Assembly: GCA_949291625.1 (NCBI GenBank)
Contig: CASEWY010000119.1
Coordinates: 1-38,344, forward strand
DNA length: 38,344 nt
From: an uncultured Bacillota bacterium
GTDB lineage: Bacteria > Bacillota_I > Bacilli_A > Erysipelotrichales > Erysipelotrichaceae
Direction: 5' to 3'
Below are positions 1-38,344 of this stretch, one piece after another; within the stretch, counting starts at the first letter, position 1; every line of letters starts with the position of its first letter. The translations under genes and the position numbers were made by a program. The notes beneath the pieces were generated by a model, which made no database searches, was not told the origin of the DNA, and worked only from the letters and a program-made list of their open reading frames with translations.

Positions 1-778
1 GAATGCTCCTTAAATCACATCCATTTTCTAAAAGATGAGTTGCATATGTATGACGTAATTTATGTGGAGTTATTTTTTTATCAATATTCACTTGTGACAA
101 GACATATTTTAACATACTTTCAATATATTCAGTTCTAATATGATTTCCTTTTGGATTAATAAAAAAATAATTAACTTTATTTTTAGAATAAATAGGTCTA
201 ACAACAACTAAATATTTTTTTAATATAGCTGCAGTAACTTCAGGAATTGGTACAATTCTTTCCTTTTGACCTTTACCTAAAACTCTTAATATTTTTGTTT
301 CTAAATCTACTTGTGATAATGTAAGATCACAAACTTCACTAACTCTTAAGCCACAACCATATATAATTTCTAATAAAGCATGATTTAAAATTCCTTTAGG
401 ACTATCATCAAAATAATTCATTATTTGTTCAATTTCTTGTAAGGTACAAAAAATAGGTAATTGTTTTTCACTTTTATGAACTTCAATATTATTTGAAGGA
501 TCATGAATATCATATTTAAATGATAAAAATTGATGAAAGGTTCTAATCGCATTAGCTTTTCTTGCAAGCGTAGATGATGCATAATGGTCCTTTATCATAG
601 TAATATAGTTATTTATGATATCATAATTTACTTTTTCAATATCTTCTATTTCATTATCATTTAAATAAGCAAGATAATCTTTAATATCTCGACTATATGC
701 CTCAATAGTATTTATAGCTTTGGGTTCATTGATGGAAATTTGAATAAGATATGCTTCTAATGCATCATTTAGTTTCAT
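1..778 (-). CDS. xerD: site-specific tyrosine recombinase, XerD/XerC family (C-terminus runs off the left edge)
   Basis: Not in the ORF track because it is truncated. My translation from ATG at 778 reads MKLNDALEAYLIQISINEPKAINTIEAYSRDIKDYL. At the window edge it reads TPHKLRHTYATHLLENGCDLRSI, the HxLRH..ATHLLE box of Xer recombinases. The start overlaps the dinB stop by 14 nt. Confidence 0.85.
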   Translation of the reverse strand, partial: MKLNDALEAYLIQISINEPKAINTIEAYSRDIKDYLAYLNDNEIEDIEKVNYDIINNYITMIKDHYASSTLARKANAIRTFHQFLSFKYDIHDPSNNIEVHKSEKQLPIFCTLQEIEQIMNYFDDSPKGILNHALLEIIYGCGLRVSEVCDLTLSQVDLETKILRVLGKGQKERIVPIPEVTAAILKKYLVVVRPIYSKNKVNYFFINPKGNHIRTEYIESMLKYVLSQVNIDKKITPHKLRHTYATHLLENGCDLRSI

Positions 779-1949
779 TTTTATATTCCTTTTTAATATC
801 TTTTGCTAAAACAAGTTTGCCACCTAATTTTAATTGATCATTCAATTGCTTTACAACCACTTTTATATCATTTTGGTAATCATTTTCATCAAAAATATTG
901 AGTTGGATATTTAGATTATCTACATTTTTAATATCTTGTACACTAATACCCAATAGTCGAATAGGAATATCATTATATACAGCATCAAACAACTCTATCG
1001 CATGTTCAAATATATCACTTTGTTTATAAATATAGCGATCTATCTTTTTTGAACGTACAATAGATTTAAAATCATAATATTTAACCGTAATTGATATGAT
1101 ATTTCCAGCCATCCTTGCCTCATGTAACTTATTTGCTAAGCTTCGTGATAATGAATTAAAAATACCTTTAATTTCTTGATAATCACTTATATCTTCCAAT
1201 AAGGTAACCGAATGTCCCATTGATTTTGCTACTGCATTATTAATAATTTCTTCATTATCTTTTCCATGGGCTTTCGCTATTAATAATTCCGTATTTTTAC
1301 CAAAAATCATTTTTAATTGATTGATATCTTGATAATTTGCTAAATCCCCTATGGTATTTATTCCTAAGGCTTTAACATAAGGTAAAGTTTTTTGACCTAT
1401 TCCTCGCATTTCTTTGATATCTAAAGGCCACAATTTACTTGGGACTTCAGAAATTCTTAATACTGTTATGCCCATAGGTTTTTTCATATCAGAAGCCATT
1501 TTTGCTAAAAATTTATTTGGTGCAACCCCTATCGAGCATTTTAATCCATATAGACGTAATAATTCTTTTTGGATTTGCCAAGCTAAATCTAAAGGATATT
1601 TATATCTTTTTATTGTTTCACTCATATCGGCATAACATTCATCAATTGATACCTGTTCAACATTATCAGTAAATTTTTTAATATAAGATATAAATTTATG
1701 AGATAACTCTTCATAATATCCATGATGTGATTGAACAATAATTAAATCTTTACATCTTTTTTTTGCTTCTTGAATACTCATAGCGCTATGAATTCCATAA
1801 GCTCTTGCTTCATAGGAACAAGTGCTTACTACACTTCGTCTAGTAGAACCTGCAACTGCAATCGGTTTATTAGCTAAACTAGGATCTAATAATATTTCTG
1901 CATTAGCAAAAAAGGCATTTAAGTCAATATGAAATATTACTCTTCCCAT
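765..1949 (-). CDS. dinB: DNA polymerase IV (Y-family translesion polymerase)
   Basis: 394-aa ORF with the Y-family motifs FHIDLNAFFANAE and SIDECYADM (catalytic Asp/Glu). The start overlaps the recN stop (TAATG). Confidence 0.93.
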   Translation of the reverse strand: MGRVIFHIDLNAFFANAEILLDPSLANKPIAVAGSTRRSVVSTCSYEARAYGIHSAMSIQEAKKRCKDLIIVQSHHGYYEELSHKFISYIKKFTDNVEQVSIDECYADMSETIKRYKYPLDLAWQIQKELLRLYGLKCSIGVAPNKFLAKMASDMKKPMGITVLRISEVPSKLWPLDIKEMRGIGQKTLPYVKALGINTIGDLANYQDINQLKMIFGKNTELLIAKAHGKDNEEIINNAVAKSMGHSVTLLEDISDYQEIKGIFNSLSRSLANKLHEARMAGNIISITVKYYDFKSIVRSKKIDRYIYKQSDIFEHAIELFDAVYNDIPIRLLGISVQDIKNVDNLNIQLNIFDENDYQNDIKVVVKQLNDQLKLGGKLVLAKDIKKEYKNETK

Positions 1950-3568
1950 TATTGATTGCTTTCTAATAAGGCTTTTGCCGCTACTAAACCAGCTTCATCT
2001 ATTTTACCATTTGCCATTAGACATAATTCTTCAATTCTTTGTTCATTATTTAATTCTATTACATCTGTATAAGTAGAATTATCTTTAGTAGATTTTATTA
2101 CTTTATATTGATGATTGGCATAGCTTGCTACAATTGGCAAATGTGTAATAGAAAATACTTGAATTGATTTACTTAGATATTTCATTTTTTCGGCTATAGC
2201 ACCAGCTACTTTTCCACTAACACCTGTATCTATTTCATCAAAGATGATTGTTTCAACATTAGTTAGATTAGCAAATATTACTTTTAAACCTAGCATCAAT
2301 CTAGAAAGTTCACCACCGCTTGCTGTTTTATGTAATGGTTTTAAATCTTCTCCTGCATTTAAAGATATATAGAATTCTACATTGTCTATACCTTTAGAAG
2401 ATGGAGTACATTCTTCAATAACAATCTTAAATGATGCATTATTTAACATTAAATCTTTAAGATTACTAATTACTTTAGTTTCTAATTCTTTAGCTTTATT
2501 CTCTCTTAATTCATGTAATTTTTTAGCATTATTTAAGAATTTTTGATAAGCTTCATCTACTTCTTTTTGAAATTTAGCTAAATATTCTTGACGATTATTA
2601 ATTATTTCAATTTTTTCTTCTAATTGTTTTTTATAAATCAATATATCTTCTACATTACGATTATATTTATGTTTAAGTTTATTAATTAAAAATAAACGTT
2701 CTTCAACTTCATTAATGGTAGCTTCATCAATATTATAAGCATTAATATATTTATCTAATTCTTCCATAACATCTTCAATATTATAAATTGAATTATTTAA
2801 TGTTTGCTCCAAATGTTCTAAATGAAAACTTTTAAATAGTTTTTGTATTTCATATAGATTTGGATATACATTTTCATCATAAATATTTTTAATAGTTATA
2901 TATTTATTTAAATTATTTTTTATGGCTTTATATCCTTCTTCTTGTTTTTTTAATTCATATTCTTCTTGAGGATCTAAATGAGCTGAATTAATTTCATCAA
3001 TCATAAATTGATAATAATCTATATCTTGTTCATTATATTTTTCTTCAAGATTTTCTTGTAATGATTTATTTAATTGATAATATTCTTGATAGCTTTTTTT
3101 AACTTCGTTAATTAATTTATCATCAATATATTTATCTAATAATTCAATATGTTTATTTTTATTTAAAAGATATTGATTATCATGTTGAGAATGAATATCA
3201 ATAGAATCTTGTAAACATTCATTAATTAATAACCCATTAACAACTCTATTATTTAAACGATAAATACTTTTTCCATCACTTTTAATTTCTCTTGTAATCA
3301 TGATGGTTTCATCATAGTCAAGTCCAGCCTCTTCTAAAATTTTACCAATTTTATAATCAATATCAAATATACCTTGAATGATAGCTCGATCTTTGCCTTT
3401 TTTAATTAAGGAACTGCTTGCTTTCTTTCTTGAAAGCAAACTAATCGCATCAATAATAATGGATTTTCCTGCTCCAGTTTCTCCTGTTAATACGGTAAAA
3501 CCTTCATTAAAATCAACAGAAAGCTCGTCTATCAATATAAAATTTTTGATATATAGATTTCTAAGCAT
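1949..3568 (-). CDS. recN: DNA repair protein RecN (SMC-like ATPase)
   Basis: 539-aa ORF with Walker A GETGAGKSI, a long coiled-coil middle, the signature ASGGELSRLML and Walker B IIFDEIDTG. The RBS GAGGTGA lies in the end of dxs. Confidence 0.95.
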   Translation of the reverse strand: MLRNLYIKNFILIDELSVDFNEGFTVLTGETGAGKSIIIDAISLLSRKKASSSLIKKGKDRAIIQGIFDIDYKIGKILEEAGLDYDETIMITREIKSDGKSIYRLNNRVVNGLLINECLQDSIDIHSQHDNQYLLNKNKHIELLDKYIDDKLINEVKKSYQEYYQLNKSLQENLEEKYNEQDIDYYQFMIDEINSAHLDPQEEYELKKQEEGYKAIKNNLNKYITIKNIYDENVYPNLYEIQKLFKSFHLEHLEQTLNNSIYNIEDVMEELDKYINAYNIDEATINEVEERLFLINKLKHKYNRNVEDILIYKKQLEEKIEIINNRQEYLAKFQKEVDEAYQKFLNNAKKLHELRENKAKELETKVISNLKDLMLNNASFKIVIEECTPSSKGIDNVEFYISLNAGEDLKPLHKTASGGELSRLMLGLKVIFANLTNVETIIFDEIDTGVSGKVAGAIAEKMKYLSKSIQVFSITHLPIVASYANHQYKVIKSTKDNSTYTDVIELNNEQRIEELCLMANGKIDEAGLVAAKALLESNQ

Positions 3569-3572
3569 AAAT

Positions 3573-5435
3573 TCACCTCATCAATAAATCATTAATTTTA
3601 TCAAATAAATAATTTATATCTATATGTTGTTCTTTACGTAATAAACTATTTGCTCCAAATGTAACATAATTATCTTTAATACCAATTCTTTCAATATCCA
3701 TATTTAAGTTATGATCATTTAGATATTCTAATATAGCACTACTTAATCCCCCTGCTAACATATCAGTTTCATATATGATAACTTTTTTATTATCTTTAGC
3801 TAGCGATTCAAGCATATTATTATCTAATGGTTTAAAGAAACGACAATTGATTACCATTACTGGTAAATTATTAATTTCTACTTTTGATACAATCTTATCA
3901 ACATCTTCCCCATAAGTCATAACGATAAGTTTATAGTTATTTATATCACCATGTTTAGTCCATGTGCCTATTTCCACATTTTCCATTTTGCTTTCACTAT
4001 AATTAATAGTTCCTTTAGGATAGCGTATAGCAAATGGATGATTAGTATTAAATGCAGTAAATAATAAATTACCAGCTTCTTGAGCATCTTTGGGTTGAGC
4101 AATAATGATATTTGGTAATGGGCGCAGTATACCTATATCAAATACTCCATGATGGGTATCTCCATCATTTCCAACTAAACCAGCTCTATCTATTCCTATA
4201 ACTACTGGTAAGTCCATACGACATATATCATGATTAATTTGATCATAACAACGTTGTAAAAAGCTAGAATAAATAGCTAAAAAAGGTCTTTTGCCACTTA
4301 AAGCTAAGCTAGCTGCAAAAGTGGCAGCATGTTCTTCAGCAATGCCACAATCAAAACTTCTAAAAGGATATTTAGCAAAAAATTTTTCTAGTTTACTTCC
4401 TGCAATCATTGCCGGAGTTAGACATAAGATATCTTCGTTATTATCCGCTAGTTTTAATAAATCATCAGCCATTATCGCTGACCAAGATTTACAATTTTTA
4501 GGTGTATCATTTAATAATTTTCCTGTTGCCGGATTAAAAGGTCCTATGCCATGCCATATACCATTAATATCATCTTCACAAGGTAAATATCCTTTTCCTT
4601 TTTTGGTTATAACATGAACAACAATTGGTCCATCATGATATTTAGCTGTTTCTAGGGCTGGAATTAATTCTTTAAAATTATGACCATTAATAGGTCCTAA
4701 ATATTCTAAGCCAAATTCTTTGAATATGCCAAAGTCGATAACAGATTCTTTAAAATGATCTTTAATATTACTTAAACTAGATAATATGGCTTTTCCCATA
4801 TTATTTTTAGATAAAGATCTTTTCATATTTGTTTTAATTAAATTATAGTTTTTATCGCTTCTTAAACGAGTAAAACTATGAGATAAAGCACCAACATTTT
4901 TACTGATGGACATATTATTGTCATTAAATATAATCACACATCGGCGTTTTTACTCACCAATTTCATTTAATGCTTCTAAACTCATACCACTGCTTAAAGC
5001 GCCATCCCCTACAACAGGAACAACGCAATAATCTTTATTATCTAAATCGCGAGCAATACACATTCCTAAAGCTGCACTTAATGCCGTAGAACTATGTCCT
5101 GCTTCCCATACATCATGGATACTTTCATCTCTTTTTTGAAAACCACTTAAACCATGATATTGACGTAATTTATCAAATTGATTAGCACGTCCAGTTAGAA
5201 TTTTATGAACATAACTTTGATGACCTACATCAAAGAAGATTTTATCTTTAGGGGAATCAAAAACGCGATGCAAAGCAATAGTTAATTCTACAACCCCTAA
5301 ATTACTAGCTAAATGTCCACCTGTTTTACTAATTGAATCAATTAAAAAATTGCGAATATCTAGCGATAACTCATTTAATTGTTTATAGTTTAAATTTTTT
5401 AGGAACGTAGGATCTTTAATATCTTTTACGTTCAT
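3573..5435 (-). pseudogene. dxs: 1-deoxy-D-xylulose-5-phosphate synthase interrupted by a single in-frame TAA (ORF pieces 4950..5435 and 3573..4937)
   Basis: The two ORFs are in the same frame. The minus strand reads GCA TTA AAT GAA ATT GGT GAG TAA AAA CGC CGA TGT GTG ATT ATA TTT AAT GAC AAT = ALNEIGE*KRRCVIIFNDN. The N piece carries [15 protein letters not shown] and the C piece continues with NDNNMSISKNVGAL, so the stop sits inside the GDG...NDN ThDP/Mg motif. The identity as dxs is firm. Pseudogene versus sequencing error is open. Confidence 0.7.
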
Positions 5436-5446
5436 AATTGCGCCTC

Positions 5447-6283
5447 CTACTTACTTCTAATCTTTAATTTATCAATAATAACATCTAAATCCTCACTATT
5501 GAATCCTTCGATATTATCTATTTTTTTCTTAACATTGTCATATAATCTATTCATCATTTGTGTAGCTTCTTCAACACTCATTAGACGACAAATATTTTGT
5601 TTATTATTTTCATTATCACTATTACTTTTACCTAGTGTTTCAGCATCGCTAGTGACATCTAAAATATCATCTTGAATTTGAAAAGCTAAGCCTAATAATA
5701 AACCAATTTCATGCCAAATTTTTGCATCATCATATTTTTCAGCTGCATAACATCCCATTATCAAAGAACAAGCTAATAAACAACCTGTTTTATTAAAATG
5801 AATCTTTTTAATAAGATTTAAATCTAAATCCATATTTTCAGCCTTTAAATCTAACTCTTGGCCAAAAATCATACCAGCTGCTCCGCTATATTGTGATAGA
5901 GCTCTAGTACAATAACCATTAATTTTATAACTATCAGTAGCAGAAGCTGTCAAATAAAAAGCTTGTGTCAATAAAGCATCTCCAGCTAAGATAGCTGTTG
6001 CTTCATCATAAGCAATATGACAAGTTGCTCGACCTCTTCTTAAATCATCATCATCCATGGCTGGAAGATCATCATGGATAAGAGAATATGTATGTACCAT
6101 TTCTATAGCAGAAGCCAATTTATTCGCAATATTAGGATCTAAACCATATCCTTTTACTACACCATAAAGTAATTTTGGTCTTACTCTTTTTCCTTTACCA
6201 TTTAAGGCATAAATCATTGCTTCTTTAACTGTAGATGTTGGAAGATTAGATAAGTTTTCTATCAATAGATCATCAAACTTCAT
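5447..6283 (-). CDS. ispA: (2E,6E)-farnesyl/geranyl diphosphate synthase (polyprenyl synthetase)
   Basis: 278 aa with the first Asp-rich motif [17 protein letters not shown] and the second, FQIQDDILD. It has the conserved position between xseB and dxs. Confidence 0.92.
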
Positions 6284-6482
6284 TATTATTTTCCTCCTTA
6301 TTAGTTAATTCATGAACCTTAAGTTCAAATTCTTTTAATTGTGATTCACAATCAGCAGCTAAATTAAGTCCTTCTTCAAAAACTTTTAAAGTTTCATCTA
6401 AAGATAATTCATTTTTTTCTAATTGATTAACAATTTGATCTAATCTTTTCATAGCTTCTTCAAACGTTGGTTTTGTTTCCAT
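6273..6482 (-). CDS. xseB: exodeoxyribonuclease VII small subunit
   Basis: 69-aa helical protein (FEEAMKRLDQIVNQLE...LSLDETLKVFEEG), overlapping xseA upstream and ispA downstream. Confidence 0.9.
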   Translation of the reverse strand: METKPTFEEAMKRLDQIVNQLEKNELSLDETLKVFEEGLNLAADCESQLKEFELKVHELTNKEENNNEV

Positions 6483-7800
6483 TTTTTTCCACCTTTTCTA
6501 CTTTGCTATATATATTACCTGAAAATGTTTTTAATAATAAGTTATCTCCTTTATTTAATTGAGATATATCTTTTATTAATACATCATCTTTATAAGCTAA
6601 ATTATATCCTCTTTGCATAATCTTTAAAGGAGAATATGCATCTAATAATTGAATATTATGTCCTAATTTTAGCTTAATTTGTGTCAAATTAAAGTTAATA
6701 TCATTAATAATTAATTCTTGATATTTAGTAATATTTTGATTATGACTAAATACATACAAGGAAATAGCATGCATAATTTTTTGTTTATTGGTAATAATCA
6801 AAGTATTATTTAGACTTAATAATTCATTAACCTTTAATAATAAATCTTGTTTCAATACCATTAATTGTTGACGTTCTTTTTGAATTAAATTGTTTACTTT
6901 AGATAATTTTTGTCTTTGATAATCTAATAATAAACTTTGATTATGATAATATTTAATAATAATCGATTTAATTCTATTTTTATATGATAAAATATTGGCT
7001 TTTACTTCATGTATATCAGGAGTAGCTAAGGTTGCAGCTGCTGTTGGGGTTGCTCCTCTTACATCTGCTACATAATCAACAATCGTAAAATCTGTTTCAT
7101 GGCCAACTCCTGTGATAATTGGCGTTTGCATATTATATATAGTATAGGCTAATTGTTCATCATTAAAGGCCCATAAATCTTCAATTGATCCTCCACCTCT
7201 AACCAGTAGAATCACATCAAAATTTAATTTATCACAATTCTTCAAAGCCTCATTTATTTGTTTAGAAGCACCATCTCCTTGCACTAAGACATAGGATAAA
7301 TATACATTGCATATAGGCCATCTTTTTTTAATAGTAGTTAAAACATCTTTTAAAGCTGCAGTTTTATTACCAGTTATTACACAAATATTTTTAGGATATT
7401 TTTTTAAGGTTTTTTTATGTTCTTCAGAAAATAATCCTTCATCAGCTAATTTCTTTTTAAGACGTTCAAATTTTATATATAAATCGCCTATTCCATCAAG
7501 TTTAATAGCATTAACATAAAGTTGTAATTGGCCACTTGCACCAAATAATGACACATTGCATCTAATTAAAACTTTATCACCATCTTTAGGTACAAAATTA
7601 GTCTTATTTGTATAAGTAGAAAACATTACACAGCTTAAACGAGCCTGTTCATCTTTAATACTAAAATACCAATGTCCACTTTTATGGTTTGTAAAATTAC
7701 TTATTTCACCTTGAACAATAATATTTTGTAAATATTGATCATTTTCTAGTTTGCCTTTTAAATAATTTGCTAAAACATGTACCTTAATACTTTTTATCAT
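6460..7800 (-). CDS. xseA: exodeoxyribonuclease VII large subunit
   Basis: 446 aa with an N-terminal OB-fold region (GEISNFTNHKSGHWYFSIKD) and a core LVRGGGSIEDLWAFNDE. There is a 4-nt overlap with the nusB stop. Confidence 0.94.
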   Translation of the reverse strand: MIKSIKVHVLANYLKGKLENDQYLQNIIVQGEISNFTNHKSGHWYFSIKDEQARLSCVMFSTYTNKTNFVPKDGDKVLIRCNVSLFGASGQLQLYVNAIKLDGIGDLYIKFERLKKKLADEGLFSEEHKKTLKKYPKNICVITGNKTAALKDVLTTIKKRWPICNVYLSYVLVQGDGASKQINEALKNCDKLNFDVILLVRGGGSIEDLWAFNDEQLAYTIYNMQTPIITGVGHETDFTIVDYVADVRGATPTAAATLATPDIHEVKANILSYKNRIKSIIIKYYHNQSLLLDYQRQKLSKVNNLIQKERQQLMVLKQDLLLKVNELLSLNNTLIITNKQKIMHAISLYVFSHNQNITKYQELIINDINFNLTQIKLKLGHNIQLLDAYSPLKIMQRGYNLAYKDDVLIKDISQLNKGDNLLLKTFSGNIYSKVEKVEKNGNKTNV

Positions 7801-8174
7801 AATTTTTCTAATACACCATTAATTAATTTATATGCATCGTCATCACAATACTTTTTAGCTAAAATAACTGCTTCATCTATAATTACTGCCATTTGATTTA
7901 ATTTTAAGTCAAATTCAGTACAACCAATTAGTAATATAGCTTGTTCTAAATAACCTAAACGATCAAATGTCCATCCTTTTAATACTTCATCAATATAACT
8001 AGCATAACGTTCTTTATTTTCAATAGAATTGTATACTAAAGATTTGGCGAAATCACTTATTTCATTTTCTTTTACTAAAAAAATGTCTTCCAAACTTTCT
8101 TTAACATCCTTATTTGTTAATAAGTTTTGGTAGACACATATCATTGCTTTTTCTCTTTCGTTATGACGGTTCAT
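7797..8174 (-). CDS. nusB: transcription antitermination factor NusB
   Basis: The conserved part starts at MNRHNEREKAMICVYQ. That ATG (8174) is preceded by AAAAGGAGCTTAT. The 48-codon upstream extension in the ORF track (to 8318) is hydrophobic junk with no RBS and overlaps the divergent gene. Confidence 0.88.
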   Translation of the reverse strand: MNRHNEREKAMICVYQNLLTNKDVKESLEDIFLVKENEISDFAKSLVYNSIENKERYASYIDEVLKGWTFDRLGYLEQAILLIGCTEFDLKLNQMAVIIDEAVILAKKYCDDDAYKLINGVLEKL

Positions 8175-8267
8175 ATAAGCTCCTTTTCTGTTTAATATTT
8201 TAACATAATTACATATAAATATAAAGTTTTCATTGTAAAAAGCCCAAATAAGCGCTAGCATAATTAT

Positions 8268-8801
8268 ATGAAAATATATGAGAAATTTTATCGTCATTTT
8301 ATGACAATAACAAAACATAAATTATTAGTTACAAAGTTATGTTTTAAACTTAAATTATATAAACAAGGCATATTACATGATTTAAGTAAATATTCTTGGG
8401 TAGAATTTAGTGCGGGAGTAAAATATTATCAAGGCTATCGTTCCCCAATAGATGCTGAAAAAGCCGATAAAGGTTATTCTTTAGGATGGCTTCATCATAA
8501 AGGTCGCAATAAGCACCATTGGGAATATTGGACAGACAAAAATGCTGATGGCATTTTTTGTTATAAAATTCCATATAATTATGTTTTAGAAATGTGTTGT
8601 GATCGCATTGCTGCATGTAAAATATATCAAAAAGATAATTATACTCAAGCTAGTGCTTATGAATATTTCATAAATGGTACAGACCGTTTATATATGCATC
8701 CTGATACTGCAAATTTATTAAAAACTATTTTATTAATGATTAAAGAAAAAGGAGAAGATGAAACCTTCTCCTACTTAAGAAAGAATAAAATTTCTTATTG
8801 A
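8268..8801 (+). CDS. conserved hypothetical protein, His-rich HD-like motifs (resembles the DUF5662 family as I recall it)
   Basis: 177-aa ORF, one of only two plus-strand genes. Motifs are [19 protein letters not shown] and [15 protein letters not shown]. There is no obvious SD. Its stop overlaps the guaB stop (convergent, 7 nt). Confidence 0.6.
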
Positions 8802-10300
8802 CCTTCTTTGGTCTTTTCTTTTACGATAACATCGTGTGCTCCACCTTCAACAATAGAAGTTGCACTTACTAAAGTTAAACGAGCTTTTTGTTGTAATTCT
8901 TTTATTGATAAACTTCCACAATTGCACATTGCAGATTTAATTTTGGCAATAGTTGTTTGTACATTTTCTTTTAAATAACCAGCATAAGGTACATATGAAT
9001 CTACACCTTCTTCAAAGCTAAGTTTTGCAGCTCCACCTAAATCATATCTTTGCCAGTTACGTGCACGATTACTTCCTTCGCCCCAATATTCTTTTACGAT
9101 TGTACCATTAATCATTAATTTATTTGTTGGAGATTCTTCAAATCGTGAAAAATAACGACCTAACATTACAAAATCAGCACCCATTGCTAAGGCTAATGTA
9201 ATATGATAGTCATAAACAATACCACCATCTGAACAAATTGGAATATAGATACCTGTTTCTTCAAAATATTCATCACGAGCTTTTGCAACATCAATTACTG
9301 CAGTAGCTTGTCCTCTACCAATTCCTTTTGTTTCACGCGTAATACAAATAGATCCGCCACCAATACCAATTTTAATAAAATCAGCACCAGCTTCTGCTAA
9401 GAATCTAAATCCATCTCTATCTACAACATTACCTGCACCAACTTTAACACTATCCCCATAATGTTCTCTAATCCAAGCAATAGTATCTTTTTGGAATTGA
9501 GTAAATCCTTCAGAAGAATCAATACATAATACATCAGCACCAGCTTCTACTAAAGCAGGAACACGTTGAGCATAGTCTCTAGTATTGATACCTGCACCAA
9601 CAATATATCGCTTATTACTATCTAATAATTCATTTGGATTATCTTTATGAGAATCATAATCTTTTCTAAATACTAAATAGCAAAGATTTTGATCTTTATC
9701 TACAACTGGTAATGTATTTAATTTATGATCCCAAATTAAATCATTACATACACTTAATGAATCAGTATCTTTTGCATATATAATTTTATCAAATGGTGTC
9801 ATGAACTCTTTTACTTTTGTACTTGGGTCCATACGTGAAACACGATAATCACGACTTGTTACTAATCCTAAGAATTTTGAATTAGCTTTACCATCAACGG
9901 TTACAGGCATTGTAGAATGACCTGTTTTAGCAAGTAAATCCAATACATCTTGTAAAGTATTTTCCGGAGTTAAGTTTGAATCACTCACTACAAAACCAGC
10001 TTTATAAGCTTTAACACGGTTAACCATTTTTGCTTGAGATTCAATTGATTGTGAACCATAAATAAAAGCAACCCCACCTTCTTTAGCAAGAGCTACTCCC
10101 ATTTTTTCACCACTAACCGATTGCATAATTGCACTTACCATTGGAATATTTAAAGAAATAGCTGGTTCTTCCCCTTTTTTAAATTTAACCAATGGCGTTT
10201 TTAAAGAAACTTTAGAAGGAACACAACTTGCATCACTATATCCAGGAACTAAAAGATATTCACTAAATGTGTGACTAGCATGTTCAAAATAATAAGCCAT
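8795..10300 (-). CDS. guaB: IMP dehydrogenase (about 500-aa subfamily with a [12 protein letters not shown] active-site loop and a CBS pair)
   Basis: 501 aa with [10 protein letters not shown] at the N-terminus, the catalytic Cys loop [25 protein letters not shown], and [11 protein letters not shown]. The RBS GGAGGTAGATATAC precedes the ATG. Confidence 0.9.
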
Positions 10301-10396
10301 GTATATCTACCTCCAATTTAATTTATTAGATTATATTGCAAAATTACTTTAAAGTAAAGTTTTTTCGTGATACTATATTTACCGGAGGAATTACAT

Positions 10397-12094
10397 ATGA
10401 AACTAAAAAATAGTTTTTTTTATACTTTAAGAGAAAATGTAAAAGATGAAGATTCCATTAGTTCCAATCTATTAGTTAGAGCAGGAATGATAAAAAAATC
10501 ATCTGCTGGGGTATATATGTTATTGCCTCTTGGATATAAAGTAATCGAGAATATCGAAAAAATTATCAAAGAGGAAATGGATAAAACTGGTGCTCAACAA
10601 TTGCAGATGCCAGCATTGATTAGTGAAGATGTATATGTTCAAAGTGGAAGAAGAGCTAACTTTGGTAATTCAATGTTTAGTTTAAAAGACCGTTTTAATA
10701 AACCATTTGTTTTAGGTCCAACCCATGAAGAATTATTTGCTTTAGCAGCAGCTATGAAAATTCGTTCTTATAAAGATATGCCTTTCTCATTATATCAAAT
10801 TCAAACTAAATTTCGCGATGAGCCACGTCCACGCTATGGCTTAATTCGTGTAAGAGAATTCATGATGAAAGATGCTTATACCTTTGATACAAATGAAGAA
10901 GGTTTGGATATCGCCTATAAAAAACAATTCGATGCTTATGTTAATATTTTTAATCGTTTAAAATTAGATTATCGTATCGTAAAAGCTGATACAGGTGTTA
11001 TGGGTGGTCTATTAAGTGAAGAATTTCAAGCAGTTAGCGCCATAGGAGAAGATGTTTTAGTCTTATGTGATTCATGTGATTATGCTTCCAATCTTGAAGT
11101 ATCCAAATGCATAAATACTAAGATGGATAAAGAAGAACCTAAGCAAATGGAAATGATGGAAACACCAAATGCTAAAACTATTGAAGAGGTTGCTAATTTC
11201 TTAAATCTTGAAAAAGAACGATTTGTAAAAACTTTAATATATCTTGTTGATAATAAGCCTTATGCAATCATGGTTAGAGGTAATCGTGAAGTAAATGAAA
11301 CAAAAGTTAGAAAATTATTACAAGCTAATGATATTGAATTAGCACCTTCAAATATTGTTGAAGAAGTTACTAATGCTCAGGTAGGTTTTGCTGGACCAAT
11401 CAATATTAAATGCCCTATCATCATGGATGAAGAAGTTAGTTATATGTCTAATTTCATTGTTGGTGCAAATAAAACTAATTATCATTATATTAATGTTAAT
11501 ACTTCAGACTTTGAAGCACAATATATTGCGGATATCCGTCAAATTCAAGAAAATGATATTTGCCCTATTTGTGGCGGTAAGATTCATTTTAAACATGGTA
11601 TTGAAGTAGGTAATACTTTTAAGTTAGGAACTAAATATTCTAAGGCTTTAAATTTAGAATACTTGGATGCTAATAATAAATTAAATCCTGTATGGATGGG
11701 AAGTTATGGAATCGGCTTAGGACGTTGCATGGCAGCTATTGCTGAGCAATATAATGATGAAAATGGTTTAATTTGGCCATTGAGTATTGCACCTTATAAA
11801 TTATCTATTGTGGTGATATCTACTAAAGATGAAGCCCAAAATAACTTAGCTAATAAAATTTATGACTACTTCACTTCAAAAGGTATTGATGTTCTATTAG
11901 ATGATAGAGATGAAAGACCTGGTGTTAAATTTAAGGATATGGATTTAATCGGAATTCCTTATCGAATTACCGTTGGTAAAAAGAGTATAGAAAATATTGT
12001 AGAATTTAAATCAAGAAATAGCGAAGAAAAACTTGAATTAACTCTAGATGATTTATTTAAAAAATTAGATCAAATATTTGATCAAGAACTATAA
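10397..12094 (+). CDS. proS: proline--tRNA ligase, bacterial type with INS editing domain
   Basis: The conserved N-terminus MKLKNSFFYTLRE starts at ATG 10397, 8 nt after GGAGG. The track start at 10367 is a GTG with no RBS. Class II motifs (FRDEPRPRYGLIRVREF) are present. Confidence 0.94.
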   Translation: MKLKNSFFYTLRENVKDEDSISSNLLVRAGMIKKSSAGVYMLLPLGYKVIENIEKIIKEEMDKTGAQQLQMPALISEDVYVQSGRRANFGNSMFSLKDRFNKPFVLGPTHEELFALAAAMKIRSYKDMPFSLYQIQTKFRDEPRPRYGLIRVREFMMKDAYTFDTNEEGLDIAYKKQFDAYVNIFNRLKLDYRIVKADTGVMGGLLSEEFQAVSAIGEDVLVLCDSCDYASNLEVSKCINTKMDKEEPKQMEMMETPNAKTIEEVANFLNLEKERFVKTLIYLVDNKPYAIMVRGNREVNETKVRKLLQANDIELAPSNIVEEVTNAQVGFAGPINIKCPIIMDEEVSYMSNFIVGANKTNYHYINVNTSDFEAQYIADIRQIQENDICPICGGKIHFKHGIEVGNTFKLGTKYSKALNLEYLDANNKLNPVWMGSYGIGLGRCMAAIAEQYNDENGLIWPLSIAPYKLSIVVISTKDEAQNNLANKIYDYFTSKGIDVLLDDRDERPGVKFKDMDLIGIPYRITVGKKSIENIVEFKSRNSEEKLELTLDDLFKKLDQIFDQEL

Positions 12095-12095
12095 A

Positions 12096-12142
12096 AATAA
12101 AAAAGCTTAGATATGTATTTAAACATTTATCTAAGCTTTTTT
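12096..12142. terminator. bidirectional Rho-independent terminator between convergent proS and fucO
   Basis: AAAAGCTTAGATATGT-ATTTAA-ACATTTATCTAAGCTTTT, a long stem with one TT bulge. It is flanked by an A-run on the left and a T-run on the right, so it is followed by U-runs on both strands. Confidence 0.8.
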
Positions 12143-12147
12143 AATAA

Positions 12148-13296
12148 CTATTTTAATAAAGATTTATATAATTCTTTGATTTCAGCTACACTAGTTTCAC
12201 GAGGATTACCAGGTCTACAAGCATCAGCATATGCACTTTCACTTAAGAAATCAAGATCTTCTTCTTTAACAATGCCTTTCAATGTTGTAGGAATACCTAC
12301 ATCACTAGATAATTGTTTAACTGCATCGATAGCAGCTTTACGATAAGTTTCTTGATCCATTCCAGTAGTATCAACACCCATTGCTTCAGCAATGTATTTA
12401 TATTTATCACCAGTTACACATGCATTATATTCCATAACCGTTGGTAAGATAATTGCATTAGCAATTCCATGAGGTGTATCATATAAAGCTCCTAAAGGAT
12501 GAGCCATTGAGTGAACAATACCTAAGCCTACATTTGAGAATCCCATACCAGCAATATATTGACCTAAAGCCATACCTTCACGTCCTTCAGGTGTATTTTC
12601 TACTGCACCACGTAAACTCTTAGAAATAATTTCAATAGCTTTCAAATGGAACATATCGCTCATTTCCCAAGCACCAGCTGTGATATAACCTTCAATTGCA
12701 TGAGTTAAAGCATCCATACCAGTTGCAGCAGTTAAACCTTTAGGCATTGTGCTCATCATATCAGGGTCTACGAAAGCAACACAAGGTATATCATGAGTAT
12801 CAACACAAACCATTTTTCTATTCTTTTGAGCATCAGTAATTACATAGTTAATTGTAACTTCAGCAGCTGTACCTGCAGTAGTTGGAACTGCAAAAATTGG
12901 TGTACATTTATTCTTAGTTGGAGCAACTCCTTCCAAACTACGAACATCAGCAAATTCAGGGTTTTTATCAATGATACCAACTGCTTTAGCAGTATCCATT
13001 GAACTACCACCACCAATAGCGATGATATAATCAGCATTTGCATCATGCAATGCTTTTACCCCTGCTTGTACATTTTCAATTGTTGGATTAGGTTTAATAT
13101 CAGAATATAATTCATATGCTAATCCAGCTTCATCTAATAAATCAGTTACTTTTTTAGTAACATTAAATTTAATTAGATCTGGGTCTGAACAAACTAAAGC
13201 TTTTTTAAATCCTCTTGCTTTAGCCTCAGTAACAATTTCTTTGATGGCATCTTTGCCATGGTAGCTTACTTCATTTAATACAAATCTATTAGCCAT
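12148..13296 (-). CDS. fucO: iron-containing alcohol dehydrogenase, lactaldehyde reductase / 1,2-propanediol oxidoreductase type
   Basis: 382 aa, near-collinear with E. coli FucO as I remember it (MANR..LNE, NPEFADVRSLEG, PTTAGTAAEVTINYVITD, DALTHAIEGYIT, GFSNVGLGIVHSMAHPLGA). Confidence 0.88.
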   Translation of the reverse strand: MANRFVLNEVSYHGKDAIKEIVTEAKARGFKKALVCSDPDLIKFNVTKKVTDLLDEAGLAYELYSDIKPNPTIENVQAGVKALHDANADYIIAIGGGSSMDTAKAVGIIDKNPEFADVRSLEGVAPTKNKCTPIFAVPTTAGTAAEVTINYVITDAQKNRKMVCVDTHDIPCVAFVDPDMMSTMPKGLTAATGMDALTHAIEGYITAGAWEMSDMFHLKAIEIISKSLRGAVENTPEGREGMALGQYIAGMGFSNVGLGIVHSMAHPLGALYDTPHGIANAIILPTVMEYNACVTGDKYKYIAEAMGVDTTGMDQETYRKAAIDAVKQLSSDVGIPTTLKGIVKEEDLDFLSESAYADACRPGNPRETSVAEIKELYKSLLK

Positions 13297-13322
13297 TTTA
13301 ATCTCTCCTTCTATTTGTTATT

Positions 13323-13350
13323 ATTTTAGCATGTTATTGTTTTAACACAA
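13323..13350 (-). promoter_or_regulatory. putative fucO promoter (TTGTGT-16-TGC-TAAAAT) overlapped by a Rex-like box
   Basis: The minus strand reads ATTGTGTTAAAACAATAACATGCTAAAAT. It has an extended -10, TGnTAAAAT. TGTTAA-AACA-ATAACA (13332..13347) matches the clostridial Rex half-sites TGTTAA-N4-TTAACA at 11/12. Confidence 0.35.
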
Positions 13351-13405
13351 TACACAAATGACTATATATGTAATTAAATTTTACATTTTATCTAATCTGT
13401 AACAT

Positions 13406-13432
13406 AAAGAGTGAACATTTAGTTCACTCTTT
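13406..13432 (-). terminator. hairpin terminator after the hyd-operon TetR gene
   Basis: An 11-bp perfect stem AAAGAGTGAAC / GTTCACTCTTT with a 5-nt loop begins 3 nt after the TAA stop. On the minus strand it is followed by TTTATGTT (short U-tract). Confidence 0.6.
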
Positions 13433-13434
13433 AA

Positions 13435-13986
13435 TTAATATAAAATTAGATTTGCTAATTGGGTAGGCATAGCTTTAATAAGATTTCTTGCAACCACTTT
13501 TTCACTAGGATATAAATCATTTTTAAGCCACTCTATAGTCATATAAATACAACCATAACAATATAAACGTAAAGCAAAATCTAAGTCTTCATTGATACTA
13601 TCTACTTTTAATTTACTTAATATTACATTTAAATAAAAATTATAAATACAATTAAAATCATAATTTATTAATGAATTACAATCTGCTATCAAAAAAGCTT
13701 GCCTAAAAAAGTTTTGTTCCTTACGAATATATTGAAACTTTTTAATTAAACCTTCTTCAAGTGTCAAACCATTACCCATTTTTTTAAATGATTTATCAGC
13801 TATTTTCTCAAAATACCAATTTACTAAATCAAATTTATCTTTAAAATATCGATAAAAGGTTTGTCTAGTCATACCACAATTATCTACAATATCTTTTACA
13901 GTAATTTTATTAATATGATAAGTATTCATTAACTCAATTAAGGAGTTAGCTAACCAATATTTGGTTTTGTCATTATTATCTATCAT
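13435..13986 (-). CDS. TetR/AcrR-family transcriptional regulator (DhaS-like subgroup)
   Basis: 183 aa with an N-terminal HTH, ITVKDIVDNCGMTRQTFYRYFKDKFDLVNWYF. The start overlaps the hydA stop (ATGA), so it is translationally coupled as the last gene of the hydrogenase operon. Confidence 0.85.
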   Translation of the reverse strand: MIDNNDKTKYWLANSLIELMNTYHINKITVKDIVDNCGMTRQTFYRYFKDKFDLVNWYFEKIADKSFKKMGNGLTLEEGLIKKFQYIRKEQNFFRQAFLIADCNSLINYDFNCIYNFYLNVILSKLKVDSINEDLDFALRLYCYGCIYMTIEWLKNDLYPSEKVVARNLIKAMPTQLANLILY

Positions 13987-15734
13987 TGGATTTTAAATTT
14001 TATCTTTTGTGAATATGTAGTATGTAACAATTTATGAGCTAGATGTGAGCCTGGTTTCTCAAGATAGTTTTCATATAAAGCCTGGATCTGCGTATTCTCA
14101 TGAGATTTTCTTACTTCGCAAAGCTTATCTTCATCATATAGAACTTTTGTTCTTAATGCTTTATAATCGACATCATTATTTTTAATTCTACTAGAAACAA
14201 TAGATTGACCACCACCGTTGATACAACCACCAGGACAACCCATAATTTCAATAAAATGATATGGACTGCAATGATTCTTTACATCTTCTAATAAAGGTTT
14301 AGCATTAGTCATTCCTGAAGCAATTGCTACTTTAACATCAATATCATTGATTTTAATTGTAGCATGTTTTACTCCTTGTAAACCTCTTACTTCTTCAAAG
14401 TCAATTTTAGCTAATTCTTTATGTTCTAATATCTCTTTAACTGTTCTTAAGGCAGCTTCCATAACTCCACCAGTTGCGCCAAAGATTACAGCTGCTCCAG
14501 AATATTCTCCAAACATATCATCATCAAATTCTTCATCTGGTAAATCTTTTAAATCAATGCCATACATCTTTAATAGACGTCCACATTCTCTAGTAGTTAG
14601 TACTGCATCTACATCTGGATATTCATTAGTTAAGCATTCATTACGCTTAATTTCAGATTTTTTTGCAGTACATGGCATAATAGAAACAACAAAAATATCT
14701 TTAGGATCTATACCTTTAACTTTTGCATAATATGATTTTAACATTGCTCCTAACATCATATGAGGAGATTTACAACTACTTAAATTATCTAAAATTTCAG
14801 GATATTCATATTCTGCATATCTAATCCATCCTGGACTACATGAAGTTATCATAGGTAATACACCATTATTTTGTAATCTTTCGATAAATTCCGTACCTTC
14901 TTCCATAATGGTTAAATCGGCTCCAAAATTGGTATCATATACTCTATTAAAACCAACTCGTCTTAATCCTGCTACCATTTTACCTGTTACTCTAGTACCA
15001 ATTGGCATATTGAATTCTTCGCCTAGCGATGCTCTAACAGCTGGTGCAGTTTGTACTATAACATGTTTAGTCTTATCATTTAAAGCTTGAACAACACGAT
15101 GTATATCTTCCTTTTCACTTAAGGCACCTACTGGACAATTAATAACACATTGACCACATTGCATGCAATTTACATCTGCAAAACTTTTGTCCATAACTGG
15201 AGCAACTTTAGTATTAAATCCTCGATTTTGAAAACCTAAAATACCTAATCCTTGAACTTTTTTACAAGTTTCAACGCATCTACCACATAAAATACATTTA
15301 CTAGAATCTCTTACGATACCATAGCTAAAATCATCAAAGCTAACTGGTGTATGTTCACCATTAAATTTATCTTCTCTAATACCTAATTCTTCCGTTAAGC
15401 GTTGTAATTCACAATTTTGATTTCTAACGCAACTCAAACAATTTTTAGAATGATTAGATAAAATCAATTCAACACTATTTTTTCTTGCTTGAATAGCCCT
15501 ATTACTATGAGTATATACTTCTAAGCCTTCAGAAACAGGATAAACACAAGCTGCTGCTAAATTTTTAGCATTTTTAACTTCTACTAAACAAACGCGACAA
15601 TTTCCACTTTTATTTACATCTTTTAGATAACATAAAGTTGGAATATTAATGCCAGCTTTTTTTGCAGCAGTTAAGATTGTATCATTTTCATCACAACGAA
15701 CATTTATATTATTAATTTTAATATTTACGCTCAT
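13983..15734 (-). CDS. hydA: [FeFe] hydrogenase catalytic subunit HydA (multimeric NAD/ferredoxin-linked, group A3-like)
   Basis: 583 aa. It has an N-terminal plant-type [2Fe-2S] (CYLKDVNKSGNCRVCLVEV), FeS domains CILCGRCVETC and CMQCGQCVINCP, and H-cluster motifs L1 TSCSPGW (variant), L2 MPCTAKKSE and L3 EIMGCPGGCINGGGQ. Confidence 0.95.
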   Translation of the reverse strand: MSVNIKINNINVRCDENDTILTAAKKAGINIPTLCYLKDVNKSGNCRVCLVEVKNAKNLAAACVYPVSEGLEVYTHSNRAIQARKNSVELILSNHSKNCLSCVRNQNCELQRLTEELGIREDKFNGEHTPVSFDDFSYGIVRDSSKCILCGRCVETCKKVQGLGILGFQNRGFNTKVAPVMDKSFADVNCMQCGQCVINCPVGALSEKEDIHRVVQALNDKTKHVIVQTAPAVRASLGEEFNMPIGTRVTGKMVAGLRRVGFNRVYDTNFGADLTIMEEGTEFIERLQNNGVLPMITSCSPGWIRYAEYEYPEILDNLSSCKSPHMMLGAMLKSYYAKVKGIDPKDIFVVSIMPCTAKKSEIKRNECLTNEYPDVDAVLTTRECGRLLKMYGIDLKDLPDEEFDDDMFGEYSGAAVIFGATGGVMEAALRTVKEILEHKELAKIDFEEVRGLQGVKHATIKINDIDVKVAIASGMTNAKPLLEDVKNHCSPYHFIEIMGCPGGCINGGGQSIVSSRIKNNDVDYKALRTKVLYDEDKLCEVRKSHENTQIQALYENYLEKPGSHLAHKLLHTTYSQKIKFKIQ

Positions 15735-15736
15735 GT

Positions 15737-17533
15737 TTATCTCCTTTCAATCGCATGGAAACGACAAGCACTATAACAAGCACCACATTTTATACATTTA
15801 CTAGTATCGATATGATATGGTTCTTTACCTGGCACACCACTGATTGCCCCAACTGGACAATTCTTAGCACATAATGAACATTTACGGCACAAATCACTTT
15901 TAACTTGATAAGTTAATAGAGCTTTACAAACTCCAGCTGGACAACGTTTGTCTACAACATGAGCTTCATATTCTGCTCTAAATTGCTTTAAAGTAGAAAG
16001 GATTGGATTTGGTGCTGTTTGACCTAAGCCACATAATGCAGTTTGCTTAATCTCATAACAAAGTTTTTCCATCTCATCTAAGATTTCTAAACCACCCTCA
16101 CCTTTAGTAATTTTAATTAACATTTCTAATAAGCGTTTAGTACCAACACGACATGGTGTACATTTTCCGCAACTTTCTTCAACGATAAAATCTAGATAAA
16201 ACCGTGCTACGTCAACCATACAATTATCTTCATCTAAGACAATCATACCACCAGAACCCATCATGCTTCCTAGTTCAACTAAGTTATCAAAATCTATTGG
16301 AGTATCTAATTGATCTTCCGTTAAGCATCCACCACTAGGTCCCCCAGTTTGAACTGCTTTAAAGTTCTTATTATTTGGACAACCACCACCTATTTCATAA
16401 ATAATTTCTCTTAGTGTTGTACCCATAGGAATTTCAACTAATCCCGTATTAGTAATCTTTCCTCCTAAAGCAAATACTTTAGTACCTTTAGATTTTTCTG
16501 TACCAATACTAGCAAACCAACTAGCACCATTTAAAATTATTTGTGCTACATTTGCAAATGTTTCAACATTATTAATGATTGTAGGTTTACCCCAAACTCC
16601 ACTTACTGCAGGGAAAGGTGGTTTAGGAACAGGCATTCCTCTTTTACCTTCAATAGACATAATCAAAGCTGTTTCTTCTCCACATACAAAGGCACCAGCT
16701 CCTAAACGAATTTCAAGAGTAAAATCAAAATCTGTACCTAAAATATTCTTGCCTAATAAACCATATTCTTCAGCTTGCTTAATAGCAATTTTTAAACGTT
16801 GTACAGCAATTGGATATTCAGCACGAATATATATATAACCATGATTTGCTCCAATAGCATAACCTGCAATTGCCATTGCCTCAATAACACTATGCGGATC
16901 ACCTTCTAATATTGAACGATCCATAAATGCTCCAGGATCTCCTTCATCAGCATTACAAATAACATACTTTTGACCTTTTGGTTGATTAGCCGCAAATTGC
17001 CATTTAACTCCTGTAGGGAAGCCTCCACCTCCTCTACCTCTTAAACCAGAAGCTTTTATTTCATCGATTACTTCCTGTGGGGTCATTTCTGTAATAGCTT
17101 TTCCTAATGCCATATATCCATCTTTAGCAATATATTCTAAAATATCTTCTGGATTTATAACTCCACAATTTCTTAAAGCAATTCTTTTTTGTTTTGCATA
17201 GAATTTAATTTTATCAATATCTAATATTTTTTCTTTAGTTTCTTCATCAATTTCACTTAATTCTAAGCGTTTAACTACTCTACCTTTATATAGATGTTCC
17301 GAAATAATAACTTCTACATCTTCTACTTTTACATGATTATAAAAAACTTTATCTGGATATATTGCGACGATAGGACCTTTTTGACATAATCCAAAACATC
17401 CCGTTTTAATAACCTTAACTTCTTCCTCTAAGCCATATTGAGGGAGTAGCTCATTAAATTTTTGTACAAGTAAACCCGAGTTACTACTAGTACACCCTGT
17501 ACCGGCGCAAATTAAAACATTTATTCTTTCCAT
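15737..17533 (-). CDS. hydB: NuoF-like NAD(P)H/FMN subunit HydB of bifurcating-type hydrogenase
   Basis: 598 aa. It has an N-terminal thioredoxin-like [2Fe-2S] (CAGTGC...CFGLCQKGP), an FMN/NADH site GLRGRGGGGFPTGVKW, a [4Fe-4S] ESCGKCTPCR, and a C-terminal 2x[4Fe-4S] (CRKCSLCAKNCP, CIKCGACYSAC). Confidence 0.95.
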   Translation of the reverse strand: MERINVLICAGTGCTSSNSGLLVQKFNELLPQYGLEEEVKVIKTGCFGLCQKGPIVAIYPDKVFYNHVKVEDVEVIISEHLYKGRVVKRLELSEIDEETKEKILDIDKIKFYAKQKRIALRNCGVINPEDILEYIAKDGYMALGKAITEMTPQEVIDEIKASGLRGRGGGGFPTGVKWQFAANQPKGQKYVICNADEGDPGAFMDRSILEGDPHSVIEAMAIAGYAIGANHGYIYIRAEYPIAVQRLKIAIKQAEEYGLLGKNILGTDFDFTLEIRLGAGAFVCGEETALIMSIEGKRGMPVPKPPFPAVSGVWGKPTIINNVETFANVAQIILNGASWFASIGTEKSKGTKVFALGGKITNTGLVEIPMGTTLREIIYEIGGGCPNNKNFKAVQTGGPSGGCLTEDQLDTPIDFDNLVELGSMMGSGGMIVLDEDNCMVDVARFYLDFIVEESCGKCTPCRVGTKRLLEMLIKITKGEGGLEILDEMEKLCYEIKQTALCGLGQTAPNPILSTLKQFRAEYEAHVVDKRCPAGVCKALLTYQVKSDLCRKCSLCAKNCPVGAISGVPGKEPYHIDTSKCIKCGACYSACRFHAIERR

Positions 17534-17544
17534 AAGTTAATCTC

Positions 17545-17913
17545 CTACTTTTGATAATTATCAATTGTCAATTCCGTCAATATGCGATCTTTTAAAATAT
17601 GATTTTGTAAAATGGAAATAGCTTTTTCTGGAGTAACATGAACATAAGTAGTTTTAGTATGATCTTCTTGATTAAATACTTCAACAATTGGTTCATATGC
17701 ACATAAGCCTATACATCCTGTTTGGGTAACTATGCAAGGATATTCATTTCTACTTATTTCTTCGATAAGAGTATTTAATACTGGTCTAGCACCTGCTGCA
17801 ATCCCACAGGTAGCCATACCTACTACTACCCTATATTTTTTGTTTACATCGCGCATTTCAACTTTTTTTAATGCTTTTTCACGCATCTTTTTTAAATCTT
17901 CTAAACTTTTCAT
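17545..17913 (-). CDS. thioredoxin-like [2Fe-2S] ferredoxin
   Basis: 122 aa with Cys pairs in MATCGIAAGA and TGCIGLCAYEP. The start overlaps the stop of the upstream GHKL ATPase gene (ATGA). Confidence 0.85.
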   Translation of the reverse strand: MKSLEDLKKMREKALKKVEMRDVNKKYRVVVGMATCGIAAGARPVLNTLIEEISRNEYPCIVTQTGCIGLCAYEPIVEVFNQEDHTKTTYVHVTPEKAISILQNHILKDRILTELTIDNYQK

Positions 17914-18464
17914 TGATTCTCTCCTTTTATTCCTTGATTAATATAATCTTTGATCCATAATAATATATCTGGTTCATAAATTTTAACTTCATCAAGTATT
18001 TTTTTAATTTCTTTAGTTTCAAATAGAAAATTAATTTTATCTTTTTTATAATATAGTACAAAGTCTATATCAGGATTAGCTTGTATACATAACATCATCA
18101 TTTCACCAATATTACCTAAAGGAGGAATATCCCAATGTGAATATGGTAAAGTTGCAATGGTTATAGTACCAATATTAGGTCTACTTTTTATAATCAATTT
18201 ACCATTACATTGATCACATAGACTTTGTAAAAAAGATACACCTAAACCAATTTTTCTAGTCTTTCTAGTAGTTACAAAAGGATTGGTAATATTATTAAGA
18301 AACTCTTGTTCCATACCCTTTCCATCATCTTCTACTATTATTGTTAAAAGATCTTCACTAGTATCTATTTCTATATTACAAATGATATTATTACTACATG
18401 CATGAATACTATTCATCAGTATTTCAATAATATACATAGCTAAATCTTCCATATTTACTCCCAT
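17910..18464 (-). CDS. stand-alone GHKL (histidine-kinase-like) ATPase domain protein
   Basis: 184 aa with an N-box-like EILMNSIHA, a G1-like VEDDGKGM and a G2-like KIGLGVSF. It has no HisKA/DHp domain, sensor domain or TM segment. The real start may be the MEDLAMY Met 12 nt downstream. Confidence 0.8.
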   Translation of the reverse strand: MGVNMEDLAMYIIEILMNSIHACSNNIICNIEIDTSEDLLTIIVEDDGKGMEQEFLNNITNPFVTTRKTRKIGLGVSFLQSLCDQCNGKLIIKSRPNIGTITIATLPYSHWDIPPLGNIGEMMMLCIQANPDIDFVLYYKKDKINFLFETKEIKKILDEVKIYEPDILLWIKDYINQGIKGENQ

Positions 18465-19138
18465 AGCTTATGAAAAATATCTTCATCTAAAGCATTTGTT
18501 TTTTCACTTATATCAACCAAATGATGGGCATCTGAATTAATCATAAAAACTTTATTTTGTAAAAAAGGATACATTTTTTTAATTAATTGAATTTGTTCTT
18601 CACTTTTTACTTCAATAGCATCCGCTTCGATATTTTTAGGGATGAATCCCAATTGATTTATAATACTATTTTTTCGATCTAATACATGGGCTAAAACGAC
18701 AATACCATGATATTTATGTATTTGACTAATACACTCATTTAAACTAATTTGGGTACTAGTAATTAATAAATAAGGATGATTATTTATAACATTATCTTGT
18801 TCATCCATAATTAATTGATTACCAAAATAATGAATATCATTTTTAGTTTTAAGCTTATAAGTATCCAACCATCTATCAAAAGCCATATTATCTTCTAACT
18901 TTTTAAATAATCCTAAAATATGGACTTCTTCCATTGTTTCTACTTCAATTCCATATATTATCTTAATAGTAGTATCTAATTTACTAAATGCTGGTAATTG
19001 TAAGGAAGAGTTATGATCACAAATAGCTATCATATCTAATCCTTTTATCATTGCCATATTGACAATATTATTTGGCGTCATATCATCATCGGCACATGGT
19101 GATAAACATGAATGAATATGAAAATCATAATAAATCAT
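18455..19138 (-). CDS. PHP-domain metal-dependent phosphoesterase
   Basis: 227 aa with YYDFHIHSCLSPCADDD (HxH), AICDHNS and SDAHH motifs typical of the PHP fold. There is an ATGA overlap with the upstream DRTGG gene. Confidence 0.85.
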   Translation of the reverse strand: MIYYDFHIHSCLSPCADDDMTPNNIVNMAMIKGLDMIAICDHNSSLQLPAFSKLDTTIKIIYGIEVETMEEVHILGLFKKLEDNMAFDRWLDTYKLKTKNDIHYFGNQLIMDEQDNVINNHPYLLITSTQISLNECISQIHKYHGIVVLAHVLDRKNSIINQLGFIPKNIEADAIEVKSEEQIQLIKKMYPFLQNKVFMINSDAHHLVDISEKTNALDEDIFHKLWE

Positions 19139-19464
19139 ATCTTTAAACGTACTAATTCTTTAGCGCAGTCATATGCACTATATGATGTTAAAATTAAATT
19201 AACTTGTTCCTCTTTACACTTATTTATAAATTCTTCATCACATGTTGCATTATCGCATAATATGATGCAACTAAATTCTTTCAACAAGCTTACAGCAACT
19301 ACATTTAAATGCGATTGAACTGTAATCCATATTTGATTTTCTTTTCCATTTGCCATAACCCAACTAAGTAAATCACCAATGAATACGCCACTAATTTCCA
19401 TATCTTCATTAGCAATATTAACAAAATTGAATTGTGATATATTCTTTAAATCTTTAATTTTCAT
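19135..19464 (-). CDS. DRTGG-domain protein (paralogue 2)
   Basis: 109 aa. It aligns by eye with the 121-aa paralogue at 21028..21393 (DLLSWV../DLMSDA.., central beta-strand-T-x-x-x-N pattern, C-terminal T/S..Y..D). The family call is from pattern memory. Confidence 0.65.
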   Translation of the reverse strand: MKIKDLKNISQFNFVNIANEDMEISGVFIGDLLSWVMANGKENQIWITVQSHLNVVAVSLLKEFSCIILCDNATCDEEFINKCKEEQVNLILTSYSAYDCAKELVRLKI

Positions 19465-20620
19465 TTTCTTTTTCCTTTGTTTTTAGTATTTGACAATCAT
19501 TCAAAGTTTTATGACCATTAACAATTTCTTCTGCCATAATACGACATGTTGGTAAACCACAAGCCGTACAATCATAACCTGGTAATTTTTCTAATTGTAA
19601 ATTTACAGCATTAAAATATTTAATCTTTTCTTTGATTGATCTTTGATCTACATCTATATCTTCATCATTATCTTTTATAAAATAATGTTCATCAATTGAC
19701 ATTATTTCATTAGTAGAAGCAATTTTATCAATATTTTTTATTGCTGTATAGGCATTACCCCACATCAAATGACCTCCGATACAGCCTCCATAACAAGGAT
19801 ATAATCTAATTAAATTATATTCTTCCAATAATCCAAATTCGGCTAATTCTAATATATTTAATATACTATCAAAGCCATCAGTAACTAAAATATTAGGATT
19901 TTTTTCAATAGTAAATGGTGATGTAACCATTAAACCTTTTTGACTTAATTTAATATCTTCCTTATTATCCACCATCAAAGATTTAATCTTTGGAAAAATA
20001 TCTACAATACTTAAAGCGTGATCAACTTCATATTTAAGATTTTGATAAGGATATTTTGCCAATGCTAATTTAGCAGCACATTCACATAAATTAAATATTC
20101 CAATTTGTTCATTTTTGTGTTTATCTCTTATAATTTTTGCCATAATTTCACTAGGATAATTTATTGGCAAAACTTTATCTTCAAGTACCGGAAATTTGAT
20201 TTTAATTAAATTGTTTACCAAAGGACAAAATGAACTAATATGCATTTGATTACTAGGAAAATTTTTTGCCTTTTCAAATACCGCTGCTTCAACAGGACTT
20301 AAATCAATTATTTCATCAAAGCCTAATTTTTTTAAAGCATTAAATAATTCATTTACCTTTTGTTTTGACTCTAAATGACAAGATAAGGCACTAGGGACAA
20401 GACAAACAGTATATTTATAACTATTAATATCATCTAAAGTACTACCTTGAGCAGTCATACCTTTATGATGACAGGCATTAATACATTTAAAACAATTTAT
20501 GCAATTTTTTTTATCTATTACAATACGATTATTTTGCATGCGAATTGCTTTAGTCGGACAAGCTTGGACACAACGCATACATTTAGAACACTTACTTAAG
20601 GTATAAGTAATAACGCTCAT
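19454..20620 (-). CDS. HydS-like [FeFe]-hydrogenase-domain FeS protein (putative sensor, no PAS domain)
   Basis: 388 aa. It has 2 ferredoxin motifs (CSKCMRCVQACP, CINCFKCINACH), degenerate H-cluster motifs SSFCP / LCECAAK / PCYGGCIGG, and a C-terminal CTACGLPTC-x16-C. Confidence 0.75.
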   Translation of the reverse strand: MSVITYTLSKCSKCMRCVQACPTKAIRMQNNRIVIDKKNCINCFKCINACHHKGMTAQGSTLDDINSYKYTVCLVPSALSCHLESKQKVNELFNALKKLGFDEIIDLSPVEAAVFEKAKNFPSNQMHISSFCPLVNNLIKIKFPVLEDKVLPINYPSEIMAKIIRDKHKNEQIGIFNLCECAAKLALAKYPYQNLKYEVDHALSIVDIFPKIKSLMVDNKEDIKLSQKGLMVTSPFTIEKNPNILVTDGFDSILNILELAEFGLLEEYNLIRLYPCYGGCIGGHLMWGNAYTAIKNIDKIASTNEIMSIDEHYFIKDNDEDIDVDQRSIKEKIKYFNAVNLQLEKLPGYDCTACGLPTCRIMAEEIVNGHKTLNDCQILKTKEKENEN

Positions 20621-20624
20621 ATTA

Positions 20625-21038
20625 TTACCCTTTAAATGAAATGGTCAAAATAGTTCCTTCAGGACTAGTTTTAATATCAAAGGTATCAGATACCCTTTTA
20701 ATATTAACTAAGCCCATGCCAGCTCCAAAACCTAGATTCCTAGCCTTTTCATTTGCTGTAGACCATCCAGGCGTCATAGCTTTGGTTAAATCAGGAATTC
20801 CTGGTCCTAAATCATGAAATATCAAGGTAATTAAGCCATCATCATCAACATCCATATGAATATTACCTCCATAGGCATGAATAACCATATTAATTTCTGC
20901 TTCATAACTAGCTACAGCAATTCTCCTTAAAATTTTAGGATCAAAACCAATTTCTAGAAGCATCTTTTTAATCTGACTACTAACTTTACCCATATTTTGA
21001 TAATCTTGATTGACCACTTCAAAATCCTTACTTAGCAT
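20625..21038 (-). CDS. RsbW/SpoIIAB-like anti-sigma-type Ser/Thr kinase (GHKL ATPase)
   Basis: 137 aa with SYEAEINMVIHA (N-box), HDLGPGIPD (G1) and GFGAGMGLVNIKR (G2). It is the single-domain architecture of partner-switching kinases. Confidence 0.85.
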   Translation of the reverse strand: MLSKDFEVVNQDYQNMGKVSSQIKKMLLEIGFDPKILRRIAVASYEAEINMVIHAYGGNIHMDVDDDGLITLIFHDLGPGIPDLTKAMTPGWSTANEKARNLGFGAGMGLVNIKRVSDTFDIKTSPEGTILTISFKG

Positions 21039-21393
21039 TTATACCTTTTAAACCTTGAGAATATAAGATTCCGCAAGCATCAAATAATGTATAATGCGTC
21101 GTATATACATTGCATCTTAAGTCTTTAGCCATTTCTAAAGTATCACTGTCCAACATTTTGCCTCTTACATAAATAATTAGATCAAGATCTAACATTTCTG
21201 CAGTCCTTAAAGATTGTGCATTACAACAACCAGTTAATAATACTGTTGAATTATCTTCATTAGATATCATAGCTAAAGCATCACTCATTAAATCGGAAGC
21301 AAAACAATTATTATATTCTTTATCTAATAATTGTGGTGTACCTATAATAATAGGTTTAGCATCTAAATAATTAATGATATCTTTAGCAAGCAC
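21028..21393 (-). CDS. DRTGG-domain protein (paralogue 1)
   Basis: 121 aa with a GTG start 2 nt after the hydC stop, preceded by GAAAGAAGG. It has a VLLTGCCNAQSLRTAEM core and is a paralogue of 19135..19464. Confidence 0.65.
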   Translation of the reverse strand: MLAKDIINYLDAKPIIIGTPQLLDKEYNNCFASDLMSDALAMISNEDNSTVLLTGCCNAQSLRTAEMLDLDLIIYVRGKMLDSDTLEMAKDLRCNVYTTHYTLFDACGILYSQGLKGINAK

Positions 21394-21395
21394 TA

Positions 21396-21887
21396 TTAAT
21401 GCCTTCTTTCAGCCTGAATAATCTTAGTTATGATATCCTCCACTACATTAGATTCATTCGCATTTCCATATACCTTGTCATCAATAATAACAACCGGAGC
21501 TAAACCACAAGCTCCAAGACATCTTGTAGCATCCAACGAGAACAAGCCATCATCACTTGTACCATTAATTGGTGCATGGGTAAGGTCCATGATGTGATTG
21601 ATCAACTCTTGCGCTCCTTTAACATAGCATGCGGTACCCATGCATACATTAATAACACACTTTCCTTTAGGTTCTGTCGTAAATTGCGTATAAAAAGTAA
21701 CTACCCCATAAACTTCTGCCACACTAACATTACAAGCTTCAGCTATTTTTTCCATCGCTTCAAAAGGAATATAGCCTAGCTCACCTTGAACAACATGCAA
21801 CATAAGCTTAACAGGACCCATTTTGTCTTTATGCCTCAAGACAATTTCATCAATCTTACGCCGCGACTCGATATTTAATTTTTCCAT
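21396..21887 (-). CDS. hydC: NuoE-like [2Fe-2S] subunit HydC of bifurcating-type hydrogenase
   Basis: 163 aa with the NuoE cysteine pattern CMGTACYVKG ... CLGACGLAP. Its RBS GGAGG is formed by the last codons (AGG AGG TAA) of the upstream permease gene. Confidence 0.92.
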   Translation of the reverse strand: MEKLNIESRRKIDEIVLRHKDKMGPVKLMLHVVQGELGYIPFEAMEKIAEACNVSVAEVYGVVTFYTQFTTEPKGKCVINVCMGTACYVKGAQELINHIMDLTHAPINGTSDDGLFSLDATRCLGACGLAPVVIIDDKVYGNANESNVVEDIITKIIQAERRH

Positions 21888-21893
21888 TTTTAC

Positions 21894-22637
21894 TTACCTC
21901 CTCTTCTCATAAAAATGAATTAAATTATTAAATATTATGTCAATTAATAAGCAAATGATAATAATAATTATCGTATAAGCAAATATATCTGTCATATTTA
22001 AATTTAATTTAGCTATTTGTAACAATCGTCCTATGCCCTTAGGAGCTTGCCCTAAGATTTCTGCCATAACTCCAACTTTAAAACCCAAAGAAAATGAAGT
22101 CTTTAGATTATTTAAAACTAGTGGCAATAAGTATGGAAGCAAATGATATCTTAAACTATCAAAAAAGTTTTCATGATATATTAGTTCCACATCTTTATAT
22201 TGCTTACTAATATTATCTAAAGCATATAATATATTGGAATAAATCATTGGAAATAATATCAAAAAACAAATAATACTAACACTTTTTGTAGAACCAAACC
22301 ATATAAGAATAATGATTATATAACTGATATTAGGTATCGTTTTAATTATCATATTCAATGGTTCAAAAAAATAACGAAGGCTTTTAAATTCATAGCCAGC
22401 AATTCCTAAAATTAAAGCAATTAATAAGCTAAATAAACAAGCATATAAAACATGTAATAAAGTTGCGAATAAAGATTTATAAAATGATAAATCAAACAAA
22501 ATTAATATAACTTGTTTTAAAGTAATAAATGGATAAGGAATTAATACATCATTATGCACAATATTAGCTAATATATACCAAAATCCTATAATTAACATTA
22601 TTGTTATAATGTATTCTTTTTTTACATGCTTTTTCAT
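21894..22637 (-). CDS. ABC transporter permease, NitT/TauT-like family
   Basis: 247 aa and multi-TM. It has LIWFGSTKSVSII and VMAEILGQAPKGIG segments typical of the SsuC/TauC-type permease loop. There is no SD, and the ATG lies 6 nt after a TATAAT. Confidence 0.8.
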   Translation of the reverse strand: MKKHVKKEYIITIMLIIGFWYILANIVHNDVLIPYPFITLKQVILILFDLSFYKSLFATLLHVLYACLFSLLIALILGIAGYEFKSLRYFFEPLNMIIKTIPNISYIIIILIWFGSTKSVSIICFLILFPMIYSNILYALDNISKQYKDVELIYHENFFDSLRYHLLPYLLPLVLNNLKTSFSLGFKVGVMAEILGQAPKGIGRLLQIAKLNLNMTDIFAYTIIIIIICLLIDIIFNNLIHFYEKRR

Positions 22638-22643
22638 ATGTAA

Positions 22644-22672
22644 ATTATACTATATAACCGCTTACATTTCTA
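22644..22672 (-). promoter_or_regulatory. putative promoter of permease/hyd operon (TAGAAA-17-TATAAT) with a cre-like site in the spacer
   Basis: The minus strand reads TAGAAATGTAAGCGGTTATATAGTATAATTTACATATG. TGTAAGCGGTTATA (22653..22666) matches the cre consensus TGWAANCGNTNWCA except C13->T. Confidence 0.4.
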
Positions 22673-22680
22673 TAAAAGCT

Positions 22681-22709
22681 TAAAAAAACCTAGTTTTTTT
22701 AAAACTAGG
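22681..22709 (-). terminator. Rho-independent terminator after the SBP gene
   Basis: The minus strand reads CCTAGTTTT-AAA-AAAACTAGG followed by TTTTTTT. It lies 9 nt after the SBP stop and upstream of the permease promoter. Confidence 0.75.
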
Positions 22710-22717
22710 TCAAAAAG

Positions 22718-23668
22718 TTATTTAATTAAAGCTTTTTCAATATCACTAATTCCAAATAAATTTAAGAAATTAGTTAATTCATCTTTTGCATCATTTGCAT
22801 TAACAACATTTAGATTTAAACGATTCCAAGTTGTACTAGCGATATTTCCATTTGGTACACCTAAGACATCAGCACCAACACTATCTACAACATCAACAAC
22901 AATACTACTATCCTGGTTAGCTTTATCTACAAATGATTTAATTTCATTTATAAATGTATCAATTCTATCTTTATTTTCATTGTAGCTTTCCTCTAGAACA
23001 AAGATACCTGCTTGAGGATATTTACCACCATATTTTTCTTCCCATAATTGTTGTAGATCACTCAAAATTTGTAATTCTACACCATTTTCTTTAGCTTTAG
23101 CAATTGTAGCTGTTGCTGCAGGTTCAGCTAACAAAGCAATATCAGCATTATCGCTTAATAAAGCTGCTTGAGCTTCAGCAACACTTGGATAATAAGTTTT
23201 ATTCATAGCTAAATCACTAAACAAATCTTCAAAAACTAAACCAACAACAGCATTTTCACCAAATAAAGCAATATCTTGGGCAGTTTCCATACCATTTTCA
23301 CTACCAACTAAATATAAATTACCCCAAGTTAAAACATCTAGTAATTTATAAGATGTCTTATCATTAGCGGCTAAATTAACACCTAAATTGGTTGGTGCAA
23401 TTATAATATCATATTCAGGTGAAGGATTAACTAATGAAGCTTGTAATACTTCACTGCCATCAACAGTAACTACATTATGAGTGCCTTCACTAATGATATT
23501 TGCTAAAGGTAAGGCAGTTGCTCCTTTAGGGGCTAAAACATTTAATGGTTCATAGCTTTCAGTAGTAGCACTAGGAGTTATGGTTTCTTCTATTGTTTCA
23601 TTTGTATTTTGTGAACAACCACTTAAAATAAGTAAACTTAATAATAATATCAATATTTTTTTCATCAT
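22718..23668 (-). CDS. ABC transporter substrate-binding lipoprotein (NitT/TauT/NMT1-like), substrate unknown
   Basis: 316 aa with a signal peptide and lipobox MMKKILILLLSLLILSGC, and an LLAEPAATA segment like SsuA/ThiY-type binding proteins. Its ATG overlaps the thrS TGA (ATGATGA), with AGAGG 9 nt upstream. Confidence 0.75.
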   Translation of the reverse strand: MMKKILILLLSLLILSGCSQNTNETIEETITPSATTESYEPLNVLAPKGATALPLANIISEGTHNVVTVDGSEVLQASLVNPSPEYDIIIAPTNLGVNLAANDKTSYKLLDVLTWGNLYLVGSENGMETAQDIALFGENAVVGLVFEDLFSDLAMNKTYYPSVAEAQAALLSDNADIALLAEPAATATIAKAKENGVELQILSDLQQLWEEKYGGKYPQAGIFVLEESYNENKDRIDTFINEIKSFVDKANQDSSIVVDVVDSVGADVLGVPNGNIASTTWNRLNLNVVNANDAKDELTNFLNLFGISDIEKALIK

Positions 23669-25428
23669 TCAGCTAACCTCTTTTGCTTAATTTCTTCCAC
23701 AATACTTTCTACAAAATCATTTAAAGACATTTTGATTTCATCCTTTTTACCAAAGCGACGAACTGTAACTATTTGTTCATTTTGATCAGTATCACCTACA
23801 ACAACTTCAACCGGTATCTTATGGATTTGTGCTTCTCTAATACGATATCCTAATTTTTCATTACGATCATCAACGCTTACTCTAACATTATATGCTTCTA
23901 AAGCTTCTTTTACTTTATTAGCATAAGCTAAATGATTTTCATGATGTACTGGAATAATAATAACTTGTTTAGGAGCTAACCACAATGGGAATGCTCCTGC
24001 AAAATGTTCAATCAATATACCGATAAAACGTTCAATTGATCCATAAATAACACGATGTAACATGATTGGTCTTTTCTTAGTACCATCACTATCGATATAA
24101 GTTAAATCAAATCTTTCTGGAAGATTCATATCTAATTGAATAGTTCCACATTGCCATTCACGTCCTAAAGAATCAATTAAATGGAAATCAAGTTTTGGTC
24201 CATAGAATGCACCATCCCCTGGATTAATTTTACAATCTTTTCCAGCTGCATGACATGCATGTTCCAAGGCTTTTTCACTCTTATCCCAAATCGCAATATC
24301 CCCGATGAACTTCTTTTCTGGACGAGTAGACAATTCAATAGTATATTTCAAACCAAATATAGCATAAATTCTATCAATAAATTTAATCAAACGAATTACT
24401 TCTTCTTCAATTTGGTCTTCACGCATAAAGATATGGGCATCATCTTGAGTAAATGTTCTTACTCTAAATAAACCATTTAGGGCACCACTAGCTTCATGAC
24501 GATGAACTTGTCCTAATTCACCTATTCTTAAAGGTAAATCTTTATATGAATGTAAACCATTTTTATATACTAACATGCCACCTGGGCAATTCATAGGTTT
24601 AATACAGAAAGTACGATCATCAATTTCACTAGTATACATATTTTCACTATAATTAGCCCAGTGTCCACTTAGTTCCCATAATTCTTTACTCATCATTATA
24701 GGTGTTTTAATAAATTGATATCCTTCTTTTGTATGTTCTTGATACCAGAAATTCTCTAATTCATTTCTAATAATCATTCCATTAGGTAAAAAGAATGGGA
24801 ATCCTGGTCCATACTCACTCATCATAAATAATTCTAGTTCTCTACCTAATTTTTTATGATCACGTTTTTTAGCTTCTTCTAAAAGATGTAAATGTTCTTC
24901 TAGTTCTTCAGGTGTATTAAAACATACACCATAAATTCTTTGAAGCATCTTATTGTTAGCATCGCCCTTCCAATAAGCACCACTAACTTTTAATAATTTA
25001 AAGTTTTTAAGTAATTTTACTGACTCAACATGAGGCCCTCTACACAAGTCAGTAAAATCGCCTTGTGTATAACAAGAAATTACCGTATCAGCTTCATCCA
25101 TATTATTAATTAAATCAATTTTATATGGATCATCCTTAAACATTTCTAAAGCTTCTTCCTTAGAAATTTCATGTCTAACAATACGTTTGCCGTCTTTAGC
25201 AATCTTCTTCATTTCTTTTTCAATCTTAGGCAAATCTTCTTCTTTTATTTCTTCACCATCTAAATCAATGTCATAATAAAAGCCTTCATTAATTACTGGT
25301 CCTACCCAAAATTTAGCATTTGGATATAAGTGTTTTACAGCTTGTGCTAATAAGTGAGCACAGCTATGATTTAAAACATGAAGTTGTTCATTTTCTTTAA
25401 TATTAATAATAAATCCTATCCTTTCCAT
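23665..25428 (-). CDS. thrS: threonine--tRNA ligase lacking the N-terminal TGS domain
   Basis: 587 aa. The editing-domain motif HSCAHLLAQA already appears at residues 21-30. Class II core and anticodon-binding regions are present (RGPHV, FRVRTFTQDDAHIF, QCGTIQLD). Confidence 0.95.
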   Translation of the reverse strand: MERIGFIINIKENEQLHVLNHSCAHLLAQAVKHLYPNAKFWVGPVINEGFYYDIDLDGEEIKEEDLPKIEKEMKKIAKDGKRIVRHEISKEEALEMFKDDPYKIDLINNMDEADTVISCYTQGDFTDLCRGPHVESVKLLKNFKLLKVSGAYWKGDANNKMLQRIYGVCFNTPEELEEHLHLLEEAKKRDHKKLGRELELFMMSEYGPGFPFFLPNGMIIRNELENFWYQEHTKEGYQFIKTPIMMSKELWELSGHWANYSENMYTSEIDDRTFCIKPMNCPGGMLVYKNGLHSYKDLPLRIGELGQVHRHEASGALNGLFRVRTFTQDDAHIFMREDQIEEEVIRLIKFIDRIYAIFGLKYTIELSTRPEKKFIGDIAIWDKSEKALEHACHAAGKDCKINPGDGAFYGPKLDFHLIDSLGREWQCGTIQLDMNLPERFDLTYIDSDGTKKRPIMLHRVIYGSIERFIGILIEHFAGAFPLWLAPKQVIIIPVHHENHLAYANKVKEALEAYNVRVSVDDRNEKLGYRIREAQIHKIPVEVVVGDTDQNEQIVTVRRFGKKDEIKMSLNDFVESIVEEIKQKRLAE

Positions 25429-25645
25429 AAAAAAACGCCCTTAACAAAGGACGTAATTAACGCGGTACCACCTTACTTCCATCGTAAAAATACGATGACT
25501 CTTTTGATATTTAACGCATATCTTTACGGCATTCTATTAAGAAGCTGCTCCAAGGTAGTAATTAATAAGTTAACATCTAATCTTGCACCATCCGATTAGC
25601 TCTCTATATGTGATCACTTATTAACCGTGTCCTTTTCATCACATT
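25429..25645 (-). promoter_or_regulatory. T-box leader (Thr specifier) with terminator/antiterminator, controlling thrS
   Basis: The minus strand has an AGAGAG box and a specifier region AATT-ACU-A-CCUUGGAG (ACT at 25557..25559, followed by ACC). The T-box is AAGGTGGTACCGCG (25461..25472). The terminator ACGTCCTT-TGTT-AAGGGCGT plus T7 (25429..25454) directly abuts the ATG. Confidence 0.88.
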
Positions 25646-25651
25646 AACTAT

Positions 25652-25680
25652 TTTATACAACAAAATATTTCTATTGTCAA
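25652..25680 (-). promoter_or_regulatory. sigma-A type promoter of the thrS leader (TTGACA-17-TATAAA)
   Basis: The minus strand reads TTGACAATAGAAATATTTTGTTGTATAAA. It has a consensus -35 and 17-nt spacing, and lies 5 nt after the ZIP stop. Confidence 0.6.
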
Positions 25681-25685
25681 TTAAT

Positions 25686-26465
25686 TTAACCTAAAGCGAC
25701 ATCTAAAATCATCATAATGATAAAACCTATCGCAAATCCAATAGTCCCAATATTTGAATGTTCATCTGCACTTGCTTCAGGTATCAACTCTTCTACGACT
25801 ACATATAACATAGCCCCTGCTGCAAATGATAAAAAATAAGGTAATAAAGGTTCTACAAAATTTATCATAAGTATTGTTAAAAATGCAAAAATTGGTTCAA
25901 CTATACCACTTAAACAACCATAGAAAAAAGATTTAAATTTATTATTACCAGCATTTTTAAGTGGTAATGATATTATAGCACCCTCAGGGATATTTTGAAT
26001 CGCTATACCAATACATAAAGCTAAAACAGAAGCTAAACTAACCAATTCATTACCATTAATAAAACTAGCAAATATAACCCCAATAGCCATACCTTCAGGA
26101 ATGTTATGCATAGTTACTGCCATTAATAACATCATAGTTTTAGATATTTTTTTATTTACAACCCCTTCTGGTTTATCACTATTTAAATGCAAATGAGGTA
26201 TTAAAGTATCTAGTAATAATAGAAATAGAAATCCAAATCCTAGACCAATAGCTGAAGGAACAAAAGCAAGCTTACCCAAATTATCGCTCATCTCTAATGC
26301 CGGTATTATCAATGACCAACAACTTGCAGCTACCATCACTCCAGCAGCAAAACCAAGCATAGCTTTTTGCACGCGACCATCTAATTTATCTTTTAACAGA
26401 AAAACCAAGGCACTTCCTAAAGAAGTACCTAAAAATGGAATAAATAAAATTAAGATATGATTCAT
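25686..26465 (-). CDS. ZIP-family divalent metal (zinc) transporter
   Basis: 259 aa and multi-TM, with paired HNIPEGMAIG and IQNIPEGAIIS metal-site motifs characteristic of ZupT/GufA-type ZIP proteins. Confidence 0.85.
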   Translation of the reverse strand: MNHILILFIPFLGTSLGSALVFLLKDKLDGRVQKAMLGFAAGVMVAASCWSLIIPALEMSDNLGKLAFVPSAIGLGFGFLFLLLLDTLIPHLHLNSDKPEGVVNKKISKTMMLLMAVTMHNIPEGMAIGVIFASFINGNELVSLASVLALCIGIAIQNIPEGAIISLPLKNAGNNKFKSFFYGCLSGIVEPIFAFLTILMINFVEPLLPYFLSFAAGAMLYVVVEELIPEASADEHSNIGTIGFAIGFIIMMILDVALG

Positions 26466-26567
26466 AATTACCTCTTTATAAATTTGTTAATATTTTATAA
26501 GAAAATAAATATTTTTTCCACTTAGGTGCTTAAAAATTAATAAATAAAGATAATTTAATAGTTTTTT

Positions 26568-27158
26568 TTATTTTGCTTTGACTAAATCAAAAACTTCCTT
26601 TTTCATGACTTTATTTAAATCAAAATTACCATTTTGCATGCAAAAACTATAGAAATTAGCAATTATGCATTTTAATGTACTCCAAGCTAATTCTTCTTTA
26701 TAAACATCATTACGAATACTACCATCGTTTTGTCCTTGTTCAAGGATATTAAGAATAACTTTATAGTTAACACTATTTTGATCTAAAATTTCATCTACTT
26801 TATGATAGAGATAAATTCGAAAGACTTCTCGCAACCATGGGATTTCAATTTCTCCTAAAATTTCATATTGTCTATCTAAGTAAATTTCTAAATTTTCAAT
26901 TCCTGTCTTTTTATTTAATTGTGGAACAATTGTTTCTTGAGTATTAAAATAGCTTTTATGAATTTGATTAAATATAATATCATCTTTTGATTTAAAATGT
27001 TTATAATATGCACCAACAGAAATACCTGCACGTTGAGCAATTTCACGAATGGTAATAGCTTCATAATCTTTTTCATTAACCAAATCCTGAATGGCTTCTA
27101 GGATCTTTTGGTAAGTCTGTTGTTTTTGTTCTTCTCTAATTCCCATGTTTACCTCCAA
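26568..27158 (-). CDS. TetR/AcrR-family transcriptional regulator
   Basis: 196 aa with the HTH ITIREIAQRAGISVGAYYKHFKSKDDI. The RBS GGAGG immediately follows the upstream terminator hairpin. Confidence 0.88.
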   Translation of the reverse strand: MEVNMGIREEQKQQTYQKILEAIQDLVNEKDYEAITIREIAQRAGISVGAYYKHFKSKDDIIFNQIHKSYFNTQETIVPQLNKKTGIENLEIYLDRQYEILGEIEIPWLREVFRIYLYHKVDEILDQNSVNYKVILNILEQGQNDGSIRNDVYKEELAWSTLKCIIANFYSFCMQNGNFDLNKVMKKEVFDLVKAK

Positions 27159-27188
27159 AAAATAGAGCTATCTAATGATAGCTCTATT
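27157..27188 (-). terminator. Rho-independent terminator/attenuator between the flavin reductase and TetR genes
   Basis: The minus strand reads AATAGAGCTATC-ATTA-GATAGCTCTATT (12-bp perfect stem) running into TTTTTTGGAGG. It leaves no room for a separate TetR promoter downstream of it. Confidence 0.7.
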
Positions 27189-27214
27189 TTACATGAAATT
27201 TGACTATTTTAAAA

Positions 27215-28960
27215 CTATTGTTCTTGTGCAGCATTTGTTCCAGCAATGCGTCCAAAACGTACTGCAGAACCAATTGCTAAACCACAGCTAGGATATTCAT
27301 CACCAAATAAACCTGTAAATGCTACTTCACCAGCTGCATATAAACCAGGAATTGGATTATTTTCAGCATCTAATACTTGAGAATTTAAATCAGTAACTAG
27401 ACCACCGAATGTTACAGTAAAGGCTGGAGATAATTCAATAGCATATAATGTTCCTTCTACCGGAATCATGTATTCAGCAGGTTTATTGAATTCTGTATCT
27501 ACCCCATTTGCACACATTTCATTGTAGCGAGCTACTTGATCTGCAAATGTTTGAGGATCAACACCCATTAATTCAGCTAATTCTTCAGCTGTTTCAGCCT
27601 TAAGTGTAGAATCTAATGTCATAGCATATTGAACTGTTGGATATGGATCATTAGCAGAAGCAATATACCATGCTTTTTGTGAGCCATCATTAATTAAAGC
27701 AGTTGCAACATGTGATTGATATGTCCATTCATCAACAACACGAACACCACGATCATTGACGATTAATCCACTTTCTTCATTGATACCTACACCACTTGTA
27801 TTACTTACATAAACAGCTTGTGCTCCAGGTGCTTCAAATACTTGAGCGCCTACAGCTTCTGCCATCTTAACACCATCACCAACATTTCCTTTTGGTACCG
27901 TAGTATTATATTTTTCAATACCTAAATGAGCTGTCATTTCCCGATTTTGTGCATAACCACCTGTAGCAATGATAACTGCTTTCGCATTAACTGTAACTGT
28001 ATGACCACCTGGTAAGGTACCTACAACACCACTAGCTTTCCCTTCATTCATTAAAATCTCATTAACTGAAACATTGTAAACAATTTCAGATCCTGTCTCT
28101 TTGAAAGTATTATACAAAGGTACAGAAATTTGTCCACCATGACCACTTGTTTGGCCACCACCGCCTAATGTATTTATAACACGCCAAGGTGTAATAGAAG
28201 AATGAATAGGCTCTACGTTGATGATTTGAACTCCCATATCTGCTAGCCAATTAACATCTTCTAAAGCATTATCAGTAAATTCATGTAGTTTTTCATCATC
28301 GATTAAGTCACCGCCAACACCCTTTAAATAATCAAATAATGCGTCTGGAGTATCACCTGTGAAACCTTGTGCTTCTTGATATTTTGTACCAGCAGCTAAA
28401 AGCTTACCACCACTTAAAGTTGTGGCACCACCAATAATTCCTTGTTTTTCTAATACAACAACATCAGCACCGGCATTACTTGCTTCAATGGCTGCAGATA
28501 ATCCAGCAGCTCCAGCACCTACAACAACAACATCGGTATCCAATGTCAAATCTTGTTCATCACTAGCAACTTTCACTGCCTTTAATGCTTCAACATCGCC
28601 ACCAGCTTGTTCTACCGCATCACTAACGGCATTAAGAATTGCATTACTTGTAATTGTAGCACCTGTAACAGCATCCACACCCAATGATTGAGTTTCAACA
28701 ATTTTATTTGGCAATGTTTCAATTGGTGAAGTATCCAATCCATAACCAACGCCATAAGTTTCCGAATGATTTTTTACTACAACACTTTCAATGGCATTCT
28801 CACTGAATGTCACTTCTACTTCTACATCCCCATTCATACCTCTAGTAGTTGCTGTATAAGTACCAGCTGTATAGTTGGCTGCCTTAGTTTGAGTATTTGA
28901 GCACGCAACCAAACTAATTGTCATGAATGCAGAAAGTAATAAAATAATTCCTTTTTTCAT
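27215..28960 (-). CDS. secreted lipoprotein: FMN_bind (flavinylation) domain fused to an FAD-dependent fumarate-reductase/KstD-superfamily reductase, substrate unknown
   Basis: 581 aa. It has the lipobox MKKGIILLLSAFMTISLVAC, an ApbE-type flavinylation motif GVDAVTGATITS, an FAD dinucleotide fold VVVVGAGAAGLSAAIEA and a C-terminal GLYAAGEVAFTG. Confidence 0.85.
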   Translation of the reverse strand: MKKGIILLLSAFMTISLVACSNTQTKAANYTAGTYTATTRGMNGDVEVEVTFSENAIESVVVKNHSETYGVGYGLDTSPIETLPNKIVETQSLGVDAVTGATITSNAILNAVSDAVEQAGGDVEALKAVKVASDEQDLTLDTDVVVVGAGAAGLSAAIEASNAGADVVVLEKQGIIGGATTLSGGKLLAAGTKYQEAQGFTGDTPDALFDYLKGVGGDLIDDEKLHEFTDNALEDVNWLADMGVQIINVEPIHSSITPWRVINTLGGGGQTSGHGGQISVPLYNTFKETGSEIVYNVSVNEILMNEGKASGVVGTLPGGHTVTVNAKAVIIATGGYAQNREMTAHLGIEKYNTTVPKGNVGDGVKMAEAVGAQVFEAPGAQAVYVSNTSGVGINEESGLIVNDRGVRVVDEWTYQSHVATALINDGSQKAWYIASANDPYPTVQYAMTLDSTLKAETAEELAELMGVDPQTFADQVARYNEMCANGVDTEFNKPAEYMIPVEGTLYAIELSPAFTVTFGGLVTDLNSQVLDAENNPIPGLYAAGEVAFTGLFGDEYPSCGLAIGSAVRFGRIAGTNAAQEQ

Positions 28961-28981
28961 TTAAATTTGCTCCTTCATTTC

Positions 28982-28997
28982 AGTAAACATGTTCACT
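28982..28997. promoter_or_regulatory. 16-bp near-palindrome in the reductase 5' UTR (candidate TetR operator)
   Basis: The minus strand reads AGTGAACATGTTTACT (14/16 self-complementary, centred on CATG). It lies between the putative -10 and the RBS GAAGGAG. Confidence 0.4.
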
Positions 28998-29005
28998 ATG
29001 TTTTA

Positions 29006-29033
29006 ATTATACTATATGTGAAAAAATTTACAA
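29006..29033 (-). promoter_or_regulatory. putative reductase promoter (TTGTAA-16-TATAAT) overlapped by a Rex-like box
   Basis: The minus strand reads TTGTAAATTTTTTCACATATAGTATAAT. TTGTAAA-TTTT-TTCACAT (29016..29033) matches TTGTGAA-N4-TTCACAA at 12/14 positions. Confidence 0.4.
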
Positions 29034-29116
29034 GTGAAAAAAGCATTTTTAACAATAAATTACTTATTAATGATTTTCTAATATTCTTACATTAATATTA
29101 TGTCCATAAAATGATA

Positions 29117-29142
29117 TAAGCGAGCAAATTAATGCCCGCTTA
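29117..29142 (-). terminator. probable terminator of ppdK
   Basis: The minus strand reads TAAGCGGGC-ATTAATTT-GCTCGCTTA (9 bp including one G.U) followed by TATCATTTTAT. The U-tract is interrupted, so confidence is only moderate. Confidence 0.45.
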
Positions 29143-29175
29143 TACAAGGTGTGTGTGAAATATATAAACAAATAA

Positions 29176-31815
29176 TTACTTTTCTCTTTCTTCTTTAATA
29201 GCAGCTTGAGCAGCAGCTAAACGTGCAATTGGTACACGGAAAGGACTACAAGATACATAATTTAAGCCAACACGATGACAGAATTCAATAGTTGAAGGAT
29301 CTCCACCATGTTCACCACAGATACCCAATTTAATATCTGGACGAGTCTTACGGCCTAATTCAGCAGCCATTTTAACCAATTTACCAACACCATGTTGATC
29401 TAATTTAGCAAATGGATCTTGTTCATAGATTTTCTTTTCATAATAATCATTTAAGAAGTTTCCAGCATCATCACGAGAGAAGCCAAAAGTCATTTGTGTT
29501 AAGTCATTAGTTCCAAATGAGAAGAATTCAGCTTCTTCAGCAATTTCATCAGCCAATAATGCAGCACGAGGAATTTCAATCATAGTACCTACTTTATACT
29601 CAATCTTAACTCCATTAGCTTCCATTACTTCTTCAGCCTTTTTAACAACAACATCTTTAACATACTTCAATTCATTCTTATCACCAACTAATGGAATCAT
29701 AATTTCAGGATGAATATCATATTCTGGATGTTTCTTATTTACATTAATTGCAGCTTGAATAACTGCTTCAGTTTGCATTTCAGCAATTTCTGGGTAAGTA
29801 ACAGCTAAACGACATCCACGATGACCCATCATTGGGTTAAATTCATGTAATGAAGCTACAACATTTCTTAATTCGCTCAATTCAATATTCATTTCTTCAG
29901 CTAATTGCGCAATATCACTAGATGATGTAGGTAAGAATTCATGTAGAGGTGGATCTAAGTAACGAATTGTTACAGGCAATCCTTTCATAACCTCATAAAT
30001 AGCTTCGAAATCACCTTGTTGCATTGGTAATAATTTAGCCAAAGCTTTCTTTCTTTGTTCAGTAGTTTTAGAAACAATCATTTCTCTAACTGCTTTAATA
30101 CGATTAGCTTCAAAGAACATATGTTCAGTTCTAATCAAGCCAATACCTTGGGCACCAAATTCAACAGCTTGAGCAGCATCTTTTGGTGTATCTGCATTAG
30201 TTCTAACTTGTAATTTTCTTGTAGCATCTGCCCAACTCATAAATCTTTCAAAATGACCGCTAATCTTAGCAGGAACTGTTTTAATAGCAGTACCATATAC
30301 ATTACCTGTTGAACCATCTAAAGAGATATAATCGCCTTCTTTAAATGTTTGATTACCTACTTTAAAAGTTTTAGCAGTTTCATCAATACTTACATCACCA
30401 CATCCCGAAACACAACATGTTCCCATACCACGAGCAACTACTGCTGCATGGCTAGTCATACCACCTCTAACGGTTAAAATACCTTGAGAAACATGCATAC
30501 CTTCGATATCTTCTGGTGAAGTTTCTAATCTAACTAATACTACTTTACGACCATCTTGTGCAGCTTTAATTGCATCTTCAGCATTAAATACAATTTCACC
30601 ACATGCAGCACCTGGACTAGCAGCTAAACCTGTAGTTAATACTTTAGCTTTAGCAAGTTCACTAGCATCAAATTGCGGATGTAACAATGAATCTAATTGT
30701 TTAGGATCAACCATCATTAAAGCATCTTTTTCATCAATTAAGCCTTCATCTACTAAATCACAAGCAATTTTCAAAGCAGCAGCTGCAGTACGTTTACCAT
30801 TACGTGTTTGCAACATATATAATTTTTCATTTTCAATAGTAAATTCCATATCTTGCATATCACGATAATGTTTTTCCAAACGATCGCAAATATCAACAAA
30901 TTGATTATATGCATTTGGCATAATTTCTTGTAATTTACTAATTGGACTTGGTGTACGAATACCCGCAACTACATCTTCACCTTGCGCATTCATCAAGAAT
31001 TCACCAAACAATTTCTTTTCTCCTGTAGCTGGATTTCTTGTGAAAGCAACGCCAGTACCACAAGTATCTCCCATATTACCAAATACCATCATTTGTACAT
31101 TGACAGCTGTTCCCCAACTACTAGGAATATCATTCATCTTACGATAGAAAATAGCTCTAGGGTTATTCCAAGATCTAAATACTGCTTCAATAGCTTTTTC
31201 CAATTGAACTTTTGGATCAGTTGGGAAATCTTCATTTAAATTTTCACGATAGAATTTTTTAAATAAATCTACCATTTCTTTAAGATCATCCGCATCTAAT
31301 TCAGTATCTAATTTAACATTTTTCTTAGCTTTTATATCATCTATAATTTCTTCAAAACGGCTCTTAGGTAATCCCATTACAACATCAGCGAACATTTGAA
31401 TAAAACGACGATAACTATCATAAGCAAAACGAGGATTATTAGTCTTTGAAGCTATAACTTCAACTACATCATCATTAATACCTAAATTTAAAATAGTATC
31501 CATCATACCTGGCATACTAGCACGAGCACCACTTCTAACTGATACTAATAAAGGATTTTCTTTACTACCTAATTTCTTACCTGTTGTTTCTTCCAAATAA
31601 GCAACATGTTCAAAGATTTCCTTTTTAATCGTTTCATTAATAGTTTCGTTGTCTTCATAATATTGATTACAAGCTTCAGTAGTTACTGTAAAGCCATTAG
31701 GAACTGGCATACCCAATGATGTCATCTCAGCAAGGTTTGCACCTTTACCACCAAGAAGTTCACGCATTTTACCATTTCCTTCAGTAAAATTATAAACAAA
31801 TTTCTTATTGCTCAT
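29176..31815 (-). CDS. ppdK: pyruvate, phosphate dikinase
   Basis: 879 aa with N-terminal GGKGANLAEM, the phospho-His loop GGMTSHAAVVARGMG and a C-terminal PEP/pyruvate domain (GICGEHGGDP). The RBS is GGGAGG. Confidence 0.96.
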   Translation of the reverse strand: MSNKKFVYNFTEGNGKMRELLGGKGANLAEMTSLGMPVPNGFTVTTEACNQYYEDNETINETIKKEIFEHVAYLEETTGKKLGSKENPLLVSVRSGARASMPGMMDTILNLGINDDVVEVIASKTNNPRFAYDSYRRFIQMFADVVMGLPKSRFEEIIDDIKAKKNVKLDTELDADDLKEMVDLFKKFYRENLNEDFPTDPKVQLEKAIEAVFRSWNNPRAIFYRKMNDIPSSWGTAVNVQMMVFGNMGDTCGTGVAFTRNPATGEKKLFGEFLMNAQGEDVVAGIRTPSPISKLQEIMPNAYNQFVDICDRLEKHYRDMQDMEFTIENEKLYMLQTRNGKRTAAAALKIACDLVDEGLIDEKDALMMVDPKQLDSLLHPQFDASELAKAKVLTTGLAASPGAACGEIVFNAEDAIKAAQDGRKVVLVRLETSPEDIEGMHVSQGILTVRGGMTSHAAVVARGMGTCCVSGCGDVSIDETAKTFKVGNQTFKEGDYISLDGSTGNVYGTAIKTVPAKISGHFERFMSWADATRKLQVRTNADTPKDAAQAVEFGAQGIGLIRTEHMFFEANRIKAVREMIVSKTTEQRKKALAKLLPMQQGDFEAIYEVMKGLPVTIRYLDPPLHEFLPTSSSDIAQLAEEMNIELSELRNVVASLHEFNPMMGHRGCRLAVTYPEIAEMQTEAVIQAAINVNKKHPEYDIHPEIMIPLVGDKNELKYVKDVVVKKAEEVMEANGVKIEYKVGTMIEIPRAALLADEIAEEAEFFSFGTNDLTQMTFGFSRDDAGNFLNDYYEKKIYEQDPFAKLDQHGVGKLVKMAAELGRKTRPDIKLGICGEHGGDPSTIEFCHRVGLNYVSCSPFRVPIARLAAAQAAIKEEREK

Positions 31816-31842
31816 ATTTTCCTCCCTATATTCACTAGATTG

Positions 31843-31871
31843 ATTATAACATTATCTTTGTCATTGGTAAA
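31843..31871 (-). promoter_or_regulatory. putative ppdK promoter (TTTACC-17-TGT-TATAAT, extended -10)
   Basis: The minus strand reads TTTACCAATGACAAAGATAATGTTATAAT, about 25 nt upstream of the RBS. Confidence 0.5.
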
Positions 31872-31878
31872 CTAAAAA

Positions 31879-31892
31879 TGTAATCGTTTTCA
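31879..31892. promoter_or_regulatory. catabolite-responsive element (cre) upstream of the ppdK promoter
   Basis: The minus strand reads TGAAAACGATTACA. It matches every constrained position of TGWAANCGNTNWCA (and WTGNAANCGNWNNCW with its flanking T/T). It begins 7 nt upstream of the -35 hexamer. Confidence 0.55.
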
Positions 31893-31919
31893 AAAAATTT
31901 TAATATAATTTACATAAAG

Positions 31920-31959
31920 AAAAAAAACCATAAATGTTAAATATTCTAACATCATGGTT
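31920..31959 (-). terminator. Rho-independent terminator of valS
   Basis: The minus strand reads AACCATGATGTTA-GAATATT-TAACATTTATGGTT (bulged stem) followed by T8. It begins 14 nt after the valS stop. Confidence 0.75.
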
Positions 31960-31972
31960 TGTTTTTAATCTT

Positions 31973-34579
31973 TTATTTATTTTCTAATTCCTTAAGACGA
32001 TTACATACCAAATTATATTGGTTTTGATAATTTACTAATTTCTTTTGTTCTTCTGCAACTTTTTCAGCAGGAGCTTTAGCTAAGAATTTTTCATTTGATA
32101 ACATATTTGTACTACGTTTAATTTCTGCTTCAAGTTTGATTTTTTCTTTATTAAATTTAGCTAGTTCTTCTTCTACATTGCATAAGGTATTACTTGCAAC
32201 ACTAATAAAACCATTATAAATTGGACGAATAGTTTTTTCTTCAGCAATAGAATCAACTAATGTACATTTAACCATTTTATTTAAAATATTTTTAATCTGA
32301 TCACTAACATTAATAATTGCATTATCATTATCTTGAAGCATTATTTCTAATGGAAAACTTGGTTTTAAACCATTTTCTACCTTTAATTCTCTTATAGTTT
32401 TAATCATAGAAATCAATTGTTCAACTTCTTCTTGAGTTTCAATATTATCTACAACATTTGGCCAAGTTTCTAAATTAATACTCTTTTTAGTATTAGGTAA
32501 AGCTTGATAAATTTCTTCGGTAACAAATGGCATAAATGGACTCAACATTTTAATAATTCCACTTAAAACAAAATATAATGTAGCTTGTGTAGCTTTTTTA
32601 ACATTTGGATTTATATCATTTAAATTTGATTTAGCTAGTTCAATATACCAACTACAAAAATCATCCCAAACAAAGCTATATAATTCATTACCAACTAAAG
32701 CAAATTCATATTTGTCCATATTAATATTAATATCATTCAAAGTTTGATTATAACGGCTTAAAATCCACTTATCGATATTAGATAATTCATAATCATTAAT
32801 TGAGTTAATATCAATATCATCACTTAAATTTAATAAGGTAAAGCGCGAAGCATTCCATATTTTATTAATAAAGTTCCAACTTGCTTCCACCTTTTCTTCG
32901 ATAAAACGCATATCTTGACCAGGTGTTGAATTAGTAGTTAAGAAGAATCTTAAAGAATCAACGCCATATTTATCAATAACATCCATTGGATCAATACCAT
33001 TACCTAAAGTTTTAGACATTTTTCTACCTTGGGCATCTCTAATTAATCCATGAATCAAGCAATCTTTAAATGGATAACTCTTAGTAAAATGGCGAGCTTG
33101 GAAGGCCATTCTTGCAACCCAGAAAAAGATAATATCATATCCTGTGACCATGGTATTTGTTGGATAATATCTTTTTAAGTCTTCAGTATCTTCAGGCCAT
33201 CCTAAAGTTGAAAAAGGCCACAAAGCACTTGAAAACCAAGTATCTAATACATCTTCATCTTGAACATAATTTTCAATATCTTTAGGTGGTTCATATTCGC
33301 AATAAATTTCATTAGTATCTTTATGATAATATACAGGAATTCTATGTCCCCACCAAAGCTGACGAGAAATACACCAGTCTTCAATATTTTCTAACCAATT
33401 AACAAAAGTTTTTTCAAAACGTTCAGGATAAAAATTAATCTTTTGTTCAGGATCATGTTGATTATTTAATACATCTTCGGCTAAAGGTTTCATTTTTACA
33501 AACCATTGTTTAGAAAGATATGGTTCTACAACTGCATTAGTTCTTTCTGAATGTCCAACTTGGTGAACAATTTCTTCAATTTTAACTAATTTACCTGCAG
33601 CTTTTATTTTTTCAGTAACCTTTTTGCGGCATTCATAACGATCCATTCCAGCAAATTCATTAGCTAATTCATTCATTGTTCCATCAGGATTCATACAAAT
33701 TGGCATTTCTAAATGATGACGTAATGCAATTTGATAATCATTAGGATCATGAGCAGGTGTACATTTCATCGCACCAGTACCAAATTCTATATCAATATAA
33801 TCATCCGCAATTATTGGTAATTGTTCACCATTAGCTGGGTTAATCGCATGTTTACCAATCATATCTTTATAACGAGGATCATCTGGATGTACAACAACGC
33901 AAACATCCCCAAACATTGTTTCAGGTCTAGTTGTTGCGATAGTAAAAGTTTGTTTAGTTTCCACACATTCATAATCAAAATAGAACATTTGTCCTTTATC
34001 TTCTTGGTGAATAACTTCAACATTACTTAATGCTGTCTTTGCCTCAGGATCCCAGTTAATAATACGATATCCCTGATATATTAATCCTTCTTTATATAAA
34101 TCAACAAATACCTTAGTTACCGCTTTATTTAAACCTTCATCAAGCGTAAATCTTTCCCTACTATAATCTAAGCTATTGCCTAATTTTGCCCATTGTTTAC
34201 GAATAAAATCAGAATATTCGTGTTTCCATTCCCAAGCTTTTTCTAGATATTTTTCTCTACCTAAATCATAACGGGAAATTCCTTGTTTTCTTAATCTTTC
34301 ATCTACTTTAGCTTGCGTTGCAATACCTGCATGATCCATTCCTGGAAGATATAACATATCATAGCCTTTTAATCTTTTATAACGTGAAATGATATCTTGT
34401 AAAGTATTATCCCAAGCATGGCCTAAATGTAACTTACCTGTTACATTTGGTGGAGGTATAACAATAGTAAAAGGATCCTTACTCTTATCTCCAGCCGTAA
34501 AATAACCTTCTTTAATCCAGGTATCATATTTTCCTTCTTCTACTTGTTTATGATTGTACTTTGCCTCTAATTCCTTCAT
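31973..34579 (-). CDS. valS: valine--tRNA ligase
   Basis: 868 aa with HIGH-type PPPNVTGKLHLGHA, a KMSKS motif (KMSKTLGN) and a C-terminal coiled coil. Confidence 0.97.
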   Translation of the reverse strand: MKELEAKYNHKQVEEGKYDTWIKEGYFTAGDKSKDPFTIVIPPPNVTGKLHLGHAWDNTLQDIISRYKRLKGYDMLYLPGMDHAGIATQAKVDERLRKQGISRYDLGREKYLEKAWEWKHEYSDFIRKQWAKLGNSLDYSRERFTLDEGLNKAVTKVFVDLYKEGLIYQGYRIINWDPEAKTALSNVEVIHQEDKGQMFYFDYECVETKQTFTIATTRPETMFGDVCVVVHPDDPRYKDMIGKHAINPANGEQLPIIADDYIDIEFGTGAMKCTPAHDPNDYQIALRHHLEMPICMNPDGTMNELANEFAGMDRYECRKKVTEKIKAAGKLVKIEEIVHQVGHSERTNAVVEPYLSKQWFVKMKPLAEDVLNNQHDPEQKINFYPERFEKTFVNWLENIEDWCISRQLWWGHRIPVYYHKDTNEIYCEYEPPKDIENYVQDEDVLDTWFSSALWPFSTLGWPEDTEDLKRYYPTNTMVTGYDIIFFWVARMAFQARHFTKSYPFKDCLIHGLIRDAQGRKMSKTLGNGIDPMDVIDKYGVDSLRFFLTTNSTPGQDMRFIEEKVEASWNFINKIWNASRFTLLNLSDDIDINSINDYELSNIDKWILSRYNQTLNDININMDKYEFALVGNELYSFVWDDFCSWYIELAKSNLNDINPNVKKATQATLYFVLSGIIKMLSPFMPFVTEEIYQALPNTKKSINLETWPNVVDNIETQEEVEQLISMIKTIRELKVENGLKPSFPLEIMLQDNDNAIINVSDQIKNILNKMVKCTLVDSIAEEKTIRPIYNGFISVASNTLCNVEEELAKFNKEKIKLEAEIKRSTNMLSNEKFLAKAPAEKVAEEQKKLVNYQNQYNLVCNRLKELENK

Positions 34580-34826
34580 TGTCTATATCCTTTCTAAAAA
34601 AAAGAAATTCATCCAAAGGACGAATTTCTCGTGGTACCACCTTAATTTACATAAAATATAAAATTTTATGCCTTTAAATCGTTAACGCCGATTAAACGAT
34701 CAAAACTACTAATATTTCACTTTGATAACTCCAAGACTACCTTCTTCTTACATTAATATCGTTTTTTCACCGACCAACGACTCTCTAATAATTAAGCGGT
34801 AAGAATACTCCTTCTTTTCAACGTTT
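34580..34826 (-). promoter_or_regulatory. T-box leader (Val specifier GUA) with terminator, controlling valS
   Basis: The minus strand has an AGAGAG box and a specifier region GAAG-GUA-G-UCUUGGAG (GTA at 34738..34740), the same register as the thrS leader. The T-box is AAGGTGGTACCACG (34630..34641). The terminator is AGAAATTCGTCC-TTT-GGATGAATTTCT plus T8 (34595..34629). Confidence 0.88.
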
Positions 34827-34832
34827 GTTTGT

Positions 34833-34860
34833 ATTATATCATAAATTAACAATTAAGCAA
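34833..34860 (-). promoter_or_regulatory. promoter of the valS leader (TTGCTT-16-TGA-TATAAT, extended -10)
   Basis: The minus strand reads TTGCTTAATTGTTAATTTATGATATAAT. The -35 overlaps the engB stop codon. Confidence 0.55.
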
Positions 34861-35434
34861 CATTTTCTAATATGGCACTCCATAATGCTTCTAATCCATA
34901 TCTAGTTTCACTAGAAAACATAAATAAAGATTTATCATTAATACCTAATGTTTCCTTGATAACTTTAAGATTTTTAACTCGTTCACTAGCTTTTACTTTA
35001 TCATATTTAGTCGCAACAACTATCACTTTAATATTAAAACTTTTAGCATATTCAATCATTTGAATATCATCTTTTGTAGGTTTATGACGCATATCAACAA
35101 TTTGTACCATAACTCTAAGTTGTTCACGCGTTGAAAAATAATCATCCATCATTTGCGCAAAAGCAATCAATTCTTGCTTGCTACGAGCAGCATAACCATA
35201 ACCTGGAGCATCTACTAGAACAAATTTTTCATCAATTTTGAAAAAATTTAATAAACGTGTTTTCCCAGGTTTACTACCTACATAAGCCAATTGTTTTCTA
35301 TTAACTAAAGTATTAATTAAACTAGATTTACCTACATTACTCCTACCTACCATTATTAATTCCGGTAAATTGCTTTGGGGGAATTGCTCTTTTTTTATAG
35401 CACTCCCTAAAAATTCAGTTTGATGAAATTGCAT
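34853..35434 (-). CDS. engB: ribosome-biogenesis GTPase EngB/YsxC (YihA)
   Basis: 193 aa with G1 GRSNVGKSSLIN, G3 DAPGYG and G4 TKYDK. The start overlaps the lon stop by 1 nt, the conserved lon-ysxC linkage. Confidence 0.93.
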   Translation of the reverse strand: MQFHQTEFLGSAIKKEQFPQSNLPELIMVGRSNVGKSSLINTLVNRKQLAYVGSKPGKTRLLNFFKIDEKFVLVDAPGYGYAARSKQELIAFAQMMDDYFSTREQLRVMVQIVDMRHKPTKDDIQMIEYAKSFNIKVIVVATKYDKVKASERVKNLKVIKETLGINDKSLFMFSSETRYGLEALWSAILENVA

Positions 35435-37740
35435 TATATTAAAGCTTCCTTTATAACTTGATCAACATTTTCCACTGGAATATATGTCATATCATTCTTT
35501 ACAATATCAGGAATTTCATCCATATCTTTCATATTGCCTTTTGGAATAATGATAGTTTTAATTCCTACACGATGAGCTGCCAAAGATTTTTCTCTTAAAC
35601 CACCAATAGGTAAAACATTACCACGCAATGTAACTTCACCTGTCATCGCAATATCTTTCTTTACTTTTTGATTAGTTAAAGCACTTACTAATGCAGTAGT
35701 TAATGTAACACCAGCACTTGGACCATCCTTAGGAACAGCTCCTTCAGGTACATGAATATGAATATCATGATTTTCAAAGAATTTAACATCAATATTAAAT
35801 TGTTTAGCATGAGATTTAACATAGTCTAAAGCAATCTCTGTAGATTCTTTCATTACATCACCTAATTGACCTGTAACAACCAAACGTCCTTTACCTTCAA
35901 AATAAGTAACTTCTACTGGTAAAGTATCGCCACCAAAAGCGGTATATGCTAAACCTGTAACTACCCCTACTTGATCCTTCTTTTCTTTAATACCATATTC
36001 AAAAATTTCTTTACCAAGCCATTCATTAATTAACTTTTTACTAATTTTAATTGATTTTTTATTGTCTTTTAAGATAGCTAATACGGTTTTTCTACACAAA
36101 GTAGCAATCGTTCTTTGCAATTGTCTTACACCAGCCTCACGAGTATAATGACGAATTAAATAAATTAATTCATTTTCATTAATTTTAAATTGTGAAGGTT
36201 TAAGTCCATTAGTAGCTATTTCTTTAGGTAATAAATGATTAATCGCAATTTGAACCTTCTCTACTTCTGTATAACTACTTAAATTAATAATTTCTAAACG
36301 ATCTCTTAAGGCTTCAGGAATATTTTCTAAATAGTTTGCTGTTGCAACAAATAATACTTTTGATAAATCATAAGGTTCCTCTAAATAATGATCAGAGAAT
36401 TGACTATTTTGCTCAGGATCTAAAACTTCTAACATAGCAGAGCTTGGATCACCTTTATAGTCATTACCAAGTTTATCTATCTCATCGATTAAAAATACCG
36501 GATTTATCACTTTAGCTCTTTTCATGCTTTGGATTATTCTACCTGGCATACTTCCTAGATAAGTACGGCGATGGCCCCTAATTTCTGCTTCATCTTTAAC
36601 ACCACCTAAGCTCATCTTAACAAAATTACGATTTAAAGCATTAGCAATAGATTTAGCTAAACTTGTTTTACCAACTCCAGGAGGGCCTACCAAACATAAG
36701 ATAGGAGCTTTTAAAGAATTAGTCATTTGTTTTACAGCTAAATATTCCATGACTCTTTCTTTAACTTTTTCTAGTCCATAATGTTCATTATTTAAAACTT
36801 CCATTACTTTATTTAGATCTTCTTCATCTTTTGTTTCTTCATACCAAGGAACATTTAATAACCAATCTAAATAAGTTCTAACCACGCTAGCTTCTTGCGA
36901 TGCACTAGGTAATTGTTCATATCTTTTTAATTCTTCAAGTGCTTTAGCTTTTACATGTTCTGGATATGGATTATCATTTATTTTAGCACGCAAAGCTTCA
37001 ACATCATCATCACCATTAGGAACATCGCCTAATTCTTCTTTTATTGCTCGCATTTTTTCACGCAAATAATATTCTTTTTGACTCTCATCAATTTTTTCTT
37101 TAACTTTACTATTTATTCTATTTTCAATCTTCGTCATTTCTTTTTCTTTATTCAAGATTTCAAGAATATGTAATAGTCTTTCATTAACATCTGCCATTTC
37201 TAAAAGCTCTTGACGTTCATCAAGACTTAAGTTATAAAATTGCGCAAATTGATCAGATAAAAGTGATGCACTAACACCTTTAGATAATTGATCAATAATC
37301 TCTGTAGGAAAAGAATTTACTACTGAAGCAATGCTTTCAAATTCACGAATAACTTTTCTAGCTAAGGTTATTTCTTCATTTGAATCACCAACAATATCAT
37401 ATACTGCTTCTACATGAGCAAACATAACTCCATCTTCGGTAGTATAATCAATTACTCTTGCTCTTTGTTGTCCAATAAAAGTAACTCTTAAAAAACCATT
37501 CTTTCTACGAATAAATTTAATTTTACAAATAGTACCAACTTGATATAAGTTATCATATTTAATATCTTCTTGAAGAATATCTTTTTGGCAAACTACAAAT
37601 ATATTACTTTCATAAACACCTTGTGAAATGTCTACAGCTTTTATACTTGCATTTCTGCCTACTTCTACGATAACTTCTTGGTCAGGAAATACGATTACAC
37701 CTCTGGTGCAAACAACAGGTAATTGTAGTTCATTTTCCAT
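35434..37740 (-). CDS. lon: ATP-dependent Lon protease (LonA)
   Basis: 768 aa with an N-terminal LON domain, Walker A GPPGVGKTS, Walker B FLIDEIDK and the protease Ser in PKDGPSAGV. Confidence 0.97.
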   Translation of the reverse strand: MENELQLPVVCTRGVIVFPDQEVIVEVGRNASIKAVDISQGVYESNIFVVCQKDILQEDIKYDNLYQVGTICKIKFIRRKNGFLRVTFIGQQRARVIDYTTEDGVMFAHVEAVYDIVGDSNEEITLARKVIREFESIASVVNSFPTEIIDQLSKGVSASLLSDQFAQFYNLSLDERQELLEMADVNERLLHILEILNKEKEMTKIENRINSKVKEKIDESQKEYYLREKMRAIKEELGDVPNGDDDVEALRAKINDNPYPEHVKAKALEELKRYEQLPSASQEASVVRTYLDWLLNVPWYEETKDEEDLNKVMEVLNNEHYGLEKVKERVMEYLAVKQMTNSLKAPILCLVGPPGVGKTSLAKSIANALNRNFVKMSLGGVKDEAEIRGHRRTYLGSMPGRIIQSMKRAKVINPVFLIDEIDKLGNDYKGDPSSAMLEVLDPEQNSQFSDHYLEEPYDLSKVLFVATANYLENIPEALRDRLEIINLSSYTEVEKVQIAINHLLPKEIATNGLKPSQFKINENELIYLIRHYTREAGVRQLQRTIATLCRKTVLAILKDNKKSIKISKKLINEWLGKEIFEYGIKEKKDQVGVVTGLAYTAFGGDTLPVEVTYFEGKGRLVVTGQLGDVMKESTEIALDYVKSHAKQFNIDVKFFENHDIHIHVPEGAVPKDGPSAGVTLTTALVSALTNQKVKKDIAMTGEVTLRGNVLPIGGLREKSLAAHRVGIKTIIIPKGNMKDMDEIPDIVKNDMTYIPVENVDQVIKEALI

Positions 37741-37764
37741 ATAAACACTTCCTTTCTAAAAATA

Positions 37765-37798
37765 AGGAATAAAATAAGACGCGTTAAGCGTCTTATTT
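37765..37798 (-). terminator. hairpin terminator/attenuator between tig and lon
   Basis: The minus strand reads AAATAAGACGC-TTAAC-GCGTCTTATTT followed by TATTCCTTATTTTT. The 5' arm overlaps the tig stop codon. Confidence 0.6.
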
Positions 37799-38344
37799 AC
37801 TCGCAGTATCTTTTATCAAATCGTATGCTTTACGAATCTTTACGTCATACTCAAGATTTTCTGCTGGAATAAGTTTCTTAACTTCTTCAACATCCATACC
37901 ATATGAATCAGCAATATTCTTGTATTCTGTATCAACATCGCCATCTTCAACTTTTAATTCTTCTTTATTTGCGATAGCTTCAAGAACTAATCTGAATTTT
38001 ACTTTATTTTCAGCATCAGTAGCGAATTGTTCTTTGATTACATCCATGCTTTGATTAGTCATTTTTAAGAATTGGTCTAAGCTCATTCCTTGTTGTTGTA
38101 AACGCATAGCAAAGTCATTAATTAAACTATTTGTTTCATCATCAATCATAGCTTGAGGAATATCTACTTTAACCCCATCAACTACTTTAGTCATTAAATC
38201 GTTAACTGCTTTATCTTCAGCAGCACGAGTTTTGTCATCAGTGATATTATTCTTGATATGTTCTTTTAATTGTTCAATAGTTTCAACTCCTTGAGCATTA
38301 ACATCTTTAGCAAACTCATCATCTAATTCTGGTAATACTTTAGT
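37793..38344 (-). CDS. tig: trigger factor, C-terminal part (N-terminus beyond the right edge)
   Basis: The frame stays open to the window end (552 nt = 184 codons). My translation of 38195..38344 gives TKVLPELDDEFAKDVNAQGVETIEQLKEHIKNNITDDKTRAAEDKAVNDL, typical of the trigger-factor C-domain. The Met at 38194 in the track is internal. Confidence 0.9.
   Translation of the reverse strand, partial: TKVLPELDDEFAKDVNAQGVETIEQLKEHIKNNITDDKTRAAEDKAVNDLMTKVVDGVKVDIPQAMIDDETNSLINDFAMRLQQQGMSLDQFLKMTNQSMDVIKEQFATDAENKVKFRLVLEAIANKEELKVEDGDVDTEYKNIADSYGMDVEEVKKLIPAENLEYDVKIRKAYDLIKDTASK

What the first reader, a model, noticed from the sequence alone, without database searches (positions are those of the whole stretch)
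17910..21393. Uncharacterised six-gene sensory / partner-switch-like module embedded inside the hydC...hydB-hydA hydrogenase operon
Six genes lie between hydC (NuoE-like) and the ferredoxin-hydB-hydA genes, joined by 4-11 nt overlaps or gaps of <=4 nt. They are a DRTGG protein (21028-21393), an RsbW/SpoIIAB-like GHKL Ser/Thr kinase (20625-21038) and a HydS-like FeS protein (19454-20620). These are followed by a second DRTGG protein (19135-19464), a PHP phosphoesterase (18455-19138) and a second stand-alone GHKL ATPase (17910-18464). The usual partners of RsbW-type kinases are all absent: no STAS antagonist, PP2C phosphatase, sigma factor, receiver or DNA-binding domain. Twice a small single-domain DRTGG protein precedes a GHKL ATPase, and one phosphoesterase and one FeS sensor accompany them. 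This mimics partner-switching logic, with DRTGG in the place of STAS and PHP in the place of PP2C. My inference is that this is an H2- or redox-responsive post-translational control device acting on the HydABC complex itself rather than on transcription. From memory, similar genes neighbour hydABC in some Clostridia/Thermoanaerobacterales, but I know of no biochemical characterisation.
Basis: partly seen in the sequence, partly recalled or inferred. Interest (0 to 1): 0.72.

Follow-up and report, generated by a model that had tools for sequence, protein, structure and literature searches.

The report
Hydrogen-sensor signalling genes inside hydrogenase operon
The six genes are real and form the widespread but biochemically unexplained "group D sensory hydrogenase plus kinase" cassette that sits beside NADH-linked hydrogenases; this copy is an ordinary new member, and comparison across genomes points to the sensor's likely protein partners.

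Summary
All six ORFs exist exactly as described, tightly packed between hydC and ferredoxin-hydB-hydA. This is not a new kind of locus. ORF3 is a group D (M2e / HydDB C1) putative H2-sensing [FeFe]-hydrogenase like TamHydS. Its pairing with a "histidine/serine kinase" upstream of bifurcating hydrogenases has been reported since 2010-2013, and no signalling mechanism is known.

What I add:
- The unit is a five-gene cassette (DRTGG-like D1, SpoIIAB-type kinase K, HydS, DRTGG D2, PHP). The sixth gene, A6, is a TTE0891-type ATPase with only a histidine-kinase catalytic domain, and it travels with fdx-hydB.
- The order is colinear in 79 of 80 Erysipelotrichaceae genomes. The cassette recurs in about 80 metagenome loci and in WOR-3 and Thermodesulfobacteriota, sometimes without hydA.
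- Kinase and PHP catalytic residues are invariant, as is one Ser in a DxxS motif in both DRTGG proteins.
- Natural HydS-D2, D1-HydS and K-HydS fusions point to a HydS-centred complex.

The partner-switch reading is plausible but unproven. Whether the output is post-translational or transcriptional is unresolved. I file it as a new member of a known kind, of moderate interest.

The parts
21396..21887 (-). hydC (NuoE-like thioredoxin-type 2Fe-2S subunit); first hydrogenase gene of the block
   Evidence: PF01257 at 2.4e-43. It precedes D1 in Erysipelotrichaceae, WOR-3 and Thermodesulfobacteriota loci.
21028..21393 (-). D1: DRTGG-like single-domain protein, paralogue of D2, with invariant D34-x-x-S37
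   Evidence: No Pfam hit. HHalign to the D2 family gives 98.4%, E 1e-14. The family profile hits PDB 2ioj and 3l2b. D34 and S37 are 100% conserved in 89 sequences.
20625..21038 (-). K: SpoIIAB/RsbW-type GHKL Ser/Thr kinase-like protein
   Evidence: HATPase_c_2 at 3.8e-12. TIGR01925 scores 43.9 bits, below its cut-off of 135. PDB SpoIIAB matches at about 2e-4. E46, N50, D76xGxG80 and G103-G109 are invariant in 94 sequences. It is adjacent to HydS in 67/68 loci.
19454..20620 (-). HydS: group D (M2e / HydDB C1) putative H2-sensing [FeFe]-hydrogenase
   Evidence: Two Fer4 motifs, Fe_hyd_lg_C and PF04060. The H-cluster Cys residues C132, C181, C276 and C280 are invariant, as is the C-terminal C351x2C354x4C359x16C376 motif. 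F131 stands in place of the proton-relay Cys.
19135..19464 (-). D2: DRTGG single-domain protein with invariant D31-x-x-S34, W46 and N54; fused to the C-terminus of HydS in other lineages
   Evidence: PF07085 at 1.1e-5. HydS-D2 fusions appear. The AF2 model of a fusion has pLDDT 92 and pTM 0.81.
18455..19138 (-). PHP-family metal-dependent phosphoesterase with a complete metal site
   Evidence: PF02811 at 2.2e-7. H7, H9, C15, D41, H42, E65, E70, H73, H151, D203 and H205 are 100% conserved in 77 sequences. Its nearest relatives are RNase AM/TrpH and the TrlF N-terminal domain.
17910..18464 (-). A6: stand-alone histidine-kinase catalytic (CA) domain ATPase with an uncharacterised ~75-aa C-terminal domain; TTE0891/Cthe_0339-type
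   Evidence: HATPase_c at 8.9e-14. The family profile matches the KinB CA domain (3d36) at 1.3e-17 over residues 5-105 only. It has no HisKA/DHp domain. N18, D46xGxG50, G73xG75, D112 and G117 are invariant. It is always followed by fdx-hydB.
17545..17913 (-). HydD-like thioredoxin-type 2Fe-2S ferredoxin
   Evidence: PF01257 is weak at 2.5e-4. NF041612 scores 6.5e-7. The A6-fdx-hydB order is conserved.
15737..17533 (-). hydB (NuoF-like FMN/NADH subunit)
   Evidence: Complex1_51K at 6.5e-49 and NADH_4Fe-4S at 3.6e-32.
13983..15734 (-). hydA, catalytic [FeFe]-hydrogenase of the NADH-dependent/bifurcating type
   Evidence: NF040763 scores 875.8 bits against a cut-off of 765. Fe_hyd_lg_C scores 1e-96.
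13435..13986 (-). TetR-family regulator gene overlapping the hydA stop by 4 nt; present only in the closest relatives
   Evidence: TetR_N and TetR_C_8. It is found only in L001, L002 and L004.
21894..22637 (-). ABC-transporter permease gene 6 nt upstream of hydC; possibly the first gene of the transcription unit
   Evidence: BPD_transp_1 at 8.7e-18. A terminator-like site (22711-22687) and a promoter-like site (22672-22644) lie just upstream. Permease-hydC synteny occurs in many loci.

Best explanation
The region is a copy of the group D (M2e, HydDB C1) putative hydrogen-sensor cassette. It is built into an operon for an NADH-linked, probably electron-bifurcating, [FeFe]-hydrogenase.

Shown:
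- HydS has every H-cluster and accessory-cluster ligand of the characterised sensor-type enzyme TamHydS, and it lacks the proton-relay cysteine.
- It is flanked by a SpoIIAB-type kinase (K), two paralogous DRTGG proteins (D1, D2) and a PHP phosphoesterase, all with intact active-site or signature residues.
- A sixth protein (A6) is a histidine-kinase catalytic domain without a phospho-acceptor domain. It always travels with the small ferredoxin and the NuoF-like subunit.

Inferred:
- HydS, K, D1 and D2 form one signalling complex.
- H2 binding at the H-cluster changes HydS conformation and thereby the kinase's access to, or activity on, the invariant serine of D2 and/or D1.
- The PHP enzyme resets the switch.
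- The phosphorylation state is read out on the NuoE/ferredoxin/NuoF module, possibly through A6, or on a regulator encoded elsewhere. The effect would be to tune H2 production to the H2 partial pressure.
For: Identity of HydS:
- The Cys ligands and the Cx2Cx4Cx16C motif are invariant. This is the architecture described for TamHydS (PMC8163306; PMC13104023).
- None of 439 homologues has Cys at the CpI-C299 position.

Conservation of the set:
- 79 of 80 Erysipelotrichaceae loci are colinear, and 72 carry all six genes.
- In 80 unrelated metagenome loci, K is adjacent in 67/68, D1 in 58/64, D2 in 61/69 and PHP in 45/61.
- The same nine-gene order NuoE-D1-K-S-D2-PHP-A6-fdx-NuoF occurs in WOR-3 and Thermodesulfobacteriota.

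Catalytic competence and candidate acceptor:
- GHKL motifs in K and A6 and the PHP metal ligands are invariant. D-x-x-S is invariant in both D1 and D2.
- This motif is absent from the generic DRTGG protein 2ioj.
- In a high-confidence model of a fusion protein the Ser lies at a strand-to-helix junction.

Physical linkage:
- Among the 149 newly retrieved cluster representatives scanned (of the 150 listed), there are 7 HydS-D2, 2 D1-HydS and 1 K-HydS fusions.
- About 27 further HydS-D2 fusion proteins were found, some on Mb-sized contigs.
- The fusion model has pLDDT 92 and pTM 0.81, with an ordered linker.

Physiological context: NADH-dependent hydrogenase activity responds to H2 pressure in Caldanaerobacter, as cited in PMC3561251.
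Against: - No phosphorylation, binding or H2 response of any of these proteins has been measured, here or in the literature searched.
- Some loci have only K-HydS, without D1, D2 or PHP (L086, L092, L101, L112). Eight loci have D1-K-S-D2 without PHP. So the DRTGG proteins and the PHP are not obligatory partners of the kinase.
- The PHP is closest to nucleotide and RNA phosphoesterases, not protein phosphatases.
- In TamHydS the C-terminal cluster is not reduced by H2, which removed the earlier signalling model.
- Nine of 26 fully flanked loci have no hydB within 10 kb.
- The invariant Ser at a helix N-terminus could equally bind a phosphate-bearing ligand.
- I could not inspect inter-domain contacts or the predicted aligned error of the fusion model.
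Confidence: 0.5

Rival explanations
1. This is a classical transcriptional control device. K is an anti-sigma or anti-regulator kinase that holds a sigma factor or transcription factor encoded elsewhere. HydS, D1 and D2 modulate that hold in response to H2, and the output is the transcription of hyd and fermentation genes.
For: K is SpoIIAB-like. K-HydS pairs lie directly downstream of a GAF/PAS histidine kinase plus OmpR-type regulator in L086 and L092. TamHydS is flanked by an AraC regulator. Rex lies upstream in Koleobacter. A TetR gene ends the window's operon. The literature assumes transcriptional regulation.
Against: No DNA-binding or sigma gene is conserved with the cassette across about 160 loci. 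The regulators seen differ from locus to locus. TetR is present only in the three closest relatives. K falls well below the SpoIIAB equivalog cut-off.
Confidence: 0.3
2. HydS is a working catalytic partner of the NuoE/NuoF module rather than a pure sensor. In lineages without hydA it would be the only hydrogenase subunit. The ATPases, DRTGG proteins and PHP would serve in assembly, gating or protection of that complex.
For: The nine-gene block NuoE-D1-K-S-D2-PHP-A6-fdx-NuoF occurs without any H-domain hydA nearby in WOR-3 and Thermodesulfobacteriota. TamHydS does catalyse H2 turnover at low rates. A metabolic role has been suggested for Cloacimonadota.
Against: All homologues lack the proton-relay Cys. 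The characterised member is slow and has an overpotential. In Firmicutes a full HydA is present, and the purified Caldanaerobacter enzyme is described as HydA-D only. hydA may lie elsewhere in those genomes, which I did not test.
Confidence: 0.12
3. The cassette signals through a nucleotide rather than through protein phosphorylation. The DRTGG proteins would bind a nucleotide or phosphorylated small molecule at the DxxS site, the GHKL proteins would make or consume it, and the RNase AM-like PHP would degrade it.
For: The PHP's nearest relatives are nucleotide and RNA phosphoesterases: RNase AM, pAp phosphatase and the TrlF N-terminal domain. DRTGG domains occur in nucleotide-regulated CBS-pyrophosphatases. 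Koleobacter K carries CBS domains. The invariant Ser sits at a helix N-terminus, a common phosphate-binding position.
Against: GHKL proteins of the SpoIIAB and histidine-kinase CA types are protein kinases. No cyclase or synthetase domain is present. No ligand is known for stand-alone DRTGG domains.
Confidence: 0.08

Closest known systems
TamHydS, the group D (M2e) putative sensory [FeFe]-hydrogenase of Thermoanaerobacter mathranii, and the equivalent loci TTE0887, Cthe_0335, Csac_1857 and Teth39_1463
   Same: The domain plan is the same: two N-terminal 4Fe-4S clusters, an H-domain with four Cys ligands, no proton-relay Cys, a C-terminal Cx2Cx4Cx16C cluster and no PAS domain. It likewise sits next to a kinase-like ATPase and a bifurcating group A hydrogenase.
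   Different: The window protein is shorter (388 aa against about 420-450). It belongs to a separate Erysipelotrichaceae clade: more than 390 bits within the clade against under 310 bits for the rest. Here the cassette lies after hydC rather than before it. The literature mentions only the kinase and not the two DRTGG proteins or the PHP.
Group C (M2f) sensory hydrogenases HydS/HfsB with a PAS domain, linked to PP2C phosphatase and Ser/Thr kinase (Thermotoga, Ruminococcus albus, Thermoanaerobacterium hfs)
   Same: Both are sensor-type H-domains with a C-terminal 4Fe-4S motif, encoded beside H2-evolving hydrogenases and beside kinase and phosphatase genes (the R. albus gene set is from my own knowledge).
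   Different: Group C carries a fused PAS domain after the C-terminal cluster. In group D that position is taken by the DRTGG protein D2, which is separate here and fused in Thermodesulfobacteriota. A PHP stands where PP2C would be.
SpoIIAB-SpoIIAA-SpoIIE and RsbW-RsbV-RsbU partner-switching modules
   Same: Both have a small GHKL Ser kinase with conserved N, G1 and G2 boxes. Both have a small alpha/beta partner protein with one invariant Ser at a strand-to-helix junction. Both have a metal-dependent phosphoesterase encoded alongside, with translationally coupled genes.
   Different: There is no STAS fold, no PP2C and no sigma factor. K scores 43.9 bits against the 135-bit SpoIIAB cut-off. Phosphorylation is untested.
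Regulatory [NiFe]-hydrogenase HoxBC with histidine kinase HoxJ and regulator HoxA (Cupriavidus, Rhodobacter)
   Same: The concept is the same: a low-activity hydrogenase acts as an H2 sensor bound to a kinase that controls hydrogenase expression. This comparison rests on my own knowledge, with HoxJ mentioned.
   Different: The metal site is different ([NiFe]). HoxJ is a complete PAS histidine kinase with a response regulator. Here there is no DHp domain and no receiver.
TTE0891 / Cthe_0339 'histidine kinase-like ATPase' genes inside hydC-x-hydD-hydB-hydA operons
   Same: A6 is the same family and has the same right-hand neighbours, fdx-hydB.
   Different: In those operons hydC lies directly upstream of it. 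In the window the PHP gene does. Its function is unknown in both cases.

Membership tests
Group D (M2e / HydDB C1) putative sensory [FeFe]-hydrogenase | Two N-terminal [4Fe-4S] binding motifs | tested here: met
   C11, C14, C17, C21 and C40, C43, C46, C50 are invariant. Fer4 families match.
Group D (M2e / HydDB C1) putative sensory [FeFe]-hydrogenase | H-domain with the four H-cluster cysteine ligands | tested here: met
   Fe_hyd_lg_C scores 5e-16. C132, C181, C276 and C280 are invariant and K184 is nearly so.
Group D (M2e / HydDB C1) putative sensory [FeFe]-hydrogenase | The proton-relay cysteine of group A enzymes (CpI C299) is absent | tested here: met
   The window has SSF-C132-P. None of 439 homologues has Cys at that position. 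The feature is described in PMC8163306.
Group D (M2e / HydDB C1) putative sensory [FeFe]-hydrogenase | C-terminal Cx2Cx4Cx16C cluster motif and no PAS domain | tested here: met
   C351x2C354x4C359x16C376 is invariant. PF04060 scores 5.5e-12 and there is no PAS hit.
Group D (M2e / HydDB C1) putative sensory [FeFe]-hydrogenase | Encoded next to a kinase-like ATPase and a multimeric group A hydrogenase | tested here: met
Group D (M2e / HydDB C1) putative sensory [FeFe]-hydrogenase | Binds an H-cluster and responds to H2 | not testable with these tools
   This needs expression, maturation and spectroscopy.
SpoIIAB/RsbW anti-sigma serine kinases | HATPase_c_2 fold with catalytic Glu/Asn and G1 and G2 boxes | tested here: met
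   PF13581 scores 3.8e-12. E46, N50, D76xGxG80 and G103-G109 are 100% conserved.
SpoIIAB/RsbW anti-sigma serine kinases | Reaches the curated family score (TIGR01925) | tested here: not met
   It scores 43.9 bits against a cut-off of 135.
SpoIIAB/RsbW anti-sigma serine kinases | A STAS antagonist and a target sigma factor encoded alongside | tested here: not met
   Neither is present in the window module or in 8 Pfam-annotated contexts. Genes elsewhere in the genome were not testable.
Partner-switching module (kinase, phosphorylatable antagonist, phosphatase) | A small partner protein carrying a conserved phospho-acceptor Ser | tested here: inconclusive
   D1 S37 and D2 S34 are invariant in about 90 sequences each, and the Ser lies at a strand-to-helix junction. 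Phosphorylation itself was not tested, and the fold is DRTGG, not STAS.
Partner-switching module (kinase, phosphorylatable antagonist, phosphatase) | A dedicated PP2C-type phospho-Ser phosphatase | tested here: not met
   There is no PP2C. A PHP enzyme with an intact metal site stands in its place. Its relatives are nucleotide phosphoesterases.
Two-component sensor histidine kinase (for ORF6/A6) | Catalytic ATP-binding (CA) domain | tested here: met
   HATPase_c scores 8.9e-14. The KinB CA domain matches at 1.3e-17.
Two-component sensor histidine kinase (for ORF6/A6) | A DHp/HisKA domain with phospho-acceptor His, and a cognate receiver | tested here: not met
   There is no HisKA hit. Residues 110-184 match nothing. 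No receiver is present in the locus.
DRTGG domain proteins | Match to the DRTGG profile or fold | tested here: met
   D2 scores 25.6 bits on PF07085 against a cut-off of 25.2. D1 has no Pfam hit, but HHalign to D2 gives 98.4% and its profile hits 2ioj and 3l2b.
PHP phosphoesterases | His/Asp/Glu metal-binding motifs | tested here: met
   H7, H9, H42, E65, H73, H151, D203 and H205 are 100% conserved.
NADH-dependent / electron-bifurcating HydABC [FeFe]-hydrogenase | HydA of the NADH-dependent group plus NuoF-like and NuoE-like subunits in one operon | tested here: met
   NF040763 scores 875.8 bits, above its cut-off of 765. NuoF and NuoE profiles also match. Bifurcation itself is not testable here.

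The most novel reading that the evidence does not exclude
D1, D2, K and PHP would form a previously undescribed type of serine phospho-switch. DRTGG domains would be the phospho-acceptors and a PHP enzyme the eraser. The switch would be physically assembled on an H2-sensing hydrogenase. It would control, after translation, the NuoE/ferredoxin/NuoF flavin module of bifurcating enzymes (hydrogenase, and possibly formate dehydrogenase-type partners) in at least three bacterial phyla.
Probability: 0.22. Interest if true: 0.8.

Novelty: new member of a known kind. Interest (0 to 1): 0.45.

Why it matters
Electron-bifurcating hydrogenases set the H2 balance of fermenters in guts, rumens and digesters. 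How cells sense H2 and throttle these enzymes is unknown. The only characterised group D sensor, TamHydS, has no known partner. Its most recent study (PMC13104023) states that finding the interaction partners is the critical next step.

The comparative data here name specific candidates. The adjacent SpoIIAB-type kinase and two DRTGG proteins are sometimes fused to HydS, and each DRTGG protein has an invariant serine to mutate. The data also show that the constant genomic companions are NuoE, the small ferredoxin and NuoF rather than HydA. That makes the open question directly testable, although the locus itself is not a surprise to specialists.

Tried and rejected
1. Pfam and NCBIfam on ORF1 alone gave nothing. 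Its identity was resolved only by profile-profile comparison and a PDB profile search.
2. The single genome-contig scan returned only Erysipelotrichaceae. The cross-phylum view had to come from the representative search, the metagenome scan and contig look-ups.
3. I first thought that placing the cassette between hydC and hydB was specific to Erysipelotrichaceae. I rejected this after finding the same order in WOR-3 and Thermodesulfobacteriota.
4. An apparent A6-ferredoxin fusion in L118 has a junk-like basic linker. I judge it a frameshift artefact and do not use it as evidence.
5. AlphaFold on A6 without an alignment failed (pLDDT 35), so the C-terminal domain of A6 remains unassigned.
6. 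The PDB sequence search with the PHP gave only a weak RNase AM hit. No group D hydrogenase structure exists.
7. Literature searches found no relevant paper. The searches covered DRTGG with hydrogenase, PHP domain with kinase-like ATPase and hydrogenase, partner-switching with FeFe hydrogenase, and the locus tags Cthe_0335, Athe_1292, Csac_1857, TTE0887, Teth39_1463 and Cthe_0334.
8. I could not obtain coordinates or predicted aligned error for the HydS-D2 model. The docking of D2 is inferred only from pTM and linker pLDDT.

Full report
**1. Observation**

The ORF table shows an unbroken string of minus-strand genes. In order they are:
- an ABC permease (21894-22637)
- hydC/NuoE (21396-21887)
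- ORF1/D1 (21028-21393)
- ORF2/K (20625-21038)
- ORF3/HydS (19454-20620)
- ORF4/D2 (19135-19464)
- ORF5/PHP (18455-19138)
- ORF6/A6 (17910-18464)
- a small 2Fe-2S ferredoxin (17545-17913)
- hydB/NuoF (15737-17533)
- hydA (13983-15734)
- a TetR gene (13435-13986)

Every junction from the permease to TetR is either an overlap of 4-11 nt or a gap of 2-11 nt. ORF1 has no hit by itself. However, the ORF1 and ORF4 families align over their full length by HHalign (probability 98.4%, E 1e-14). An ORF1-family profile also finds the DRTGG proteins AF_1212 (2ioj) and the CBS-pyrophosphatase DRTGG domain (3l2b, 3l31).

**2. What ORF3 is**

An alignment of 31 relatives and of 80 genome copies shows the following as invariant:
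- eight Cys of two N-terminal 4Fe-4S clusters
- the four H-cluster ligands (C132, C181, C276, C280)
- a C-terminal C-x2-C-x4-C-x16-C motif lying in a PF04060 domain

The residue before C132 is Phe, not the proton-relay Cys of catalytic enzymes. No PAS domain is present.

This is exactly the published description of the M2e / group D enzyme TamHydS (PMC8163306; PMC13104023). The family is large. A profile search found 308 clusters (50% identity) at E<=1e-30 and 2100 at E<=1e-10. More than 7800 clusters (90% identity) score E<=1e-20. The window's protein belongs to a compact Erysipelotrichaceae clade. The closest genome locus, L001, is an uncultured Erysipelotrichaceae MAG at 94% identity.

**3. 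What is already known**

- Carere et al. 2012 (PMC3561251) list group D M2e hydrogenases (Cthe_0335, TTE0887, Csac_1857, Teth39_1463). [quoted passage not shown]
- Verbeke et al. 2013 (PMC3608648) say the same for all Thermoanaerobacter.
- Land et al. 2020 note the flanking histidine kinase-like ATPase.
- HydDB calls the group C1, 'histidine kinase-linked'.
- TTE0891, the A6 homologue between hydC and hydD, was carried along as a 'hypothetical protein' in a synthetic operon (PMC4694547).

In the searchable literature I found no relevant paper that names the DRTGG proteins or the PHP in this context. I also found no genetics on these loci and no partner-switch proposal. [quoted passage not shown] It also says that identifying interaction partners is critical.

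**4. Census**

In 80 Erysipelotrichaceae genome loci (HydS identity 40-94%), the order hydC-D1-K-HydS-D2-PHP-A6-fdx-hydB-hydA is colinear in 79. Of these, 57 are complete and 72 carry all six module genes. The single deviation has an extra hydA upstream.

I then scanned metagenomes with a profile of distant, Clostridia-type group D proteins. This gave 80 further loci, which I annotated with HMMs built from the first set. Counting only loci with enough flank:

| Feature relative to HydS | Loci |
|---|---|
| K directly upstream | 67 of 68 |
| D1 upstream | 58 of 64 |
| D2 downstream | 61 of 69 |
| PHP downstream | 45 of 61 |
| hydB within 10 kb (8 kb flank on both sides) | 17 of 26 |
| A6 within 10 kb (8 kb flank on both sides) | 18 of 26 |

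The commonest order is D1-K-S-D2-PHP-hydC-A6-fdx-hydB-hydA. Variants include:
- divergent transcription of the two halves
- PHP-A6-fdx-hydC-hydB-hydA
- the window's hydC-first order (L098, L148, L156)
- stand-alone cassettes (for example Acetivibrio saccincola)
- D1-K-S-D2 without PHP
- bare K-S pairs next to a GAF/PAS histidine kinase and an OmpR-type regulator (L086, L092)

A6 is always followed by fdx-hydB. The pattern 'a DRTGG protein precedes a GHKL ATPase twice' is a consequence of this particular gene order.

**5. Beyond Firmicutes**

Contig look-ups show the window's exact order, NuoE-D1-K-S-D2-PHP-A6-fdx-NuoF, in three further settings:
- a complete WOR-3 genome (L166)
- Thermodesulfobacteriota (L167)
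- Desulfarculus-like MAGs (L165, L168)

None of these has an H-domain hydA within 9 kb. In L166 the NuoF is fused to a GltD-like domain. In L164 the cassette lies between a molybdopterin (formate dehydrogenase-like) gene set and A6-fdx-NuoF. The constant companions are NuoE, the small ferredoxin and NuoF, not HydA. I did not test whether hydA lies elsewhere in those genomes.

**6. Residue conservation**

I built combined alignments of both sets, with 60-94 sequences per family.
- **K:** the catalytic Glu/Asn (E46, N50), the G1 box (D76xGxG80) and the G2 box (G103-G109) are at 100%.
- **A6:** N18, D46xGxG50, G73xG75, plus D112 and G117 in the unassigned C-terminal part, are at 100%. The PDB profile search matches only residues 5-105, to histidine-kinase CA domains (KinB 1.3e-17). 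There is no DHp domain.
- **PHP:** all metal ligands (H7, H9, H42, E65, H73, H151, D203, H205), plus C15, D41 and E70, are at 100%. Its nearest relatives are RNase AM/TrpH, pAp phosphatase and the TrlF N-terminal domain, not CpsB-type protein phosphatases.
- **D1 and D2:** both keep a D-x-x-S motif at 100% (D34/S37 in D1; D31/S34 in D2). The generic DRTGG protein 2ioj lacks it.

**7. Natural fusions**

Among the 149 newly retrieved cluster representatives scanned (of the 150 listed), seven are HydS-D2 fusions, two are D1-HydS and one is K-HydS. In each case the extra domain is classified by my own HMMs as the paralogue expected from gene order. A search with one HydS-D2 fusion (P0241) returned about 27 further proteins of 511-569 aa covering at least 93% of it. 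They come from Thermodesulfobacteriota, Desulfarculus and related MAGs, including Mb-sized contigs, so the fusion is real.

AlphaFold2 with 64 sequences models it at mean pLDDT 92.1 and pTM 0.81. The linker blocks score 81-83 and the D2 blocks mostly 90-98, falling to 76 at the extreme C-terminus. This is compatible with a fixed docking of D2 on HydS. I could not inspect contacts or predicted aligned error. In the model the invariant Ser (S461) is in the first turn of a helix that follows a beta-strand. The same local geometry holds the phospho-serine of STAS antagonists (my own knowledge), but it is also a common phosphate-ligand site. D2 occupies the position that the PAS domain has in group C sensors, after the C-terminal cluster.

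An apparent A6-fdx fusion in L118 is probably a frameshift and is discarded.

**8. Mechanism**

The best-supported reading is an H2-responsive signalling complex centred on HydS.
- Shown: the sensor-type hydrogenase; an intact Ser-kinase-type ATPase; two DRTGG paralogues with one invariant Ser each; an intact PHP hydrolase; strong synteny; domain fusions of K, D1 and D2 with HydS.
- Inferred: K phosphorylates D2 and/or D1 on that Ser, depending on the state of HydS; the PHP reverses this; the state is read out on the NuoE/fdx/NuoF module (perhaps through A6) or on a regulator elsewhere.

The evidence does not separate post-translational from transcriptional output. The existence of K-S pairs without D1, D2 or PHP means the DRTGG proteins cannot be the kinase's only possible targets. 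Three rivals remain open and are listed with tests: a transcriptional anti-sigma-like device, HydS as a working subunit of NuoEF complexes, and nucleotide-based signalling.

**9. Comparison and novelty**

ORF3 meets every sequence-level criterion of group D/M2e.
- K resembles SpoIIAB and RsbW but fails the curated cut-off (43.9 against 135 bits) and lacks STAS and sigma neighbours. It works like, but is not, a member of that family.
- A6 is a histidine-kinase CA domain without DHp or receiver, so it is not a two-component kinase.
- The locus type is known, and the window is a new member in Erysipelotrichaceae.
- The mechanism is an acknowledged open question, and the partner candidates derived here make it testable.
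- A specialist would not be surprised by the locus. The DRTGG/PHP phospho-switch, if real, would be a new variant of partner switching.

**10. Surroundings**

T-box leaders precede the ThrRS and ValRS genes. ThrRS overlaps a lipoprotein-like solute-binding gene. A terminator-like hairpin and a promoter-like site separate that gene from the permease-hydC string. No tRNA genes are present.

Noticed in passing
window 21894-22637 (permease), 22718-23668 (binding-protein-like lipoprotein), 22687-22711 and 22644-22672: An ABC permease gene ends 6 nt before hydC, with a Shine-Dalgarno sequence inside its 3' end. A terminator-like hairpin and a promoter-like site lie between the upstream solute-binding gene and the permease. 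No ATPase gene is adjacent. The order ThrRS-SBP-permease-hydC recurs in many Erysipelotrichaceae loci, so the hydrogenase operon may start with a transporter gene.
   Followed up: partly
window 13435-13986 and 12148-13296: A TetR-family gene overlaps the hydA stop codon by 4 nt and is followed by an iron-containing alcohol dehydrogenase gene. This tail occurs only in the three closest relatives (L001, L002, L004). It may be a lineage-specific link between hydrogenase and alcohol production.
   Followed up: partly
window 25444-25648 and 34613-34830 (minus strand): Two T-box leaders (136 and 99 bits) lie upstream of the ValRS and ThrRS genes. The ThrRS gene overlaps the start of the solute-binding gene by 4 nt.
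   Followed up: no
L165 9001-10650, L168 9001-10650, L164 9001-10614; proteins P0241, P0390-P0396, P0410-P0427: HydS with a C-terminally fused DRTGG (D2-type) domain is a widespread architecture in Thermodesulfobacteriota, Desulfarculus and related MAGs. D1-HydS (P0161, P0223) and K-HydS (P0198) fusions also exist.
   Followed up: yes
L166 7682-16197 (WOR-3, CP070686); L167 7707-14288; L164 2449-14145: The block NuoE-D1-K-HydS-D2-PHP-A6-fdx-NuoF occurs without a catalytic hydA nearby. In L166 the NuoF is fused to a GltD-like domain. In L164 the block adjoins a molybdopterin (formate dehydrogenase-like) gene set. The sensor cassette may serve NuoEF-type complexes other than hydrogenase, or HydS may be the only hydrogenase there.
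   Followed up: partly
L086 59-4788; L092 4819-11320: Minimal kinase-HydS pairs without DRTGG or PHP genes lie directly downstream of a GAF/PAS histidine kinase and an OmpR-type response regulator, with a Sir2 gene between them in L092.
   Followed up: partly
L082 8133-8984 and 17010-19380 (Koleobacter methoxysyntrophicus CP059066): The kinase here carries N-terminal CBS domains, and an IS element interrupts the region upstream. Directly after hydA lies a group C-type HydS fused to PAS and a sigma-54 activator domain. One locus therefore holds both sensor types.
   Followed up: no
L118 4319-5242: An apparent A6-ferredoxin fusion ORF (307 aa) has a basic, low-complexity junction. It most likely reflects a frameshift in the assembly rather than a true fusion.
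   Followed up: yes
window 17545-17913 and homologues: The small ferredoxin has an N-terminal helix-like extension. Its residues L7 and R21 are invariant, K2 and R11 are in at least 92% of sequences and H105 is in 98%, all outside the cluster-binding cysteines. The role of this extension, next to the DHp-less kinase domain A6, is unexplained.
   Followed up: no
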